A stretch of 64,000 bases of DNA from a virus. Taxonomy: Duplodnaviria > Caudoviricetes. The notes under the pieces were generated by a model, which was not told the DNA's origin, searched no databases, and saw only the letters and a program-made list of their open reading frames with translations. Positions 1 to 64,000 of this stretch are shown here, one piece after another. Within the stretch, counting starts at the first letter, position 1; each line of letters opens with the position of its first letter. The position numbers and the translations under genes were made by a program. Location of the stretch: positions 160,001 to 224,000 of IMG/VR virus record IMGVR_UViG_2974670102_000001, one strand, 5' to 3'.

Positions 1-1
1 A

Positions 2-142
2 CTGTTCGTTAATCCGGGCGGTGGTTCGGGTGGGACTCCGGGTAACAACTCGTACGGCTTCTCGTTGCCCATGGAATCTATCAACGGCGTGGCCAAGAAC
101 GTGTTCAATAGCGTTCAGTCGACACTCGGTAACCTATTCTAG
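2..142 (+). CDS. 3' end of upstream tail/baseplate gene (partial)
   Basis: Open frame from the window edge to TAG at 140-142; overlaps the SD (AGGAG) of the next gene. Confidence 0.6.
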   Translation: MFVNPGGGSGGTPGNNSYGFSLPMESINGVAKNVFNSVQSTLGNLF

Positions 143-150
143 GAGTTAGC

Positions 151-501
151 ATGGACGGATACTCTGGCGACATGAATTGGTCGCGATACACGCCGGTCGA
201 TAGCACGACCACGAACTATGACTTGTTTCGATCGGCATTCCGAAATGTTCGGTTCAACGTGGAATCCCAAACGCGCTACCAGATCACGAGTCTAGACATG
301 GCTAACCTGCCGGGACTCGCGTACAAGTTCTTCGGGGACACCAGCCTGTGGCGCGCGCTCATGGCCTATAACGGCATCACAGACCCGCTTTCTGGGGTTT
401 GCGTAGGACTCACGATCAAGGTTCCTACTAAGGCCGCACTTCAGAACTATGTGACTGGTCAGGTCAAGAGCCAACAGCAGCGCCAGTCGATCATTATCTA
501 A
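151..501 (+). CDS. Baseplate wedge protein, gp53/tail-X LysM-like
   Basis: LAYKFFGDTSLWRALMAYNGITDP...IKVP is a LysM-like wedge motif; first gene of the baseplate run. Confidence 0.75.
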   Translation: MDGYSGDMNWSRYTPVDSTTTNYDLFRSAFRNVRFNVESQTRYQITSLDMANLPGLAYKFFGDTSLWRALMAYNGITDPLSGVCVGLTIKVPTKAALQNYVTGQVKSQQQRQSIII

Positions 502-510
502 GGAATTCAG

Positions 511-1632
511 ATGGGTTTCGCAGTCAACGACCGGCTGGAGGTCAGTCTGTTCATCAACGATCAGGAGTTCCCTCTTGATTCATTGAACGTGCTTCACTTC
601 CTGCACATAGCGTGGGGGACGCGTGGTCTAGTCCCTACCATCCACCTGTCCGTGTTTGATGCGCAGCACACGCTGGATGCCGTTCCGCTTCAGGACGGCA
701 TACCTATTCGAGTGGCGATCCGCGCGTATCAGGGCCAGACGCAGACCTACAACTTCCGGAAATACGACCACAAAAAGACGAACACCGGCAACGGCTTCAC
801 GTATAGGCTGGACGGCTATCTGGACGTTCCAAAGTACTGGCTAGGGACATCCGTTGTTGGGATACGTGGCACTTCTAACGAAGTGCTGAATCAGATAGCA
901 ACCTCGTGTGGCATGAAGTATGAAGGCGTGTCCACGGCCGACAGTCAGTTGTGGCTACCGCGTAACCGTACGTACGCAGAATTTGCACGCCACGTAGCCG
1001 ATGCTGGCTACGCCACTGACTCATCGTACATGGAAATGGCGGTCACGAGCTACGGAGCAATACGCTATCTGGATGTGAATGCACTACCACAGACCACCAC
1101 GAAGGTTACGCTCGGCCAGTTTGTGCAGGGGTCACTTACCGCTGCTGATTACAAGCCTCATGCCCGATCCGGTATGAACAACAAGATGACGGGTTACCAG
1201 AACACAAAGTACTCCCAATCGTTGTCCGGTGACGTGCTGAATAGTGCGACCTCGACCCTTGTGTTCAATCCGGATTCGAGTGCTCCGCTCTTCAACGCGA
1301 AGGTGCGCGAGGACGCGGCGCGCGGCTACCAGACGTTTGGTGGTATCGACGTTGGGAACACACACGCTAACTACGACAAGGCCCTGTACCAGAACCTCCG
1401 GTACTCGAACCTGTTCTCGCTCGACGTGGAGTTCCTGATGGCGTCACCTACCACATTCGAGCCCATGGACACGTTCTCGTTCATCGTGGATCAGGAAACG
1501 AATTTGGTCGACCGCGCATACGCCGGGACCTATACGGTGGTGGCACGCGCCATCTTCATCACGGGTGCTACGTACGCCGAAAAGATTCTGGGCACGCGCA
1601 GCGGCATGGACACGACATACACGAGTGGTTGA
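511..1632 (+). CDS. Baseplate hub protein (gp27/GPD-like)
   Basis: 373 aa, directly before the spike gene; 'GTSNEVLNQIA..CG' hub-type segment. Confidence 0.6.
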   Translation: MGFAVNDRLEVSLFINDQEFPLDSLNVLHFLHIAWGTRGLVPTIHLSVFDAQHTLDAVPLQDGIPIRVAIRAYQGQTQTYNFRKYDHKKTNTGNGFTYRLDGYLDVPKYWLGTSVVGIRGTSNEVLNQIATSCGMKYEGVSTADSQLWLPRNRTYAEFARHVADAGYATDSSYMEMAVTSYGAIRYLDVNALPQTTTKVTLGQFVQGSLTAADYKPHARSGMNNKMTGYQNTKYSQSLSGDVLNSATSTLVFNPDSSAPLFNAKVREDAARGYQTFGGIDVGNTHANYDKALYQNLRYSNLFSLDVEFLMASPTTFEPMDTFSFIVDQETNLVDRAYAGTYTVVARAIFITGATYAEKILGTRSGMDTTYTSG

Positions 1633-1634
1633 TC

Positions 1635-2435
1635 ATGGGATTCAAAACACAGAATGCAAGCGTTAGGCAGACCGAAGATTATGGCAGCAGCTATTACGTC
1701 GGCGTCGTAACCGCAAACAACGATCCACTTGGCCTCAGCCGAGTGCAGGCCAACGTGCCGGGCCTCATGGATACTGCGGCCGGTGAGGTTCCTTGGATCG
1801 GGAGCCTGCGAGACAGTCCGTTTGGCTACGGAACAGGACCCAAGGGCCCTTATGGCTGGTACGGGAGCCCGCAGGTAGGCTCCAAGATCAAGGCAGAGGC
1901 GCAGGGTGGGGACATCCTGCGATGCCTCTACACGAGCCTTCTGACGAAGCCGGATATGCACCCGTGGTTCACGAACCCGCAGCGCTGGGGTTATGTCGAT
2001 CCGTCTGGCAACAGCCTACAAGTCGACATGGCGGCCGGTACGTGGGTGTGGACGCATGTTTCGGGTGACCAGATATCCTACGATGGCAGTGGCAATCGTG
2101 TGAACGTGATCAAGGCCAACGAGACAACGAATGTGCAGGGCAGCGAGACCCACAACATTCAGGGCAGTCTCCAGTTCAACGTGAGTGGCAATGCGACGGT
2201 CCAGTGTTCGTCGTTCAATCTCCAGTGCAGTGGCAACGCTTCGTACTCGGCGGTCACACACCAATTCAACGGGCCCGTGACGATGAGCAGCACTCTTGCC
2301 ACAGGCGGTGACATAACGGATCAGACAGCAAGCGGCAACAGCACGACAGTGGGTCAGTTCCGCACGGCTTACCGCAATCACTACCACCACGTGCCGGACA
2401 ACCCAGACACCAGTACTCCGATCCCGCAGTTCTAA
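1635..2435 (+). CDS. Baseplate central spike (gp5/gpV-like)
   Basis: N-terminal OB fold YVGVVTANNDPLGLSRVQANVP, beta-helix repeats (ETTNVQGSETHNIQG), C-terminal HYHH metal-binding tip; no lysozyme domain. Confidence 0.85.
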   Translation: MGFKTQNASVRQTEDYGSSYYVGVVTANNDPLGLSRVQANVPGLMDTAAGEVPWIGSLRDSPFGYGTGPKGPYGWYGSPQVGSKIKAEAQGGDILRCLYTSLLTKPDMHPWFTNPQRWGYVDPSGNSLQVDMAAGTWVWTHVSGDQISYDGSGNRVNVIKANETTNVQGSETHNIQGSLQFNVSGNATVQCSSFNLQCSGNASYSAVTHQFNGPVTMSSTLATGGDITDQTASGNSTTVGQFRTAYRNHYHHVPDNPDTSTPIPQF

Positions 2436-2456
2436 ATTTAATAGAAAGGAGTGCTT

Positions 2457-2885
2457 ATGAGTACACCAACAGCATACCAACTTAGCACCGTCGACGCGGT
2501 GTGGGTAGATGCGAGTTCGAAGTTCACGATGGACGGCAACCCGGACCTGCTGCCGGATGTGCTGGCTGTAAATAACTCGCTCTACAACCTGTTCTCATGT
2601 CAGATCGGGGCGCGGGCCCGTATCTTCCAACCGGAGTACGGAGCCGCGTTGCTGACGTTCCTTCAGGAACCACTGGATCAGGGAACAGCAGACAAAATTC
2701 AGGTGGCTTTCATTCAGGCAATCGCTCGATGGGAGCCGCGCATCAAACTCGACTTCAGCAACACGTGGGTCCGTCCGGACTACACGCTGCCCGGCTACCA
2801 GATTCGAATAGCGTACGCGCTGAACCTGAACCTGAGCACGCAGGGCGTTGCTGGTTTCACGATCAAGACTTCATCCACCCAGTAA
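2457..2885 (+). CDS. Baseplate wedge/sheath initiator, gp25/GPW-like
   Basis: GARARIFQPEYG...EP...AIARWEPRI signature. Confidence 0.9.
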   Translation: MSTPTAYQLSTVDAVWVDASSKFTMDGNPDLLPDVLAVNNSLYNLFSCQIGARARIFQPEYGAALLTFLQEPLDQGTADKIQVAFIQAIARWEPRIKLDFSNTWVRPDYTLPGYQIRIAYALNLNLSTQGVAGFTIKTSSTQ

Positions 2886-2894
2886 GGTTCAACG

Positions 2895-4724
2895 ATGGCC
2901 ACCTCAACTCGTCCCAACACACTAGAACTGTCGGACATGACTGCTGACGTTGATCAGTTCGTTCAGCAGTTTCAAGCGTTTCTGCAAGGCCGTCCAACGT
3001 GGGTTGGCAACCTGACGACCGCTACCTCGGAAACCCTGATTGAACTCGCGGCCTCGGTGGGCGCGTTCGCTCAAGGTCGTATCATTCGTGCTGCTGAGGA
3101 TTGCTTTGCGGAGACCGCACAGTCGGACTCATCGATCCTCAGCATCACTCAGATGCAGGGCTTGCGCATATCGCGCTATCTGCCTGCTGGTCTCCCGACG
3201 CAACTCTCGTCCCCGGTTCCGCTGACCGTGCCCCCGCTCACGCAGTTTCAGTGTGCGGGGCAATTCTTTTTCAACCGAGAGCAGATAACATTCACTGACA
3301 CGAACCCGGTGAACGTCACGCTGTTCGAGGGGCAGGTCTACGCCTACGTCATGAATGGTAAGGGTTCCGAACGACAGACGTTTGTCGGAGCCCAAGACGC
3401 GTTCGCAGTGTCTGACCGGGACGTTCAGGTGACGCTCAACGGCATGATCTTGCCCAAAGCGTACGGTGGCCTGTGGAACTTCGACGGGTTGCCCGGCTAT
3501 TCGGACCAGACGATGAGCGACGGTCGACTGCTCATCCAGTTCGGTAACTACGGCGGCCTGAATGGCTTCTTCGGCACGATCCCGGGCATCAACGATCAGA
3601 TTATCGTCAGCTACCCCATCACTCAGGGTATTTCGGGCAATAGCTTCACGACCATCAACAAGCAGGTGACGGTCGCTGGGTTCCCAGAAATCGGGGGCGT
3701 CGCAACCGCAAACCCGACGGGCGGCTCGAACGCGAATCCTATCGTGTCCTACAAGAACGTGGCGTCTGGAGGCTTCGGCACCTATCAGTCTGGTGTAACG
3801 AAATCGCAGTACCAGTCGATCATTGCTACGTATCCGGGCATCGTCGACGTGATGACGCAGGCCCAGCGTGAGATCGATCCTTCGGACCTCAAGTGGATGA
3901 ACGTGGTGCGTGTTGCGGCTCTCACATCGAGCCCGTGGACGCAGGCGCAAATTCAGGACTTCTTGAAGTACTGCCAATCGGTGACCATGTACAGCACGTA
4001 CTTCCATTGGCAGGATGCTATCCCGATTGACCGCGATGTCGAGGTCGATGTTTACATCTTCAACTCGGCAACTATCGAGGCAGTGCGAGAAGCTGTGGTG
4101 TCCGAGATAAATGGCCTGTTCGCACCGCGTCCCGGTATCTTGACCACCAACTTCTACGTCTCGGATTTGGAACGCGCGATCTTCCGCGCGGGTAAAGGTG
4201 CGGTGTCCTACATTATCCCTCGTAGTCCTACCGGTTCCATGATCGTCGGTGCGCCGCCGTCTCCGGTTGCCACGTACACAATCAATCCGAATCAGGCACA
4301 GGGCCTTCCGCAGCTTGTGTACGCGTATGGTATCTCGACGGACATGCAGAACGGTGACGTGGGCTATCCGAGTTCGTGGGTGTACCCGCAGGTTACGCAG
4401 GCAGATGGCACGTCGACGATAACGCTGACGTGGCCCGAAGTTTACGGGGCAAGTAAATACCATGTTTGGGGACGCGATTCGGCGCAAGGTTTCGGTCTGC
4501 TCGCCACGATCAATGCGGGCGATCCGCTGACGTTCACGGATAACGGGACCATCACGCCTGTGGGTCCACTTCCGCCTTCGGGCAACTGGCCGATTCGCTA
4601 CAACCGGCTGCGTCCGGTTGACCCGAATGACCCTACGAAGGGCACAACACTCAAAGTGAATGTGTTCTACGCAGAGCGTCAGCAGCGCTTCGACACGAAT
4701 CCGACCCGCATGCAACTTGGGTGA
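2895..4724 (+). CDS. Baseplate wedge protein gp6/J-like
   Basis: 609 aa; ETLIEL..., FAETAQ..SSI, IQFGN..GTIP, GGSN..., 'VTKSQY' gp6-like motifs; follows gp25. Confidence 0.8.
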   Translation: MATSTRPNTLELSDMTADVDQFVQQFQAFLQGRPTWVGNLTTATSETLIELAASVGAFAQGRIIRAAEDCFAETAQSDSSILSITQMQGLRISRYLPAGLPTQLSSPVPLTVPPLTQFQCAGQFFFNREQITFTDTNPVNVTLFEGQVYAYVMNGKGSERQTFVGAQDAFAVSDRDVQVTLNGMILPKAYGGLWNFDGLPGYSDQTMSDGRLLIQFGNYGGLNGFFGTIPGINDQIIVSYPITQGISGNSFTTINKQVTVAGFPEIGGVATANPTGGSNANPIVSYKNVASGGFGTYQSGVTKSQYQSIIATYPGIVDVMTQAQREIDPSDLKWMNVVRVAALTSSPWTQAQIQDFLKYCQSVTMYSTYFHWQDAIPIDRDVEVDVYIFNSATIEAVREAVVSEINGLFAPRPGILTTNFYVSDLERAIFRAGKGAVSYIIPRSPTGSMIVGAPPSPVATYTINPNQAQGLPQLVYAYGISTDMQNGDVGYPSSWVYPQVTQADGTSTITLTWPEVYGASKYHVWGRDSAQGFGLLATINAGDPLTFTDNGTITPVGPLPPSGNWPIRYNRLRPVDPNDPTKGTTLKVNVFYAERQQRFDTNPTRMQLG

Positions 4725-4726
4725 TC

Positions 4727-5545
4727 ATGACTTACTTCAATTACCAACTCGATTGGCCAAGCACGGATTACAGGGAGAGTCTGCGTCTGGGTTACCGGAC
4801 ACCGCGCTCGATTCTGCTGCCTCCGTACTTGGCAATCAATCCGTACTACGTAGATTACGTGAACGCGATTGACAACGTGTTTGATGAGCAGGTGGACCTG
4901 AAGACTGAGACGCTTCTGAACCTTCGCAACATGTGGGTAACAAACCCGACCATGGAGCAGGAAATCGTGGATCAGGTCCCGGGCGCAGACCCAAACAATC
5001 CCGGAGGCCACATCGTTGAATTCGATGACTGGTCGCAGCCGGAGCGCGATCTTCTCGTCAAACAGGTGAACGCTCTTGGCATGAAGCTTGCGAATGCTGG
5101 CATCATCAGCAACAACTCGTATCAAGCAATCGCCCGCTGGGTCGGTATGTACTGGTACGGAAAGGGCACGCGAGCATTCATCGACTTCATCAACTACAGC
5201 CTGTCCTCGTTCCTAGATGTGAAGCCACTCTGGACGCAGGACTACGTGCACTTCTATAAACCGGACGATCCAGCCATCGGCGCGAAAATCTGGGAAGGCG
5301 GCACGTGGTATCCGACGACGCATGTGCAGATCATCGCGAAGGGCGGCCTTGGCGACCTAGATATCAACACGCTGGTGGCGTTCTTCTACGAGATCGCGAA
5401 CTACAACCTCGTGCTCTACTCGGTCGACGAAGAGTTCGACATGCCGATCACAGACGATCCGACGTTGGCGCGTACGGACGCGCAGATCGTGGCTCTCGGG
5501 CTCTGGGAGCACCAGACCATTTTCATTCAACCCAATACGAACTAA
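4727..5545 (+). CDS. Baseplate wedge protein gp7/I-like
   Basis: WYGKGTRAFIDFI (KGT motif); lies between J-like and fibre genes. Confidence 0.7.
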   Translation: MTYFNYQLDWPSTDYRESLRLGYRTPRSILLPPYLAINPYYVDYVNAIDNVFDEQVDLKTETLLNLRNMWVTNPTMEQEIVDQVPGADPNNPGGHIVEFDDWSQPERDLLVKQVNALGMKLANAGIISNNSYQAIARWVGMYWYGKGTRAFIDFINYSLSSFLDVKPLWTQDYVHFYKPDDPAIGAKIWEGGTWYPTTHVQIIAKGGLGDLDINTLVAFFYEIANYNLVLYSVDEEFDMPITDDPTLARTDAQIVALGLWEHQTIFIQPNTN

Positions 5546-5557
5546 GGACTACGCATC

Positions 5558-7303
5558 ATGGCAGACCCTATCGTACCAAACAGTGCGTCGTTCCTGATCA
5601 CAGATGTGGGCTTGGCCGCTGCATCTGTCGCAAAACCCGATGGCCCGTATATCGAGATCGTGGAGTTCCGCATAGGCGACGGCTACGGCTACACGCCGAG
5701 CGCCAGTGACGTTGGCCTGAACGGCAACACCGTGTACACAGGCATCCCGACTTCCTACCAGTTCGTGGGCCCGGACACGCTGGACATCCTGTGTGAGTTG
5801 CCCCCGGACGCTGGCTATTTCGAGTTCGGTGAAGTCGGCCTCTTCCTTCCGGGCGGCGTGCTGTTTGCGAAGGCCGTGTTCCAGAAGCCGCAGCAGAAGT
5901 TCCCGAAGATGACGAGCGCGACCGTCAACACGTACTCGCTGCACTGCCTGCTGAAACTCAAGCAAGCGCTGGCTCTCATCAACGTGACGGTGCAACAAAA
6001 TCCAGCAATCCTGAACGTGTATTGCTGGTCGGATGTGCGGCCGCCTTCGCTTATGGTGAATCCGTACATTCCGGAACTGCTGGTGCACGAGTTGAGCAAC
6101 CGCGACGACGCCACAATCCTGACGCAGGCCGACGTCAACAGTTGGACTGCTGGGAGTACCAGCTACGCCACGTACTCGCCCAACGGCACGAACGCCACAT
6201 ACTTCCAAGCAGTTGCAGGTAGTTCCACGTGGTTCGAAGTACCGGCCGCACAGTGTCACCCATCCGATCTGGGTCAGGCTAACCGTCAGTTCATGGTGCG
6301 GACGTTCGACGGTTACTTCCGTTCCGTCAACAACATCACGGTCAGCGGCTCAAACTACCGATTCAACCTGAACTGCACGAACGACGGTACGTACAACAAC
6401 ACACCGTTGCCGCGTGCCATCGCCCCCGGCGACACGATTCGGATTTACCGCGACGATCAGATGGGCGGCTCGATCTACTACTCGCAGATCGTAGACCCGC
6501 CGTCGATACCGCTGGCCACGCTTGGCAATCCGGGTCTCGCGTATGGTCGCTACGGCACGTACATGCCGGGCCCGGGCGTCATCGAGACATACGGTATGTT
6601 GCAGAGCCCGAGTCTTGGTGTGAACCAGATTGTGGGTGCTGGCGAGGACATGAACAAAACCTCGTGGGTGTCGGGTCTGTACACCATCGATCAGAATGGT
6701 CACGGGCTACCTGCCAACCTGCCAGTGTCGGCCTCTGGACACGCATGGGTGCACTCGGAAAATGCACTTGCCGTGCAGCAGGGTACGCATAGCAACAACG
6801 TCACCCAGATTTTCTATCCGGCAGGTAATGGCGGTGGTGATAATCGTGGGCGTGGTGGCTACCCTCCGTACTGGCGTGAATGGAACGCCCTCAATGACCA
6901 GAACAATGGTCAGGGAGGCTGGACGGACTGGTTCGCGTTGAACGTCATCGGCAAGCAGGGAGGTGGCACCGGTAGCGTAGTGTCCGCGATGAGTCCCAAC
7001 TCGAACGTCGAAATCGACAAGATTGTCACGCTGACGATTCCATCGGCAGGCAACTGGACCATCATGGGCTGGGCGCACGGCATGGTGAGTGTGTACCATG
7101 GTGCGGTTCTGTACATCGACGCAGCGGCCGTGGACTCCACTGGCGCTTACGGTGATACCGAGGGTATCGGGTTCAACACGCTGTGGGGCACGGTCAGCCA
7201 AGGCTACAGCGCCGGGCAGCAGGTGCAGGTGCGTATGCACACCAACTCGACCACTGACAACTACGGCGATTTCCGCGTGATGGCTCTCGCACTGAAACTT
7301 TAA
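5558..7303 (+). CDS. Tail fibre with baseplate-anchoring N-terminus and pyocin-knob-like domain
   Basis: LITDVGL...EFRIGDG...FEFGEVGLF anchor; DMN...SGLY...NLP...VTQIFY...YWR...WTDW knob. Confidence 0.85.
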   Translation: MADPIVPNSASFLITDVGLAAASVAKPDGPYIEIVEFRIGDGYGYTPSASDVGLNGNTVYTGIPTSYQFVGPDTLDILCELPPDAGYFEFGEVGLFLPGGVLFAKAVFQKPQQKFPKMTSATVNTYSLHCLLKLKQALALINVTVQQNPAILNVYCWSDVRPPSLMVNPYIPELLVHELSNRDDATILTQADVNSWTAGSTSYATYSPNGTNATYFQAVAGSSTWFEVPAAQCHPSDLGQANRQFMVRTFDGYFRSVNNITVSGSNYRFNLNCTNDGTYNNTPLPRAIAPGDTIRIYRDDQMGGSIYYSQIVDPPSIPLATLGNPGLAYGRYGTYMPGPGVIETYGMLQSPSLGVNQIVGAGEDMNKTSWVSGLYTIDQNGHGLPANLPVSASGHAWVHSENALAVQQGTHSNNVTQIFYPAGNGGGDNRGRGGYPPYWREWNALNDQNNGQGGWTDWFALNVIGKQGGGTGSVVSAMSPNSNVEIDKIVTLTIPSAGNWTIMGWAHGMVSVYHGAVLYIDAAAVDSTGAYGDTEGIGFNTLWGTVSQGYSAGQQVQVRMHTNSTTDNYGDFRVMALALKL

Positions 7304-7315
7304 AGAGGTGTACTT

Positions 7316-7960
7316 ATGAATACAGCGGTTGAAGAAGTGAGCACAGTGCAGGAGCAGGAACCACAACCGATCCTGCGCACGTATTACCAGTACATTCCAG
7401 TAGAAGTGGCGGGTATCAAACTGTTCCAGTACAGCGGGAGCAAGATTCAGGCGCAGGAAGGCGATCAGCCTGCCAATTCCACTGAACTTGAACCGCCCCT
7501 CAGCATAGGGCCCACCCTGTGCTACTACTGGGACCAAGATCGCTATCGGTGGTTCTGGTCACCGGACCTCACGAAGCTGGACGGCGCTGGTGCGATCACG
7601 CGTGCAACTGCGGCGGCCGACGCCGCGTTCTCGAAGGCTATGGCCGCTCTCAACCGAGAGTATCCGGAGGCCGAACGCGCTACGTGGGTGCAACAGCGAG
7701 CCGCAGCCGATGCCGTGCTTGCAGGCGGCACCTCGAAGTTGCTGGCCTCGATGCTGTGTGCTGGAGAAACGGCTGAAGAGCTTGCGCTGAAGATCGCGAC
7801 AAAGGCAGATGCGTACGATGCGGCGCTTGGTGCCGCGCTGTTTGATCTCCGGAAGGCCCGCGCAGAAGCTGCTGCGGCCACGCTCGATTCGGCACTGGCT
7901 TCGTGCAAGACCGTGGAAGACCTAGTGAACTACGCGTGGGCTTCCGAGGACATCAAATGA
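7316..7960 (+). CDS. Tail fibre assembly chaperone-like protein
   Basis: STELEPP, YYWD..RW, YPEAERATW.QQ..AA motif; directly after the fibre gene. Confidence 0.65.
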   Translation: MNTAVEEVSTVQEQEPQPILRTYYQYIPVEVAGIKLFQYSGSKIQAQEGDQPANSTELEPPLSIGPTLCYYWDQDRYRWFWSPDLTKLDGAGAITRATAAADAAFSKAMAALNREYPEAERATWVQQRAAADAVLAGGTSKLLASMLCAGETAEELALKIATKADAYDAALGAALFDLRKARAEAAAATLDSALASCKTVEDLVNYAWASEDIK

Positions 7961-8469
7961 GCCAAGCTATCTACGCGCGAATCCTGTACGACGAGATTCG
8001 CATGATGGACCCAAAATCGGGCCTCTACGTCTGGTGTGATCCGGACGAGGCCGGAGTTCTGGAGATTCAGCGCATACTGCATGGCGCTCCGTTTAAAGTG
8101 GAAAACAGTACGGAGTACCACGTAACGGTTCTGTATCACGAGGGCAAGATGCCTGAGCGCATACAGATTCCGGTAGATCGGCCGACAAGTGCGCGGCTTG
8201 CCGGATTCGAGGTGTGGCCGACGGAAAAGGGCAATGTCATGGTGCTGCGTCTAGACAGCCCCGAGCTACAGGAACTCCACGCTGAGTTGCTGCGAACCGG
8301 GCTGACCCACTCGTTCCCGGACTTCAAAGCACACCTAACGGTTGCCAAGAACGTGGACATGAACGACAGAAAGACGCTCGGCTGGTATCTGTCTCGTAAT
8401 CATTACCTGAAGTACTGCCCTACCCATATCACGCTCGATGAACGTGTGAAAGCGTCGTCGCTCGCATGA
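7957..8469 (+). CDS. acb1: 2H phosphoesterase, anti-CBASS nuclease Acb1 (T4 gp57B-like)
   Basis: Two HxT motifs (YHVTVLY, AHLTVA); GLYV, EVW.T..G..VL.LDS..L...H, G.TH.F.D..H collinear with T4 57B as recalled; ATGA overlap gives start 7957. Confidence 0.85.
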   Translation: MSQAIYARILYDEIRMMDPKSGLYVWCDPDEAGVLEIQRILHGAPFKVENSTEYHVTVLYHEGKMPERIQIPVDRPTSARLAGFEVWPTEKGNVMVLRLDSPELQELHAELLRTGLTHSFPDFKAHLTVAKNVDMNDRKTLGWYLSRNHYLKYCPTHITLDERVKASSLA

Positions 8470-8475
8470 CGCATG

Positions 8476-8514
8476 AAAAGCCCCGTACACTTGTTAGGTG
8501 TACGGGGCTTTTTT
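8476..8514 (+). terminator. Intrinsic terminator
   Basis: GCCCCGTACAC/GTGTACGGGGC stem with T run. Confidence 0.9.
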
Positions 8515-8534
8515 GTTACATCTTCTTACATCCT

Positions 8535-8543
8535 CAATTTTAT
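8535..8543 (+). promoter_or_regulatory. Candidate phage late-promoter motif CAATTTTAT
   Basis: Member of the recurrent YAATTTWA(T/G) intergenic motif; follows a terminator and precedes a gene. Confidence 0.5.
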
Positions 8544-8625
8544 CGTGCAGAGCCAATTCGGACCTGTCTTCGTGCGAAAGTGACCAGTCGCACGTTGTTA
8601 GCAATACTGAAAGGATCAGAAGATC

Positions 8626-8844
8626 ATGCACTACGAAGAAAAAGGCCAAAAGCTGCAACGGGAAGAAAAGCTGCTGAACATTTCGGCAGCAGTACAGAGG
8701 AAATCGAACCGAACCCTTCTGTATTCTGGATTCTGCTATTACTGCTACGAACGAGTGCATTCGCCGCATATCTTCTGCGACAATGCTTGCCGTGAGGACT
8801 ACGAAAAGGAAATGCGCATCAAGAACGCCACGACATCACGGTAA
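8626..8844 (+). CDS. Small C4 zinc-finger protein (DksA/TraR- or DUF2116-like)
   Basis: N-terminal helix then GFCYYC...FCDNACREDYEK. Confidence 0.65.
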   Translation: MHYEEKGQKLQREEKLLNISAAVQRKSNRTLLYSGFCYYCYERVHSPHIFCDNACREDYEKEMRIKNATTSR

Positions 8845-8846
8845 GC

Positions 8847-8885
8847 AAAAGCCCCACAAGGACTGAGTCCTTGTGGGGCTTTTTG
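8847..8885. terminator. Bidirectional intrinsic terminator
   Basis: AAAAGCCCCACAAGGAC/GTCCTTGTGGGGCTTTT between convergent genes. Confidence 0.9.
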
Positions 8886-8886
8886 T

Positions 8887-9276
8887 TTATGCGCTGTTCT
8901 GCGCGTAGTACACAGACAGAAACGCAGACTCCGTAGCGGTCGACGGGTTCTGAATTGTCACCGTGTCGTACGCGTCATCGATCACCAGCACCTTGTTCAC
9001 GTTGATGGTCGTCATCAACGTGCTGATGCCAAGGGTGACTTGCACTGGTGCACTCGTCCCTAGGCAGAACGCTGTGACCTTCTTCAGGGTGATAGAGGAA
9101 CCGGGGGAAAGACCGACGGACTGTGCCGCCATGTCGTCGGTTCCGTAAATCCCATCAACTTCACCGAGTTGCTTCAGGACCAGCCTGTTGCCGCCCGTCA
9201 CGTTGAGCCGGAAGCGCAGTGTCCGGGGCTTGACCGGAGGCAGGTTCGTGATGCCGCACACTTGATTAGTAGCCAT
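8887..9276 (-). CDS. Small beta-rich virion protein, paralog of the N-terminal domain of 12453..14459
   Basis: T..PV.V...V...L.IDD..D...I.N.S pattern shared with that fibre. Confidence 0.6.
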   Translation of the reverse strand: MATNQVCGITNLPPVKPRTLRFRLNVTGGNRLVLKQLGEVDGIYGTDDMAAQSVGLSPGSSITLKKVTAFCLGTSAPVQVTLGISTLMTTINVNKVLVIDDAYDTVTIQNPSTATESAFLSVYYAQNSA

Positions 9277-9285
9277 TAGCTTCTC

Positions 9286-11175
9286 CTAGATTACCGGAAT
9301 AGGGTTGCTGACGCGCTGTGCCAACGACGTGTAGCTGATTTCCATGTTTGCTACCTCTATGGAAAGTGGCACAGAGTCTGTTGCACGCGCGATGCCGTAA
9401 GATAGAGTTGCGGCACCCGATCCCATGGCCCCCGAGTAGTTCACCACGGGCTTGGAGTCGCGCCACACCTGAAGAGTGCCCTGCGAGCCCAGCACTACGT
9501 GCATCACGTAGTTCACCCAAACGCCTCGTTGTAGAAGCGCATCGGAGTACTGAATGATGGGTATGACATCGGTGGACGCTTGGGTGCGTATCGAAAGCGT
9601 ATCCTGCGCCACGTCCACGGTCAGCGTCTTGGTCGAGGCATCGCGGTCCAGCCCGAATACAGAGCACTGGGACGCTGTGCCTATGATTCCCGGATCGATC
9701 CTGAGCGCGAAGCTGAACCAAATGTCGGTGCCCGTGTTGAGCGTGGCCGTATCGACAAGATCAGCGCGATCAACTGTTGTAAGGTCCGAAACATCACGGT
9801 CACCCGGATTCACCAAGAACTGCTGGGCCGACTGCCTGTTACGGGCCTCCGTGTAGCCACCCAGTACACCGCGCACCGCCATTTGCCGCCCCGATACTGT
9901 ACGCACAGTGGTGGGACCGAACGTCAGCGTGTAGTTGATTGGCCATACGGCTTCCGCGAATCGCGTTGCGTACGCGCTATCGACGTTCGGTGCGAGTGCA
10001 ACCACCGATTCGATGGCCAGCGATCCATACTGGGGCACCGGAATCGTATAGCCGTCTGGTGTGGCAACCACTTGTCGAGACCACACACCACCGTCACGCC
10101 CCTGAATCGCGAGCGTATAGCCGCCATTAGGAATGAACAGTTTGGTCGTGGATGCGACGCGCGTTGTCGCCACAAACGCTGTGTTGTCCGAAGCATTTGC
10201 CCCGTCCTCGATCTGCGGCTTCGAAATTTCGACGGTTATGGAGAACGGGTCCGTGTCGTTGGTTGTGGCAATCACAAGGGCTGCGGACATCTGATCGCCT
10301 GCGATAGCCGAGTTCCAGATGCTGACGCGGCGACGCCCGTATGCGGGAAGCACCGTGTACGATGCGGCTCGCGCATTGCCCGTTTTGAGCACAACGCCGG
10401 TAGCCACGCCCCCAACGTTCAGCACGTTCACGGTCGCTGCGGTTGTGAGGCCGCCACGAGTCAGCGTGGGTGCCGTGCCCGAGCCGCTGTTGAAGCTGAG
10501 CGGAACGCCTGCTGGACTTGCTTCAGTACGCGTGAACCTGATCTGGAGTTTCGGGCCGACCTGCAACACCTCCCACAGAAGTGTAGGATCGCTAACTGTC
10601 CAGCCAGTTGGTAGTGAGCCACCGTTTGCGGACGTGCCGACCAAGGCCCCTGCGAAAGTGGGGTTGGTGATCAGGTTGCTTGTACCGCGCTGAACCATCA
10701 ACCGGCCATCCTCGTCGCGATCATCAACCGTCTGGTTGAATGTCTCGAACGGGTACGCCAGATCACGATAGCGCCAGAAGCGCCCGGCCATAAAGTCTGC
10801 TTTGTACAGCGAGGTGCGCGCCGTATTCAGGTGCGCGGTGCTAACAAACATCGGATCGATGAAGAGGTTGCCCTTCGTATCGATCTTCAGTTCTTGTCGT
10901 GGGACCACGGTTCCGAGTGTGCTATCCGTAGCCACATCGGAACCACGCAATTCCCAGACTGGGGCTTTGTACAGTACGCCATCGCGATACAGGGGAACGG
11001 TGTCGTCGGCTTGTAGCGGGATCGAGGCTTGCGCCATGGAGCCCGTGTAGAGCGTGTCTAGCGCAGAACCTACCGTACCCGATTCGTGTCCGATCAGCGT
11101 AGAGCCGTTCGGCGCGCGCAGCCACGCGGCAATGCGCTGCCGGAAACTCTCGTACAGTGCTGGTATGGAGTACAT
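9286..11175 (-). CDS. Spike/fibre protein with CBM-like middle and C-terminal polysaccharide-lyase-like jelly roll
   Basis: GSTLIG..GTV..AL tailspike-like N-terminus; TSNLITNPTF and PQIEDG; RADL...IWFSF.LRI...RGVWVNYVMHV...GTLQVWRD. Confidence 0.6.
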   Translation of the reverse strand: MYSIPALYESFRQRIAAWLRAPNGSTLIGHESGTVGSALDTLYTGSMAQASIPLQADDTVPLYRDGVLYKAPVWELRGSDVATDSTLGTVVPRQELKIDTKGNLFIDPMFVSTAHLNTARTSLYKADFMAGRFWRYRDLAYPFETFNQTVDDRDEDGRLMVQRGTSNLITNPTFAGALVGTSANGGSLPTGWTVSDPTLLWEVLQVGPKLQIRFTRTEASPAGVPLSFNSGSGTAPTLTRGGLTTAATVNVLNVGGVATGVVLKTGNARAASYTVLPAYGRRRVSIWNSAIAGDQMSAALVIATTNDTDPFSITVEISKPQIEDGANASDNTAFVATTRVASTTKLFIPNGGYTLAIQGRDGGVWSRQVVATPDGYTIPVPQYGSLAIESVVALAPNVDSAYATRFAEAVWPINYTLTFGPTTVRTVSGRQMAVRGVLGGYTEARNRQSAQQFLVNPGDRDVSDLTTVDRADLVDTATLNTGTDIWFSFALRIDPGIIGTASQCSVFGLDRDASTKTLTVDVAQDTLSIRTQASTDVIPIIQYSDALLQRGVWVNYVMHVVLGSQGTLQVWRDSKPVVNYSGAMGSGAATLSYGIARATDSVPLSIEVANMEISYTSLAQRVSNPIPVI

Positions 11176-11184
11176 AGGAATCCT

Positions 11185-11403
11185 TTAAGTGCAAATACAA
11201 ATTACAGGTACTTTGGGGGCAACCACGGCTTCCGTGATGACTTCTACCCACTGCTTACGCATACGTGTGGACGCTGGGTAAGTAGTGAGTGAGTCGGTCA
11301 CAACCTCCACATAACTCTTACGGACTCCAGTGGAAGCCGCAAGTGTAGAATTCGTAACCACCTCACCGTACACCTTACTTACTTGTGTGGTAGGCGTAGC
11401 CAT
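11185..11403 (-). CDS. Small virion adaptor-like protein with three internal repeats
   Basis: (V/M)(S/R)K..VEV(V/I)T repeated three times. Confidence 0.55.
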   Translation of the reverse strand: MATPTTQVSKVYGEVVTNSTLAASTGVRKSYVEVVTDSLTTYPASTRMRKQWVEVITEAVVAPKVPVICICT

Positions 11404-11405
11404 GA

Positions 11406-12443
11406 TTAGTCACCCATACCGACCTGTGCCGCGTTGACGCTGGTAACAGTCCATGCGCTACCTGCGCTGTCCCGCGTGAACACATCGGAGTACACAACGT
11501 TCGTGCCCACCAGCGAGCGCACTGCACCCGGGACTACGGTTCCGTTCGACTTTATCTGGGCCGTAACCGAGTGCTGAGCGTCTGCCCCGGGGTTCGAGGC
11601 ACAGGTGTTGACGACAACGGCGTTTACGTTTTGGGCTGCATATGGAAGCGCGCTCATCGTGTACAGATCAGACTTACCTGTCGTCGCGTCTGTCAGCGTC
11701 GCGGTCCCGGTCCACGGCTGCGATGCCACCTGCCAGTTGGCCCCGGCGCTGGGCGCGAATTGAGTGCTATCACCAGCACCAGCAGGATTCATTAGGCCGA
11801 TACGACGCGCGCCCACCGGAAACGTGTTGAAATCGGTGCCTGTGGTGTCCCAGATCAGGAAGTCGTCCAGATACGACAGGTTGTTGCTGGGTGTGTAATC
11901 GGTGCCGATAAACAGCGTCGGTATCACCTGTGCGGGATGATTGCTCAGGTTGTACGTACCACTGAATTGCTGAACACCATCCACGTAGGCCGTCACCTGA
12001 GAGTTGGCCCCATTCAGCGTGAACGAGACTTCGATCCAGTGATAGCCGTCACCCAAATACGTGGTGCCAGTTGCTACAGGCGTCGTCGTGTTGTTGTGCA
12101 GCGTCAAATAGCTGCCGTTGTACGACAGTAGCGTAGCGTTGGGGAGGCTGACCAAACAGTACTTGGGTAGATTGCTACCGCCACCGCCGTTCAGACGCAG
12201 CCGCCACCAACCAGCCACGTAGAACGTAGCGCCCGAGGCCACGCCTGCGCCCGGAAGATCACAGCGTAGCGAGGCCGCGTATCCCGCTGTGTTGTTGCAG
12301 AAGGCACGGCCGCCGAAGCGGCCGTTCGTGGGGTCGAGCCCGGCATTGCCCGCAGGCAGCGCAATCTGCTTGTACTTGCCGCTGTTTGCAACGTCGGTGA
12401 TTGTCGCGTACGAATCCCAGCCTTCAGAAAATAGGAGTGCCAT
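11406..12443 (-). CDS. LamG/concanavalin-like virion fibre-tip protein
   Basis: EGWDSY, YHWIEV, YVDGV, YLDDFLIW; paralogous to 16356..18608 and 18618..19760. Confidence 0.7.
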   Translation of the reverse strand: MALLFSEGWDSYATITDVANSGKYKQIALPAGNAGLDPTNGRFGGRAFCNNTAGYAASLRCDLPGAGVASGATFYVAGWWRLRLNGGGGSNLPKYCLVSLPNATLLSYNGSYLTLHNNTTTPVATGTTYLGDGYHWIEVSFTLNGANSQVTAYVDGVQQFSGTYNLSNHPAQVIPTLFIGTDYTPSNNLSYLDDFLIWDTTGTDFNTFPVGARRIGLMNPAGAGDSTQFAPSAGANWQVASQPWTGTATLTDATTGKSDLYTMSALPYAAQNVNAVVVNTCASNPGADAQHSVTAQIKSNGTVVPGAVRSLVGTNVVYSDVFTRDSAGSAWTVTSVNAAQVGMGD

Positions 12444-12452
12444 ATTCTTTCC

Positions 12453-14459
12453 TTATCGCGTGCCGTTGAGCGTGATCGATACGCCGCTAAAAGTCGTGTC
12501 CGTGACGCCCGCAGCGAATGTCATCACGTCGCCTGCTGCAAACGTGACCGGGTTCGATATGTTCACGGTGCCAGTCGACGAGCCCGCAGGATACGTGATG
12601 TCACCCACCATTACACCGTTCTTGTAGATGCCTATGATCACGATGCCCGTCGTAGCCACCAGCGAACTCGACAAGTTTCCGGTGATGCCGGAGAGTCCCG
12701 CAGCGAACGCCACGCTACGCGCGAAGATCGTTCGGTAGAACGTAGCCCCAGCCACCGGAGTTCCCGGATAGAACGTCATGATGTCGTACGGCTGCGGCGG
12801 TATGGTTGCGGTGGGCGGCGCTGTCCATGTACCGTCTTCCCGCAGATACCTCGTGGTGCCAGCCGTCGAACCCGGGCTCGGAACAAGACCGTTTTTGGCG
12901 TTGACACCGGACGGACCGAACGTCGGAACGTTCATCTGGATCGACACGTTGTCGTTGCCGTCGGCCCCTACTATGATGTTGCTGTCGTATGCCACGATCT
13001 TGCGGAAACGCGTCTTGCCCGAGCCGTCGTTTGCAGCCGACATAACCGACGTGCCTGACGGTGCCGTGTTGTCGTAGGGCACTAGGTTCACGTTGCCGTT
13101 GCCGTCTGGCGACGCCCCGTTGACGGTCTTGACAGTTCCCGATGCCGTGATGTTGACCGTACCGTCTGCGGCCATCGACATGCCAGTCCCTAGCTTGATG
13201 CCACCGAGGACCGTACTCGATGCTTGTGGCAGCGTGTACGGGGCCGGTATAATAGGCAGTCCTAGCAAGTCTGAGTAGTTGCCAGTCTTAGCCACGGTGG
13301 CCAGATTCTGAACGTCGCTGGCTCGAATGGTCAACACATAGTTGCCTGTGTTGTCTGGGCCCGTCCCATTGATGCTAAGCACACCCAAGTTTGTGATCGT
13401 ACTGTTCGTATAGTCGATCCCACGGCCTGCCGTGATGCCTTGACCCAAGTTCGAGCGTATATCGTCGAGCACCGCCTGAAGGTTCTTGCCGTAAGTAGTG
13501 CCAACGAGTGCTGCGCCACCCGCACTGCCCAGATCGGATTCGGCTACAACGTCCGCTATCCGTAGTGCGTTGATCTCGACCGTGACGAGCGGCGCTCCTG
13601 CCACCACCATGGCCGCGACTTCTGGGGCAAGCACGATTTGAATGCCGCCCGTGCCGTCATAGGCCAGTCGTTCGAGATATGCACCCATCAAATAAACGTC
13701 AACGACGTTCGGGGTAAAGCCACCGGGTATCACGAACGTGCCCTGACCATCGGCGGTCGCGTACACGATCTTAATGGTACGTCGGTTCAGGTCGCCACTC
13801 ACTATCAGGTTATCGTTAGGATCACGATCGATTGTGATGTTGGCACCTGCTACCAGTGTTCGGAACTTCATGCGCGCGTCATGTGCGCCGGAGTCCGAGA
13901 TCAACGAGTTGCCGGTTCCGGGGTGTGCATCGACAGCCTCGATGGTGAGACTGCCGTCCCCCATGGGGTACATGTCGTTGATACGAAGGACGCCCGTGTT
14001 ATTGACCCTGATGGTGCTGCCCGTGTTGTCGATGCCGATGCCGGGGCCGCCCTCGATCACCACCTCGCCTGTCTTGTTGTTGACACTGGTGACAATACCC
14101 TTGATGGGCATTGGATCAGTAGTCGAGTGAACGACGAATGTGATCTGCACCACTGCGGTGTCAGTGTCCGAGCGGTTGGTGATGAAGAACTGATCTACCG
14201 GATCGTCAATGGACAGTTGCTGATCGACCGCTACTGCTGTTGGGGTTCCGGTTCCTACCACAGTCGACACAAACACAGGCTTGTCTGTGCTGATCGTGAG
14301 CGCCGAGAACCCAACATCCGCATCCCATTGCTGTCCCGGCTTCAGAACAATCGTTTGGTTGATGGTCTGATTGGCGTAGTACTTTGCCACCAGATTCTCG
14401 TTGATGACTGGAACACCGGAGCCGCGAGTGCCTGTCTTGATTACGAAGCTGTCGCCCAT
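12453..14459 (-). CDS. Modular fibre protein
   Basis: VTSVNNKTG, VAKTGNYSDL, LPQASSTVLGGIK, YLREDGTW fibre repeats; C-terminal beta domain starting QPYDI. Confidence 0.8.
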   Translation of the reverse strand: MGDSFVIKTGTRGSGVPVINENLVAKYYANQTINQTIVLKPGQQWDADVGFSALTISTDKPVFVSTVVGTGTPTAVAVDQQLSIDDPVDQFFITNRSDTDTAVVQITFVVHSTTDPMPIKGIVTSVNNKTGEVVIEGGPGIGIDNTGSTIRVNNTGVLRINDMYPMGDGSLTIEAVDAHPGTGNSLISDSGAHDARMKFRTLVAGANITIDRDPNDNLIVSGDLNRRTIKIVYATADGQGTFVIPGGFTPNVVDVYLMGAYLERLAYDGTGGIQIVLAPEVAAMVVAGAPLVTVEINALRIADVVAESDLGSAGGAALVGTTYGKNLQAVLDDIRSNLGQGITAGRGIDYTNSTITNLGVLSINGTGPDNTGNYVLTIRASDVQNLATVAKTGNYSDLLGLPIIPAPYTLPQASSTVLGGIKLGTGMSMAADGTVNITASGTVKTVNGASPDGNGNVNLVPYDNTAPSGTSVMSAANDGSGKTRFRKIVAYDSNIIVGADGNDNVSIQMNVPTFGPSGVNAKNGLVPSPGSTAGTTRYLREDGTWTAPPTATIPPQPYDIMTFYPGTPVAGATFYRTIFARSVAFAAGLSGITGNLSSSLVATTGIVIIGIYKNGVMVGDITYPAGSSTGTVNISNPVTFAAGDVMTFAAGVTDTTFSGVSITLNGTR

Positions 14460-14487
14460 AATTATCTCCGTTATGATGCTCTGCTAA

Positions 14488-14496
14488 CTAAAATTA
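14488..14496 (-). promoter_or_regulatory. Candidate late-promoter motif TAATTTTAG
   Basis: Lies between a terminator and the SD/ATG of 12453..14459. Confidence 0.5.
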
Positions 14497-14502
14497 CACA
14501 CC

Positions 14503-14536
14503 AAAAGAAAAACCCGGCTCGGGGCCGGGTTCTTCT
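14503..14536 (-). terminator. Intrinsic terminator
   Basis: AACCCGGC/GCCGGGTT stem followed by a T run on the minus strand. Confidence 0.85.
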
Positions 14537-14573
14537 GCGTGCCGCCTATTAATGTACCCATTGCATAGATACA
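14503..14573 (-). ncRNA. Candidate ~70-nt small RNA
   Basis: Promoter-like CAATTTTAG (14574-14582), 9-bp G-U-containing hairpin, then terminator. Confidence 0.3.
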
Positions 14574-14617
14574 CTAAAATTGGCTGTTCGGTTATTGCCA
14601 ATACAGGGCCCTATTCG

Positions 14618-15112
14618 CTACGCGGTTGGCAATTCTGCGTTTACGGTCATGCCAAAACTACAGGTTCCGAAGCCTCCTAGTAGTTGGTTACCGGCAGGCA
14701 AGTTCAGGCGCACTGCGTTGTTCGTCTGTGAGGCCACGGTCGGATTGCCTGAGCTAAGGTTGGATACAGACACACCGCTGAACGCAAGCGTCGGGTTGCT
14801 GATACGCTTGTACTCGTACTGCGCCGTCATCTGCGGAACCTGTCCGTTGCCTACCTGTCCGGACCACGCGAAAGGTGTTCCAGAGAACGCTTCGTAGTAG
14901 AACAGACAGTCGTTGAGCATGGACGCTAGGTCGCGAAACTCGTAGCCCGTAAATTGCGGCCCGAACTCAAGCTGAACTTCAGACAGCAGCGCCGTGAACG
15001 TGCCGGGAGACGCAGCAGTAGCAATCTGCAATCTCAGGTAGTGGTTGGTCCCCAGAGTTTTGCCCACAACCGAGGGCAGCGCAAACGTCTGCTGACACCG
15101 CGTCCACGTGTA
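14618..15112 (-). pseudogene. 5'-truncated tail-fibre C-terminal fragment
   Basis: Frame after TAG reads YTWTRCQQTFALPSVVGKTLGTN...EVQLEFG...YEFRD....NDCLFYYE, a motif normally internal to fibres; no SD before GTG 15067. Confidence 0.55.
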
Positions 15113-15134
15113 CTACTGGGGCCCCCGCCCCGAT

Positions 15135-15632
15135 TTACTGCGCTGTTGCCACAAGCCGTGCAGCGGCCCCCAGTCCACTGTCAAGCGCCGGTTGATCCTG
15201 CGGAATCTCGGTGCTGTTCGTGAACAGGGACCAGTTTGCATCGGCCGCTGTCTCGGTCTTGTTTGCGTCTTTGTTCTGTTCTTCAGGCGTCTTGCCGTCA
15301 CGCACACCATACGCGTCGTCGAGCGCTTTCTTGGCGTCGTAGAGGCGGGACTTGTCTGCGCCCTGAAGGTTTCGTCCCTTGCGATTGATGAACCCGTTCA
15401 ACTTCGAACTGGCCTCACCACGATCTTCTGAGTGCTGCTTGAGTTGGCGCGCGATCTCGCTGGGGCTCTCGGTGAACGTGCCCTTCGGCAATTCTGAGCC
15501 TGCGCGTCGGCCCTTGCCTCGGTACTGCTGGTCCATGCGCTGCTGCCACGTCTTGTCCTGATCCTGCTTAGGCGGGTCCGTGATTTGGCGCTCAGCCAGC
15601 AGCCTATAGGCTGCTTTCATAACCTTCTCCAT
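15135..15632 (-). CDS. DUF3175-like protein
   Basis: GTFT.SP.EIARQLK...ASSKLNGFINRKGRNL...RL..AK.AL. Confidence 0.65.
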   Translation of the reverse strand: MEKVMKAAYRLLAERQITDPPKQDQDKTWQQRMDQQYRGKGRRAGSELPKGTFTESPSEIARQLKQHSEDRGEASSKLNGFINRKGRNLQGADKSRLYDAKKALDDAYGVRDGKTPEEQNKDANKTETAADANWSLFTNSTEIPQDQPALDSGLGAAARLVATAQ

Positions 15633-15645
15633 GTTCTCTGGCTGC

Positions 15646-15678
15646 AATAAAATTGGGACGCCTCAGCGTCCCAATTTG
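15646..15678 (-). terminator. Terminator hairpin whose tail overlaps a CAATTTTAT motif
   Basis: AAATTGGGACG/CGTCCCAATTT inverted repeat. Confidence 0.7.
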
Positions 15679-15966
15679 TTAAGTCGCCGATGTATCGCTT
15701 GGCGGTACAGGCAATAGCTGTAGTATGTAGGCCGTGTACGGCCGCACAATTGTCGTGTTGCCTATGTGCTCGGTCTCGTAGTACGTACGCTCATCGTAGT
15801 GCAGTTCACGACTAGTACCAAGTGCCGCTGGATCGAGTATCAGGACCCCATAGTTGAACTCGATTAGGTAGTCGTCCGGAACACTTGCGAGTACGTCAGG
15901 CCACTCTGTTTCGTCCCACGTCGCTACGTAGAACGTTTTGCTTATATCATCCTTGTAGGTGTCCAT
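15679..15966 (-). CDS. Hypothetical acidic protein
   Basis: AAGGA SD, ATG, last gene of the fibre operon. Confidence 0.65.
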   Translation of the reverse strand: MDTYKDDISKTFYVATWDETEWPDVLASVPDDYLIEFNYGVLILDPAALGTSRELHYDERTYYETEHIGNTTIVRPYTAYILQLLPVPPSDTSAT

Positions 15967-15975
15967 ATGTTCCTT

Positions 15976-16341
15976 TTAACTCGGTGTGAACCAAGTAATA
16001 GTGGTCATTGGTTTAGCTGGGTCCAAGGTTGTCTGCGCTATGACCTCCAGCGTAACACCACTGTCTTGTGTGGTATACGGAAGGCCCGCTATGACTTCCA
16101 TGGATACACCATAATCGTTTGCCGGAATTAGGCCGGACGCCAACACCTCCATTTGAACCGCATAGTCATTCGCATTGAGCGGGGGTATGATCAGGACTTG
16201 TCGTGCTACAGCCTGACTCTTAACCGCCGATGACTGCGACAGTAGAACCTGCCGCGCTACTGCCCTAGCAGTAGACGCGGGAGATTGAACCGTGAGTAGC
16301 TGTCTGGCTAGGGCTTGGGCCTTTACTGGGTTACCTGCCAT
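15976..16341 (-). CDS. Small virion adaptor-like repeat protein
   Basis: Three A.ARQ.L repeats plus three DYGV.MEV(I/L)A-type repeats. Confidence 0.6.
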   Translation of the reverse strand: MAGNPVKAQALARQLLTVQSPASTARAVARQVLLSQSSAVKSQAVARQVLIIPPLNANDYAVQMEVLASGLIPANDYGVSMEVIAGLPYTTQDSGVTLEVIAQTTLDPAKPMTTITWFTPS

Positions 16342-16355
16342 GGGCTACTCCGTGA

Positions 16356-18608
16356 TTACGTTATGTGGTTCAAAGCAAACTGCGAGGCTTTGATCGAGTT
16401 GGTGGTCCACGCCTTGTTGCCGTTCGGATCGATATCAGACAGAACCGACACGTATGCAGGAGTCGTACCTGACACCGTGACTTGCGAACTGTCCGTTTCA
16501 GCACCGCTACTCCGCAACCCGACGCTAACAACCGGGGCCGTGGTCGAGGTTTTGGTGAAATACGTCTCCACCAACTGTGCCCGAGCCGTATAGCCTGCCG
16601 GAATCGTGTCTGCCGAAGAGTACACGTCAACGTCTCCGGAGTTCGAGGACGCTACGTTCTTCGAACTCAGGCTCGATAGTGCAGCCTGATTCACTGCGCT
16701 GGCGTTAGTGCCCGAGCCACCGGTCGGGACCCATTGGGCCTGAACATCGGCATCGGGACGCTGAACCGCGATGTTGATTTGACCGAGGTTACCGCTAAGG
16801 CCGGTGCCGTCTTCGAGCGTCACGTAGATATCGTCGATTGCGGTAAAGCACCCCGAACGTTGGAAGCCGATCAGGAACAGGCCCGTCGTGTCGATGTTGC
16901 GTGTGAACTGATAGGTGAACTTCGAGCCGATCTGCACACCGTCAATGTACATGTACACATCGAACTGGTTGACTGACGCGCTGTTCTTGACATACCGCAT
17001 TTCGAAGTAGTGATACAGGTTCGACGTTGCAGACAGCGATCCTGTCAGATACGTTGTGCTGTTTCCTACCGAATCCAGAATACCCCACTGACGATTGCCA
17101 CCAGAGGCCCCCGCCACGAATAGGTGCAAGAATCCACCGTACGTGTTGAAGACCGTAAACTGGCCGTTCGCGGCGGGCGCTCCGGATGCAGATACCACCA
17201 GACCGCTGCCAACACCACCTGTCAATCCAGTTGCTGTGGCGTCGAGCGCCTCGTATACGTTCAGCGCCTGCCAATTGGTCACCATGTCTGGGGTGGTGGC
17301 GATAATACCGGTAACGGAGCTTGAGAACAGTACGTATTTGCTACCGTCATACAGATAATTTGTATAGCCGCCGGTCGCGACGTTCGTGAGTGGAGTGCCC
17401 ACCAGAGTCCATGTAACACCATCTAGTGTGCTGTATACCGACCCACCGTTTGTCACCGCATAGAGCGTGCTGCCGACCAGTATAAGCTGGGTCGGCAGTA
17501 CTGGCAAACTCAGACCCAGCGTCATCGTCACTGTTCCGGACAGCGGACTAGGCGTTCCGGGAGTGCCGCCCGGATTGGTCGCGTACATAAGGCCCATGTT
17601 CGTGGCAAACACATAGCGATTCGCAGCGGGCAAGAACGCCATATCCGTAATGTAGTTACCACTTGGACCCGGTGCCGTCCAACCCGTGGCGGTCACCGTG
17701 AAGCTGGTCCACGCGCCCGATGTGTTCAGCGCTGAGTTTGCGGCAACTGCCATCAGCCCGTAACCGGAGTAGAAAAGAGCAACAACACCACTGCTACCGC
17801 CCAACAAACGACTTACGGTAGAAACCGCGTTAATGGCTTGAGTTGCACCGCCCCCGCTCGACGCTAGGGTAAAGTTGCCAGCGCCCTTCTTGGCGTCCCC
17901 CACCATTGCATACATGATGCCCTGAAATCCTGAACTGGTATTGGATATCACTGGAACAACATGAGGAAACGCCGAGTTGCCGGTGTCCACTGGACACATT
18001 GGGCTGGAAACCGACGCACTCGGAGTGACTGGTAGTGCTACGTTAGTCCAAGACGAACCGTTATTCGTTGAGTAGTTTATAGCCGTCGTATTAGTGCTTG
18101 TGTTGGAGACAACCAGCGGCACGCTAGACGTTTGGGAGTACGTCATAGCTAGGGCACCCGATATCTGTGCTGGCGTGTCCGTCCAGTTGATCAGGTCTGG
18201 CGACGTGCTGATGTTCGTGCCTGTTGCCCGACGGAACCCCCAGTAACGGGTTCCGTCAAAACCGCACCCTTGGCCCAGTGCTGCGCTAACGTAATACCCA
18301 GCGTTGCTGTTGAGTTTGGCACCAAAACCGAGTGTGATACCGCCCGCGTTCCAAGCCTGTTGAACTGTGTAGCCCGTATTGTAGTATCCCCACGTCTGGT
18401 CAGCAGCAGCGCCCCACAGAGCCGACGATGCCGCAGACGACTGAAACGCACCCACGGGACGCAGTGACGTTCCCGGGACGTTAGTAACGCTAGGCGCAAA
18501 CGTCACCTTCTTGGTTGTGGGAGCCTGTGGGGAAACGCTCCAGTTTTGCAGCCGCAGGTCGCTGTCGTCGCGGGTCGTTTCAAAACCCTGCATGTATTTG
18601 AGACTCAT
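16356..18608 (-). CDS. LamG-type fibre-tip protein with inserted BNR/beta-propeller region
   Basis: QGFET start; TSPDLINWT, STNNGSSWT, STLDGVTWT Asp-boxes; YHYFEM...YIDGV...IDDIY. Confidence 0.75.
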   Translation of the reverse strand: MSLKYMQGFETTRDDSDLRLQNWSVSPQAPTTKKVTFAPSVTNVPGTSLRPVGAFQSSAASSALWGAAADQTWGYYNTGYTVQQAWNAGGITLGFGAKLNSNAGYYVSAALGQGCGFDGTRYWGFRRATGTNISTSPDLINWTDTPAQISGALAMTYSQTSSVPLVVSNTSTNTTAINYSTNNGSSWTNVALPVTPSASVSSPMCPVDTGNSAFPHVVPVISNTSSGFQGIMYAMVGDAKKGAGNFTLASSGGGATQAINAVSTVSRLLGGSSGVVALFYSGYGLMAVAANSALNTSGAWTSFTVTATGWTAPGPSGNYITDMAFLPAANRYVFATNMGLMYATNPGGTPGTPSPLSGTVTMTLGLSLPVLPTQLILVGSTLYAVTNGGSVYSTLDGVTWTLVGTPLTNVATGGYTNYLYDGSKYVLFSSSVTGIIATTPDMVTNWQALNVYEALDATATGLTGGVGSGLVVSASGAPAANGQFTVFNTYGGFLHLFVAGASGGNRQWGILDSVGNSTTYLTGSLSATSNLYHYFEMRYVKNSASVNQFDVYMYIDGVQIGSKFTYQFTRNIDTTGLFLIGFQRSGCFTAIDDIYVTLEDGTGLSGNLGQINIAVQRPDADVQAQWVPTGGSGTNASAVNQAALSSLSSKNVASSNSGDVDVYSSADTIPAGYTARAQLVETYFTKTSTTAPVVSVGLRSSGAETDSSQVTVSGTTPAYVSVLSDIDPNGNKAWTTNSIKASQFALNHIT

Positions 18609-18617
18609 ACGTATTCC

Positions 18618-19760
18618 TTAACGAGAAGTCTGGCCGAACTCTCCGGCATTCAGACTGGCTGTTGTCCAAGGGTTCGTGCCGTCTGTTTCTGCCACCGATA
18701 GATAGCGCGACGGGCCGTTCGATGTTGTCATTTGCGTCACACCGGACGAGCTTGATGTTTTGAAAGACCCCTGAATGTTCTGATACCGATTCGAGTTGCC
18801 ACGCATCACGACCGCACGCACATCGGATACCGCAGGCACATTCCATTTGTACGTATCGGTCTGGCCGGTGGCGCTTGCGGTCACGTAGTTGGCACCGGTC
18901 GTATCGGTGGCCGATTGCCAGTTGGGTTCGGCACCAGATGGAGTCCACTGGGTGACCGATCCGTTGCCCGTTGCCGAGACTGCGTAAATACGGCGTGCCG
19001 TGATAGCGGGTTCCGTTTCCGGGGTCGGCCACACACCAGCACCGAGAGGCCACGCGGCGTCCGCACCCGAAACGTTCTGAACCACGAGGTCATCAACGAA
19101 GTAGCTGATGAAGTTCGAGGCGAAGAACTTGAGGCGGTTCGCGATCTGCCCGGCCGTGAAGTTGTCTGCACTCCACGTCACCGGAATATCCTGCTGCAAC
19201 GTCGTGCCGTTGATCGTGTACGTGGCAGTCAGGACAGCCGACGATGCAGTCGATGTCGTGCTGTAGTACGAGAACTGAAGCTGTACCCAGTAGTACGTGT
19301 TCAACTGGATGTTGAAGTTGTACGGAGAACTGGTCGGGCTGTTGATGTTGGTGACGAACTGTAGGTTGGTGCCGCCCGACGACGAATTGCTGATGTTCAG
19401 GAGCGGATACCACGAGCCCGGAACGCCTGCGGTTCCGAGTGCGAGCAACGTGCCAGACCCCGGGTTCATCGTGTTGATGTTCAACCAGAAGTTGAAGGCG
19501 AACGCGGCCTTACCGCTGGTGGCAGTGTTCCCGCGAATCATCTGCATGGTCGACGGGAACTGGTACTCGAAGCCCGAGGTCAGGGACGCTGGGGCCCCCG
19601 ACGACGGGAACGTGAGAGCGGCACCGCCAAATGCGCCAGCCGACAAGTTCACCTGTCCGGCTATGGAACTGTTGGTCACGAACCATGGGTAGTTTGCGGC
19701 AAGCGTGCCTGAAGGGTAGATGTCAAACCCCTCGGCCGCTGCAATAAATTGTGCTGCCAT
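18618..19760 (-). CDS. LamG-type fibre-tip protein
   Basis: EGFDIY, YYWVQL, FVDDL, QWTPSG..NWQ. Confidence 0.7.
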   Translation of the reverse strand: MAAQFIAAAEGFDIYPSGTLAANYPWFVTNSSIAGQVNLSAGAFGGAALTFPSSGAPASLTSGFEYQFPSTMQMIRGNTATSGKAAFAFNFWLNINTMNPGSGTLLALGTAGVPGSWYPLLNISNSSSGGTNLQFVTNINSPTSSPYNFNIQLNTYYWVQLQFSYYSTTSTASSAVLTATYTINGTTLQQDIPVTWSADNFTAGQIANRLKFFASNFISYFVDDLVVQNVSGADAAWPLGAGVWPTPETEPAITARRIYAVSATGNGSVTQWTPSGAEPNWQSATDTTGANYVTASATGQTDTYKWNVPAVSDVRAVVMRGNSNRYQNIQGSFKTSSSSGVTQMTTSNGPSRYLSVAETDGTNPWTTASLNAGEFGQTSR

Positions 19761-19770
19761 TTGTTACTCC

Positions 19771-21066
19771 TTATTGCCACGTGCCACGTATGGTGATGGT
19801 GATGAGCGAAACGTTCGTCGTCGCAAACTGATAGGACAACTGATCGCCTGCTGCGTAATTGGTTGTGCTACCCGTGCTCGTAAACGAGTTGCCGTTCACC
19901 GTGTCGATGTTGAGCGTGCCGACCTGCGTACCAGTATTCGGGGTGGCCGCCGGATACTTCATGATGCGTATGGTAGCGGTAGTGCCGCTGATCAGCCGCA
20001 CGTTTGCCACCGAGTTCGCCCAGTTCTGCGGGAACTGGCACGGGTCCGTGAACATGTAGAACACTTCGTTCACGATGTTCGGATTGCCCTGAACGTTGAC
20101 TGGCAGACGCGCGATGCTCGGGTTGGGCGGTTGGTTCAGCAGGTCCGTGTAGGAGCCAGTGAGCGCAACCGTCGACAGCGTACCCGACGCGAGGTTACCT
20201 GCGGTCGCTGCGGTGTTCGTGAACTGCACGCCACCCAGCGTTGTGGTAGTTGCCTTGGGCAGCGAATACGGCGTAGGCTTGTTCGACAGGTCGTTGTAGT
20301 TGCCGGACGTGGCGACGGTCGCAAAGCCCGCGATGTCGGTAGCCGTCAGCGTGACCGTGCCAGTCTTACCGTTCACGGACGTGACGTTGGAGCCAGAGTT
20401 AGCGATCTTCGTCCACACGTTGTTCGACACCAGCGCCAAGTCACCGACAGCCCACGTGCTGATACCGTCGATTGATGTGGAGCCCGCAACCGATACCACG
20501 TAGTACGAACCGTTTGCCTGCGCAGTGCCACCAGCAACACCACCGTTTGCGAGAACCGGGTTGTTCGCGTTAGCGTCCCAGTTCCCCTTGTACGACAGGC
20601 CCCCCGTGATAGACGACGGCAGATATTTTGATGCGACAGTGCCCGACGGTCCTGACAGCAGGTCGGTTGGTAGACCAACGTCTGCGGCCGTAAGCGTCAC
20701 GGTGCCCGAGCGCGAGTTGACGCTTACGACACCAGCGTTGGTGATATTGCCGTTCGAATCCACAGCCAGACCGCCGCTGGCCGGAACCATCACGCCACCG
20801 AGCACCGCTGCCGATGCTTTCGGGAGTACGTAGTTGCCAGCCGATGGTTTGTTGGTCAGGTCGTTGTAGTTGCCGGTGAACGCCACCGTGGACAGGTCAC
20901 CCGGACCCAGACCGATCTCCTGAATAGCACCCGTGTTGTCGAGTGTGTACAGTTTTCGGTCTGGGAAGTTGATGGCCAACTGGCCGGTGAGTATCTGCGC
21001 CGTGGTGGGGCGAGCACCAGCGGTCAGCAGCCGTGGGTGCTGAACCGGGATGTTAAGAGCAGTCAT
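19771..21066 (-). CDS. Modular fibre protein
   Basis: GQLAIN..D.KLY N-terminus; VA.TG.Y.DL.NKP, VTSVNGKTG, KGNWDA...W.VGD modules. Confidence 0.8.
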   Translation of the reverse strand: MTALNIPVQHPRLLTAGARPTTAQILTGQLAINFPDRKLYTLDNTGAIQEIGLGPGDLSTVAFTGNYNDLTNKPSAGNYVLPKASAAVLGGVMVPASGGLAVDSNGNITNAGVVSVNSRSGTVTLTAADVGLPTDLLSGPSGTVASKYLPSSITGGLSYKGNWDANANNPVLANGGVAGGTAQANGSYYVVSVAGSTSIDGISTWAVGDLALVSNNVWTKIANSGSNVTSVNGKTGTVTLTATDIAGFATVATSGNYNDLSNKPTPYSLPKATTTTLGGVQFTNTAATAGNLASGTLSTVALTGSYTDLLNQPPNPSIARLPVNVQGNPNIVNEVFYMFTDPCQFPQNWANSVANVRLISGTTATIRIMKYPAATPNTGTQVGTLNIDTVNGNSFTSTGSTTNYAAGDQLSYQFATTNVSLITITIRGTWQ

Positions 21067-21079
21067 TGTGTATTCCTAA

Positions 21080-23404
21080 TTAGCCGATGACGCCGCCATC
21101 GATAGTCAAGTTCTGCAAGAACGAAAGCGGAACTGCCGCGTCGCCCGTTGTTGGTGTGGTCAGCCCATTCAGGACTTGGCTACCCATGCTCAGCGGGCCC
21201 GTCATGGTCACGTTGCCCGAGACGGGCACCGCGTTCACGTTTGCAGCCGTGAGCGACACGTTACCGCTGCCGTTCGGGCTGACGCCGTTGACTGTCGACA
21301 CGGTGCCTGCGGGAATCGCGGCGGTGATCGTGACCAAGCCGTTTGCTTCGGCCAACGTAACGTTTTGACCAGCAACCAGCGACTTGATGATCGCAGAGTT
21401 TGCGGGCGGGTTGGATTCGACGAGCAGTACAGCGCCTGTGCCTGTTTGGCCCGTGACCGACGTTATCGCGTTAGCGATGGACGGAACAACAGACCAGCCC
21501 AAGTTCTGGCGCATGTAGCCGTTGCCATCGTTCGGGGCCTCCGGAACGCCGGTCCCCGAAATCTGGATGGAGTTGCCGGTGTTCGACAGCGAAATCGAGG
21601 GGCCTGCCGTGAACGTGATAGCGCCAGTCAGCGCGCCGGACGTTCCTGCCGTGATGGACGAAACTCCACCCGTGGCAGTCGACGCGATGGAAAGGTTCCC
21701 GTTCGCGTCCGGCGTGATCGTCACGCCCGATCCAGCAACCAGCGTCTTCAGCTTAATGTTACCGGTCGTCGACCCGTTGTTGCTGATGAGCGACGTGCCT
21801 GTTGCAGCGTTGTTGTCCGTGGCCTGCACAACTACCACACCGGTTTGTCCGGACACCGAAGCAACAGCACCAGTTGCCGAGATCGTGCCGTCCGCCGCGA
21901 TGCTGATGCCCGGACCGGCTTTGACGCCGCCTAGGTTCACGCCGGTCGGTGCCGCAAGCGACAGGTTACCTGTTCCGTCCACAGTCAGACCGGCCTTGAC
22001 AATCACACCACCGATGGTGGTGGTCGTAGCAGGGTTCAGCACTTGGTTCGCAGCAATCGTCAGCGTCTTGTTGTCGCCAGATGGCGTGATCGTGACGTTG
22101 GAGCCTGCGGCCAGCGACTTAATCGTCGCGATACCACCCGCAGTCCCGTTGTTGTCCACCAGACCAGTGCCAGTGCCTTCGTTGTTCACTGCCGTCAGCG
22201 CGCCCGAGGTTGCTGTCGAACTGATGGTGATGTTGCCGTTAGCGTCCGTGCCAAGCTGAATCAAGTTACCAGCAACCAGCGTCTTCAGCTTAGCGTTGCC
22301 AGTTGTTGCACCTGCGTTCGCGATCAGCGACGTGCCAGTTGCAGGATTGTTGTCTGTAGTACTGATAACAACTATGCCAGTCTGGCCCGAAACCGATTGC
22401 ACGTTACCCTGCGCATTGATTTGCAGGTTGCCGTTAGGGTCAGCAGCCAGTGTCACGTTGGAGCCAGCGACCAGCGTTTTCAGCTTGATGTTGCCGGTCG
22501 TCGCGCCACTATCCGTAATCAGCGACGTACCGGTTGCCCCGTTGTTGTTCGTAGCCTGAATGATAACGGCACCAGTTTGTGCGGACACCGAAGAAACCGG
22601 AGCCGGGACTGGTGCCGGGACTGAGATCGTGCCGTCAGCCGTCACGTTGATGTTGGCACCGATCTTGACTGCGCCAAGAACTGTGCTCGATGCCACGGCC
22701 GATACAATCTTGCCATCGGCACTCAACTGGATGCCCTGACCTTGCGGTACATACACACCGCCTAGGTGGGCCGCGTCCTGTCCCGCTGCCGGAAGAACGT
22801 ACTGGTTTGCGCCCGTCAGGACGAGGTTGCCCGATCCGTCTGGTGCGATGGTGATGCCCGAGCCCGCGACAAGCATCGCTAGACTCAAATTACCGGTTGT
22901 GGACCCATCGTTCTTGATGAGCGACACGCCGTTAGGAGCATTGTTGTCGACAAGCTTCACTACGACGTTGCCCTGCGAGTCCGGCGTCTGGTTGTTGACC
23001 GACCGAACGTCACCGGCAGTGTAGTTGGCCGTCGTCGTAGCCCCGTACACGGACCCATCGTTTGCGATGAACGTGGGGCCGCCCGGGTACTCGACACCGT
23101 TACGCCACACCTTCGAGCGTGTCGGCAGGCCCGAGTTGGGGTCCGTTACTTCGTAGAACAGATCGATTGCAGCACCGTCGATGATGCCTTGGCAGATCGC
23201 GGTGTACGGAAGGGCAAAGCGCCACCGGCTCTGGCCGATGTCGTAGATGTACGCGCCCTTGTCACGACCCGGGCCCTCTGTGGACGCCAAGATGACTGCT
23301 TCGGCCGTAGGGTCGATCGGCAGCGTGTCCACAGTAGGTGCCACCACCGTGTTCGCCACCCCGTTTCGGTGTAGCGTCAGGGAGTAGTAAAAAGTGCTGT
23401 CCAT
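21080..23404 (-). CDS. Long repetitive fibre/whisker protein
   Basis: Repeats of SV.GQTG.V...NN...GTSLI...G.TTGN.KLKTLVAG; VPEAPNDG..Y.R foldon-like motif; ends IDGG. Confidence 0.8.
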   Translation of the reverse strand: MDSTFYYSLTLHRNGVANTVVAPTVDTLPIDPTAEAVILASTEGPGRDKGAYIYDIGQSRWRFALPYTAICQGIIDGAAIDLFYEVTDPNSGLPTRSKVWRNGVEYPGGPTFIANDGSVYGATTTANYTAGDVRSVNNQTPDSQGNVVVKLVDNNAPNGVSLIKNDGSTTGNLSLAMLVAGSGITIAPDGSGNLVLTGANQYVLPAAGQDAAHLGGVYVPQGQGIQLSADGKIVSAVASSTVLGAVKIGANINVTADGTISVPAPVPAPVSSVSAQTGAVIIQATNNNGATGTSLITDSGATTGNIKLKTLVAGSNVTLAADPNGNLQINAQGNVQSVSGQTGIVVISTTDNNPATGTSLIANAGATTGNAKLKTLVAGNLIQLGTDANGNITISSTATSGALTAVNNEGTGTGLVDNNGTAGGIATIKSLAAGSNVTITPSGDNKTLTIAANQVLNPATTTTIGGVIVKAGLTVDGTGNLSLAAPTGVNLGGVKAGPGISIAADGTISATGAVASVSGQTGVVVVQATDNNAATGTSLISNNGSTTGNIKLKTLVAGSGVTITPDANGNLSIASTATGGVSSITAGTSGALTGAITFTAGPSISLSNTGNSIQISGTGVPEAPNDGNGYMRQNLGWSVVPSIANAITSVTGQTGTGAVLLVESNPPANSAIIKSLVAGQNVTLAEANGLVTITAAIPAGTVSTVNGVSPNGSGNVSLTAANVNAVPVSGNVTMTGPLSMGSQVLNGLTTPTTGDAAVPLSFLQNLTIDGGVIG

Positions 23405-23409
23405 AGTTC

Positions 23410-24081
23410 TCACCACGTGAATGCGGCGTTAGCCGAGTTGAGGCTTGGCATGCGTTGTTGAACAAGCTGTGTCAACGCTTCGCCCTGAGCCCCGTTTATT
23501 TTTTGTGTAACCGCCGTGTATGCGTCCTGATCTGCGAGCGCGCTCAGTCCGTTCTGGCTCCAGTACCAACCGGCACTCATGAACAGATCGGCGGCCTGTG
23601 TCACAAGGTCGGGATTGCTGACGACGCGCGTATCCCCGTAGATGGCTTGGCTGTATGCTGTGTAGTTCGAGCGCCCCGTCAGGTGGAATGCACCTCGCCC
23701 GCGAAACAGCCAGCCATCACCAGAAGCCACGTTGCCGTTGCCCATGCGCGAGGCATAGACCAGATTCGCGAGCTTCTGCGGGTTGCCAACATAGCTCGGC
23801 GCATACGCCTTGCTGGTATCGGCTTGGTTCATGGTGAACCGCGAAGGCCACACGGCGACCAGCCGTTCCGGCGTCGTGTAGTTCAAGTTCTCCACGAGCT
23901 TCGAGAAGCCAGCCGTCTCGTACGCGGCTTGCGCCATGAAATAACGCACACGGCGCGGACTCGCGTCGATACCGAATTTTGCCATCGCCGCGTTTGCTGC
24001 GTCTGCCATCACCTGAAGCTGTGTGGCCGGAATTTGTGGCGCAAATTTTGCGAGTTGCGCGCTCGTGATTGCGTATGCCAT
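23410..24081 (-). CDS. Endolysin, glycoside hydrolase family 19
   Basis: FMAQAAYETAGF...ENLNY, DGWLFRGRG..HLTGRSNY, AGWYW, VTQKING. Confidence 0.93.
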   Translation of the reverse strand: MAYAITSAQLAKFAPQIPATQLQVMADAANAAMAKFGIDASPRRVRYFMAQAAYETAGFSKLVENLNYTTPERLVAVWPSRFTMNQADTSKAYAPSYVGNPQKLANLVYASRMGNGNVASGDGWLFRGRGAFHLTGRSNYTAYSQAIYGDTRVVSNPDLVTQAADLFMSAGWYWSQNGLSALADQDAYTAVTQKINGAQGEALTQLVQQRMPSLNSANAAFTW

Positions 24082-24545
24082 TAGTTCACCTCAAGAAATC
24101 CGATACGTGCGTCAACGACACCGTTCTTGAAAGGATTGAATTTGTAGATCATCTGAACGTGCGCCGTGTACGTGCCGGGGCGCAGGTTAGGAACTACCAG
24201 ATCGATCTTCTCAAAAGCGAAACCTTTGATCTCCACGTTCATGTGTTGCGGATACGTGTAGACGACGTTGCCTGCGGCATCCGTCAAGAACACGTTGTAG
24301 ATTGCACGTCGTTCGGTCTTGCTTTCGACGATGAGTGGTGGGTGGATAGAAACTTCGGACCCCGCACTAACTTGGTAGGTGTCCCTGATTGACACCGTTG
24401 TCTCTGGCGCGGGTTCGACGATCCAGACACAGGCCAAGATCATGAGCACGACCATCACCCATGGCGATAGTCGTGTAATCCATTGATCGACCCATAGTCC
24501 GAAACCAAAAAGTGCGTGGTGGCCGTTTCCTGCGAGCGTCTTCAC
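24081..24545 (-). CDS. Single-pass membrane protein with periplasmic beta domain (possible lysis accessory)
   Basis: One TM segment (WVMVVLMILACVWIV); between holin and endolysin with overlapping stop/start. Confidence 0.55.
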   Translation of the reverse strand: MKTLAGNGHHALFGFGLWVDQWITRLSPWVMVVLMILACVWIVEPAPETTVSIRDTYQVSAGSEVSIHPPLIVESKTERRAIYNVFLTDAAGNVVYTYPQHMNVEIKGFAFEKIDLVVPNLRPGTYTAHVQMIYKFNPFKNGVVDARIGFLEVN

Positions 24546-24546
24546 G

Positions 24547-24906
24547 TCATTCTCCTTTGTTTCCCTCAGTCGCCGGAGACTGGGCCGCGTCGTCCACCTT
24601 GAACCCCAGACTCTCCAAACGTTTCGTGTAAAAGCTTTCGAACAGCGCGATTGCGCGTGTCCCCATGAGACCGGCCGTCGCGATCAGGATTGCTGCAATC
24701 GGCCCGTCGATGTTGAACCACTCGCAAGCCCAGAACGTCATGAGACCTGCGAATCCCGCCGTGATCAGGTCGCGCACCAGCGTGACGAACCTGAAATCTT
24801 GCCCGTTGTTGAGGTACTTGACTGCGCCTCCGAAAATCGCGAGTCCGAAAACCCACGCGTACGTGCTTAGTCCGTAGCCGAACGGGTCCTTGTCACCCTG
24901 AAACAT
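24547..24906 (-). CDS. Holin (LydA/HP1-like)
   Basis: KDP...GG.VKYL...TAGFAG...G.MG.RAI with three hydrophobic segments; upstream of endolysin. Confidence 0.85.
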   Translation of the reverse strand: MFQGDKDPFGYGLSTYAWVFGLAIFGGAVKYLNNGQDFRFVTLVRDLITAGFAGLMTFWACEWFNIDGPIAAILIATAGLMGTRAIALFESFYTKRLESLGFKVDDAAQSPATEGNKGE

Positions 24907-24945
24907 GATCGTGCTCCATGTCAGTCACTCCTAGATTAACCCGTT

Positions 24946-24985
24946 ATAAAATTGGCGAATCCCATAAAATTGGGCTAGTAAATAG
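24946..24985. promoter_or_regulatory. Divergent promoter region: two CAATTTTAT (minus) and GTAAATAG (plus)
   Basis: AT-rich motifs at 24946-24954, 24964-24972 and 24978-24985 between divergent genes. Confidence 0.5.
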
Positions 24986-25005
24986 ACCGGCAACAGGAGA
25001 AAACT

Positions 25006-25308
25006 ATGAAATACGGCGTCACTTTCTACTCGAACCTCAACGTCCTCAACCACGTGGACAACAGTCGAGAGATTGGCATGTTTGTCAAATCCGTGTTAGA
25101 ATCGGAGGATGCCCGAAGGCCGCTTGAGAACATTGAACTTTTTCGCGCGGCCCGTGACCGCCTGAACATCGAGATCGAAAAGCGGTTCGGTTCGGGCATG
25201 GAAGTTGTGTTGTTGGACGCCGAGGACTTCGACTTCGAGGCCGACGAGTTCAGCGACGCGATCTGTGTCAGCGTCCGTTCAAAGGAGAAGGGATACACCG
25301 TGCAATGA
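25006..25308 (+). CDS. Hypothetical protein
   Basis: AGGAG SD; ATGA overlap with the exonuclease gene. Confidence 0.7.
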   Translation: MKYGVTFYSNLNVLNHVDNSREIGMFVKSVLESEDARRPLENIELFRAARDRLNIEIEKRFGSGMEVVLLDAEDFDFEADEFSDAICVSVRSKEKGYTVQ

Positions 25309-26219
25309 AGAAGGGAAAGAAAGGAAAAATCTACGTGGCAGATGGGAACTGGCTGCTGCACCGCGTGTTCTTCACGTTGCGCACACACCGGCCCATAGAA
25401 GAAGCTCTGCCATACGCGTTTCTGTCGTTGATCTGCAAGGACGCGATTGCGACACGCGCCGACAGGATGCTAATCGCGTTCGACGGCCCCAAGGTGTTCC
25501 GGTACGAGCTTTATCCGGAGTACAAAGCAAATCGCGACGACAAGAAATCGAGTGGGCCCGTGGTTGACACGCAGTTCACGCAGCCGCAGGGCGATGTGTA
25601 CGACTATCTGCCAGACGTGTACAGACTGTTGACCGAGGCCGGTATCACGTACTTCCAGCCGCGCAAGTACGAGGCAGATGACGTGCTGCGCTCCGTGGTG
25701 CACGAATACGTACCTGAGTACAGCGTCGTGTGCGGAGCGCAGGACAAAGACGACTACCAGTTTCTTGGCCCCGGTGTCTCGCTATACGATTCGTCTCGCA
25801 AGGGGCCGGACGGCAAACCCAAGCCAGCGACGATCACTGCAAAGTCAGTGATGGAAGAGTTTGGGCTGACCCCGGCCCAGTTTCTCCAGTACCAGATTCT
25901 GCTGGGCGATCCAATCGACAACATACCGCGCATCGGAAATTTCAAGCCGCTAGGAATCCGAAAGAAATTGATCGAGCACGGTACGATTGCAGATTGGTAC
26001 AAGGCAGAGCCGGACGATCAACGAACGTTCGACGTGAACCGTGTGAAGATCGCGCTGAACCGGAAACTCGTGACACTGTGCAAAGGCGTGCTGCCGCCGT
26101 CTACTCCGGATGAGTGGAAGCCGCCCAAGGTAAAGAGTGACGAGGCGCACGGATTTCCTGAGACCTACCACGCGTGGCACTCGACGCTGTACCCGAAGTC
26201 TCGTGGCCTTTTCGGCTAA
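25305..26219 (+). CDS. 5'-3' exonuclease/flap endonuclease (PolI N-terminal/T4 RNase H type)
   Basis: DGN.L.HR.F, AFDG, FRYELYPEYKANR, YEADD, DKD, LLGDPIDNIP. Confidence 0.93.
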   Translation: MKKGKKGKIYVADGNWLLHRVFFTLRTHRPIEEALPYAFLSLICKDAIATRADRMLIAFDGPKVFRYELYPEYKANRDDKKSSGPVVDTQFTQPQGDVYDYLPDVYRLLTEAGITYFQPRKYEADDVLRSVVHEYVPEYSVVCGAQDKDDYQFLGPGVSLYDSSRKGPDGKPKPATITAKSVMEEFGLTPAQFLQYQILLGDPIDNIPRIGNFKPLGIRKKLIEHGTIADWYKAEPDDQRTFDVNRVKIALNRKLVTLCKGVLPPSTPDEWKPPKVKSDEAHGFPETYHAWHSTLYPKSRGLFG

Positions 26220-26221
26220 AG

Positions 26222-26259
26222 AAAAACCCCACATGGATTGCGGTCCATGTGGGGTTTTT
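26222..26259. terminator. Bidirectional intrinsic terminator
   Basis: AAAAACCCCACATGGA/TCCATGTGGGGTTTTT between convergent genes. Confidence 0.9.
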
Positions 26260-26262
26260 GTG

Positions 26263-28698
26263 TTACGCGGAGCCCTTCAGGGTGAAGGCCGCGCTTGCGA
26301 GTGCTGTGTCGGCTGCGAGCGGGCCGACAACCAGCAGCGTGTCGCCTGCTGCCAGATTAAGGGCTGACGCCATCGTAAAGGTGGGCCGATTTGCGCCTAC
26401 CGCCCAGTTGATGGTGCCTACCGTCGTTGCCGTCGTGCTACCAGCCGGGATGCGCTGGATGTTGAACGTGGTAGCCGCAGCCGCGCCCGTCTGCGCATAA
26501 CCAGAACTGCCGGTCAAGCCAGCCGGAAGTGTGACTGCACGCGTGATCGGCATTTGCAGCACGATCTGCGAAGCCGTCATGGTGCCGCTCACACCGCCTG
26601 CAATGTCGTACGCCTGTGCAGGAGAGGTGCCGCTAACCTTGATCCAGTTCGTGTTGAACGCCAGCACCATATCCCCGACAGCCCAGCTACTCGTACCGTC
26701 TAGGCTGGTAGTACCGGCCACCGTTACTCGGTAGGCCGAACCGTTGCCCGGAACAGTCTGGTACACTTGCTGGCCTGCGGCCTGACGGAATGCCGTATCG
26801 ATGGTTTGCTGACCGCCCGTCAACAGCGCCGTGTTCGGGTCGATGGTGCCAAGACCCTGATACTGGGACACGTGGTTAGCGCTGGCATCCCAGTCACCGA
26901 TCACGTACACGGCCCCGAGAGGCAGTTGTGCGCGAGGCACGCGACCATACACGTAGCCATCTGTGGGGCCCGCGCTGCCCGTGTTCTGGTCAAGCGTGGC
27001 CACGCCTCCGGGCTGACCCTTCTGCGTAGTGGGTATAGCACCAACGTCGGAGGCGCTGAGCACTATGTTGGCATTGCTGTAACCGTTGACTGTTTGAATC
27101 TGGGTCTTCAGCAGGCCCGTTGAGTCGACGGTTAGACCCGCGCCCACGATCACGGCACCCAGTGTCGTGGTCGTCGCAATCGGAATCGAGCCGTTAGGAA
27201 CCGTGTTCCATGCACCCCACGTGTTGTTGACGCACGCGCGGTAGGCCATGCGCGTGCCCGATTTCCACGTTTGCACCACATCACCGCCAGTTCCCGTTGT
27301 CGTGAACGGCGCGACTTCTAGGATAGCAGCATCGGTTGCTGCGTTCGGCTTATTGAAGAGTGAGCTAACATCGGCAGAAAGCACAAAAAACAGGCCGGTC
27401 TGCTTATAAGCATTCATGTCAGCAGCGGCCGGTATTCTTGTTGGATGAACAAGACCAACTGTGGTATCCTGCACGACCACGTTTCCGTTTGCGTCGGGAC
27501 CCACACCATTCACAGTCATCACGGGGCTGATGCCTAGGTCGATGGTGCCGTCCCCAGCAATCGTGATGTGGCCGTTGGTCGGGGCCTTCACACCACCAAG
27601 CGTTGTGGTAGTGGCCACCGGCAGCGTGTACGGCACCGGCTTGTTTATCAGGTCGTTGTAGTCACCCGTGGCCGCTACCCGCGCCGCATCCGGAATGTCC
27701 CCGATCTTCAGGTTCACGTCCCCGGTCTTTCCGTTGACGCTGGTAACCGGGAAGATGCTCGAATTCACGTCCAGCACGCCTTGCGGAGTGATGGTCAGCG
27801 TGTTGCCCACGATCACGGCACCAAGATCAGTGTGCGTTGCAATCGGCAGGTTCGGAATCGTGGTGCTAAGTGCCTGTCGGCCGAACACCACGATTTTGTC
27901 ACCGACCGCAGGCAACTGCGCCAGCGGAGACGAAAACTGGAGCGTGGCGTCGGTCGAGGTCGTGATGACGCCCGTGACGTAGCGACAGAAGCTGAAGTTC
28001 TGGCCCGTCGCAAATTCAGCAATGATCTCGCCTGTGTACGCGGGGCTCATGCCCGGCACGTAGTCAGCAAGCGCGATCTTCACGGATTGCGTACCGACAC
28101 CTGTGATCGTGGCCAGCGCCTGATATGCGTAGTCGTACGCATCAAAGTTCCAGAGGCCGGAGCGGTCGGTGTAGGCTATGAACGCGGACTGTTTCTGGTC
28201 GACGCCCGTGATGATGTAAGCGTTCGGCGTTGCGTTGCTCGATTGCGGCAACTGATCCGGAGACCCGAGAACCGCCATCCGAAACTGGTTGTTCGATTCA
28301 GCCGTGTCGAGCCACATTTCGTAGTTCGTATCCACGACCGACAGGAATTCGTCGATGCGAATGGCGTTGCCGAGGCCCGGGCTCGATACCGATTCCTTTG
28401 TGATCAGTTTGTTCGAGACCGCGAGCGAGAAAAGTGTGTTGCCCACGTACATACCGATCTCACCGAACGCAAACGGGCCGAGTGAGTAATCGAGGTACGC
28501 GCTGTACTTCACGACGTTCGGATTTACTACGAACGGTGCTGTCGGCACGCCCTCGTAAATAGTATTGCCGTGGATATCAACGTCGCTTGGGCTTGGCGTG
28601 TAGTTGTACTGGTCGCCAATTTTGAACGACGTGATGGTGATCGGGCCGGTGGCCGCCCTGATCAGGGCTTCCCCGGCCGTTGTGAGTTGTACGAACAT
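26263..28698 (-). CDS. Second baseplate-anchored tail fibre
   Basis: N-terminal anchor homologous to 5558..7303; LP.AT...LG.V repeats, knob domain, C-terminal QAYDI domain. Confidence 0.85.
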   Translation of the reverse strand: MFVQLTTAGEALIRAATGPITITSFKIGDQYNYTPSPSDVDIHGNTIYEGVPTAPFVVNPNVVKYSAYLDYSLGPFAFGEIGMYVGNTLFSLAVSNKLITKESVSSPGLGNAIRIDEFLSVVDTNYEMWLDTAESNNQFRMAVLGSPDQLPQSSNATPNAYIITGVDQKQSAFIAYTDRSGLWNFDAYDYAYQALATITGVGTQSVKIALADYVPGMSPAYTGEIIAEFATGQNFSFCRYVTGVITTSTDATLQFSSPLAQLPAVGDKIVVFGRQALSTTIPNLPIATHTDLGAVIVGNTLTITPQGVLDVNSSIFPVTSVNGKTGDVNLKIGDIPDAARVAATGDYNDLINKPVPYTLPVATTTTLGGVKAPTNGHITIAGDGTIDLGISPVMTVNGVGPDANGNVVVQDTTVGLVHPTRIPAAADMNAYKQTGLFFVLSADVSSLFNKPNAATDAAILEVAPFTTTGTGGDVVQTWKSGTRMAYRACVNNTWGAWNTVPNGSIPIATTTTLGAVIVGAGLTVDSTGLLKTQIQTVNGYSNANIVLSASDVGAIPTTQKGQPGGVATLDQNTGSAGPTDGYVYGRVPRAQLPLGAVYVIGDWDASANHVSQYQGLGTIDPNTALLTGGQQTIDTAFRQAAGQQVYQTVPGNGSAYRVTVAGTTSLDGTSSWAVGDMVLAFNTNWIKVSGTSPAQAYDIAGGVSGTMTASQIVLQMPITRAVTLPAGLTGSSGYAQTGAAAATTFNIQRIPAGSTTATTVGTINWAVGANRPTFTMASALNLAAGDTLLVVGPLAADTALASAAFTLKGSA

Positions 28699-28730
28699 AG
28701 TTTCTCCTGACGTGTTGTTTGCGTCTCCTT

Positions 28731-28739
28731 ATTAAATTG
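28731..28739 (-). promoter_or_regulatory. Candidate late-promoter motif CAATTTAAT
   Basis: About 30 nt upstream of the fibre ATG. Confidence 0.55.
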
Positions 28740-28744
28740 ACAAG

Positions 28745-29674
28745 ATGGCAATCCTCAAACCGATAGCCACGCAAACCCTTGCACGCTCGATCACGAAGCT
28801 GTACAGGGATGCCGTGGCAAATTACCACAGGGCCGAACTCGGGGACCCGACGCGCGTGCTGTTCTTGCGCCCGTCGCAACTCCCGTTCTGCCCAGCCGAC
28901 TTTTTCGTCCAAAACGCGGCCCACGGGACGATGCGCAGCCTAGATTTTGCAGGCTGCTTCTACACCAGTGTCGGGACCGTGGTCCACGAGGTGTTGCAGC
29001 AAGCGCTGTGTCTCTCGGGCAAGCTGCTGGCCAATTACGAGTGCAAAGAATGCGGAACGTGGCACAACATGTCGTACAAGTACGAATGCTGCGGATTCCC
29101 CACGACCTACCACGAACTGAGCATCAAGTACAAGGGCATCAGCGGCCACATCGACGGCGTGCTCGACATGGGTGACGGCACGCACTCGGTCATCGACTTC
29201 AAGACGACGGGCGTCAATGCGGCGGCCAAGAAAGCGAAAGACCCGGGTGTCGTGTACGTCGAACAGATCGAGGCGTACGCCGTACTTCTCGAACTTCAGT
29301 ACGGGTTGAAAATTTCAGGAATTTCTGATATCTTCGTGCTTCGCGACAATCCGACCAAGGACCCTGCGATCTTCACGCGCGCGATCACGGATGAACGCCG
29401 GTCGGTGATCAAGAAGCGGCTGAAACGCTACCTGAAGATGCACCGCGAGACGTTGGACGTGTCGACGCTGAAAGAGGCGCTGGCGCTGCTCGAATACGAC
29501 CGGTGCACCAACCCCTACTGCCCGGTCTGCAAGCTGGATGACGAAGGCCGACGCAGGGAAATCAAGAAAGCGTACAAGCTCGGCAAAGCCGCTGGCCACG
29601 TCCCGATACGGGGCATGGCAGAGCGTGCAGTCGCAGCCAAAGCCGCAAGCAGCAAGAAAAAGAAAGCCGCCTAG
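28745..29674 (+). CDS. Stand-alone Cas4-like PD-(D/E)xK exonuclease
   Basis: PSQLPFCP, GT.VHE, GHIDG, IDFKT, Q..AY, C-terminal C....C..C; extra CKEC..ECC insert. Confidence 0.85.
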   Translation: MAILKPIATQTLARSITKLYRDAVANYHRAELGDPTRVLFLRPSQLPFCPADFFVQNAAHGTMRSLDFAGCFYTSVGTVVHEVLQQALCLSGKLLANYECKECGTWHNMSYKYECCGFPTTYHELSIKYKGISGHIDGVLDMGDGTHSVIDFKTTGVNAAAKKAKDPGVVYVEQIEAYAVLLELQYGLKISGISDIFVLRDNPTKDPAIFTRAITDERRSVIKKRLKRYLKMHRETLDVSTLKEALALLEYDRCTNPYCPVCKLDDEGRRREIKKAYKLGKAAGHVPIRGMAERAVAAKAASSKKKKAA

Positions 29675-29687
29675 TAAATAGGTGGTG

Positions 29688-29710
29688 CAGGGGCCTAGGC
29701 CCCTGTTTTT
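29688..29710 (+). terminator. Intrinsic terminator
   Basis: CAGGGGC/GCCCCTG plus TTTTT. Confidence 0.75.
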
Positions 29711-29725
29711 CGTTCTGGAGGAAGA

Positions 29726-29941
29726 ATGGATTACGTTGTACGGTATCAACGACGCTGTATCCCAAGCGCTGATCGCATGCGCCCGATGGCCCAGTTCCCG
29801 GGTGTCGTAAAGCTGGATCGGATCGCGATGACGCTCGTGCGTGTCACGTGTGAGGGCGACCACGCGGCGTTTCTCGCGGCCACCGATCCGGGAGGCCCGA
29901 CCTACGACTGGAAACGGATGCCGCAGGATCAGGGAAAGTGA
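29726..29941 (+). CDS. Hypothetical protein
   Basis: GGAGG SD, coupled to the next gene. Confidence 0.6.
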   Translation: MDYVVRYQRRCIPSADRMRPMAQFPGVVKLDRIAMTLVRVTCEGDHAAFLAATDPGGPTYDWKRMPQDQGK

Positions 29942-30258
29942 ATCACCCGCTTGTCCGTAACCAAAAAGACGAGTATGATGTGTACATTGGCCGACCCTCG
30001 CGTTGGGGAAATCCGTTTTCCCTTGAGGGCGGCACTCGCAAGCAGGTTCTAGCCCTGCATCGTAAGTGGATCGACGGCCTGATTGAAGCGCCGTGCGGAA
30101 CACGACCTCCAACCCGCGCTGAAATACGCAGAGAGTTGCGTGGCAAACGCTTGGGCTGCTTCTGCCGCCCGCGCGCCTGTCACGGTGACTATCTTGCGGA
30201 GATCGCGAACGCGAGCACTGGAGGTGGTCTTTTTGCCAATGTGAGGAAAAAGTCTTGA
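29938..30258 (+). CDS. DUF4326 family protein
   Basis: YDVYIGRPSRWGNPF...ELRGKRLGCFC.P.ACHGD.L. Confidence 0.9.
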   Translation: MNHPLVRNQKDEYDVYIGRPSRWGNPFSLEGGTRKQVLALHRKWIDGLIEAPCGTRPPTRAEIRRELRGKRLGCFCRPRACHGDYLAEIANASTGGGLFANVRKKS

Positions 30259-30431
30259 CCCTTGACGAATTTGCCGGAGATTGGCAGCAGTTGATCAAGA
30301 ACTTCGTTGCCGACTACAAGGACGGCGCACGTAAAACCAAGCAGACGCAGGTGCGTCCTGCTGAACAATGGATGGAGTTACTGGATGAGTACGTTGAACA
30401 GCGCACTGACTTCGGCGGCCTTCGTCGATAA
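30255..30431 (+). CDS. Small hypothetical protein (58 aa, not in the ORF track)
   Basis: GAGGA SD, TTG overlapping the previous stop; MTLDEFAGDWQQLIKNFVADYK... Confidence 0.55.
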   Translation: MTLDEFAGDWQQLIKNFVADYKDGARKTKQTQVRPAEQWMELLDEYVEQRTDFGGLRR

Positions 30432-30693
30432 CGCGGCGCATCGCTCACTGGGCGGCGCTCTCGCGGATTTCATACACACCACGGCCTCGCGCTCTGGATT
30501 CGTGCGCTCGCTGTTCGAGTGGATCGAGTTCGACAAGACCAATCACACGTGTCCTGAGTACGGGCGCGACGAGTGGACGGTGGCGCGCCGTATCCTGAAC
30601 CGGGCGAAGAAGCGACACGCCATGATCAACCTCACGTACACCGAGCGCCTACGCTGCGTGCTGCGTGAAATTCGGAGAACCAAGTACCAATGA
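30385..30693 (+). CDS. Hypothetical protein
   Basis: GGAG SD before ATG 30385; ATGA coupling downstream. Confidence 0.6.
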   Translation: MSTLNSALTSAAFVDNAAHRSLGGALADFIHTTASRSGFVRSLFEWIEFDKTNHTCPEYGRDEWTVARRILNRAKKRHAMINLTYTERLRCVLREIRRTKYQ

Positions 30694-30920
30694 AGATCAG
30701 ACGAATCTCAGTGTCCCTGTCGAAGACGATTCAGGCGGCACGGTTCGAGCCCGTTGAAGTCGGCTTCTCTGTAGACGCCGATCTCGAAGATGACGATGAC
30801 ATTGCAGAGGCGCGTGCCGAACTCTACAAGGAAGCATCGAAGTCGGTGCGGCTGATGATGAAGCGCGATCTCAAGACGTGGCGCGCAGAACACGACCAAT
30901 GGCATGAGGAAAATTCGTGA
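30690..30920 (+). CDS. Small hypothetical protein
   Basis: I.VS.SKTI....FEP.EV pattern common in phage small proteins. Confidence 0.65.
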   Translation: MKIRRISVSLSKTIQAARFEPVEVGFSVDADLEDDDDIAEARAELYKEASKSVRLMMKRDLKTWRAEHDQWHEENS

Positions 30921-31159
30921 TGACTACAGAAGATGTGAAGCAAGCATTCGCCACATTCCGGTCTACCGGCACCGTGAGCGTGATGAAGACTGCCGTCGAC
31001 GCGCTGGTGTCGGACGCCAAGTTCCTCGTCAAGTCCGGTGAGTTCGACATTCTTCCGGGTGACGCGCAGGACCACATCGAGCAGGCAGAAGATGCGCTAC
31101 GCAGTGCCGCGTGGTATCTGGATGCCGCTCTGTACGCACTCGGGAACTCGCGCCAATGA
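30917..31159 (+). CDS. Hypothetical protein
   Basis: Coupled ORF. Confidence 0.6.
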   Translation: MMTTEDVKQAFATFRSTGTVSVMKTAVDALVSDAKFLVKSGEFDILPGDAQDHIEQAEDALRSAAWYLDAALYALGNSRQ

Positions 31160-31341
31160 CACCGCAGCAACTGAAGAAAGCAGCGATGTACCTGTGCGCG
31201 CTGCGCGGACTCGATCCGAACGAGTTGGTGGCCCCAGACCCGAACGCACACCACACCGTCTACCAGTGGCGTCTGGCCGCTGACGAGATCGAGGCGCACC
31301 AGCAAATCGAAGCCGCTATCTACCACGCAACAAAAGGGTAA
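31156..31341 (+). CDS. Hypothetical protein
   Basis: ATGA overlap. Confidence 0.55.
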   Translation: MTPQQLKKAAMYLCALRGLDPNELVAPDPNAHHTVYQWRLAADEIEAHQQIEAAIYHATKG

Positions 31342-31344
31342 TTG

Positions 31345-32499
31345 ATGTTCGCAAACGCAAAGAAGAAAACCGCAGCCACAACCGTGGACACGGAGCAGCA
31401 TGCGCTGCATCGCAAGTACCGTCCGACGAAACTCGACCGCTATCTGGGTCAGGAAGCTGTGGTGACGCGCATCCGTGGCATGCTCGAAACCGGAAAAATT
31501 CCGAGCGCGATGGCGTTCTTCGGACCGCGTGCCGCAGGCAAGACGACGCTCGCGCGTATCATCGCGACCGAGGTCAACGGTAAGCCTGTCGAGAAGCAGG
31601 GCGACTACAAGGAACTGAACGCCGCGACCCAGAAGGGCATCGACGACGTACGGGAACTCGAAAAGCTGTCGAAGTTCCGCGCCATGTCAAAGCGCCGCTT
31701 CATCGTCATCGACGAGGCCCAGCAATGGCTGTCGAACGCACAGGCGGCACAGGCCGTACTCAAGCCGCTGGAAGAGCCGTCGAAGGATACGACGTGGATC
31801 ATCTGTTCGATGGAGCCGGAGCGCTTCAACGCCACTGAAGTAGGCCGCGCCATCCTCTCGCGCTGCACCCAGTACGTGCTGGACGCGCCCACGGTTTCCG
31901 ATCTCGGGAAGCAGGCCCTGCGAATCGCCAAGGGCGAGGGCATGGACTACGTGCTGGACGAAGATCGCGCGATCATCAAGCAGGTGGCCAAGAACTGCAA
32001 CGGGAACATGCGTGAACTCGCAAACCTGATGCAGTCGCTCCAGCAGTTCTACGACGGCATTCAGGGCAAGAAGCCCAAGCTTCTGACGCCGGAGGACGTG
32101 ACCACAGCAATCGCAAGTACCGTTAGCGCCGACGAGAAGCTGGCAATCCAGTTCATGGTCGCTGCGTACTCGCGCAACTACGCAGATGCGTACGCGGCCC
32201 TGCTCGACGTGAGCGATCAGTTCGGATTCGTGAAGAAGCTGGTGTGGATCGCCCAGTTCATCATGGGCATGGACGTGCTCAACGGGGCCAAGCATCCGAA
32301 GCTGTGGTGGAACACGGCAAACAAGGCGGTGTACGCGGAAGTCAAGAAGATGGGCCTGAACCGTGGCTTCAAGGCCGCTGTGCTGGCCAAGCTTCTGCAC
32401 GTGCAGGCACAGGCAGGTCAGTTTGCGATCCCCGCTACCGATCTGCTGGCCGCACACTCGTACGACCTTTTCATCGAACTCGACCGACACGCAAAGTAA
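31345..32499 (+). CDS. dnaX: Clamp loader ATPase, DNA Pol III gamma/tau-like
   Basis: LHRKYRP, GQ, Walker A GPRAAGKTT, ELNAA, GIDDVR, IDEA, LKPLEEP, ILSRC, GNMR. Confidence 0.93.
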   Translation: MFANAKKKTAATTVDTEQHALHRKYRPTKLDRYLGQEAVVTRIRGMLETGKIPSAMAFFGPRAAGKTTLARIIATEVNGKPVEKQGDYKELNAATQKGIDDVRELEKLSKFRAMSKRRFIVIDEAQQWLSNAQAAQAVLKPLEEPSKDTTWIICSMEPERFNATEVGRAILSRCTQYVLDAPTVSDLGKQALRIAKGEGMDYVLDEDRAIIKQVAKNCNGNMRELANLMQSLQQFYDGIQGKKPKLLTPEDVTTAIASTVSADEKLAIQFMVAAYSRNYADAYAALLDVSDQFGFVKKLVWIAQFIMGMDVLNGAKHPKLWWNTANKAVYAEVKKMGLNRGFKAAVLAKLLHVQAQAGQFAIPATDLLAAHSYDLFIELDRHAK

Positions 32500-32502
32500 C
32501 CT

Positions 32503-34755
32503 ATGCACCACATCTACACGTTGCTGCTCGAAAAGGTAGGGCCCTTTCAGAAGCGCACTGTCTTCAACATACCGCCCGGCGTAAGCACGATTTACGGGCT
32601 CAACCGCGCCTCCGGAAAAGCCTCGAAGAACAGTAACGGGGTGGGTAAGTCGTTCTTGCTTTCGATGATTCCTGAAATCATCCACGACGTTCCGCAACTC
32701 GGTGAGAAGTCGGATCGCGTGAAGCAAGGCATCAAGGAACTGCGCTTCAAGAGCCACGGCGGCAAGGAAGTGATCGCGCGCCGTGCGTCGCGTGGCAAGA
32801 CCGATAAGCTGGAACTCTCGATCAACGGCAAGGAGAAGGAAATCCGGACCGTGGCCGAGGCCAAGCGCGTGCTCGCGCGTCTGTTCCCGCTCACCGAGGC
32901 CGACTATCGAACGTACGTGTCCATCGACGCGCGGGTCCCGCACCCACTGGTCATGGGCTCTGGTGCCGAGCGCAAGGCATTCCTTACCGAGTTCTTCGGG
33001 CTCGACAAGCTGGACGCCGAACGCAAGCTGTATGTTGCTGAGTTGTCCAAACTTTCGAAGGTTCGTGCTGCCTACGACGAGTTGCGTGCACAGATCGAGC
33101 GCGCCCGCGAAGACCTGCTTGATCGCGAAACGCTGGACCGGTTGAAGAAACGCGCGGCCACCATCAAGAAGAAACTGTCCGCGCTACAAGCGCTGTTCAC
33201 GGAGGCGCAGGAAACAACGCGTCTCGTGGCGTTTGCTGAGTCGATGGGTCCGCAGGTGGGAATCATCCAGAACGCTATCGGAGAGATCACCGAAGAATCG
33301 TTTGCAGATCATGTGGCGCAGATCAAGTACGAGTACGAGCAGACGAAGGCCAACATCGAGGAAGCCGAGGCGTACGAGCAATACAAAAAGGACGTGGCAC
33401 GCTACAATGAGGCACTGTCCAAGGTTAGCGAATCCACCCAATCTCTTGTCGAAACGAGTGGACGCGATCTCGCGGTCGAAATGGCCAAGAACGCGTACGA
33501 CGCATACATGCAATTGCAGGGGAAGGTGCGCGTGCTCGAAGCACAAGTGGCCGAGTTGCAGGAAGAAGTAGACGCCGAGTTGCCGGAGCGCGTTAAGCGG
33601 CCGGATGAAAACGAGGCCGATCTTGAGACACTGGTTCGTGTGTACGAGCACCAGATCGAGCACGCCGAGAAGTTCTCAGAAGGTAAGTGCGAGACCTGCG
33701 GCCAGACCGTGGTCATCAAGGACCCGAAAGTTTTGGCCAAGCGCCTGAAGATCGCAAAGCAGAAGCTTTCGGCCCACGCGAAGTACGAGGCATACCGGAA
33801 GGCCCGGGCCGCGCAGCAGAAGGCCGAGGTTCAGTTGAACGCCGCGCAGTCAGAGTTGGGGCGTGTAAAAGCCCAGCAGAAAAAGCACCGGGCTAACGCA
33901 AAGGCACACAGGGAACTGGCAGCACTTCCCCCGGAGCCCGAAGAGTTCACGGGCAAGAAGCTGGAATTGAAGGTGCTGCGTCGCATGCTGGAAGAGATCA
34001 CGGAACGCCGGTCGCTGCTGCGACAACTGGCCGACCACCTCGATACCATCATCGCGATTCAGAAGCTGAAGAAATCGGATATGGAGATCGTGAAGCGTGC
34101 TGAAGAAGCAGCTTCCCAGATGAGCGATCTTCAGGAGCGGCTGTCGAGCGCTCAGGCCAAGATCGAAATGCACCGCACCGTCCGCGCCCGCATCGCGGAC
34201 ATGAAGGAGCGGGTAGCAGAAATGGAGGCACAGCTTGCCGAGGAAGAGGCGCTGAAGCACTTGGTTCAGGGCTTCCAAGACAAGAACCTGAAGAAGATGG
34301 CTATCGAGGCTATCAGTCAACGCCTGATGGTCCTGATCAACCGGTATGCGTCGCGTGTGTTCCCAGAAGCATTTCAGTTCGAGTTCCAGTGGGACACGGA
34401 CATCAGGATCATCGTGCACCGGCCGAACGGCAAAGAGCCGTCGGACGTGCGTAAACTGAGCGGGGCTGAGGCCGCGATCTTCACGTTGGTGATCGTGTGT
34501 GCGCTGCTCAACTTCGTGCCCGATCACAAGCGGTGCTCGCTCATGGTTCTGGACGAGCCCGACGCACATATGAGCCCAGAAATGGCCGAAGCCATGTATA
34601 ATGTGGTGAAGATTCTCAACACGATGGTGCCGTCTATCGTGATCATCACGCCAAAGACGGACCGCGTGTTCCAAGACTCGAAGCCATTCACGATTGTCAA
34701 GGACGCAAGCGGCGATTCACGTATCGTAGAGGGCTTCCCTCACGAGGTAAAGTAA
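32503..34755 (+). CDS. sbcC: SbcC/Rad50/gp46-like SMC ATPase
   Basis: Walker A NGVGKS, coiled coils with CETCGQ zinc hook, LSGAE signature, LDEP Walker B. Confidence 0.92.
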   Translation: MHHIYTLLLEKVGPFQKRTVFNIPPGVSTIYGLNRASGKASKNSNGVGKSFLLSMIPEIIHDVPQLGEKSDRVKQGIKELRFKSHGGKEVIARRASRGKTDKLELSINGKEKEIRTVAEAKRVLARLFPLTEADYRTYVSIDARVPHPLVMGSGAERKAFLTEFFGLDKLDAERKLYVAELSKLSKVRAAYDELRAQIERAREDLLDRETLDRLKKRAATIKKKLSALQALFTEAQETTRLVAFAESMGPQVGIIQNAIGEITEESFADHVAQIKYEYEQTKANIEEAEAYEQYKKDVARYNEALSKVSESTQSLVETSGRDLAVEMAKNAYDAYMQLQGKVRVLEAQVAELQEEVDAELPERVKRPDENEADLETLVRVYEHQIEHAEKFSEGKCETCGQTVVIKDPKVLAKRLKIAKQKLSAHAKYEAYRKARAAQQKAEVQLNAAQSELGRVKAQQKKHRANAKAHRELAALPPEPEEFTGKKLELKVLRRMLEEITERRSLLRQLADHLDTIIAIQKLKKSDMEIVKRAEEAASQMSDLQERLSSAQAKIEMHRTVRARIADMKERVAEMEAQLAEEEALKHLVQGFQDKNLKKMAIEAISQRLMVLINRYASRVFPEAFQFEFQWDTDIRIIVHRPNGKEPSDVRKLSGAEAAIFTLVIVCALLNFVPDHKRCSLMVLDEPDAHMSPEMAEAMYNVVKILNTMVPSIVIITPKTDRVFQDSKPFTIVKDASGDSRIVEGFPHEVK

Positions 34756-34765
34756 GGAGAAGCAA

Positions 34766-35488
34766 ATGGTATTGAATGCGTACGGACTTGTCGACGCGTC
34801 TCCGATTCAGGTGTCGGAGACGCTGCGCGCCCTGAACCTGAGCCACACGTTTGTAGGCGGCTTCGGTCGCACGACGCACACGACAATTGATGGCCTGTCG
34901 GCAGAACAGCCGGTATGGCCAATCATCATCGACCGGGTGCGCAACATCCACAAGGTGAGCGTGCCATACGACCGGCTCGTCTACTTCGTGTGCGACGCGC
35001 GGGCCCCGCTTAGCCTGTGCAACGTTGACCAGTCCCTGTGGCCCGAGAAGCGCGAGGGTGATCTTGACACGGCGGTGATGAATGCACTACGCGCCCTGAA
35101 TCCGGAGCCCGGAATCGAGTGGTCGCTGACGATGCAAGAGCCCACGCTCGACGACTACGTGGGTCAGGCAGCGCAGCCGTCGTTCCTGAACCTGATGCAG
35201 GGTATCACCTGCAAGATCAACCCCTACTCATTGCGCAAGGAAGCGCAGCGTATGGCTGTGGCGTATTTGGCGTCCGGCATCAGCCGACTGGCGTTGCGCC
35301 GCGCGTACCGTGGGAATTCGAAGCTCGTCGACCTGATGACGATTCTTGATTCACCGGACGCCCTGAACCTGCGCAATGCCGTGGTGGCGGCCCGTACTAG
35401 CACGCCGGATCGTGTGGCCCCGGAATTCGGAGTCCACAGCTTCGAAATCTCGTACATCATGCGTTCGTTCGCGACCAACGGCACCTAA
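34766..35488 (+). CDS. Hypothetical replication-associated protein (possibly accessory clamp-loader subunit)
   Basis: AAGGAG SD; function inferred from context only. Confidence 0.5.
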   Translation: MVLNAYGLVDASPIQVSETLRALNLSHTFVGGFGRTTHTTIDGLSAEQPVWPIIIDRVRNIHKVSVPYDRLVYFVCDARAPLSLCNVDQSLWPEKREGDLDTAVMNALRALNPEPGIEWSLTMQEPTLDDYVGQAAQPSFLNLMQGITCKINPYSLRKEAQRMAVAYLASGISRLALRRAYRGNSKLVDLMTILDSPDALNLRNAVVAARTSTPDRVAPEFGVHSFEISYIMRSFATNGT

Positions 35489-35496
35489 TTTAATAG
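35486..35496 (+). promoter_or_regulatory. Candidate late-promoter motif TAATTTAATAG
   Basis: Same core as AATTTAATAG at 2435 upstream of gp25. Confidence 0.55.
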
Positions 35497-35541
35497 GGCT
35501 GAAGTGTGAAAGCCCACGCTTCATCTGATAGGAGAACTCTT

Positions 35542-35910
35542 ATGGCTTCGTACATCCGGCTGTATCTCGTTCCCGTCAATGGCGTTCAGCAGGTGATCGA
35601 CGTGGACGCGACACTGCTGGTACGCAACGGCGGAAAGTTCGAGCCCCCGCAAATAGCGAGCGCAATCGATCTGGTGAAGGTGCCGAGCACCAACACCTTC
35701 ACGCCGTTTGTTCCCGGTGCCGTGGACGTTACGCTCACGACACCAAACGTATGGAACGTGCGTGTATGCTGGCGCGAGCCCGTCGGAACCGACGATAACC
35801 CGAGCACCGAGATCGTGACGACCACCGACCCATCGGGCGGTGAGTGCGTATGCGGTATTACGTGCGATGGTGTCGCTATCACCTATGTCCCTGTTATCAA
35901 CGTGTACTAA
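35542..35910 (+). CDS. Probable virion protein
   Basis: Beta-rich, T/V/P-rich; downstream of late motif; AGGAG SD. Confidence 0.55.
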   Translation: MASYIRLYLVPVNGVQQVIDVDATLLVRNGGKFEPPQIASAIDLVKVPSTNTFTPFVPGAVDVTLTTPNVWNVRVCWREPVGTDDNPSTEIVTTTDPSGGECVCGITCDGVAITYVPVINVY

Positions 35911-35922
35911 GGAGTACCACAA

Positions 35923-36774
35923 ATGGCAACTTACAAACCCAGCTTCCCGCGCATCAACGAAGGTCTGAGTGCACCCTCCGACCAGACCGTGGTTCCGGTG
36001 CTGACGCCGCAAATGCGTGTCATCGGCTTTGCGTCCATCGCAAAGACAACGTTCACGGGCTCGGAAACGACGCTCACGCTCGCCTCCGGCCCGGTGCCGC
36101 TCGTCAGCGTGCAACTCGCGCCCACCGTGGACACGAACGATGTGAACGGCACGCGCGAAGTTCAAGAATTCATGGCCATCATGTGGCCTGAAAACGTGCA
36201 GTACCAGCGCCCGTGGATCGGCTATCCGGAACTCGTGCTCGCGGACGATCCGCACATGATCGACTACTGGGGCTTCTGGTCGCTGCCTGTCAACACCATC
36301 ATGTATCGCTTCAGCAAGGGCTACTACTTGACCGCACTCCAGTTCAATCTGGCTCCGGCCGCCGCGCGTGACGACACGACGCCGCCGACTCCGACGCCGC
36401 CGACCGATGGCGCTATCCGCTGGGCCGTGTCGCTCGACAAGGCAACCGTGCAGCAGACGTGTGCGTTCATCGACTTCAACTGGGTCGAACTGTTCAAGAC
36501 GAACCAGTACGTGATCGCCAAGGGCAACGACGGCCCGAACCCGCTGTCGATCTCGGTGACCCAGCAGCCGTCGACGGGCGAGTTCAAGGCGAGCGTGCTC
36601 AAGGGCATCGGCCAGTCGATCATCGGCCAGAACCAAGTGCTCTACGACACGATCCGTATTCTGCGCCTGCGTGACCCGCAGCCGGGCACGTACACGTTCA
36701 AGTTCGCGGTCACGGTCACGAACGAGACGGGAGCCCCGACGTATCCGGTCACCCTGACACTGACGGTGGTGTGA
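35923..36774 (+). CDS. Probable virion protein with C-terminal Ig-like strand pattern
   Basis: PT linker; PGTYTFKFAVT...VTLTLTVV. Confidence 0.6.
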   Translation: MATYKPSFPRINEGLSAPSDQTVVPVLTPQMRVIGFASIAKTTFTGSETTLTLASGPVPLVSVQLAPTVDTNDVNGTREVQEFMAIMWPENVQYQRPWIGYPELVLADDPHMIDYWGFWSLPVNTIMYRFSKGYYLTALQFNLAPAAARDDTTPPTPTPPTDGAIRWAVSLDKATVQQTCAFIDFNWVELFKTNQYVIAKGNDGPNPLSISVTQQPSTGEFKASVLKGIGQSIIGQNQVLYDTIRILRLRDPQPGTYTFKFAVTVTNETGAPTYPVTLTLTVV

Positions 36775-36776
36775 TC

Positions 36777-37178
36777 ATGGTCGCCAGCAAGCTTACGAAC
36801 AAGACGAGTGAGTCGGACCTTCGGAACCTTGCGGCGCTGGGCGAACCCCTCAGCCAATGGAACTTCGACCTCGTGGTCGGTGGTGAAATTGACTGGGAGG
36901 TTTCCCGCGTCGACGTGGAACGAGGCAAGATGCGGATCAAGCGACTGCTCACGACGACAAGCAACCCCAAGAACCTGACGAACAAGACGGTGGACCTGCG
37001 GCTGTATCAGTCAGTGGGCGACACCCCGAAATGGATCAGCGCAATCTACCAACTTGGTGATCGCGTGGGCGTCGAAATGAGCGTGAACGCAGGCGGCTCA
37101 CTGCACGATGCACCGCCCATCATGGTCACGGAGGTGTACGCGGTGAAGGGTCTGCTGTACTTCTCGCAGTCGCAGTAA
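36777..37178 (+). CDS. Hypothetical protein (weak tail-tube-like N-terminus)
   Basis: EPLSQWNFDLVV segment; coupled ORF. Confidence 0.45.
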   Translation: MVASKLTNKTSESDLRNLAALGEPLSQWNFDLVVGGEIDWEVSRVDVERGKMRIKRLLTTTSNPKNLTNKTVDLRLYQSVGDTPKWISAIYQLGDRVGVEMSVNAGGSLHDAPPIMVTEVYAVKGLLYFSQSQ

Positions 37179-37212
37179 ATAGCAACGTAATCACAAAACC
37201 AACACTCGTCAT

Positions 37213-38295
37213 ATGCGCGCACAGGTCGAAACTGTACTAATCAACGAGGCGGTGAAAGTCATCACTCGTCTCGCACCGCCAGTGAGCGGTGCAATCACGC
37301 TCGAATCGACGGGCGCGGTTCTCAAGGTCCACAGTCAGGCCGAACTGAGCCGCTGTTCCGTCACGCTTCCGTGTGAAGTGGAGGGCGAAATGCTGATCGC
37401 GGTTCCGACCGAAGCGATCAGCGCGGCTGTAAAGGGCCACGACTCCGTGGAACTGGAGTTGAAGCAATCGCTTCTCCGAATCACGGACGGCGCGTATAAC
37501 ACGCGACTCACGACGCAGGACGCTCTTGAACTCGAAATCGAAGAGGACAAGAGCGATGCGAAAGTCTGGAAGGTGAGTGCTGAGCAGCTTGCAGAACTAC
37601 ACTCCATGGTCAAGGCCGTGGCCCTGAAGCCCGTGGCCAACATGGCTACGTCCATCATGCCGATCTCGATCCGGCTGACGAAGAAGGGCGCGTTCGTTGC
37701 CTGCTACGACGCGAACCGCATGTGCTTCATGCAGAGCAAGGATTTGGTAGGAGACCTTGATATCACGGTCCCGCTCGATCTCATGAGTGCGGTGCTGGAC
37801 TCGTTTAAGGGCGCGTCCTGCACGATCAAGGTCACGGACTCGTTGGTCTATGTCCAGAACCCCGTGCTCGATGTGGTGCTCGCGCTCCCGGCCTCCGATG
37901 AAGACGCGGTGATCGACACGGACATGGTGCAGGAGAAAGCGCGCGAGGTCCGCAAGGTAGACGGCACGGTCATCGAGATCGTGAAGAAGGACATCATGGC
38001 GTTCATGGACAACGCGCGTGCGGTCGCAACCAAAGAGCGTTCGGAACTCGCAATCACCACCGACAAAGGCAAGATCGGGCTGCTGGTCAAGACCACGAAT
38101 GGCGTGTCGAAAACAAGCATCGGGGGCGGCGTCAACGCGAAGCTCTCGATGAAGGCCGACTTCGAATTCTTGGACGAGACGCTGCGCAAGTGCTCCGATC
38201 AAGTCCAGATCAAGTTCGTGGATGACGCGCAAGCCTTCATCATGGTCAAGGCCGCAAACGGCGTGTACTCGCTGGTCGCACTCAATCAGGACTGA
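37213..38295 (+). CDS. dnaN: Sliding clamp, DNA Pol III beta-like
   Basis: 360 aa with the three-domain alternating helix/strand pattern; 'VACYDANRM' at the VATDGHRL position; same module as DnaX. Confidence 0.75.
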   Translation: MRAQVETVLINEAVKVITRLAPPVSGAITLESTGAVLKVHSQAELSRCSVTLPCEVEGEMLIAVPTEAISAAVKGHDSVELELKQSLLRITDGAYNTRLTTQDALELEIEEDKSDAKVWKVSAEQLAELHSMVKAVALKPVANMATSIMPISIRLTKKGAFVACYDANRMCFMQSKDLVGDLDITVPLDLMSAVLDSFKGASCTIKVTDSLVYVQNPVLDVVLALPASDEDAVIDTDMVQEKAREVRKVDGTVIEIVKKDIMAFMDNARAVATKERSELAITTDKGKIGLLVKTTNGVSKTSIGGGVNAKLSMKADFEFLDETLRKCSDQVQIKFVDDAQAFIMVKAANGVYSLVALNQD

Positions 38296-38297
38296 CG

Positions 38298-38696
38298 ATG
38301 GAACAGACACAAGAATGTCGGCTGTACGTGCCGATGGAGCCGTACCTCTTCTATGAGTCGGAAGGCGGGTACGCTCTGAACAAGGGGCCACACACGCTGC
38401 CGCAGGATGCAGTCCTCAAAATAGGCGGCCCCATTCCGCTGTCCTGCATGTTCGATTGCTTCTGGCTACTGCACGAAGGCCAGAAGGTTGGCTACTACTT
38501 CCGCACCTCGTTTCAGGTGCAGAACGGTGGTGGCTATATCTGCGCCTACATGGGTGCTGCACGCGGACAGGCAGACAAGGTAGAAATCCTGCTGAACACC
38601 GAAGACCTCGTGGTGTTCCACTATCCGGGCAAGGGCACGATGATCATCAGCCCGCATGTCGGGCGAGAGGTCAACCAGATTTTCACGGAGCAGTGA
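38298..38696 (+). CDS. Hypothetical protein
   Basis: Tightly packed ORF. Confidence 0.6.
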   Translation: MEQTQECRLYVPMEPYLFYESEGGYALNKGPHTLPQDAVLKIGGPIPLSCMFDCFWLLHEGQKVGYYFRTSFQVQNGGGYICAYMGAARGQADKVEILLNTEDLVVFHYPGKGTMIISPHVGREVNQIFTEQ

Positions 38697-38917
38697 TGAA
38701 CATATTGAGCTACATGACGGCCGTTGTAGTGACGTCCATACTGGCAGTAGCGGGCGGTGTGGCCGGTGCGCGGTTCGCGACCCGCAAGCAAACGGAACTG
38801 GTATCGGCCGTAGTGCCGGGCCTTATTGGCTTTGGTGTAGGCTTCATGTCTGTCATGATCGTGATCTCGCTGCTCACTGACTACATGTTTGCAAAAGGAT
38901 ACATTCATGGCCACTGA
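38696..38917 (+). CDS. Small two-TM membrane protein
   Basis: Two hydrophobic segments; TGATG coupling. Confidence 0.6.
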   Translation: MNILSYMTAVVVTSILAVAGGVAGARFATRKQTELVSAVVPGLIGFGVGFMSVMIVISLLTDYMFAKGYIHGH

Positions 38918-39449
38918 ATCCGATCTCGCGTCATTTCTCGACGACTTGAAAGAGGACGCGAAATTCAAGAAGTTTCGGCTGATCTTGAAGAACACGCGCG
39001 AGAAGATGAAGATCGAGCGAGACAGGGCCGAGGCGTTGGGCCTCATGGCAAACCGGACCTCGCGCTCGCTACACGGCCGCAAGCAGTTCAGCCCGAAGTC
39101 GTTGCTCGAAGCCACGTCGAACGATCTGAGCGCACGCGCGCGGCTCGTCGAGATTCGTGTGCGTGCCAAGGTCAACATCGATCTGCTGGTAGAAGCCTGC
39201 GACGCGCTGCGAAACCACATCTACACCGAGTACGCGGACGAGATTCGACAGTTCGGATCGTCGGCAGAGCAACGCAAGGCACTGGTGGAGCGAGTGCAGG
39301 GCACGGCCCGCACCATGATCGTCGAGGCTAACGCCATGATCGACATGCTCGACCAGATCATCAAGGACATCGACAGCGCGAGCCATCACCTGCGTCACAT
39401 GGTGGACGTGCTGAAGCTGCTGGATGGCAGTAAAGGGAAGATCGTATGA
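38907..39449 (+). CDS. All-helical protein, possibly UvsY-like recombination mediator
   Basis: Coiled-coil character and proximity to the UvsW-like helicase; function inferred. Confidence 0.45.
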   Translation: MATESDLASFLDDLKEDAKFKKFRLILKNTREKMKIERDRAEALGLMANRTSRSLHGRKQFSPKSLLEATSNDLSARARLVEIRVRAKVNIDLLVEACDALRNHIYTEYADEIRQFGSSAEQRKALVERVQGTARTMIVEANAMIDMLDQIIKDIDSASHHLRHMVDVLKLLDGSKGKIV

Positions 39450-39676
39450 TCTGGACTGTCATACACGCCATCCTGAGCGGCATTGGCTGGTACTTCTGGG
39501 CGCTGTTCGGCATCTTCGTGATAGCGCTCGGCGGCGTCGGCGGGTTCTTCAGTGGCATGCTGTTCGCCTGCTTTGACGCCAATGATGGCCGCGAAGCCCC
39601 GCTGATCGTGCTCGGCACGCTGCTCGGGGTGGCAACCTCCCTCATCATCTACTGCAACTACGCACCACACCCGTGA
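39446..39676 (+). CDS. Small membrane protein
   Basis: Two hydrophobic segments. Confidence 0.6.
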   Translation: MIWTVIHAILSGIGWYFWALFGIFVIALGGVGGFFSGMLFACFDANDGREAPLIVLGTLLGVATSLIIYCNYAPHP

Positions 39677-40068
39677 TCGAAAAGTTCTACGAATGGATGC
39701 GTGGCGAAATCCTGCCCGAGCTATGGGAGCACTACAACCTACGCCGGGGGCCCGGGCCGCGAGAAATCGTGGGCCCCGTCCACTGTTGCGTACTGGTAGA
39801 ACGGCCGTCTGGTCCGTTCGAGTTGATGGTGCTGCGCCAAGACGACAAGGCAGTTCGCTACGCCACTTATCTGGCTTCGCTGTACGCGAAGTACTGGATC
39901 GAAAAGGCTCCGGCTCCGGGCCCATGTCGTCTGCGCCTACACGGAGTGCTTGCACGTGCAGCTATCATCGATATGGACCCTTCGTTCACCTACGCGTTCG
40001 ACGAGGCCATCACCATCGGCGGTGACGTTCCGTCATCAACCACTGTAACCCTGACACGGACACAATGA
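39673..40068 (+). CDS. Hypothetical protein
   Basis: Coupled ORF. Confidence 0.55.
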   Translation: MIEKFYEWMRGEILPELWEHYNLRRGPGPREIVGPVHCCVLVERPSGPFELMVLRQDDKAVRYATYLASLYAKYWIEKAPAPGPCRLRLHGVLARAAIIDMDPSFTYAFDEAITIGGDVPSSTTVTLTRTQ

Positions 40069-40568
40069 TGAACATCATCATCCTGCGAAACAACAACACC
40101 AACATCGATGCATGCGCCTGCTTGGATCGGGACACGAACACGATCCTTGCCTCGATCACGGCCGATCAGGTCATGAGCCCGATTGGCTCTGTCCAGTTCA
40201 CGCCCGGCGTCCTGACCAATCAGGAACAGTTCATCCGGGCTCTGCAATTCATCAACATCGAGTGTCAGAACTCGTACGGCGGCCGGATGCGCCTGAAGCT
40301 GGAGAACACGCAGGCCGTGGCCTTCGCGCTTGCGATGTCGGCACTCGTCGACTCGGACGACGCTACAGTGGTCAGCGCGTGGACGAACCTGTCGTTCGAG
40401 ATCACGCTGTCGAGCATCACGGATACCGGGGCTTCGCAGTCCGTGCGATTCGTTGGCAAAAACCTGACTGGCTTGAAGACCATCGTACGTGCCCAGAACG
40501 TTACGATGTTCATCCAATCGAAGTTGGGTTCGATCCAACGTCCTGCGGGCACGAGCATCGGTGGCTGA
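40065..40568 (+). CDS. Hypothetical protein
   Basis: Coupled ORF. Confidence 0.6.
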   Translation: MMNIIILRNNNTNIDACACLDRDTNTILASITADQVMSPIGSVQFTPGVLTNQEQFIRALQFINIECQNSYGGRMRLKLENTQAVAFALAMSALVDSDDATVVSAWTNLSFEITLSSITDTGASQSVRFVGKNLTGLKTIVRAQNVTMFIQSKLGSIQRPAGTSIGG

Positions 40569-42102
40569 GGTAAAGCCGATCACGGTGCACGCCCGTGAGG
40601 CTTTCTTCATCAAAAAGCAGGACCTCCCATTGGACGTGCGGGAGGAACTGATCGAGAAGTACAAGTTCCGGTTCTACGAAGACAAGTCGTGCAAGCAGTG
40701 CGAATTCTTCGAAGACCGGCACTCGGATGCCTGTGACAACTGCGGCGCGTTCTTGGGCGGTGCCGACCTAGCGTCTGTCGTCAAGATGGGCGAGAAGGAC
40801 TTCATCAAGACGCCTCTTGGTGACGCGGGCGGCCTGAAGCAGGTGCTCGAAAAGAGCGACATCCAGTTCAAGTTCAAGAAGCACTTCCCGGACAAGGCAT
40901 TCAGTAGGCCGATCAAGTTCACGGGCACGCTGAAGGACTATCAGCCGGGGGCCGTGGAAGCGATCCTGAAGCGCAAGCGCGGGGTCCTGAAGGCACCACC
41001 GCGTTCGGGCAAGACCGTGATGGGCGCGGCGGCCGTATGTCAACTCGGCAAGAAGACGATCATCATGGCGTCTCAGCGTGAGTGGATCATGGGCTTCCAA
41101 GAGACGTTCATCGGGTCCGACACGCAGGCGGCACTGACCGACTGCCGCAAGGACAAGATCGGTTTGTGCAAGACGTACGAAGATTTTCTGAAGTACGATA
41201 TCTGTCTCGTTACGTGCCAGACGTTCTGGAGTGATAAAGGACGGAAGCTTTTGCGCAAGGTTCGCGACATGTTCGCGATGTTGCTCGTCGACGAAATCCA
41301 CACGGGTGCGGCACCGAAGTACGCATCGGTTATCGCGGCGCTGAACTGCGAATACAAGATCGGACTCAGCGGTACGCCGAACCGCAAGGACGGCCGCTAC
41401 GTGCTGATGCGGAACCTGATGGGTCCGGTGATTGCCGATATCAAGGTCGAGCGCTTGCGCCCGCACGTGCGTCTCGTCAAGACCGCGTATTCGCAGAACA
41501 CGAAGGGGCAGGTGCAGTGGACGCGACTGGTATCTGGAATCGAGAACAACCCGCAGCGCCTGAAGCTGATTGCTGAGTGGGCGGTGAAGGACGCGAACAA
41601 CGGGCACATGATCCTGATCCCGATGGCGCTGACGAAGCCGATTAAGGCGTTGGTGGCCGCCATCAACAAGATCGCGGGTGCCGAGATCGCGAAGCCGTTC
41701 CTTGGGTCCGGCTCGATGAAGAAGACGGATCGAGACCGCATCCTTCAGGAAGCGCGCCAGTACAAGATCAAGGTGCTGGTGGGGACGACGAAGCTGCTGA
41801 CGACGGGCACGAACATTCCGCGTGCCTCGGCCCTGTACCTGCTCACCCCGTCCTCCAACATGGAGAACGCGGAACAGCGCGGGGCCCGGGTGCTGACGCC
41901 GTTCGAGGGCAAGCCAACGCCGATCTGGCGTATCTTCCTCGACAACGTTGGCGTAAGTCGTCGATGCCTAGCGAATGAGTGGTGGGGTTGCATGAAGCCG
42001 AAGTTCAAGCCGGTCATGACCGACAAGGACGAGAAGATGTTGCTCGATTACCTGAAGCAGAAGGGTAACGGTGGCTCGATGGAAGGTCGCATCGAACTGT
42101 AA
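40561..42102 (+). CDS. uvsW: SF2 DNA helicase, UvsW-like, with N-terminal C4 zinc ribbon
   Basis: LKDYQ, APPRSGKT, DEIH, GLSGTP.RKDG, TGTNIP, QRGARVL; CKQC..CDNC. Confidence 0.85.
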   Translation: MAEVKPITVHAREAFFIKKQDLPLDVREELIEKYKFRFYEDKSCKQCEFFEDRHSDACDNCGAFLGGADLASVVKMGEKDFIKTPLGDAGGLKQVLEKSDIQFKFKKHFPDKAFSRPIKFTGTLKDYQPGAVEAILKRKRGVLKAPPRSGKTVMGAAAVCQLGKKTIIMASQREWIMGFQETFIGSDTQAALTDCRKDKIGLCKTYEDFLKYDICLVTCQTFWSDKGRKLLRKVRDMFAMLLVDEIHTGAAPKYASVIAALNCEYKIGLSGTPNRKDGRYVLMRNLMGPVIADIKVERLRPHVRLVKTAYSQNTKGQVQWTRLVSGIENNPQRLKLIAEWAVKDANNGHMILIPMALTKPIKALVAAINKIAGAEIAKPFLGSGSMKKTDRDRILQEARQYKIKVLVGTTKLLTTGTNIPRASALYLLTPSSNMENAEQRGARVLTPFEGKPTPIWRIFLDNVGVSRRCLANEWWGCMKPKFKPVMTDKDEKMLLDYLKQKGNGGSMEGRIEL

Positions 42103-42112
42103 GGAGTTGATA

Positions 42113-42475
42113 ATGAGGATTCACAAGCGGATGCCCGCGCGGCTCCGGAAGAAGTTGATGCAGAAGCAGCGGCCGTTTGGCACATACACCAGCACGCGGG
42201 GTGTTGCCATTCTCGATGCCATCATCGGTAAGGAATTGCCCGGCGTTGGTATCGAAAACACCATCCAGAAATGCCGCGCCATGTTCGACGAGCGTGCTAA
42301 CATAGACGCAGAGGCACGTGCGCGGGCCGAGCGTGTTGGACTGGCTGATGAGTACAACGAGCAGCAGTACTGGCCAGAAGTTCCGGCAGGGGACCGCGTG
42401 GACCTGAAGCGTGGCCGCCGTGGTGGCACTGTAGTGGAATTCGGCGTGGGTGATATCCACGTCTGGTCCAAGTGA
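42113..42475 (+). CDS. Hypothetical protein
   Basis: AAGGAG SD. Confidence 0.6.
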   Translation: MRIHKRMPARLRKKLMQKQRPFGTYTSTRGVAILDAIIGKELPGVGIENTIQKCRAMFDERANIDAEARARAERVGLADEYNEQQYWPEVPAGDRVDLKRGRRGGTVVEFGVGDIHVWSK

Positions 42476-42485
42476 CGCAGTAAAT

Positions 42486-42525
42486 AAGAGGGGCGGACAC
42501 CCTAGTGTCTTGCCCCTTTTATTTT
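42486..42525 (+). terminator. Intrinsic terminator
   Basis: AGGGGCGGACAC/GTGTCTTGCCCCT plus T run. Confidence 0.75.
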
Positions 42526-42574
42526 GTGTACGAATGGTGTATAGTGCGCGCAGCACACTAACAGACGAGGACTG

Positions 42575-43351
42575 ATGGAAGCAATCAAGGGCGGGGCTCA
42601 GGGCCCCCGGCGCGGGCGTGGCCCGTACCGCAAGAAGGAAACGCCGGTCAAATACGACCCGGCCGATGACATCGCGAACGAGACACCGGCACCTGATATC
42701 GACGACGAACCCGCACCGAAGGCCAAGAAAGTAGAGGTCGAGGGTGCCGTATGTTCGGTCCCGATGCCCAAGGTGATTGAGGTGAAGCGGACGCCCGGTG
42801 TGCTGGGCGTCGTACCCGGCTGGGTATGGCGGTGCTCGAAGTTCCGGTGGCAACCGCGTGATTTCGGAACCGAGAACGAGAGGTTGCGCGAACGCGTGAT
42901 CGACAGCAGCGTTCAGGACAGTAGCCTGTGCCGATTCCTCGAAGACCCGACAACGCCCATGACGTACTGTGTGGCCGGTTCTCCGGACGACCGGCAGGCC
43001 CTGTACTTTGCGGCCTATCTGGTGTCCGAGTTCCAGCGGCGTAGCCACAACGCAGTCGTCTGGCACAATCTGTACGGAGGGTTCGACAATCCCGTGCTCA
43101 AGAAGTACGACGATGACTCGAACATCCCGGACCCGGGTTTGCTGGTGCTCACGAACCTGAGCCCGCAAGCCACAAACACAAAGCTGGACAAGACGCGTGA
43201 CTTGCTCACGCGTTTTGCTGGTATCCCGCGTATCCTCGTGGTGGCAGGCGAGGACCCGATTTCTTTCTGCGCAGCGCGCCTCAACGTCGAGGTCAATGCG
43301 ATTGCGTATTTCCGTGGCAACACGTTGAAGCAACGAGTAGAGGTGATTTGA
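42575..43351 (+). CDS. Possible degenerate AAA+ (DnaC-like helicase loader)
   Basis: Strand/helix order of an AAA+ core (YCVAGS, LLVLTNL, RILVVAG) without an intact Walker A. Confidence 0.4.
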   Translation: MEAIKGGAQGPRRGRGPYRKKETPVKYDPADDIANETPAPDIDDEPAPKAKKVEVEGAVCSVPMPKVIEVKRTPGVLGVVPGWVWRCSKFRWQPRDFGTENERLRERVIDSSVQDSSLCRFLEDPTTPMTYCVAGSPDDRQALYFAAYLVSEFQRRSHNAVVWHNLYGGFDNPVLKKYDDDSNIPDPGLLVLTNLSPQATNTKLDKTRDLLTRFAGIPRILVVAGEDPISFCAARLNVEVNAIAYFRGNTLKQRVEVI

Positions 43352-43692
43352 TGGCAGTAGTCAGAACCGCGCTGTACATTCAGGACCTGCTGGGTCCGCT
43401 GCACGAAGCGTACGTCGACTTTCATTACCAGCACGGCCGCAACCTGAAAAACGATCCGGACCTTACCCGCGTGTTGCGCGAGACCATTACGAAGGTGTTG
43501 GAGACGAACCTAGCGTTAGGCATCATGTGGGGGCTGTACGTGGGCGACTACAGCACGAGCCGAGCCGTGAACGTGAACGGCAAATGGGAACCCAACTGCG
43601 CGGTGCGTGTGTCCATCGACCTGTACGACGTTCGATTCATCATCGACCTGTCGAGCGTAGGTCCCGTCCTCAGCATGGAGGACGTGGCATGA
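43351..43692 (+). CDS. Hypothetical protein
   Basis: Coupled ORF. Confidence 0.6.
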   Translation: MAVVRTALYIQDLLGPLHEAYVDFHYQHGRNLKNDPDLTRVLRETITKVLETNLALGIMWGLYVGDYSTSRAVNVNGKWEPNCAVRVSIDLYDVRFIIDLSSVGPVLSMEDVA

Positions 43693-43970
43693 GGATCACG
43701 ATCAGCACCGAGTACAAGCTGTCGGTCATCAGCGAATGGAAGTGGCTGAACGGCCAGAAGTCTATCAGCTTCATCGACGGGAGCCCGCGCATCCTGCTGG
43801 GTGGCCGCGAGTCCGTAGCGTTCCCGGTGGAAGTGGGCAACATCTACATGCGGGACCCGAAGAACCCGGGTCTCGATTACAAGATCGTGCGGCCCCGCGA
43901 TCTCAAGAGCTTCGTCTCGTACGAGACTTATGCTAAAATTCTCGAACTTCAACAGGAGGTATGGAAATGA
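43689..43970 (+). CDS. Hypothetical protein
   Basis: GGAGG SD, ATGA overlap. Confidence 0.6.
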   Translation: MRITISTEYKLSVISEWKWLNGQKSISFIDGSPRILLGGRESVAFPVEVGNIYMRDPKNPGLDYKIVRPRDLKSFVSYETYAKILELQQEVWK

Positions 43971-45802
43971 CCGAAGCTCAACTGAACCAGATACGCTCGG
44001 ACGCTCTTGACCTGACCATCAAGAGCGCGACTCTGGTTGTCGAGGGTTACCTACGCAACAACATCAACGAGACGGGCCCGAAGCTGCGCGATGGTGTGAC
44101 GGCACTGATGCTGGAACGATTCTTTCTCTACTGCTCCGTCGTCATCGTTAAGGAATCGGGGCGCGTGCGTGCCTCGGTGGATGGCACGCTTCGTGCGTTC
44201 CATACCGATGAACTGTCCTTTCAACGCAAATTCGAAGTGGAAGTCCTGAACGTGGAAAAACCCATCTACATCAACGGTGAAAAAGCGGAACGCGCTATCT
44301 GCGCGGCATTCGTGATAGCGAGCGCGGCATGCTCAACGTCGCAGGAAGTGGAGGCCACGATGCACCGCGAGATTCGGGCGCAGGGCATTCGCAACTACCG
44401 CCTTGAGTTGGGCGATCAGCCGACGCTCATGCTCCGCGCGGACCCGGAACGCGGGCTCGACGCAGCGTGCACCATCAACCTGCTGAGCAGTTCGTCGGTC
44501 GCGGAAGCGCCGGTCGCTGTCACGCTGGTGGACGAGAAGCGCAAGAGCAACATCATCGAGGACGATGCACGCGAGGCTGCAACCGTCGTGTCCAAGTACG
44601 CGCGCAATCTGGCGTACACACTGCGCCGTAGCAGTCCGGCTCAGGTGCGTGCTGGGCTCACGGCGCAGGTCGAGCAAGCGTTCAGTGAAAAGTTCACGGA
44701 CATCATGACGAATGTGCGCGTCTACGACGACGTGTCCGGTGCCGAGTTCGAGGTCACGGCTCGTCACCGGCTCATGCAGGCCGTGCACCACATCAAGTTC
44801 CACGTGGATTTCGTGCACGAGTTGAGCATCGAGGAACTGCGCTCGGCTCTCGACACGGCCTTCCGTATCAGTGTCGGTGCCCGCTGTGGCAACGACCACA
44901 ACGCGCATCACGACAAGATCAAGCAAGACCTGACGGACGCGGCGTACGCATACGACGAGCACATCCAGTGCGCGTTTTCGTTGCTATCGTCTGCGGCTGG
45001 CCTGCAATGCGTTGTCACTGTAGTGGACCCCGAGTATGACCGCGTACCGGATTCATCCGTGGCGTTCGCACTGTTCGTTCCGGTGGCTGGCATACAGGAG
45101 CCGGGAATGGTAGAGCGCGACCCGTACGAGTTGGTCGAGTCGGGTCACGGCGGCATGAAGGTGGCGCTCGCGAAGCTGGACGATGACGACGTGGAAGACG
45201 ATCTCGATGAAGGTGATAGTGAGGGATGTCAGTCCGAAGAGCCGCAAGTCGAGTACGACGTGCCGTCGCGTGGTATGGCAGTCGATATGGCGGCCAATGC
45301 ATCCCGCCTGCAATCGCAGTTGAGCAAGGACTCGGCCTTCGCGTGGTCGTGGCACGACCAATACGCGCAGTCGATCCTGCCGTTCATGAACATGGGCAAC
45401 AAGCCGGACAAGTTCCTGAAGGCAAACTCTATCGCCCGGCAGATCATGATCAACACATGGGGCATCGACTCGAAGAAGCTGCCCGAGTGGCGTGCTGGTG
45501 TCGAAGCTGTGGCCGAACGTCTCGAACACGAGCGTCAGGAACGCATCAAGGATCGTGAGCGCATCTGGAAACTGGTGTACCAGTCGTGCAAGAACGCATT
45601 CAAGGCAGGTATCGATGAGGCTGGTATCGAAACACTGCTCGCGGGCGTCGGTGACTCGCTCGGTGACGGCTGGTCCGTCGGTGTCGCGTTCTATCAGCGC
45701 TCGGACGAAGAGTACCGGACGGCACGCATTACCGTCCGGAACGAGGATGGTGAGCGCACGTTCACGGGCCAGTGCTCCGACTACCACCCCGAGAACAACT
45801 GA
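43967..45802 (+). CDS. Large multidomain hypothetical protein
   Basis: AGGAGG SD; acidic linker; last domain paralogous to 45802..46071. Confidence 0.7.
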   Translation: MTEAQLNQIRSDALDLTIKSATLVVEGYLRNNINETGPKLRDGVTALMLERFFLYCSVVIVKESGRVRASVDGTLRAFHTDELSFQRKFEVEVLNVEKPIYINGEKAERAICAAFVIASAACSTSQEVEATMHREIRAQGIRNYRLELGDQPTLMLRADPERGLDAACTINLLSSSSVAEAPVAVTLVDEKRKSNIIEDDAREAATVVSKYARNLAYTLRRSSPAQVRAGLTAQVEQAFSEKFTDIMTNVRVYDDVSGAEFEVTARHRLMQAVHHIKFHVDFVHELSIEELRSALDTAFRISVGARCGNDHNAHHDKIKQDLTDAAYAYDEHIQCAFSLLSSAAGLQCVVTVVDPEYDRVPDSSVAFALFVPVAGIQEPGMVERDPYELVESGHGGMKVALAKLDDDDVEDDLDEGDSEGCQSEEPQVEYDVPSRGMAVDMAANASRLQSQLSKDSAFAWSWHDQYAQSILPFMNMGNKPDKFLKANSIARQIMINTWGIDSKKLPEWRAGVEAVAERLEHERQERIKDRERIWKLVYQSCKNAFKAGIDEAGIETLLAGVGDSLGDGWSVGVAFYQRSDEEYRTARITVRNEDGERTFTGQCSDYHPENN

Positions 45803-46071
45803 TGCCGGACGCCGTACAGGAAATGTTGGCAGCATCTGTTCGTGGAGACGCGTGGTCGAAGCTGACTAACGCGTGCCTCACGGCAATGCGCTGCGGCGAT
45901 TCACCGGCCGGTATTCGTGCCGCCGTCGCGGTTGTGGCCGCGCGACTGGGCCCAGATTGGCGTGTGGTCGTGACCGTGGAACGCCCCAACTGCGTTTTCA
46001 TGCGGGTCACGAAGAACGCAAACCCTACGCTGGATTTTTCCGGCGCGTGTTACCTAACCCCAATGGAGTGA
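45802..46071 (+). CDS. Hypothetical protein, paralog of the preceding C-terminal domain
   Basis: W......C..A...G...AGI....A.V...LG..W.V.V...F.G.C shared. Confidence 0.6.
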   Translation: MPDAVQEMLAASVRGDAWSKLTNACLTAMRCGDSPAGIRAAVAVVAARLGPDWRVVVTVERPNCVFMRVTKNANPTLDFSGACYLTPME

Positions 46072-46074
46072 CTG

Positions 46075-46449
46075 ATGCTGAAATACATGCGTGGCTTTGA
46101 TTGTCTGGGTGTTTCCATGGTAGAGGCTACGGGCCCGACCGAAGAAGAGTACGCGCGGCTGAACGAGAAGATGGCGCGCGAGCAACGTGACTTCGATCTG
46201 ATGGCCGCAGAAATCGGCAGTCTTCAGCTTGCGGGGACCGCCGACCGTATCAACGAGGTCGTGTACGAGGTGGCCAAGCGCTATTTCAAGGAAGTAGCGC
46301 TTGTCTGGAACCTGAACGACATCTGTGTGGCCGTGCTCGACGCTGAACTCGAAATGATGGTGTGGATTCCGTTCACGAAATTCGGCCCGATGTTTGCAAT
46401 CGGTGCCGAAGCCGATCCGTATTCGAAAATCGCGGCGGGGAAGAACTGA
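46075..46449 (+). CDS. Hypothetical protein
   Basis: GGAG SD. Confidence 0.6.
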   Translation: MLKYMRGFDCLGVSMVEATGPTEEEYARLNEKMAREQRDFDLMAAEIGSLQLAGTADRINEVVYEVAKRYFKEVALVWNLNDICVAVLDAELEMMVWIPFTKFGPMFAIGAEADPYSKIAAGKN

Positions 46450-46658
46450 TGGCAGCCGTCCTTGTTGCACTTAGCGCATCCGGTGCCTTCGACGCGCAGC
46501 CCTGTCCGTACCTCTTAGTGGAATCGCGTTTCAGCCACCCGGGTCCGCGTCGGGGCTCGCGATATCCCGGGGCCCCGGGCGGCCGGTACACGGTACACGA
46601 TGAGCGACACACCGTGTATAACCCGCAGAACTGCACTTACGAGTACGTGGACGAATGA
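46449..46658 (+). CDS. Hypothetical protein
   Basis: TGATG coupling. Confidence 0.45.
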   Translation: MAAVLVALSASGAFDAQPCPYLLVESRFSHPGPRRGSRYPGAPGGRYTVHDERHTVYNPQNCTYEYVDE

Positions 46659-46987
46659 ACGCACATCAGAGACGTATTCGACGCCGGGCCGCGTTTGGCT
46701 ATCCGGTGGTGCGGGCTCTCAAGGGCTACCTGCGCAAGCTCCGGGCCGGATACATTACGATGGACCCGATGCCGATTTTTCCGATCCCGCCCGTACCCGG
46801 GCACGCGATCCCGCTGATGGTGTTCGACTGGATGGGCGCGGACCCGGCGTTTGCGGCCGACGTGCGTATGGCAGTGGCCACGCGTGAGGCACGAATCCAG
46901 TTCACGGTGCCGCGCATGGACCCTGACATGGAGCGCATGATACAGGACGAGTACACGGAGCATCTGCGCCGCACCCTGTCCAAGTAA
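46655..46987 (+). CDS. Hypothetical protein
   Basis: ATGA overlap; Arg-rich N-terminus. Confidence 0.55.
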   Translation: MNAHQRRIRRRAAFGYPVVRALKGYLRKLRAGYITMDPMPIFPIPPVPGHAIPLMVFDWMGADPAFAADVRMAVATREARIQFTVPRMDPDMERMIQDEYTEHLRRTLSK

Positions 46988-47023
46988 ATAGGTAGTTCCG
47001 ATCAACCTGTAAATCAAAAACGA

Positions 47024-48397
47024 ATGGCAACAAAAGCAAGCCCACGTGCCGAACTAGCGGCGCTACGGGCCATGACGCACAAAGACAAGCGGGTGAGCGG
47101 AACCCTTCTCTCGCTGGTCGACGAATCGTACTTCCATTACACCGAAAGCCAAGAGGTCTATCAGGCGATCTTGCGCCACATGCGGGAAACCGGGACAACC
47201 CCGGCCTACCGTATCCTGATCGAGGACCCGCAGGTCTCGGAGCAGAGCCGGAAGTTCCTGCGCGACAGCCAGCCAACCGTCACCAACATCGACGAGGCGA
47301 CGAAGACGGCACGCCTGCTCAACAAGTACAGGCAAATCCGGGGCCTAGAAGAGTTGGCCGTCCAGATCGACCAGACGCTGAACGCGAAGGGCAAACTCGA
47401 TGTTGGAGCGCTGCTCGAAAACGTGGCGACGGGACTGGCGACGACCCGCAGCACCAAGAGCACGAAGGACTCGTTCACGCACTTCGGTGTCGGCAACAAC
47501 GCGACGGCAATGGTCAAGGACTTGCTGTATGGTGAGGACAACGACGAAATCATTCCGACCGGTATCCCCGAGTTTGATCGTCGGTCCGGGGGCATTGCCC
47601 GGGGCGCAATGTTCAGCATCGCCGCGACTTCGGGTGCTGGTAAGTCGACAATGGCAAACGCGCTCGCCATCAACATGGCGACCATGGGCTACAAGGTGCT
47701 GATGGTCCCGCTCGAAATGAGCACCAAGGAAATGACGGCGCGGACGATGGCCAACATCGGTGACTTCGATGTGACGGATATCCTGCGCAAGAAGCTGGCG
47801 GCCGGTGAGCGCGATTTGGTGATGAAGCGGTACAAGCGTTGGGCCAAGAAGGTGAAGGACGCGGGTGGCCGCTACACGATTTTCAAGCCCGACATGGACA
47901 TGACAATCGAAGAAGTGGTGGCGGCCACGAATGCCTACGACGTAGATGTCATGATCATCGACTATATCTCGCTGCTGAAGGGCGCTGACGGTGATGATCA
48001 GTGGCGTCAACTCGGGTCTATCGCCCGATACGCGAAGATCAACGCGGAATCCACGAACCGGGTCAACATCTTGCTCTGTCAGTTGAGCGAAGACGGGAAA
48101 ATCCGGTATTCGCGAGCCATCAACGAGCACAGCAACAACGCGTGGACGTGGGCCCCGACGAAGGAGCAGAAGGAAACGGGGCTCGTGACCATCGAGCAGC
48201 CGAAGTCGCGAAATAGCGAGCCGTTCCCGTTCCCGGTGCGCATCAACTACTCGCGTATGCGGGTCGAGCAGGCACCACAGTCCGACGATCTGGGTGAACC
48301 GGGGGCGCTCGGCGCACCTGTGTCAACCGATCCAAAGTCTGAGCAGAGGCGCAAACGTGCGAAAGAAGTGCCGAACTTGGCAGACATGAGTGATTAA
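47024..48397 (+). CDS. dnaB: Replicative DNA helicase DnaB-like
   Basis: IPTGI.EFD...GG, AATSGAGKS, LEMS..E, IIDYI.LL, LCQLS, K.RN. Confidence 0.93.
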   Translation: MATKASPRAELAALRAMTHKDKRVSGTLLSLVDESYFHYTESQEVYQAILRHMRETGTTPAYRILIEDPQVSEQSRKFLRDSQPTVTNIDEATKTARLLNKYRQIRGLEELAVQIDQTLNAKGKLDVGALLENVATGLATTRSTKSTKDSFTHFGVGNNATAMVKDLLYGEDNDEIIPTGIPEFDRRSGGIARGAMFSIAATSGAGKSTMANALAINMATMGYKVLMVPLEMSTKEMTARTMANIGDFDVTDILRKKLAAGERDLVMKRYKRWAKKVKDAGGRYTIFKPDMDMTIEEVVAATNAYDVDVMIIDYISLLKGADGDDQWRQLGSIARYAKINAESTNRVNILLCQLSEDGKIRYSRAINEHSNNAWTWAPTKEQKETGLVTIEQPKSRNSEPFPFPVRINYSRMRVEQAPQSDDLGEPGALGAPVSTDPKSEQRRKRAKEVPNLADMSD

Positions 48398-48409
48398 CCG
48401 GAGAAGAGA

Positions 48410-48799
48410 GTGAGTGAATATAGGGCATGCGATCAGGAGTGGGGCACGGTCCGTCGCGAGGTCCGCGACATCGAGAACTCGGGCCTTCCGATCTACCGGC
48501 TCCAGTTGATGGATGTGGAGCAGTTCGGGGACCTGTACTACGAACAGCAGCGCGCAATGTTGCTGCTCGACGATCCTGTACTACGGATCGATGGCAACAT
48601 CATCCACATCGAGGAACATAAGGCTGACTGGGGGCCTAGTTTCACGTGGCGTGAGTTCTACGCGCGCATCACGCACGCACGGCCGCTGTCAGGAGGATAC
48701 CTGCTCGTCAGCCTCAAGATCAGCAGTCGCTGGATCATGGACACGGAACTAGAGGCCGCACAACGTAATGCTGAACACGAGATCAAGGTATATGAGTGA
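48410..48799 (+). CDS. Hypothetical protein
   Basis: GGAG SD, GTG start. Confidence 0.55.
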   Translation: MSEYRACDQEWGTVRREVRDIENSGLPIYRLQLMDVEQFGDLYYEQQRAMLLLDDPVLRIDGNIIHIEEHKADWGPSFTWREFYARITHARPLSGGYLLVSLKISSRWIMDTELEAAQRNAEHEIKVYE

Positions 48800-48959
48800 T
48801 TTTTGGAACGCTGGCCCGGGCCCGGGCCACGAGGCCGACACGATCAAGAAGCTGCGCCAACTGGGCATCGACCCCCGGTTCTGGGAGAATGCGTCACTGA
48901 CGTTTGAGGGTGCGCTCGACAGGTTCTGGCGCAGTGCCGATGACTGGAGAGGTGTATGA
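48792..48959 (+). CDS. Small hypothetical protein
   Basis: AAGGT SD; coupled to the next gene. Confidence 0.5.
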   Translation: MSDFWNAGPGPGHEADTIKKLRQLGIDPRFWENASLTFEGALDRFWRSADDWRGV

Positions 48960-49345
48960 TCAAGACCCAGAGCCCGAGCCAATTGGGGATTCCGCCCACC
49001 GCCCTGTATCTGGACGAGAGTACCACACGCACGCTCCATGACGTGAAGTCGCATCCGCGTCCGTTTCAGGATGTGTGGGACGGGAACAAGCGGGCGGAAG
49101 TACGCGTCAACGACCGCGATTACGGGCAAGGGGACGCGCTGCTGATCCGCGAATACGATCCGGGGCCCCGACCGTGGGACCGGCATTCCGCTTTCTACAC
49201 GGGTCGCGAGATCGTGGCGATCATCACCCACGTGCAGCAGGGTTATGGACTGCCTCCAGACCTCGTGGTGCTTAGCATCGACGTGGTAGACCGTCAGGAA
49301 CGTCCTGTCCTTAGCGGGGTTAAGGAAGAACGCAAAATTTTTTGA
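48956..49345 (+). CDS. ASCH/PUA domain protein (DUF3850-like)
   Basis: H.VK..P..F..V..G.K.AEVR.NDRDY..GD.L..REY...YTGR. Confidence 0.85.
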   Translation: MIKTQSPSQLGIPPTALYLDESTTRTLHDVKSHPRPFQDVWDGNKRAEVRVNDRDYGQGDALLIREYDPGPRPWDRHSAFYTGREIVAIITHVQQGYGLPPDLVVLSIDVVDRQERPVLSGVKEERKIF

Positions 49346-49381
49346 GCCCCGTATAAACGTTTCACCGTAGAAATGAAAACG

Positions 49382-49421
49382 AAAAAGCCCCGTACAACTT
49401 CATCGGTTGTACGGGGTTTTT
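49382..49421 (+). terminator. Intrinsic terminator overlapping a downstream -35 box
   Basis: CCCCGTACAAC/GTTGTACGGGG plus T run. Confidence 0.85.
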
Positions 49422-49435
49422 CTTTGTGCTATGAT
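49407..49435 (+). promoter_or_regulatory. Sigma70-type promoter TTGTAC-17-TATGAT
   Basis: Consensus spacing; precedes AGGAG/ATG 49468. Confidence 0.6.
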
Positions 49436-49467
49436 GCACCATTGACTACCACCACACAGGAGCCGTC

Positions 49468-49770
49468 ATGTTCGCACGCGACCGCAAATCTGCCCAACAG
49501 GCCCGGGCGTCCCAGACTACACCAACCCGTGAACAGGCACGTCGCCTGAGCCTGCACCAGCAGGTAGAAATCGTGTTGGAGGGTTTCACGCTACCGGACG
49601 AGGCACGGGCCCGACTCGAACGCGCAGTCAACATGGAAAAAGCCGAAGCCTATCTGGTGCTCCGTGATGACGAGAAACAGGCGCTACGACGAGCCGAGGA
49701 CGCACTCCAGAAGATGGGGTGGTGGGATGATCTGGCGGTCGTGAGGTGCCTGCGTTCCAGAGCCCAGTAA
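49468..49770 (+). CDS. Hypothetical protein
   Basis: AGGAG SD. Confidence 0.6.
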   Translation: MFARDRKSAQQARASQTTPTREQARRLSLHQQVEIVLEGFTLPDEARARLERAVNMEKAEAYLVLRDDEKQALRRAEDALQKMGWWDDLAVVRCLRSRAQ

Positions 49771-51384
49771 TTACACCAGATATGGGGAATCCACGACCCG
49801 CACCGGCTTCTTCTTGCCCTTGATCGCAAGCATAGAATTCACGGTTCTGGATTCCCTGCGCTTTTCATCCGCCTGCTTTACCATCCCCGGGTTCTGTCGA
49901 CGTGCCTTAGCGATTTTCTGTGCACGCTCGTCGACTATCACGCGCGCCAACTTCCCCCGGGTCACCAGAACGCCTGTGCGCTTCTCGATCTCGCGCCCCA
50001 GCTTCTTCTGGCTTGTCCGGATTTCACCAGCCTTTGCTGCCTGCTTGAGAGAATCCAGTACCTGAGCCGCTAGTTCCTCCTTCGCCTTTTTCCTGTCTAC
50101 AGCAGCCTGTGTGCGGGCCGTGGCCTTGGCCCTGACCACCTTCTTCTTCACCTTTGGCTTGTGGAGTTCCTGTACCTCAGCCTCACTGAGTTCCTGCATG
50201 TCGGACTCAAGTTCGGGGGCTTTCCGATGCTGGTGACCTACGCCCAACAGTTTGTCCTGCTCGTGGCGTCGACGTGCCGAATCGCGTTGTTTTGCTGCCG
50301 TGCTGCCTGCCTTTTTCGGTCTCCCGCCCTTGTTGACCTCACGTTCGGGTAGCGGTTCTGTGGATAGTTGGGATTCCGATCCAGTTCCGTCCGCGTGAAC
50401 CACGTCAATCCAGTCTGCAAACGGGTCGATTCCCACGCCAATCGTGGTGGAGTTCTGGGATTGTACAGGATTCCTGTGCTTCTCTCCACCAGTCGTAACG
50501 CCCACGCCCACGCCCACGCCCACGCCCACGCCCACGCCCACGCCCACGCCCACGCCAGCAGTCCCAATATCACCAAACAAGTCACTGAGTTCCTTGTCGG
50601 ATTGTGTTGGTGTGCCCGTGCCCGTCTGGGCCCCGATGGGTGTGCTATAACTGGACACCGATTGCTTTGGGGTCGTGAGTTCCTGTGAATTAGCGTCGAT
50701 CACCCCGTTTCGGTTAGAGAGCGTGGATTCGAGCATCAGGACCCTCGATTCAGCTAGTTCTGCCCGCTGTTCGGCATCGAGACGGGCCTGATCCTGTGGA
50801 TCGATCTCTAGCCCCTGTTGGGTGGCCTGTAGTGCTCGTAGCGCATAGTTTTCTTCATTAAAAATTGGCGCTACGGGCCTCTTTTTAGGCTTTGTGCGTG
50901 GATACACAGGATCAGTAGATTGAGCGGGCACCGGTTTAATGAGGTGTTTTACGCCACCCGATTCGGACTCCGAAATATCGAGCATGAAGTCGTCATCGAG
51001 TTCACCAGATGCTTGGGAGTCCTCACGAACTTCGGGGCCCGGGCCCCACTCCCAATCGTCGTCCGCGTCCTCATCATCGTAGGATTCCTGAGCAACTGCG
51101 TAACCGCGATTGATGGCACCCGCACCCGCGATCTCGGAAATCGCGAGGTTGAGGTTCAGGGCGTGGAATTCGGCACCCGATTCACAGGGTTCGCGTAGGA
51201 CAGTGGGCTTCATCCCCATGTCGTGGAGACGGGCGACCACAGGATCGTGCATGAGACTCGACATCCGGATCGGCTGGTCCCCGTGCTGGACGAGCGCGAG
51301 AATCGGTTTGTTGGTGAAAGTGTAGCCCTGCACCGTGAACGAGCCGGGATGGGTGGGATCGAGTAAAATAATCAGATGTTGCAT
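49771..51384 (-). CDS. Largely disordered protein with acidic N-half, (GV)10 tract and basic HTH-like C-terminus
   Basis: 537 aa ORF opposite to its neighbours; KGGRPKK; SQKKLGREI..RTG..VTRG.L.RVI. Confidence 0.7.
   Translation of the reverse strand: MQHLIILLDPTHPGSFTVQGYTFTNKPILALVQHGDQPIRMSSLMHDPVVARLHDMGMKPTVLREPCESGAEFHALNLNLAISEIAGAGAINRGYAVAQESYDDEDADDDWEWGPGPEVREDSQASGELDDDFMLDISESESGGVKHLIKPVPAQSTDPVYPRTKPKKRPVAPIFNEENYALRALQATQQGLEIDPQDQARLDAEQRAELAESRVLMLESTLSNRNGVIDANSQELTTPKQSVSSYSTPIGAQTGTGTPTQSDKELSDLFGDIGTAGVGVGVGVGVGVGVGVGVGVTTGGEKHRNPVQSQNSTTIGVGIDPFADWIDVVHADGTGSESQLSTEPLPEREVNKGGRPKKAGSTAAKQRDSARRRHEQDKLLGVGHQHRKAPELESDMQELSEAEVQELHKPKVKKKVVRAKATARTQAAVDRKKAKEELAAQVLDSLKQAAKAGEIRTSQKKLGREIEKRTGVLVTRGKLARVIVDERAQKIAKARRQNPGMVKQADEKRRESRTVNSMLAIKGKKKPVRVVDSPYLV
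50498..50556. repeat. Perfect hexamer microsatellite (ACGCCC) x ~9.8
   Basis: Read directly; encodes the GV repeat on the minus strand. Confidence 0.97.
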
Positions 51385-51441
51385 TTTTGTACCTATCTGT
51401 GTTATTGTTGGTCTACATGAAATTAGTGGAAGTGAGGAACT

Positions 51442-51684
51442 ATGAGCGTACAGATGATGCGGGTCAGACAGGAACTGGAGGCCACTGTTGTTGCGGAATA
51501 CGGGCCCGGGGCCGAGGACGAAGAAATTACGATGACGCGGTATGAATTGCTGCTGCTGATGCAGGTGGGGGTTCGTCGTGTGGCGGCCCGGGACCCCGAT
51601 TTGTCGTTTTTGGTGCGTGAGGGGCTGGGGCTTGGTCGGCGGGTCGAGCGTTCTAGGGTTCGGGATAAGTGGAGTAGGATTTGA
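51442..51684 (+). CDS. Hypothetical protein
   Basis: GAGG SD. Confidence 0.55.
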   Translation: MSVQMMRVRQELEATVVAEYGPGAEDEEITMTRYELLLLMQVGVRRVAARDPDLSFLVREGLGLGRRVERSRVRDKWSRI

Positions 51685-51709
51685 CAGGCGTGGAAAAGTT
51701 GGGTAAGAT
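51681..51709 (+). promoter_or_regulatory. Sigma70-type promoter TTGACA-17-TAAGAT
   Basis: Near-consensus boxes. Confidence 0.75.
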
Positions 51710-51771
51710 CGGCCAATGTTGAATTAACTGGATTGGCGTGTTGAGCGCCAGCGAAACTACTGGGAGGTGTT

Positions 51772-52593
51772 ATGTCGGATCAGGTGAATGGGGGTTTGTT
51801 GAAGGTCGGTGAGTTGGGTGATGAACGCAGTGAATCACTCAAGGTCGGTGAGTTGGGGGTTGGTTGTAGACTTTATGACTTTTTCGTCGCATTCAGCAAC
51901 TGGCTGGAGCGCGGCGAGTCCCAGCAATCTCTCGAACACGGCCTCGGATTCTCGCGCTATTATGGCCTGTGTTCCAACCTCAACAAGTGGCTGCTTGATC
52001 GGGACCATCGACTTTTCGGGACCGACCAACACGGTCAACCGAGGGGCTGCTTATGGTACGCACGCGTCGACGAGTTTCAACGGGCACTCCAAGCGCTGTT
52101 TGCTGATCGCGGGCTGGATCGTGCGACACCGTTTGATGCTGACGAACTGGCGTACGAGCGCGCGGCGCAAGGCCATACTCTATACGTCAATCAGGCACGT
52201 CTCGCGTTCATCCGCGACGCGTGTGCCGGACTCACGCTGACCACCAGCCAGATCGAGCGTGCTATCGACGCGTTCTACATCGATATCGACAAGGCGGCCC
52301 CCCTGATCACGCGGCACACCAAGCGTGAGTTGTTCGAGCCCGTGTACGGCCTGTGCCAGAATTTCGTGTTCTGGCAGCGTGCGCAAGGCGTTGAGCGATC
52401 ACGCGTGCGCACGTTCCTGAATAATGCGCTGGTGCGTGAGTTCACGGACGCTGGCATGGATTCGCTGTATCCGTTCAATGCGGGCCGCGCAGAAAAGTAC
52501 AACGCGGAAGAAAATACGTTCCTGAACCCGCGACGCCGCAAGTGGATTCGTGATCGCGCGGCCGTCGCCCTCGTACGTATGGGGGTCAAGTGA
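51772..52593 (+). CDS. Repeat-family A protein (two GxCxN...PF...N.R units)
   Basis: GGAGGT SD; paralog of 58203..59237. Confidence 0.75.
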   Translation: MSDQVNGGLLKVGELGDERSESLKVGELGVGCRLYDFFVAFSNWLERGESQQSLEHGLGFSRYYGLCSNLNKWLLDRDHRLFGTDQHGQPRGCLWYARVDEFQRALQALFADRGLDRATPFDADELAYERAAQGHTLYVNQARLAFIRDACAGLTLTTSQIERAIDAFYIDIDKAAPLITRHTKRELFEPVYGLCQNFVFWQRAQGVERSRVRTFLNNALVREFTDAGMDSLYPFNAGRAEKYNAEENTFLNPRRRKWIRDRAAVALVRMGVK

Positions 52594-53018
52594 GTTACCA
52601 GCTTTCGATGGATGATGTTCTGGGTCTGGGTCACGGCATGCACCACATGGAAACGCGTCGTGGCATGATGACGAAAGCAGAGCCTGAACCGGCCGCGCCA
52701 GCGCCCCCGCGTCCGAAACGCGTGAACAAAGTGTTCAGGGATCGGACGATTCGTATCAGCGCCGTGGACATGGATAAGCTGGCATGGACCTATGCCGAGT
52801 ATCTGGAGTCCGATTGCCCGGATGCTGAGAAGGATGCAGCACTCGATATCGCGCACCTGATGCTCAAAGTGCTCGACCAGATCACGGATATCCGTAAGCA
52901 TCCGAAATACGTAGAAACCAGCGACGACTACGCGGAGGCCGAGGCCCAAGCCGAGCGCGAACGTGCGGAACGCAGGGCCCGGCGCGCTAAGCGTGGACAA
53001 AACACACAGGAGAAATGA
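52590..53018 (+). CDS. Hypothetical protein
   Basis: GTGA overlap. Confidence 0.6.
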   Translation: MSYQLSMDDVLGLGHGMHHMETRRGMMTKAEPEPAAPAPPRPKRVNKVFRDRTIRISAVDMDKLAWTYAEYLESDCPDAEKDAALDIAHLMLKVLDQITDIRKHPKYVETSDDYAEAEAQAERERAERRARRAKRGQNTQEK

Positions 53019-53398
53019 GTATGGCAGAATGGAACAAGCACCACGGGCGACCATTTGACCGTAGCACGTGGACGCCGGAAGACTACACGAAGATGGATGC
53101 GCATGAACTGTCCCTCGCTATCGATTACAGTTTGCGGGCGGCCCGCACACTGGGCAAGAACGAGGCAGAACTGGATTTCGACCTTCGTATCGATTTCCCG
53201 TACGAGTATTCAGGTTACAGGCTGGCCGCCGCCTTCCTGACCGAATACGACAACGACGGTTTCGGTATCGAATCCGACGAAGTTGTCGACGCCCTGATCC
53301 GCGTGCTTCAGCGCTACGAAGAAAGTGGCGGTGCCGCCCATATCGGGTACAAGACCGGGATCATGGGCAACGAGCTTGCACCGGCACCGTATCACTGA
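53015..53398 (+). CDS. Hypothetical protein
   Basis: AGGAG SD. Confidence 0.6.
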   Translation: MSMAEWNKHHGRPFDRSTWTPEDYTKMDAHELSLAIDYSLRAARTLGKNEAELDFDLRIDFPYEYSGYRLAAAFLTEYDNDGFGIESDEVVDALIRVLQRYEESGGAAHIGYKTGIMGNELAPAPYH

Positions 53399-53404
53399 TA
53401 TAGT
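53376..53404 (+). promoter_or_regulatory. Sigma70-type promoter TTGCAC-17-TATAGT
   Basis: Consensus spacing. Confidence 0.6.
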
Positions 53405-53437
53405 CGCGTTAGCTCAACATCTGAATGGGAGGTAAAA

Positions 53438-53797
53438 ATGGAAGAACCGAAGATCAACATGGCCGTGTACCCGCAACTCGTTACCTCGGAACGATTCGAG
53501 CACTTCATCGAAAATAACCTCGAAAAGCACCTCATCGAGTGGTTCGGCCAGACCGCTCTCGACGAGTGCGAGGGCATGATCAATCGCGTGCGAATCGCGA
53601 GCATGACCCAGTCGTTTGCCAACAAGCTTCTGACGTTCGCGCGTATCGAGCATGGGCCCGTCGTGTCGGAGGAAATGGCGGTCGATGCAGCCCGCGCCAT
53701 GACCAATCTGGAGTTGCGCATCAACAAGCCCAAGTTGAACGAATGGGAAGAGACGTTTGCAGGTCACCTGCTGGCTGTCGCGAAGGTGGGTGCCTAA
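53438..53797 (+). CDS. Hypothetical protein
   Basis: GGAGGT SD. Confidence 0.65.
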   Translation: MEEPKINMAVYPQLVTSERFEHFIENNLEKHLIEWFGQTALDECEGMINRVRIASMTQSFANKLLTFARIEHGPVVSEEMAVDAARAMTNLELRINKPKLNEWEETFAGHLLAVAKVGA

Positions 53798-54556
53798 ATG
53801 GTGTTCCTAAACTGGTACAAGAAACTGTCGGGCGGCCGTGCGAGCCCTATCGCGACCGTCGCAGAGGCAATCAAGCAGGCGGCCCCGGACTCCAAGTACC
53901 CGACCGATGTATTCAAGGGTGACCACAAGAAACTGGTGGAGGAAGCCTCCGCGTTTCTGCGCACCAACAAACCGGGTGCCGAGTTCTACATCAGGACGAG
54001 TTCTTGGGCCGAGGACGTGGTGAAGTACGCGCTGGTGGCCCTGAATCAGGCTGGGCTGTACCCGCTTTATGAATGGCGGATGGTCGAGACGCTGAAACGG
54101 GAACACCCGATGATCGGCGGCCAGTCCAACGACTACATCCACGTGCTGACGGTGCGTGAGCCCGTACCCGCGCTTACCGCGACTGACGCACGCGAAGGTG
54201 CGGACGACGCTCGCAAGGAACTGCACGCGCGAGCCGCACGCACGGCCACCTCGGTGCTGACCGGGATCGATATCGCAGTTGACGCCGCACGTCGACGTGC
54301 AGACCTGCGTGCCAAGATCGAGCTTGCGTACGATTATCTGGACAACAAAGAGTACGAAAGTGAGCTTCTGCGCCTGCTCCGTAACGAGTTGACGGCGCGC
54401 GGGTTCCAGTACGAGATCGATGTACAACGTGTCAGGACCAGCATGTACAACCACTCGTGGCGCGTCTGCGGCACCCTCCACTGGGGCAGCGACGCACAGC
54501 CGGATTTGTTTGACACGGCTCCGCGAGAGATCAAGGAGGAAGGCGTGGATGGCTAA
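53798..54556 (+). CDS. Hypothetical protein
   Basis: Abuts the previous stop. Confidence 0.65.
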   Translation: MVFLNWYKKLSGGRASPIATVAEAIKQAAPDSKYPTDVFKGDHKKLVEEASAFLRTNKPGAEFYIRTSSWAEDVVKYALVALNQAGLYPLYEWRMVETLKREHPMIGGQSNDYIHVLTVREPVPALTATDAREGADDARKELHARAARTATSVLTGIDIAVDAARRRADLRAKIELAYDYLDNKEYESELLRLLRNELTARGFQYEIDVQRVRTSMYNHSWRVCGTLHWGSDAQPDLFDTAPREIKEEGVDG

Positions 54557-54998
54557 ACCGTACTACCTGATCAGCGCGGACATCGCTGAGGTGCAGGTCC
54601 TGTCGATTCTGTCGAACGAGGTGCAAGTCGAGTACGACCGGCTCGTGTCCGAGGCCAACACCAAGTTCTACCGGGGCTGTACCACGGTCATCCGCTCGCA
54701 CATGGTCCATCACATGCAGAATCTGCTGGACCGGTTCTATCACTCGGACACGATTGCGGGCTACGTGATCACGTGTGACGACGACACGAATCCGGGCGAC
54801 GAGTTGCACGGGCTCAACATGCTGATCCATATTCCGCCCGGAGGCCAGCGCGGCGACGGTGTGGTGGAGCATCTGTTCCGTGGCCGTCGTTCGAATCCGG
54901 AGGCGGCTAAGGCGCTGGACAACGCAGTGGCCTACGCATCGACGATTCCGGCTCCGGAGCCGGTTTCGGATGCTGATCTTTACATGGAGGGTTTTTGA
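54549..54998 (+). CDS. Hypothetical protein with tail-sheath C-terminal-like motif
   Basis: IR......L......TIAGYVITCDDDTNP....G....I.I.P. Confidence 0.5.
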   Translation: MAKPYYLISADIAEVQVLSILSNEVQVEYDRLVSEANTKFYRGCTTVIRSHMVHHMQNLLDRFYHSDTIAGYVITCDDDTNPGDELHGLNMLIHIPPGGQRGDGVVEHLFRGRRSNPEAAKALDNAVAYASTIPAPEPVSDADLYMEGF

Positions 54999-55207
54999 TG
55001 AAAGACAAACGTTACGATGCGCGGCTCAAGGAGTACGTGGAAAGCCCGGCCCACGTCGAGGCTTTCCTAGACGAGTACGAGGCACTGTGCCAGAAATTCG
55101 GCCTGAGTCTCGGCCACGAGGATGCGCACGGTGGTTTCATCATCGAGGAATTTCACGAATACAACATGAAGTGGGTGCGCGAGGCGTCCATGCAGGTGGA
55201 GGAATAA
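54998..55207 (+). CDS. Small hypothetical protein
   Basis: GGAGG SD; C.KFGLSL.HED.HGGFIIE. Confidence 0.65.
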   Translation: MKDKRYDARLKEYVESPAHVEAFLDEYEALCQKFGLSLGHEDAHGGFIIEEFHEYNMKWVREASMQVEE

Positions 55208-55389
55208 TGGACCGAAGTGACGAGTATTACGAAGGCTACGATGCGTTCTGCGCCGGGCTCACTGACGCGGATAATCCGTACGAAGCTGGCACCGACAAGG
55301 GTATGGACTGGTTCGACGGCCATATGGATGCCGAGTGCGACCACATGGCCCCGGAACGTGAAGACGGCCCCCAGACGGAGGCACCGTGA
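55207..55389 (+). CDS. RMF/CrpP-fold-like microprotein (acidic)
   Basis: YYEGY.AF.AG...NPY......W.DG; TAATG coupling. Confidence 0.6.
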   Translation: MDRSDEYYEGYDAFCAGLTDADNPYEAGTDKGMDWFDGHMDAECDHMAPEREDGPQTEAP

Positions 55390-55595
55390 CCCTTATCGAA
55401 CTGGCGAACAAAGTGAACCAGATGCTGGCAGACGGCGCGGACCCCAATCTCGTGGTCGGCGGCCCTGATCCGTATGGTGACCTGCTGTGCGAGTTGCTGG
55501 ATATCGGACTCGCGCAGGGTGCCAATGCCGTACGCCGTGGCAAACAGCAGTACGTTGAATTGCTGGGAATCTGGTCGTTACCGGACCCGGACTAA
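55386..55595 (+). CDS. Small hypothetical protein
   Basis: GGAGG SD, GTG start. Confidence 0.6.
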   Translation: MTLIELANKVNQMLADGADPNLVVGGPDPYGDLLCELLDIGLAQGANAVRRGKQQYVELLGIWSLPDPD

Positions 55596-55605
55596 TGGAG
55601 GAAGG

Positions 55606-56451
55606 ATGTCGAAGAAGATGAAGAAGGACGTTATGGGTAACCAGATGAAAGCGTTCGAAGCGCAGGAAACGGGTCGCGAATTCATGCCCGAAACGTACAT
55701 CGTGGCGCGTCTCGACGGCCGTGCGTTCCACACGTTCACGCGTGGTCTGGAGCGCCCGTACTCGAAGCGGTTCTCGCGCTGCATGCTCACGACTGCGGCT
55801 GCTCTCGTCGAGGATTTCCACGCGGACCTCGCATACACCCAAAGCGACGAGATCACGCTGATGTGGGAACCGCGTGCTCAGGAAAACCTGCCGTTTGCGG
55901 GCCGCATCTTCAAATTCAATTCGCTGCTGGCAGCACGCGCATCCGTCGCGTTCCTGCGGGCGGTGGCGCAGGAGATTCCTGAGAAGGCGCACCTGAATCC
56001 GCTGTTCGACTGCCGCGCGTTCGCTACCCCGAACGAGGAAGTTGCGTTCTCCCAGTTCCTGTGGCGCGAGATCGATGCCACGCGCAACTCACTGATGATG
56101 CTGGCGCAGGCTCACTACTCCCACAAGGAGTTGCACGGCAAGGGCTCGGCGGCCCAGCACGATCTGCTGCACGCGCGTGGCATCAACTGGAACGACGAGC
56201 CCGCGTTCTTCAAGCGCGGGACCTACTTGCGCCGCTTGAACTACATGCGTACGCTCAGCGACGCGGAACTGGCACGTATTCCGGTGGCCAAGCGCCCTGA
56301 CGGTCCGGTGATCAGGAGCAACGTGTTCCCGCTGGCGGTGCCACCGGTCGCCAGTTTGGGCAGGTTCGATGCGATCTACGAATGTGGTGCTGATCGTACC
56401 AATCCGTGGTTCCCGGACGAGCGTCTGCGGGACTTGCCAGCCTATAACTAA
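55606..56451 (+). CDS. thg1: tRNA-His guanylyltransferase Thg1-like protein (3'-5' polymerase)
   Basis: RLDGRAFHTFT...RPY, YTQSDEI, FDCR, WR..DA.RNS, GINWND.P..F.RG. Confidence 0.93.
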   Translation: MSKKMKKDVMGNQMKAFEAQETGREFMPETYIVARLDGRAFHTFTRGLERPYSKRFSRCMLTTAAALVEDFHADLAYTQSDEITLMWEPRAQENLPFAGRIFKFNSLLAARASVAFLRAVAQEIPEKAHLNPLFDCRAFATPNEEVAFSQFLWREIDATRNSLMMLAQAHYSHKELHGKGSAAQHDLLHARGINWNDEPAFFKRGTYLRRLNYMRTLSDAELARIPVAKRPDGPVIRSNVFPLAVPPVASLGRFDAIYECGADRTNPWFPDERLRDLPAYN

Positions 56452-56462
56452 TCGTGTAAAGT
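56434..56462 (+). promoter_or_regulatory. Sigma70-type promoter TTGCCA-17-TAAAGT
   Basis: Consensus spacing, upstream of 56486. Confidence 0.55.
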
Positions 56463-56485
56463 TTGGCCTCTTTTACGGAGGTTGA

Positions 56486-56629
56486 ATGAAAAGCGATGAG
56501 TTTTACGCCGGTCGGCTTGCAGGTCTGTGTCACCGCCTGCGAGTCAACCCGCATCAAACGAAGAGCAAACGCGCTGACTGGTTCGCCGGGTACGACGAGG
56601 CAAAGCGCATTCTCAAGGAGAAGCAATGA
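56486..56629 (+). CDS. Ribosome modulation factor (RMF)-like microprotein, 47 aa, not in the ORF track
   Basis: GGAGGT SD; MKSDEFYAGRLAGLCHRLRVNPHQTKSKRADWFAGYDEAKRILKEKQ; ATGA overlap with the next gene. Confidence 0.7.
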   Translation: MKSDEFYAGRLAGLCHRLRVNPHQTKSKRADWFAGYDEAKRILKEKQ

Positions 56630-56892
56630 AGGTTCGCAAGATCGCGAAGCGGCCACCGACGTACCTGCGTGTGGACACCGTGAACGTACCGACCGGATTC
56701 TACGGTGTGACGCAGCGGAAAACGAAGAACGGCGTAGACATCCACCTGATCACGGAGCGGAAGGAGTTCATCGCCCTGTACGGTCAGCCGGATTTCGACA
56801 CCACGGTCACGATCACGGATCGTGGAATCGCGTTGTTGGCCAGCCTCGATTTCCCGAGAGTGGTGCCTTATGCACAGCGGGTGCGCACGTGA
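56626..56892 (+). CDS. Hypothetical protein
   Basis: AAGGAG SD. Confidence 0.6.
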   Translation: MKVRKIAKRPPTYLRVDTVNVPTGFYGVTQRKTKNGVDIHLITERKEFIALYGQPDFDTTVTITDRGIALLASLDFPRVVPYAQRVRT

Positions 56893-57098
56893 AGCACAAA
56901 ATCCGCCATTTTGTGGGGACCGTGGAGCAGCCTCCGATTGAGGTGGACACCTCGATCCTCAACGATTCCACCTACCAATGGGCCAAGACACTGGTGCGCT
57001 GGTACGACGAGATCGGTCACTGGAACAACGATTCTGAAAACTCCAGCCTCTTCAACCTGCTGAAGCAGGAGATCAAGGAATACGAGGTTCGGCAATGA
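56889..57098 (+). CDS. Hypothetical protein
   Basis: GTGA overlap. Confidence 0.55.
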   Translation: MKHKIRHFVGTVEQPPIEVDTSILNDSTYQWAKTLVRWYDEIGHWNNDSENSSLFNLLKQEIKEYEVRQ

Positions 57099-57307
57099 AC
57101 AGATACAACAGTTTCCCCGAAATCCACCACCACGACGCGGCGGACCTAGCACGCGATCTCGTGAAGTGGATCGAGGCGTCGGACCCAGAATTGGGCTCTC
57201 CCCTTCTGGACTTCTGCTATCGTCTGGAAGACGAGATTACCGCATTCCAAGACCGTATCATCGTGGCGGACCGCGAAGCGTATTATCAGCATTATACGCC
57301 GAAGTAG
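57095..57307 (+). CDS. Hypothetical protein
   Basis: GAGGT SD, ATGA overlap. Confidence 0.6.
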   Translation: MNRYNSFPEIHHHDAADLARDLVKWIEASDPELGSPLLDFCYRLEDEITAFQDRIIVADREAYYQHYTPK

Positions 57308-57345
57308 TTGACAAGTCCCGTTCAGTTGAATAAACTGGCGGGACT
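57308..57345 (+). promoter_or_regulatory. Sigma70-type promoter TTGACA-17-TAAACT within an inverted repeat
   Basis: AAGTCCCG..CAGTT / AACTG.CGGGACTT arms. Confidence 0.75.
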
Positions 57346-57366
57346 TTATCTTTTCTGGGGCGCAAA

Positions 57367-57996
57367 ATGCAGACCAAACAGATCAACAAACTGGAAGTCC
57401 TGAAGAACGTCATCAAGTGCGACTCGAACGCCGATGGTTGGGTTGATGCATACAAGATGGCGCATGCACTGGAACTCTACAGCTTCCACGGCGGCCCGGA
57501 CGACGCGCAGACCCGTCTCCGGGCCTATGCGGTCACCGAATGGCTCTGTACGGACACCCACGTGGGCCTCAGCGCCATCTACTTCGACGGCAAGCTCGTT
57601 GGCTGCATCGAACAGTGGTCGCGTAAGGGTGACGTGAACTACTCGTGGGTGAGTGCCGAGGCCGCGATGGCGGTCCGCAACTTTCTGGCCGAGGGCATGG
57701 AATTCGAGTTCCCGACCATCGGAGCCGATGACACTGTGGATTCGCGCTATCGCGTGAACTACCGTGATCAGATTCTGTGCGTCAACGGTTGGTACGCCGG
57801 TAAACCGGTCACCTACGTCAAGGAGCCGCGCGCTCGGGTAGACGGGAAGTATCTGGCGTTCGACGCCGATTACGACTGCGTTATCCTGATCGCGCACGAG
57901 GACGGCACCACCGAACGGATTCCGGTGTCCGAGTTCTACATGGACCTGCATGTCCCGAAGCACGTGGTCGACGATCTGTTGACAGACGCCGAATAA
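57367..57996 (+). CDS. Hypothetical protein
   Basis: 209 aa ORF after promoter; W.CTDT.VG...IYFDG..V motif. Confidence 0.7.
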   Translation: MQTKQINKLEVLKNVIKCDSNADGWVDAYKMAHALELYSFHGGPDDAQTRLRAYAVTEWLCTDTHVGLSAIYFDGKLVGCIEQWSRKGDVNYSWVSAEAAMAVRNFLAEGMEFEFPTIGADDTVDSRYRVNYRDQILCVNGWYAGKPVTYVKEPRARVDGKYLAFDADYDCVILIAHEDGTTERIPVSEFYMDLHVPKHVVDDLLTDAE

Positions 57997-58033
57997 GCGC
58001 GTACGATACGCCCATCTGATCACGGGAGGCCCT

Positions 58034-58210
58034 ATGAAATACTTCTGGATTGCGGTTGTCGCGTTTCTCGTCTGCGACGCCTACCTGTACACTGAGAACG
58101 GTGAGTCGTATTTCTGGGGCAACCAACACCGTATCGAACGCCTTTTCAAACACGTGGCTCTCAGCCTCGGCACCTATCACGGTCAACAGGAGGACCAAGA
58201 CGATGAATAA
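58034..58210 (+). CDS. Small membrane-anchored protein (58 aa, not in the ORF track)
   Basis: GGAGG SD; MKYFWIAVVAFLVCDAYLY... Confidence 0.6.
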   Translation: MKYFWIAVVAFLVCDAYLYTENGESYFWGNQHRIERLFKHVALSLGTYHGQQEDQDDE

Positions 58211-59237
58211 ATACGCAGCGGAGTTCTTCGGCAAGTTTCACTACGCGATCACGGTCGGCTACGACAGGGCCGAGGGCGGCCCGTTCCAGTTCAACGATGG
58301 CATTTGCGAGAACTTCAGCGTGTACCTGCGTCGCGCTGGCGTCCCGGGCATCATCAAGGATGCGTATATGCGCGCGCTCGCCGACGCCTTCCAGTTCAAC
58401 GGACAGGGCCGCGTGTTCCCGTTCAATACGGGTCGCATGGCCGAGTACAGTGAGGAAGTGCTCACGAACACGGTCTACAAGAACGAGGAACGCAAGACGT
58501 TCCTGCGCAACATGGTCAACGACTACGATCTGGTCGAACACCGAGTGGTCACCAACCTGCTGGACCAGTATTTCCGTGAACTGGAACTTTGGCTGAACGG
58601 TAGCCTCGATGGGCAACGCCGGTTCCGGAACCACACCGGCATCTGCACGAACGTCGAGCACTGGCTCAAGTCCCATGGTGTGGACGATTTCGCACTCACC
58701 TGTAACATGCGGAACCAGTTGACCCAAGAGTTCCAGATTGCGATGGGTGCTCGTGACGAAGGGGTGTACGATGGCTACCCGTTCAACGCCAACGTCGGCC
58801 ACTACCTGAATGAAGCTCAAGCATGCACGACCTACGGCAACGCAAAGCGCGTAGCCTACATCCGTCGCCGGGCCGCACGTGCTTATCTGAACACGAGCAC
58901 CGTCGACTCGTTTCTGACCGAATTCCGTCACTGGTTCCGGGCGGCCCTTCCCGCCGACAACACGTTCTCGTCTGCGGCTGCTGTCTGTTCGAACCTGACA
59001 CGGTGGATGCGCAGCACCGGGGCAGACGACTTCGCGTGCACGTGGGCACAGAAGAACCTCATGGAAAAATTCGTGCGCATGGGGCTTCACGCGCGATTCC
59101 CGTTCAACGAGCGCGCGATGGAATACGCAGACGAGCGTGACGCCGGAACGTTTTACAAAAACCCCAAGCGCTGTGCTTGGATCGAAAAGATGGGAATCAT
59201 TTCGCATGAAGAACTCTGCAAGCAGTTCGGGGACTAA
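58203..59237 (+). CDS. Repeat-family A protein (three units)
   Basis: AGGAGG SD; GICEN/GICTN/AVCSN...PFN...Y.N..R x3. Confidence 0.75.
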   Translation: MNKYAAEFFGKFHYAITVGYDRAEGGPFQFNDGICENFSVYLRRAGVPGIIKDAYMRALADAFQFNGQGRVFPFNTGRMAEYSEEVLTNTVYKNEERKTFLRNMVNDYDLVEHRVVTNLLDQYFRELELWLNGSLDGQRRFRNHTGICTNVEHWLKSHGVDDFALTCNMRNQLTQEFQIAMGARDEGVYDGYPFNANVGHYLNEAQACTTYGNAKRVAYIRRRAARAYLNTSTVDSFLTEFRHWFRAALPADNTFSSAAAVCSNLTRWMRSTGADDFACTWAQKNLMEKFVRMGLHARFPFNERAMEYADERDAGTFYKNPKRCAWIEKMGIISHEELCKQFGD

Positions 59238-59373
59238 GATTGACGACCCGAAGATCGAGATCGTACGCCAGTGCATCGAGCGTGCGGTCGTCGAGGCCGC
59301 TAATGGCGGTGACCTGTGGCTCACGACTTTCTTGGCCGCCGAGAAAATCGTGGACATGGTAAAGAGTAGTTGA
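59206..59373 (+). CDS. Small hypothetical protein
   Basis: Fills the gap; start uncertain. Confidence 0.45.
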   Translation: MKNSASSSGTKIDDPKIEIVRQCIERAVVEAANGGDLWLTTFLAAEKIVDMVKSS

Positions 59374-59403
59374 CGTAACGTCAGGGCCACTATATAGTGG
59401 CCC
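59370..59403 (+). promoter_or_regulatory. Sigma70-type promoter TTGACG-17-TATAGT with a perfect 20-bp palindrome over the -10 box
   Basis: GGGCCACTATATAGTGGCCC at 59384-59403. Confidence 0.8.
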
Positions 59404-59428
59404 TTCCAACAAGTGACTGGAGGTGTTA

Positions 59429-59635
59429 ATGAACAACGTAGCGTCCCGCATTCTCGGCATCCTGAGCACCGAACTCGATCTCGAACCCGAGCACCTGAGT
59501 GTCGACCATTCGTTCCACTTTTCGGAATTCGAAACCGCACTGGACGACGAGTTCGATCTTCTGTCGGGTGCCGTCGTCTACGAATTCATGTCCGTGCGGG
59601 ACATGGCATCGCGCATCGAGCGAGTTCTGGCGTGA
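59429..59635 (+). CDS. Acyl carrier protein-like protein lacking the DSL motif
   Basis: RILGIL..EL......L....SF-[gap]-EF..AL.DEFD......SV.D....I collinear with AcpP. Confidence 0.65.
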   Translation: MNNVASRILGILSTELDLEPEHLSVDHSFHFSEFETALDDEFDLLSGAVVYEFMSVRDMASRIERVLA

Positions 59636-59952
59636 AGCTCAGTCCGCTACAGCGCAAGATTATGGTGCTGGTGCGTGACGCGTTTGTTACCTACTACAGC
59701 CACACCCAGCTTTTCATTTGTAACGAGGTGAAGACGGCCGCGCACGCGCTCAATCGATCAGTGGACGATTCGTCCGTGAACGACTTGCTGTGGGCTATTC
59801 GTGAAGCACTCGGAGGCCGTAATACGCTGGGTGATTGGCTCATGTGGGAGTATGACCCTGCTGTCTATCTGACGGGCACAGAGCGAAATCGTATCCTCAA
59901 CCTGTGTCGAGAAGCTTGGCTCGACGCTATTCTCGAACGGGGTGAAATTTGA
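59632..59952 (+). CDS. Repeat-family B protein 1
   Basis: L...Q.KI...V...FIC.....I..AL.G..TL..WL....R.AWL..I..RG.I. Confidence 0.7.
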   Translation: MKLSPLQRKIMVLVRDAFVTYYSHTQLFICNEVKTAAHALNRSVDDSSVNDLLWAIREALGGRNTLGDWLMWEYDPAVYLTGTERNRILNLCREAWLDAILERGEI

Positions 59953-60329
59953 AAGACGATGACGAGTACTTCAGCGCGAAAGAACTGGAAATCCTGAATC
60001 TGGTGCTGGAGCGGTTGGAACACGCGGCAGAGACCCCGGTGGATGGTGCCCATCAGTACCTGTGCCTGCACATCGGCAGCGTCGGGCGCGAACTCAGCTA
60101 CTCCAAAAAGCGCTATTTCTTCCATCGCCTATTCGGGCTCGACACCACGTACACGAAGGCGGCGCAAGCCCTGATCGAACAGATCGCACAAGCACTCGAC
60201 GGCAAGAGCGGCAACACGCTTCAGGGTTGGGTGAGTCTGCGCACTGGCTACATACCGTACGCAGATGTCATGAACGCGGCGCGTGATGCGTGGCTTCGTC
60301 GTGCACTCGAAATCGGGTATTTCGGATGA
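59949..60329 (+). CDS. Repeat-family B protein 2
   Basis: QYLC...IAQALDG...TLQGWV...ARDAWL. Confidence 0.7.
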   Translation: MKDDDEYFSAKELEILNLVLERLEHAAETPVDGAHQYLCLHIGSVGRELSYSKKRYFFHRLFGLDTTYTKAAQALIEQIAQALDGKSGNTLQGWVSLRTGYIPYADVMNAARDAWLRRALEIGYFG

Positions 60330-60667
60330 GCACCGCACTGAATGCACGCCAGATGGAGATCATGGTGTTTGTGTGCGCTGCCCTCAACTACCGTGATTCG
60401 GCCTATCCGCAGTACATCTGCCAAGCTGTGAAAGACGCGGCATGTGATCTGGACGCCTGTGTCTGGTACGGGTTCTTGCGCCCATACCGCAGTCAGGTCA
60501 ATTCGATCCTGCGCATGATCGATCAGGCATTGGATTGTCGGACGTTGGAGCGTTGGCTCGCGGGCAAGGTTTCGTTCAACGGGTTCCCGGCTGACCAGCT
60601 TGGACTTTTCAATCAATGTCGGGCCGGTTGGCTCGAAACCATAATCGCGCGAGGGCGCATCGAATGA
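60326..60667 (+). CDS. Repeat-family B protein 3
   Basis: QYIC...IDQALD..TLERWL...CRAGWL..I..RG.I. Confidence 0.7.
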   Translation: MSTALNARQMEIMVFVCAALNYRDSAYPQYICQAVKDAACDLDACVWYGFLRPYRSQVNSILRMIDQALDCRTLERWLAGKVSFNGFPADQLGLFNQCRAGWLETIIARGRIE

Positions 60668-60879
60668 AGAAATATGTGGGAATTGCACTGATCTTGGGGC
60701 TGATGCTTGCCGCGCTTGCGGCTGTCGCAAACCCGACATCGGTGGTGATCGAAACGCGGTTCGGCTACATCCGCATCTACGACGTGTTGACCCCGGCAGG
60801 TCACCAGTGTACGATTGCGTCCTCCGAAGCGGACAGCAACAGTGCGGGCCGCGCATTGGCCATGCAGTGCTACAAATAA
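60664..60879 (+). CDS. Small secreted protein with two Cys
   Basis: MKK plus hydrophobic signal peptide; mature part with C...C. Confidence 0.6.
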   Translation: MKKYVGIALILGLMLAALAAVANPTSVVIETRFGYIRIYDVLTPAGHQCTIASSEADSNSAGRALAMQCYK

Positions 60880-60887
60880 GGAGAATC

Positions 60888-61139
60888 ATGAAGAAGCTCA
60901 TTCTGGCAGTGGCGTTGGTCGCTGCCCTCACCGGGTGCACGCGCCCGGATCAGGCACGTCGTCTGCTGGCGGCACAGGGCTACACGCAAATCGAGATCAC
61001 GGGCTACGCGCCATGGGCCTGCTCGGAAGACGACACGTTCCACACGGAGTTCCGTGCGGTATCGGCGGCAGGTCATCGGGTACAAGGCGTTGTCTGTTCA
61101 GCCTTGCTCAAAGGCGCAACTATTCGGCTGGAGGATTAA
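60888..61139 (+). CDS. Lipoprotein
   Basis: MKKLILAVALVAALTG-C lipobox; AAGGAG SD. Confidence 0.8.
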   Translation: MKKLILAVALVAALTGCTRPDQARRLLAAQGYTQIEITGYAPWACSEDDTFHTEFRAVSAAGHRVQGVVCSALLKGATIRLED

Positions 61140-61523
61140 ATGCGTGCAACTCATGCAAAGCTTGAAGTAACGGGAGAGCGTAGCGCCCTTATCACTGCCG
61201 ACATCATCGCGCGCTTTATCGGCAGCGAAATTACGTATCTCGCGGACTTGGTGGACGACACGCAACCCCTGCGGGTCGTAAACCTGCGCTTCCGTGGTGA
61301 TCTCGCAGACCTGCATGGTGAAAAGATCATGCTGCCGTTCGCGGATGCAGTTCGCGGCGGCAAGGCTCTCGGGCTGCTCATCAAGCGCATCAACTGCGCG
61401 GCGGCGCAAGTGGGCTATGCAGCACACAGTTTGGTTGATCAGTATGCTGGTGCAACCGTGGACACCGATGCGGAAACCGGGAAGATCGTGGTGACCGTAC
61501 GACTTCAAAGGAGCCGAGCATGA
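61140..61523 (+). CDS. Hypothetical protein
   Basis: GGAGG SD. Confidence 0.6.
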   Translation: MRATHAKLEVTGERSALITADIIARFIGSEITYLADLVDDTQPLRVVNLRFRGDLADLHGEKIMLPFADAVRGGKALGLLIKRINCAAAQVGYAAHSLVDQYAGATVDTDAETGKIVVTVRLQRSRA

Positions 61524-62341
61524 CGCCACGACAACGCGAAAACGCGCAGCACGCAATCAATCAGGGCAATCGCTACCCGCTCGACAGCCTGCAAACCGTC
61601 CACTGGACGCTGGACGCTGCTCGCGGTATCATGCGCGAACTGAACGGCCGTGACTCGTTTGGTGACGCGCCCGACGAGTGCGATCAGGCTGTTCTCGACG
61701 AAATCACGGTAGCGATCCAGAACATCATCCGGGTCGCGCACGCCTCTGTTAGCGAGCACGCGGATCAACCGCCCTCGGCCACCGATGCAGCCATCGCGCT
61801 GGCGCATGAAGCCCAGTCGGCCGTCACCTCGATCTACGCTACGCATTTCGGTATCGGTGACGTGCAGTGGCATGAGGACATCGAGCGCGAAACCGGGCTG
61901 GACGAGAACGACCGTCAGGAATTGCAGGAAGCACTGGAACAGCGTTTCAGCGCCGTGTTCGACGAACGCGAATTCGAGGCGTGCCGCACGGCCAGCGCTC
62001 TCGTCGCCTTTATCGTCAAGAACCTGCTGCCGTTCGAGGGCGACCCGCTGGTGGTTGCCACGCAGACGGCCAAGGATCGTGTGATCGTGGCCCGGGCCCT
62101 CTACAAGCTGCTGAGTGCCGATCTCAACATCCACGAATGCAGCAGCGCCGACCGCCTGTTCGAAGACCTCCAGATCAACAGCGCGGATGCTGGTAACCTG
62201 ATCCGCGATCTGGGTGACGATCTTGGCATCGACATCGCGAGTGTGCTGTTCCAACTCAAGGAGCCTGCTATCGAAGATGTGCTGGAGATCGGAGCCCTCA
62301 AGCTGGAGGCACAGCGTGCACGCAAGGTTGCCCATGGATGA
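61520..62341 (+). CDS. Protein with helical N-domain and two tandem ACP-like domains
   Basis: ETGLDENDRQEL..ALEQRF....D..EFE..RT...LV.FI and RLFEDLQINSAD...L..DL...LGI.I. Confidence 0.7.
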   Translation: MTPRQRENAQHAINQGNRYPLDSLQTVHWTLDAARGIMRELNGRDSFGDAPDECDQAVLDEITVAIQNIIRVAHASVSEHADQPPSATDAAIALAHEAQSAVTSIYATHFGIGDVQWHEDIERETGLDENDRQELQEALEQRFSAVFDEREFEACRTASALVAFIVKNLLPFEGDPLVVATQTAKDRVIVARALYKLLSADLNIHECSSADRLFEDLQINSADAGNLIRDLGDDLGIDIASVLFQLKEPAIEDVLEIGALKLEAQRARKVAHG

Positions 62342-62534
62342 TGTGGACGATTTCATGGACGACGGAGAGCCCGTGGATCGCGATCAGGCACTCGACATCC
62401 TGAACACGGCTAGTGTGTACCTCAGCCGCTACGAGAGCGAGGCTCGGGGTTCGCACGCGGACGACGTTTGGATCGCAAACGGAAATCTGAAGCGGCTTAT
62501 TTCGCAGTTGACAGCAGAGTGGTCGGCAGAGTAA
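62334..62534 (+). CDS. Small hypothetical protein
   Basis: AAGGT SD. Confidence 0.55.
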   Translation: MDDVDDFMDDGEPVDRDQALDILNTASVYLSRYESEARGSHADDVWIANGNLKRLISQLTAEWSAE

Positions 62535-62537
62535 ACT
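62508..62537 (+). promoter_or_regulatory. Sigma70-type promoter TTGACA-18-TAAACT
   Basis: Near-consensus boxes. Confidence 0.6.
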
Positions 62538-62565
62538 GTCTTCTCTACAGTAAAGGAGGGGTCGC

Positions 62566-62853
62566 ATGAAGTGGTATCACCCGAATCATGTAACACCGGA
62601 TCGTGACCATTGCCCGTATTATGAGGACGACTACTCGGTCCCCGTGATCGTGACGATGCGTCTCGAAGACGGTGATCTGGTGGTTGCGTCCACGCAGTGG
62701 ATGTACTCGTACCGCGAACAGGGCTGGGTCGAGTGTGGGCTGGAGGACGGCCCGTCGCCTGCCGACTATTCGGATTACGGTGTGGTAGTGGCTTGGGCAT
62801 ACCCTCCTGAGCCGTGTGGGCCCAATGAATATGCGGAGGTAACGGATGTTTAA
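62566..62853 (+). CDS. DUF551-like small protein
   Basis: MKW...P......V.V.......W......VVAW.Y.PEP. Confidence 0.55.
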   Translation: MKWYHPNHVTPDRDHCPYYEDDYSVPVIVTMRLEDGDLVVASTQWMYSYREQGWVECGLEDGPSPADYSDYGVVVAWAYPPEPCGPNEYAEVTDV

Positions 62854-63232
62854 CGAAGACGAATACGGTGAGATCACCGACGATCTGTACGCACAGCGCA
62901 CGATCTACATCGCAAACTACCACGACCGACACTATCCGGAAGACGACGAGATTCTGGGTGCGTTCTTTACCGAGGAAGAGGCGAAGGCCGCCAACGAAGA
63001 AGAGCGTCAGAACTACGTCGGCCGCTACCAAGAGGGCCACCACCGGGCGCGCGAGCACTACTACGGGGTGAAGCTCGCTACGCTGGAAACCCGTATCTCG
63101 GTCGACGACCTGCACCTGCTGCGTGCGCTGGAGGCCGGTGAATGCGACGAGGACGAGCAGAATGCAGTGTTCCGTATGGTAGCGCGCCTGCTGGGCCTGA
63201 GTGACGAAGACACCGACGCGGAGGACAAATGA
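62846..63232 (+). CDS. Hypothetical acidic protein
   Basis: GGAGGT SD; ILG.F.TEEEA. Confidence 0.65.
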   Translation: MFNEDEYGEITDDLYAQRTIYIANYHDRHYPEDDEILGAFFTEEEAKAANEEERQNYVGRYQEGHHRAREHYYGVKLATLETRISVDDLHLLRALEAGECDEDEQNAVFRMVARLLGLSDEDTDAEDK

Positions 63233-63369
63233 TCAACCTGACGCAACACGAGAAAAACCTGATCGCGCGTCTGCGTGACTGCCGTCAGGAACTGAGCCCG
63301 GCTGACCGCCACGGCCTGCTGGACCTGATCGACGAACTTCTGGAGGCAGACGAACATGGCCCGGAGTAA
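63229..63369 (+). CDS. Small hypothetical protein (46 aa, not in the ORF track)
   Basis: GGAGG SD, ATGA overlap; MINLTQHEKNLIARLRD... Confidence 0.55.
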   Translation: MINLTQHEKNLIARLRDCRQELSPADRHGLLDLIDELLEADEHGPE

Positions 63370-63685
63370 GAGGCTGGCGGAAGCCTACGAGAAGCTGACT
63401 CGCGAAGACGTGTACGACATGATCAACAGGTCGAAGGAAGGCCCGCAAGCCAGCCTCACCAACGCTGAGGTCCAGAGTTTTCTGGAACAGGTTCGCGACC
63501 TCGCGTCCAAGCAGTTCGGGATCACGCTCGTCACCGACTACAACGGCCAGTACGGTGATGCAGGTGCCACGTACATGACGCTGCGCACCAACGACGCTGA
63601 AGCCACGTTCAAACTGATGAACGTCACGGACAACAGGGCCGAACAGAACCTGCGCGATATCGAGAACTGCTGGCGCGGCAAGTAA
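63356..63685 (+). CDS. Hypothetical protein
   Basis: GGAGG SD. Confidence 0.65.
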   Translation: MARSKRLAEAYEKLTREDVYDMINRSKEGPQASLTNAEVQSFLEQVRDLASKQFGITLVTDYNGQYGDAGATYMTLRTNDAEATFKLMNVTDNRAEQNLRDIENCWRGK

Positions 63686-63692
63686 AAAGCAG

Positions 63693-63730
63693 TTGACGCG
63701 ACACAAAACGGACCCTATACTGGGTCCGTT
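63693..63730 (+). promoter_or_regulatory. Sigma70-type promoter TTGACG-17-TATACT with the -10 box as hairpin loop
   Basis: AACGGACCC-TATACT-GGGTCCGTT. Confidence 0.8.
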
Positions 63731-63761
63731 GTCATTTCCAGACCCAGAAAAGGAGATTTCG

Positions 63762-64000
63762 ATGGATATTCAGGTTGTCGCTGCCGCAATTTTCGGGTTT
63801 TTGGCAGGTGCACTGCTCATGTTCCTGATTTTCGAGAACGTGCTGCTCAAGAACGCGGTTGCGCAGACCGAAAAGCCGAAGTATGATGGCGGTCAGTACA
63901 CAAACAGCGTGAAACCGAACAAGAATCGGCCCGATCCGGAGTGGCAATTCAGCGAATCGAAGTACATGAAGGCCAATTTTGGCCCAGACATCGATCCTGA
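63762..64000 (+). CDS. Membrane-anchored hypothetical protein (partial, runs off the window)
   Basis: AAGGAG SD; N-terminal TM segment. Confidence 0.6.
   Translation, partial: MDIQVVAAAIFGFLAGALLMFLIFENVLLKNAVAQTEKPKYDGGQYTNSVKPNKNRPDPEWQFSESKYMKANFGPDIDP

Follow-up and report, generated by a model that had tools for sequence, protein, structure and literature searches.

Two short ORFs with likeness to the ribosome modulation factor (RMF) of bacteria, one basic and one acidic, lie on either side of a Thg1-like gene in a phage of the Caudoviricetes, and the question is whether this arrangement serves to drive host ribosomes into hibernation or reflects another use of the RMF fold. The window, i.e., the whole stretch of DNA that was analyzed, comprises 64,000 nucleotides (positions 160,001 to 224,000 of IMG/VR record IMGVR_UViG_2974670102_000001), and all features of the thg1 block given here are on the plus strand. 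The thg1 block begins with a 70-aa ORF (54995..55207), a conserved member without a match in Pfam, NCBIfam, PHROG, or PADLOC, which is 52% identical over 60 aa to an 86-aa ORF immediately 5' of thg1 in a related phage represented by L012/L102. The acidic microprotein gene (60 aa, net charge −15; 55207..55389) follows, its start overlapping the preceding stop as TAATG, and is GTGA-coupled to a 69-aa ORF (55386..55595) that is 96% identical to gp331 of the Burkholderia phage BcepSaruman; for the latter ORF, no match was found in Pfam and PHROG, and no counterpart in L012. This 69-aa ORF sits between the acidic copy and thg1 and is an addition to the original prediction. The Thg1-like gene (55606..56451) is separated by a gap of 34 bp from the basic microprotein gene (47 aa, net charge +5; 56486..56629), to which an 88-aa ORF (56626..56892) is ATGA-coupled; the latter is 93% identical to BcepSaruman gp334 and lacks matches in Pfam, PHROG, and PADLOC.

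Both microprotein ORFs were found where they had been predicted, each preceded by a GGAGG Shine–Dalgarno site and each with the codon-position pattern of the neighboring genes (GC1-high, GC2-low, GC3-high), and the proposed pairing of a basic with an acidic copy was borne out as well. The 47-aa ORF had been described as unannotated, which does not apply, as the sequences of both microproteins are already present in NCBI nr. A 200-aa ORF in another frame (56496–57098) was rejected as a real gene, given its GC3 of 0.59 and its overlap with three coupled ORFs of better codon-position pattern. The gene between the microproteins is intact, as expected: the Thg1-like protein, putatively a 3'-5' nucleotidyltransferase for tRNA 5'-end repair, matches PF04446 with 99.9 bits (cut-off 29.2; profile positions 2–130 of 130) and phrog_4717 with an E-value of 3.9e-67. 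Its residues D37, D81, and E82, which we take to be the catalytic (metal-binding) carboxylates of Thg1, are invariant columns among 48 homologues. The predicted sigma70 promoter of the 47-aa ORF has a counterpart in TTGCCA-17-TAAAGT (56434..56462; 9/12 consensus) between thg1 and the ORF; however, such sites are no more numerous in the region than in shuffled sequences (5 vs. 3.4 ± 1.7). A better site, TTGACG-16-TATGAT (10/12, extended TG), occupies the same thg1-to-next-ORF gap in L012, and the recurrence in both phages suggests a possible transcription-unit boundary.

To place the microproteins, we relied on profile searches and on structure prediction. The RMF profile of Pfam (PF04957) matched both ORFs, in line with the original prediction, but all scores stayed under the curated cut-offs. 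The 47-aa ORF reached 21.0 bits in Pfam (E 3.6e-4; gathering score 27.9 bits), 19.2 bits with the RMF model of NCBIfam (NF011162; equivalog cut-off 40 bits), and a weak 12.2 bits with the Rmf/CrpP family NF041886 (E 0.1; cut-off 28 bits). RMF chains were the sole matches in a PDB sequence search, in which PHQTKSKRADW was aligned with RMF PYQTLNQRSQW and the alignment covered residues 16–48 of E. coli RMF. AF2 with an MSA yielded a model with a pLDDT of 92.9, comprising helix 4–15, loop 16–25, and helix 26–46. RMF structures were the best PDB matches of this model: RMF chains occupied ranks 1–4 in Foldseek (TM 0.49–0.71, with E-values that are non-significant at such length), and RMF 4V8G_AV was ranked first of 48,161 chains by VIA (Z 6.4, rmsd 2.1 over 47 residues). 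The fold reading is based on this MSA-based model, which replaced a single-sequence AF2 model (pLDDT 82, plain helical hairpin) that gave no match in Foldseek. Taken with the profile matches, the model supports the 47-aa ORF as a homologue of the RMF domain with a predicted RMF fold.

The 60-aa ORF scored somewhat higher in Pfam (24.4 bits, E 3.1e-5), also under the gathering score, and had no match to NF011162 and NF041886; an Atlas model showed a TM of 0.73 to an RMF-domain cluster. Its homology to the RMF domain is supported by the profile match. Scores of both ORFs with our local RMF-like HMM are circular, since this HMM had been trained on a set that contained the 60-aa ORF itself and a sequence 98% identical to the 47-aa ORF; the independent evidence is that of the Pfam matches. 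Neither ORF matched PHROGs or PADLOC, and among 50,697 GenBank phages tblastn returned nothing for either of them at E ≤ 0.01. A profile built on the phage's copies retrieved 314 protein clusters at E ≤ 0.001, most members being 45–60 aa long. Of 101 aligned members, 97 match Pfam RMF at E ≤ 0.01, and multi-repeat members exceed the Pfam cut-off with 35–73 bits. The family is characterized by the motif Y.EGY.A...G....DNPY..G......W..GW.DA plus an acidic tail, and it is mostly acidic (91 of 102 short members), with a net positive charge in only four of the 102. The 60-aa ORF is typical of it with respect to core, motif, acidic tail, length, and placement in an array of small same-strand genes, whereas the 47-aa ORF shares the core but not the charge and belongs to the very few basic members. 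On the contigs L011, L012, L100, and L101, relatives are found in contexts that look phage-like. The PHROG matches of relatives are weak and lead to families without known function (phrog_10492 and phrog_1757). The closest ESM Atlas clusters are 80–92% viral, which we regard as a lead only. The two ORFs are very probably diverged paralogues of a large RMF-fold family, with a helix, a 10-residue NP-containing loop, and a second helix.

Does the position next to thg1 carry meaning? BcepSaruman retains the 69-aa ORF, Thg1, the 47-aa ORF, and the 88-aa ORF, as read from protein cluster membership and gp numbering, and the 60-aa ORF is 68% identical to its presumed orthologue in BcepSaruman. In L012/L102, nine or ten RMF-like ORFs surround thg1 inside an Rnl1–RlaP RNA-repair island, and the two window ORFs have separate best matches in L102: the 60-aa ORF corresponds to a 76-aa acidic ORF (55.5 bits), and the 47-aa ORF to a weakly basic ORF immediately 3' of thg1. 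L012 is collinear with positions 230.6–235.7 kb of the present phage genome (G000) save for the thg1 block, which in G000 is located at 215.0–216.6 kb. The predicted co-occurrence with thg1 holds within this lineage, in which the block travels with the gene, but not beyond it: no RMF-like ORF was found at 11 thg1 loci of GenBank phages and metagenome contigs or at 80 thg1 loci of IMG/VR (1.19 Mb), and in the megaphage LR756511 a weak RMF-like ORF is about 400 kb away from thg1. RNA-repair/NAD-salvage clusters of other phages (NMNAT/NUDIX, NAD kinase, NAMPT, Thg1, DUF4419, and RlaP) encode a Thg1 that is 55–60% identical to the present one, and their RlaP is also near thg1 in L012/L102; unlike the present lineage, these clusters are without RMF-like ORFs. 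The association of RMF-like genes with thg1 is lineage-specific, and clustering of the acidic RMF-fold family around thg1 was not seen elsewhere. A DUF3850/ASCH gene, which the original prediction had tentatively linked to the same theme, is real, but it lies 6 kb off beyond opposite-strand genes, and we saw no connection.

Such a distribution could arise in the absence of any functional link, if the microproteins were generic early accessory genes and their adjacency to thg1 a tandem-duplication accident kept by shared descent. Apart from the thg1 loci that lack RMF-like ORFs, this explanation draws on L100 and L101, where the acidic type, in the form of close relatives of the 60-aa ORF, occurs with thg1 missing from the surrounding 10 kb and with no RNA-repair family match among the larger ORFs checked nearby, and on the promoter-like site that lies between thg1 and the basic ORF behind it in both phages. 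On the other hand, the composition of the block is kept despite its changed genomic position and a Thg1 that is only 55% identical between the present phage and L012, and the weakly basic copy stays immediately 3' of thg1. Furthermore, an RNA-repair gene is no more than ~6 kb away from each of the strong RMF-like ORFs that G000 and L102 were found to contain. These ORFs include a third paralogue of the phage, located beyond the window on the minus strand (G000:82146-82448) between RtcB and Rnl2, although its position within ~5 kb of both genes has a chance expectation that we estimate at roughly 20%. We consider mere accident somewhat doubtful on this balance, and it is the alternative that fares best.

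A narrower link, in which the 47-aa protein is an accessory of Thg1 that binds the enzyme or its tRNA substrate and modulates 5'-end repair, is considerably less probable. Adjacency to thg1 is kept in three genomes, with gaps of 34 bp and ~30–60 bp and down to 55% Thg1 identity; the best L102 match is equally placed, and both proteins are positively charged in an otherwise acidic family. In addition, the 47-aa protein is 98% identical to its BcepSaruman copy, compared to 69–73% for Thg1. However, 91 other phage thg1 loci are without such a partner, and Thg1 therefore has no general need of one; the promoter-like site between both genes also speaks against a dedicated accessory.

We return to the reading that we prefer, in which the microproteins are related to bacterial RMF by descent and have its fold, although they most probably play no part in driving hibernation. 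This reading depends on how far the likeness to RMF extends. RMF (E. coli; PDB 6H4N, 9IOT, and 4V8G; Vibrio 2JRM; PF04957) and both phage ORFs have two helices, a loop of ~10 residues, and the signature G..A...G....(C/N)P(Y/H)......W..G(W/Y)..A in common; across the 101 aligned sequences, which include both ORFs, the G, P, W, and G are invariant and the two A nearly so. The 47-aa ORF alone of the two also shares with the net basic RMF a positive charge and the Q-T...R..W loop, which fits P-[YH]-Q-T-x3-R-x2-W with RMF-like spacing and places R29 at the position of RMF R37, a residue that contacts S1 (Beckert et al. 2018). In E. coli RMF, R3, K5, R8, R11, and R15 form hydrogen bonds with the backbone of 16S rRNA (Beckert et al. 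2018). The 47-aa ORF has a shorter N-terminus, with G9 aligned to RMF G16 and model residue 1 to RMF residue 8, and none of these five residues of helix 1 and the N-terminal extension has a basic counterpart: R15, R11, and R8 correspond to A8, D4, and M1, while R3 and K5 have no equivalent. The same positions in the 60-aa ORF, extrapolated from the G anchor, are E9, D5, and D2, and its charge is opposite to that of RMF.

Both ORFs further differ from RMF in being phage-encoded and in the class of their host. RMF and short HPF have been reported only from gammaproteobacteria, whereas the closest named relative is a phage of Burkholderia, a betaproteobacterium, which is the probable host group. 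The Rmf/CrpP family (NF041886) has small fold class and motif in common with the phage ORFs, but the score of the 47-aa ORF is far under its cut-off. A precedent for reuse of the fold outside ribosome preservation is PA3049/BatR of Pseudomonas aeruginosa, for which a similarity of ~49% to E. coli RMF but no role in ribosome hibernation has been reported, and which was studied for its protein–protein interaction with SrkA (PMC13411936); unlike the phage ORFs, BatR is chromosomal, basic, a close RMF homologue, and equipped with an extra C-terminal helix. A role in ribosome hibernation is unlikely for the phage proteins, because the residues that grip the ribosome are absent and the family is large and mostly acidic. 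Both ORFs are thus very probably members of an RMF-fold family and not RMF orthologues. The mechanism of the original prediction, i.e., a 47-aa RMF mimic that acts on the 30S subunit near the anti-Shine–Dalgarno and induces hibernation, with the acidic copy as its antagonist or decoy, is highly improbable despite fold, loop, R29, and charge, as an acidic charge is usual for members of the family and does not mark a special antagonist, and as the presumed host class is reported without an RMF to antagonize.

The best explanation, in our view, combines RMF-fold paralogy with a conflict over host RNA and translation, and as a whole it is a tentative proposal. The RMF fold would serve as a small binding scaffold that was diversified in phages through tandem duplication. 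In the lineage of the present phage, BcepSaruman, and the L012/L102 phage, these genes are physically tied to thg1 within an RNA-repair set: thg1 is followed immediately, after a promoter-like site, by a conserved copy that is weakly basic in one phage and clearly so in others, with acidic copies nearby in variable number. The microproteins may act as early host-takeover or counter-defense factors. Acidic copies could be decoys for basic nucleic-acid-binding host proteins, e.g., RNA-targeting nucleases, whose damage would be repaired by Thg1 and ligases, and the basic copy might bind RNA or an acidic protein surface. The RNA-conflict theme draws on synteny in one lineage, which effectively amounts to one or two independent events. 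A more specific version, in which the basic microprotein, paired with Thg1, would act on tRNA or the 16S 3' end by shielding it or presenting it for repair while an expanding acidic array would neutralize RNA-targeting host defense nucleases, is improbable; if true, it would for the first time assign a function to the RMF-fold microproteins of phages.

Clusters of RMF-fold microproteins number in the hundreds, and the contigs that were examined look phage-like. The present lineage offers a tractable entry point, as BcepSaruman is a cultured Burkholderia phage, the present phage has one basic and one acidic copy linked to its gene for tRNA repair, and an expanded array exists in a relative. Should the connection with RNA repair prove functional, it would reveal a further, new way in which phages control host translation or RNA-targeting defense; if not, the locus is still a caution against inferring ribosome hibernation from an RMF domain. 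Some family members carry the automatic annotation "ribosome modulation factor", a label that our data do not support.

The two small ORFs on either side of the Thg1-like gene are most likely members of an uncharacterised family of microproteins with the fold of ribosome modulation factor (RMF), which phages have diversified via tandem duplication and which is attached here to an RNA-repair gene set. The source virus record is complete according to its CheckV rating (262,653 bp, with the window covering bases 160001–224000), and, among named phages, Burkholderia phage BcepSaruman (263,735 bp) is its closest relative. Small genes form a tightly packed run on the + strand at thg1, comprising ORFs of 70 aa (54995–55207), 60 aa (acidic, RMF-like; 55207–55389), and 69 aa (55386–55595), the Thg1-like gene (55606–56451), and ORFs of 47 aa (basic, RMF-like; 56486–56629), 88 aa (56626–56892), 69 aa (56889–57098), and 70 aa (57095–57307), all except the RMF-like and Thg1-like ones with unknown product. 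Most junctions are TAATG, GTGA, or ATGA overlaps, GGAGG-type ribosome-binding sites are found at several genes (including thg1 and both RMF-like ORFs), and the local GC1-high, GC2-low, GC3-high codon pattern is common to the whole run; the 47-aa and 60-aa ORFs are therefore credible genes. The original prediction considered the 47-aa ORF unannotated, but the exact sequences of both RMF-like ORFs are already in NCBI nr. The gene between them does encode an intact Thg1-like protein (PF04446, 99.9 bits; phrog_4717, E = 3.9e-67), whose residues D37, D81, and E82 fall in columns that are invariant in the family. The ASCH gene suggested as a possible part of the same theme (48956–49345, +) is real (DUF3850, 62.6 bits; ASCH, 20.7 bits), but opposite-strand genes separate it from the thg1 block. 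The opposite strand also holds an ORF of 537 aa (49771–51384, −) that carries about ten Gly-Val repeats in a run and has no Pfam match.

Both small ORFs matched Pfam RMF (PF04957), as expected from the original reading, though below the gathering score of 27.9 (60-aa ORF: 24.4 bits, E = 3.1e-5; 47-aa ORF: 21.0 bits, E = 3.6e-4). In the PDB, the 47-aa ORF matched by sequence only E. coli RMF chains, with residues 9–40 corresponding to RMF 16–48. For these two ORFs, scores from a local RMF-like HMM are not independent evidence, because its training hits contained the 60-aa ORF itself as well as a copy 98% identical to the 47-aa one. Homology of both ORFs to the RMF domain is established as far as computation allows. 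The 47-aa protein was modelled by AlphaFold2 with the family alignment (pLDDT 92.9, pTM 0.74) as a helix (4–15), a loop (16–25), and a second helix (26–46). Among 350,542 PDB chains, Foldseek ranks 1–4 were all RMF (9IOT, 6H4N, 2JRM, and 4V8G; TM 0.49–0.71 by query length), with E-values that are non-significant for so short a protein. An aligner that does not depend on Foldseek placed 4V8G RMF first among 48,161 chains (Z 6.4, rmsd 2.1 Å, all 47 residues). To the extent that computation allows, the RMF fold of this modelled copy is likewise established.

Searching the entire phage genome (G000) in six frames revealed a third RMF-like copy outside the window (G000:82146–82448, −; L002:1321–1617, −), a paralogue extended at its C-terminus to about 98 aa; the proteins P0134 and P0157 look like relatives and have similar tails. 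A fourth match was weak (G000:250134–250355, −; E = 3.8e-4). A family profile built from the three copies was searched against 1.84 billion representative proteins, yielding 314 clusters at E ≤ 0.001. Matches were mostly 45–60 aa long with the core Y.EGY.A...G....NPY..G......W..GW..A, and Pfam RMF was detected at E ≤ 0.01 in 97 of the 101 aligned members. Some long relatives, in which as many as six RMF-domain repeats are the sole Pfam domains, scored above the Pfam cut-off; P0130, P0131, P0133, and P0147 (359–1317 aa, 4–6 tandem repeats) demonstrate that concatenated forms of the microprotein exist. Among 102 short representatives, 91 were net acidic and four basic, so the acidic copy, formerly cast as an antagonist, follows the family norm and is not bespoke.

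The third paralogue lies between RtcB (G000:75678–76811, −) and an Rnl2-type RNA ligase (G000:87448–87993, −), and the same genome carries Rnl1 at 228.9 kb and RlaP at 230.6 kb. A more distant relative, seen on Logan contig L012 and the 51.8-kb NCBI contig L102, is 55% (Thg1), 47% (RlaP), and 52% (DEAD helicase) identical to G000. Its gene order is Rnl1, RlaP, a 159-aa ORF that gave a weak RMF-like match, a pair of RMF-like ORFs, an 86-aa ORF homologous to the 70-aa one of the window (52%), Thg1, and six RMF-like ORFs. The array around thg1, which adjoins RlaP and Rnl1, comprises nine or ten RMF-like micro-ORFs (L102:8054–11054; L012:2873–5873). All of them are acidic (−4 to −27) apart from the one that immediately follows thg1, the sole net-positive ORF of the set in L102 (+2 or +3, by start choice); this is also the best L102 match of the 47-aa ORF (32 bits, whereas its own paralogue reached 23.5 bits). 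The 60-aa ORF best matched a 76-aa acidic ORF (55.5 bits). L012 is collinear with G000 230.6–235.7 kb except for the thg1 block, which in G000 lies at 215.0–216.6 kb; the position of the block therefore differs, consistent with its movement as a unit. Every strong RMF-like ORF of these two phages has RNA-repair surroundings, which is suggestive of a tie in this lineage but not proof, because one or two independent evolutionary events are involved. The jumbo-phage-like sequence represented by L102 (GCA_029923825.1, JARDKD010000020.1) and L104–L107 occurs in several NCBI assemblies; the GC content of L012, which is the same phage, is about 55%. In one source its RMF-like ORF is labelled "ribosome modulation factor [Enterococcus faecium]", a record that is probably contamination or mis-binned phage and a product name that is likely misleading.

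In BcepSaruman, the 69-aa ORF (96% identical), Thg1 (69–73%), the 47-aa ORF (98%), and the 88-aa ORF (93%) are retained; the outer two are gp331 and gp334, labels consistent with four consecutive genes. The presumed orthologue of the 60-aa ORF is 68% identical. Conservation across 55207–56892 is mosaic, with Thg1 (69–73%) and the acidic ORF (68%) much more diverged than the interleaved microproteins (93–98%), which suggests recombination or differing selective pressure within 1.7 kb.

Co-occurrence with thg1 held for BcepSaruman and L012/L102 but not as a general pairing. No RMF-like ORF was found near thg1 in the five closest GenBank Thg1 phages (FLC9, RsoM2USA, Variovorax V45v66, and two uncultured megaphages, one of which carries a weak RMF-like ORF some 400 kb from thg1), at six metagenome loci with Thg1 55–60% identical (NMNAT/NUDIX, NAD kinase, NAMPT, Thg1, DUF4419, RlaP), or at 80 IMG/VR thg1 loci taken with flanks of 8 kb (1.19 Mb). 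A seventh metagenome place carries the same set of called genes as the six. Another jumbo-phage clade (L010, L015–L019) conserves this gene set together with DUF8224, joining NAD salvage with RNA repair. On two IMG/VR contigs that encode relatives of the acidic ORF (73% and 47% identical), no thg1 lay within 10 kb, and their larger neighbouring ORFs matched no RNA-repair family. These absences favour the strongest rival, that the microproteins have no functional link to thg1, and the arrangement retained within the lineage speaks for a link. The same retained arrangement would suit a Thg1 accessory factor, a reading that has the many thg1 loci lacking RMF-like ORFs against it. A true hibernation mimic finds support in the RMF fold and in R29, which aligns with the S1 contact R37 of RMF, and fares worst on the ribosome-contacting residues.

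According to Beckert et al. (bioRxiv 10.1101/382572), the conserved R3, K5, R8, R11, and R15 of RMF make a network of hydrogen bonds to the backbone of 16S rRNA, and the extension at the RMF N-terminus is intertwined with S7. The 47-aa ORF has just eight residues before the G aligned with RMF G16; R15, R11, and R8 therefore correspond to A8, D4, and M1, and R3 and K5 lack counterparts, leaving none of the five matched in the proposed mimic. In the 60-aa ORF (net charge −15), positions equivalent to the rRNA-contacting residues are acidic. RMF is described as restricted to gammaproteobacteria, and P. aeruginosa PA3049/BatR, whose similarity to E. coli RMF is given as about 49%, is reported to have no role in ribosome hibernation (PMC13411936); Burkholderia, the inferred host, belongs to the betaproteobacteria. 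Whereas E. coli RMF grips rRNA through basic N-terminal residues, both phage ORFs lack them, and on this alignment they are not RMF proper. As members of an RMF-fold family, they might instead act as small binding modules, with acidic copies as possible decoys for basic host proteins that bind nucleic acids and the single basic copy perhaps binding an RNA or acidic surface; we only tentatively propose that such modules could be used where phage and host compete for host RNA and translation.

Both G000 (window 56434–56462) and L012 have a sigma70-like site in the gap that separates thg1 from the following RMF-like ORF. In L012 (L012:4797–4824; TTGACG-16-TATGAT), the −10 box is central in a perfect 13-bp inverted repeat (AAAAGCCAGAACC ... 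GGTTCTGGCTTTT); no comparable repeat was seen by eye at the window site. Three further sigma70-like sites matching at 10 of 12 positions lie in or at intergenic gaps 3′ of the block (57308–57336, 57979–58007, and 59370–59398), consistent with putative early transcription units read by host RNAP.

Follow-up and report, generated by a model that had tools for sequence, protein, structure and literature searches.

Few bacterial proteins are as highly connected and as abundant as acyl carrier protein (ACP). A jumbo phage of 262,653 bp encodes, in the 64,000-nucleotide stretch of DNA analysed here (the window), two acidic proteins, p68 and p273 (61520-62341, 273 aa, net charge -24). A preliminary description took both for ACP mimics with the phosphopantetheine site deleted, substituted or retained. 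Are they really ACP-like, could they still carry a prosthetic group and, if not, what might they bind? We find that the ACP likeness of both proteins is real, and a binding, non-carrier role is likely. The features on which this reading is built are listed in Table 1.

Table 1. Features of the gene unit and of the other ACP-like genes of the phage. Positions are those of the window, or of the whole phage genome where marked 'genome'.
Feature	Position	Strand	Description	Basis
sigma70-like promoter	59370..59398	+	TTGACG-17-TATAGT	consensus scan, 10 of 12 positions match
p68	59429..59635	+	68 aa, net charge -10; ACP-fold look-alike, loop I 9 residues shorter, no canonical DSL	hhalign, ESM Atlas
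pA, pB, pC	59632..60667	+	three translationally coupled paralogs, multi-copy phage family	BLASTP among the phage's own ORFs
71-aa protein	60664-60879	+	signal-peptide-like N-terminus, predicted exported	translation, start context
83-aa lipoprotein	60888-61139	+	LTGC lipobox, predicted exported	translation, start context
p127	61140..61523	+	127 aa; stop overlaps p273 start (ATGA)	translation, start context
p273 N-terminal domain	61520..61789	+	residues 1-90, not ACP-like	hhalign to ACP profile just 11.6
p273 d2	61790..62044	+	residues 91-175, ACP-like; Glu129 (61904-61906) replaces the cofactor serine	Pfam, PDB, BLASTP, hhalign, ESM Atlas
p273 d3	62045..62341	+	residues 176-273, weaker ACP-like; Ser221 (62180-62182) in INSAD	Pfam, NCBIfam, hhalign
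ac66	62334..62534	+	66 aa, net charge -11, last gene of the unit; 8-nt overlap with p273 stop	start context
83-aa ACP-like protein	genome 69670-69921	-	DSL-to-DDL	ACP-HMM census
644-aa multi-ACP protein	genome 250639-252573	-		ACP-HMM census

The genes for p68 and p273 lie, as the preliminary description had it, in one promoter-led unit, which comprises nine tightly coupled genes. The -10 box of the promoter falls within a perfect 20-bp palindrome (59384-59403) that occurs once in the phage genome. The consensus scan found ten promoter-like sites in the region, nine of them on the + strand, whereas shuffled sequence gave 4.9 ± 2.4; the next site downstream of p273 is at 62508-62537. A ribosome-binding motif (GGAGG) stands 7 nt upstream of the p68 ATG, and in the pA/pB/pC region start codons overlap the stop codons of preceding genes. 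Early expression, as claimed in the preliminary description, is read only from matches to the sigma70-like consensus.

The remaining members of the unit gave few family matches. pC weakly matched PHROG 8421, and no Saruman ortholog of pA or pB was found within their 90%-identity clusters. Family searches with the two predicted exported proteins, and Pfam and PHROG searches with p127, gave no match. p127 is conserved in BcepSaruman, as gp346, and is a candidate phage partner of p273. The sequence of ac66 is identical in BcepSaruman and had no ACP likeness by hhalign to the ACP profile. Small acidic proteins are encoded throughout the region, and ac66, g95 and g128 are as acidic as p68 and p273 but are not ACP-like; acidity therefore need not equate to ACP mimicry. 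A Pfam run on eight neighbouring window proteins, together with P0003 and P0004 (homologs of the p273 N-terminal domain), was uninformative.

p68 had no Pfam, NCBIfam, PHROG or PDB sequence match, and profile searches did not place it in PF00550 (PP-binding). Its likeness to ACP emerged from profile alignment and structure prediction. By hhalign, residues 1-68 were collinear with residues 1-78 of the ACP profile, with a single 9-residue gap over VEDLGADSL, at scores of 19.9 (local) and 20.5 (global) and a probability of 13%. None of 150 shuffles reached this score (shuffle means 10.3 local, 3.0 global), and scores of just 8-12 were obtained for six proteins or domains from the neighbourhood, of which three are comparably acidic. 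The collinearity with ACP proposed earlier is thus borne out. The ESM Atlas model of p68 (pLDDT 0.81) had PP-binding clusters as its structural neighbours (TM 0.75-0.77), and p68 ranked fourth of 2378 ORFs in a census with an ACP-HMM. AlphaFold single-sequence models (pLDDT 42 and 64) were too poor to use, so the evidence for the fold comes from the ESM Atlas models; Foldseek with the poor AlphaFold model of p68 gave no match.

The deletion of the cofactor site from p68 is a different matter. A 9-residue gap is indeed present where the preliminary description had noted the lack of a DLGADSLD segment, but its placement is ambiguous: a gap after Phe29 scored 25.8 bits and one after His27 scored 25.2 bits. 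The latter, at a cost of 0.6 bit, aligns Ser28-Phe29 of p68 with Ser36-Leu37. The site motif would be H-S-F at Ser28 or would be absent, depending on the placement, and two serines, Ser28 (59510-59512) and Ser32 (59522-59524), fall where helix II starts. Deletion of the site therefore depends on the alignment and is not established. p68 keeps the equivalents of Glu41, Glu47, Glu48 and Glu49, and its sequence is identical in BcepSaruman.

p273 matched PF00550 directly (30.4 bits, cut-off 20.8, E 4.6e-7), and the match fell into two stretches (residues 105-165 and 194-250), in agreement with the two ACP-like domains described earlier. Scored singly, d2 and d3 gave 20.7 and 17.7 bits, both under the cut-off. 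In alignments with mitochondrial ACPs, E. coli AcpP and the ACP profile, the cofactor-serine position is occupied by Glu129 (GLDEND) and Ser221 (INSAD), which upholds the serine-to-glutamate replacement reported for the former. The motif LDSLQTV in the N-terminus was considered as a third ACP site and rejected, given its low hhalign score (Table 1) and its absence from P0003 and P0004. An exhaustive phmmer search of 1.84 billion representatives with p273 returned only these two weak relatives of its N-terminal domain (E about 3e-4, residues 7-75).

The likeness of d2 to ACP is the stronger of the two. It matched PHROG 5934 'acyl carrier protein' (E 9.5e-5) and a mitochondrial ACP in the PDB (E 0.0011), was 35% identical to residues 34-73 of E. 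coli AcpP over 40 ungapped residues (BLASTP), and scored 23.9 in hhalign to the ACP profile. Its ESM Atlas model superposed on PP-binding clusters with a TM of 0.65-0.82, depending on the target. Equivalents of Asp35, Asp38, Glu41 and Glu47 are all kept, and the cofactor motif is D-E-N, without serine. That d2 would not be phosphopantetheinylatable on the canonical residue is supported by this motif. Just two substitutions separate d2 among three phage variants, with Glu129 invariant in all three; the N-terminal domain has diverged. The identity of p68 in BcepSaruman, the near invariance of d2, the divergence of the N-terminal domain and the lack of Saruman orthologs in the pA and pB clusters were counted as support for selection. 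The conservation of helix II is partly an ascertainment effect, because sequence methods detect helix II in any ACP relative.

d3 is more remote, with matches to NCBIfam ACP models at E 0.0017-0.014 and an hhalign score of 19.2. The preliminary description had its serine kept, and Ser221 does align with the cofactor serine; the acidic residues around it are missing, with Asn, Asn and Gly at the positions of Asp35, Glu41 and Glu47. The motif, N-S-A, places the serine in an atypical context outside the (D/H)S(L/I) pattern, and the preceding residue is Asn or Ser among variants. The annotated BcepSaruman ortholog of p273 (P0005, 177 aa) stops at residue 175 and so lacks d3 altogether. AcpS leaves E. 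coli ACP unmodified when it carries D35N, E41A or the double change E47A/E48A, and each of these variants is apo in vivo (bioRxiv 10.1101/2025.01.28.635281). d3 naturally carries the equivalents Asn35, Asn41 and Gly47, although the E. coli variants were engineered into a bona fide ACP, one change at a time or two together in E47A/E48A, and d3 is a distant homolog. As d3 lacks acidic residues needed for modification by AcpS in E. coli ACP, a kept serine does not mean a loaded one.

Sequence relatives beyond these variants were scarce. In 50,697 phage records, queries with p68 (tblastn), with p273 and d2 (including tblastn) and with the region gave nothing beyond chance matches (E ≥ 2). Word-indexed searches of 5.8 billion proteins recovered only p68 itself (near and longer lengths) and only p273 itself (near lengths), and a viral-contig scan with p273 gave no match.

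The ACP-HMM census placed the four ACP-like genes of the phage at the top of its ranking. The other two, an 83-aa and a 644-aa protein, follow the same theme: helix II is ACP-like, and the serine either is replaced or survives in the last domain only. They differ from p68 and p273 in lying in separate transcription units, and pairwise similarity is marginal, at most 6 bits; common descent of the four within the phage is not shown by their sequences. Both multi-domain proteins (p273 and the 644-aa protein) keep the serine in their last domain, which was counted as a hint of a real carrier role. The preliminary description had noted that the window holds no ACP-using enzyme, and this extends to the whole genome for five families: PF01648 (PPTase), PF00109 (ketosynthase), PF00501 (adenylating/AMP-binding), PF01553 (acyltransferase) and PF04336 (AcpH). 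Among these families, no association with fab, pls or other ACP-using genes was found.

What, then, would these proteins do? The explanation that we favour, if by a narrow measure of confidence, is that p68 and the d2 and d3 domains of p273 belong to the ACP (PP-binding) fold but have diverged far, have lost their carrier function and serve as protein-binding modules. They appear specific to Sarumanvirus-type Burkholderia jumbo phages, and would be expressed from a host-RNA-polymerase-type promoter within a coupled unit whose products are small and for the most part acidic or exported. Canonical carrier function would be lost in all three because d2 has Glu, d3 lacks the AcpS-type acidic determinants and p68 lacks the DLGAD loop, so that p68 and p273 would work by binding other proteins. 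Acidic helix II, the docking surface of ACP, may dock onto a basic patch of the partner with no acyl transfer. As the leading specific class of target we tentatively suggest host enzymes with ACP-docking sites, which would be competitively inhibited in the way that PlsB is by apo-ACP. It is no less likely that the partner is a phage protein such as p127, or another protein altogether.

The preliminary description went further and proposed an early host takeover by ACP decoys. On this reading, serine-less mimics would titrate away the ACP-dependent proteins of the host, in lipid and lipid A synthesis, AHL synthase, SpoT and SMC. Jamming of host enzymes by p68 and p273 is plausible by analogy, because apo-ACP strongly inhibits glycerol-3-phosphate acyltransferase (PlsB) and stops growth (PMC3896788). 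The helix-II docking residues that the nearly invariant d2 retains alongside its Ser-to-Glu change, the lack of any ACP-client enzyme in the phage among the families searched, the sigma70-like promoter upstream and the presence of at least four ACP-like genes all speak for such decoys. Their identity to AcpP, however, is only about 25-35% and is confined to helix II, and against the TIGR00517 AcpP equivalog p273 scored 15.2 bits (cut-off 70.45) and p68 had no match, which makes mimicry of the full surface of host ACP doubtful. The tandem, fused architectures would also be odd in a simple competitor. SpoT and MukB, moreover, are poor targets. To our knowledge, MukBEF occurs only in certain Gammaproteobacteria and would not be expected in Burkholderia. 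For SpoT, a lack of binding to apo-ACP is reported (PMC3896788). On balance we regard the host-decoy explanation as rather unlikely.

Two further readings were weighed against the loss of carrier function with retained binding. Ser221 of d3, and Ser28 or Ser32 of p68, were counted against a non-carrier role, as a promiscuous Sfp-type host transferase could load them; these would then be genuine carriers of an acyl or other group, with the serine-less domains as structural spacers. Serines at or near the N-terminus of helix II in p68 and d3, their retention in the last domain of both multi-domain proteins, the canonical DSL ACPs of the related phages RSL1 and BCSR5, and the ability of Sfp to load D35N ACP in vitro (bioRxiv 10.1101/2025.01.28.635281) are consistent with this. 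The absence of loading or using enzymes among the five families, a BcepSaruman ortholog without d3, the Asn/Ser variation before the serine, and NSA and HSF motifs outside the conserved Gly-x-Asp context make it very unlikely. A similarly low probability attaches to the idea that these are early proteins of a generic acidic kind, acting as nucleic-acid mimics or anti-defence binders, for which the ACP fold is an inherited scaffold with targets unrelated to ACP clients. The charges of p68 and p273, the equally acidic neighbours that are not ACP-like and the predicted exported proteins in the unit, typical of early exclusion functions, fit this idea; the ACP-type helix-II pattern specifically retained by d2, and a PADLOC search that found no likeness to a known defence or anti-defence family, argue against it.

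The phage offers a compact test case, with four ACP-like genes whose cofactor-site states are Glu, Asp, a degenerate Ser and a shortened loop. If phages have repeatedly made non-carrier binders from the ACP fold, these would form a new class of phage effector and suggest new ways to inhibit lipid metabolism. In an improbable but far-reaching case, Sarumanvirus jumbo phages would deploy a set of ACP mimics that cannot be loaded, encoded by four or more genes with about nine domains in all, and host-type promoters would drive some of them immediately. The mimics would dock on PlsB/PlsX, LpxA/LpxD, Fab enzymes and AHL synthase and shut down or redirect the synthesis of membrane lipids and signals. 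Such a battery of mimics, if real, would be a host-takeover strategy undescribed for any phage, and full-text searches returned no description of serine-less phage ACPs.

Compared to E. coli AcpP (b1094), the phage domains share a predicted acidic helical domain of about 70-80 residues, collinearity with helices I-IV and the acidic pattern of helix II. They differ in having no canonical DSL (Glu in d2, NSA in d3, and in p68 a shortened loop whose extent depends on the alignment), in scoring far under the equivalog cut-off, in lacking a fab gene context and, for p273, in being a three-domain fusion with an unrelated N-terminal domain. All the full-length sequences among 42 viral AcpP relatives retain the serine, the set having been gathered via DSL-containing patterns. 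Phage-borne PP-binding proteins are known from PHROG 5934, Ralstonia phage RSL1 (ORF083) and Burkholderia phage BCSR5, and, the Sarumanvirus phages aside, RSL1 is reported as the closest relative. Unlike p68 and p273, the ACPs of RSL1 and BCSR5 retain GGDSL or GADSL, with 45-60% identity to AcpP.

The 68-residue protein p68 is very likely an acyl carrier protein (ACP)-fold protein. Searches against sequence libraries (Pfam, NCBIfam, PHROG and PDB sequences) recognised no family for it, and no relatives were found by word-indexed protein searches (near and longer lengths) or by tblastn against phage records. Its ESM Atlas model (pLDDT 0.81, pTM 0.74) had PP-binding clusters as nearest structures (TM 0.75-0.77, covering the full 68 residues), and by language-model features, too, the closest clusters were ACP-like (0.89, a lead only). 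When aligned by hhalign with an ACP profile built from E. coli AcpP and 28 distinct viral AcpP relatives, p68 matched end to end, scoring 19.9 (local) and 20.5 (global). Shuffled versions of p68 gave means of 10.3 ± 2.2 and 3.0 ± 2.0 (maxima 16.7 and 9.8), and none of the 150 reached the real score, which bears out the collinearity with ACP noted in the preliminary description. By comparison, six proteins or domains encoded nearby scored 8-12 over ≤14 aligned columns; three of these were of similar acidity. Across all 2378 phage ORFs, the top four hits of an ACP HMM were an 83-residue protein, a 644-residue protein, the 273-residue protein p273 and p68, in this order.

The cofactor site of p68 had been described as deleted. 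Certainly missing from the protein are the Gly-x-Asp loop, conserved in ACPs, and the canonical surroundings of DSL, and its best hhalign alignment drops VEDLGADSL of the profile. Loss of the serine itself does not follow: shifting the 9-residue gap two positions upstream places Ser28-Phe29 on Ser36-Leu37 at a cost of 0.6 bit (25.2 vs 25.8 bits). Ser32 lies in an S-x-x-E capping box, at the start of helix II in the predicted model. The sequence of p68 is compatible both with a serine at the helix-II N-cap and with none.

The ACP likeness of p273 was evident from direct matches. It scored 30.4 bits against Pfam PP-binding (E 4.6e-7, cut-off 20.8) in two stretches, residues 105-165 and 194-250; scored separately, the second domain (d2, residues 91-175) gave 20.7 bits and the third (d3, 176-273) 17.7 bits. 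Furthermore, d2 matched PHROG 5934 'acyl carrier protein' (E 9.5e-5), and p273 matched mitochondrial ACP chains in the PDB (E 0.0011) and E. coli AcpP (35% identity over 40 ungapped residues, BLASTP). In the ESM Atlas model its central part overlaid PP-binding clusters with TM 0.65-0.82, normalised by target. Profile alignment rejected the N-domain (residues 1-90) as ACP-like. This domain had two weak homologs only among 1.84 billion representatives, one of which (135 residues, on a 70-kb Logan contig) contains two tandem copies where p273 and the other homolog have one; together they form a small domain family without a name.

Every p273 alignment placed Glu129 (GLDEND) of d2 and Ser221 (INSAD) of d3 on the cofactor serine, so the proposed Ser-to-Glu substitution holds. 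The equivalents of Asp35, Asp38, Glu41 and Glu47 are retained in d2, which we infer cannot act as a canonical carrier. In d3 these positions are Asn, Asp, Asn and Gly. AcpS modification of E. coli ACP in vivo is abolished by D35N, by E41A and by the double mutant E47A/E48A, while D35N ACP is still loadable by Sfp in vitro (bioRxiv 10.1101/2025.01.28.635281). The serine of d3, described as retained, thus does not amount to a retained site.

Among three natural variants of p273, d2 has only two variable positions and Glu129 is constant, the residue preceding Ser221 is Asn or Ser, and variation is greatest in the N-domain. The BcepSaruman proteins gp346 and gp347 are the orthologs of p127 and p273, at ~90% identity, and several other proteins of the phage have identical counterparts on a related contig, in agreement with a Sarumanvirus phage of Burkholderia. 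As annotated, gp347 (177 residues) stops just past d2, and a frameshift, loss of DNA or splitting of the gene could be the reason; the 66-residue gene downstream is identical in BcepSaruman despite the shorter gp347. Overall, p68 and d2 are conserved between related phages (identical and almost identical, respectively), in contrast to the diverging genes that flank them.

The virus record is 262,653 bp long, and the window (bases 160001-224000) has a GC content of ~58%. In it, p68 is the first of nine genes whose stops and starts overlap or abut. As these genes adjoin, and as no + strand terminator-like hairpin occurs between 59400 and 62508, we assign one unit from the p68 promoter through the 66-residue gene; at the level of consensus matches, the earlier placement of p68 and p273 in one unit behind a strong promoter stands. 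Expression early in infection is our inference. A perfect palindrome, GGGCCACTATATAGTGGCCC, has the -10 box at its centre, occurs once in the whole genome, and might serve as an operator or form an RNA hairpin where the transcript starts.

Features of the p68-p273 unit and its surroundings (window coordinates)
Feature	Position	Strand	Remarks
345-aa repeat protein	58200-59237		just upstream of p68 promoter
Sigma70-like promoter	59370-59398	+	TTGACG-17-TATAGT, 10/12 consensus matches
20-bp palindrome	59384-59403		
p68	59429-59635	+	GGAGG ribosome-binding site
pA, pB, pC	59632-60667	+	three paralogs
71-aa protein, then 83-aa lipoprotein	60664-61139	+	signal-peptide-like N-terminus; LTGC lipobox
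p127	61140-61523	+	directly before p273
p273	61520-62341	+	ACP-like, two PP-binding stretches
66-aa acidic protein	62334-62534	+	last of nine genes
Next strong promoter-like site	62508		

The paralogs pA, pB and pC are also paralogous to five or more ORFs on the other arm of the genome (genome 237991-262626, minus strand) and share a C-terminal AWL...RG motif; pC matches PHROG 8421 weakly. The two exported proteins resemble early superinfection-exclusion genes and had no family match. The repeat protein has three internal repeats (FPFN...Y.N motif) and matches PHROG 2510 (E 2.4e-42), a family without assigned function.

What might these domains do? The most economical reading is that they would serve as a binding module acting through acidic helix II, and p68 and p273 are a variant of the ACP fold family whose role is probably not that of a carrier. 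The serine-bearing domains may instead be true carriers; D35N tolerance of Sfp leaves room for this, but d3 and p68 appear poor candidates for AcpS-type loading. A search for five families (PPTase, ketosynthase, AMP-binding enzyme, PlsC-type acyltransferase and AcpH) found none in the phage genome; for these families the lack of partner enzymes described for the window holds genome-wide. Alternatively, the proteins may be generic acidic mimics.

If the domains are a binding module, the partner may be a phage protein, for example the co-translated p127. That they would instead be decoys jamming host ACP-dependent partners, as proposed, is a plausible hypothesis with a genuine precedent: in its apo form ACP is an inhibitor of glycerol-3-phosphate acyltransferase and halts growth (PMC3896788). 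Of the targets suggested, SpoT is unlikely, as it is reported not to bind apo-ACP. MukB is unlikely too; to our knowledge, MukBEF is not expected in Burkholderia.

Full-text literature searches turned up no account of phage ACP look-alikes that lack the serine. Besides p68 and p273 the phage has two ACP-like genes, the 83-residue protein, in which DSL is DDL (TIGR00517, E 4.9e-5), and the 644-residue protein, with several degenerate ACP-like stretches and a serine kept in the last; the four showed marginal similarity in pairwise comparison. According to one paper, phages rarely encode ACPs; the paper reports one from the virions of a jumbo phage of Erwinia. A fused ACP-plus-partner architecture occurs in other phages (IMG/VR 3300030361_000004 and 3300037962_000518; L034, L043), where a viral AcpP-like domain with MDSLD intact precedes a ~310-residue C-terminal extension without assigned function. 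The ACP of Ralstonia phage RSL1 (L048, 42124-42387; GGDSLD) lies directly 3' of an RtcB-type tRNA ligase. Unlike p68 and p273, the ACPs of RSL1 and BCSR5, both of them related jumbo phages, are canonical DSL proteins.
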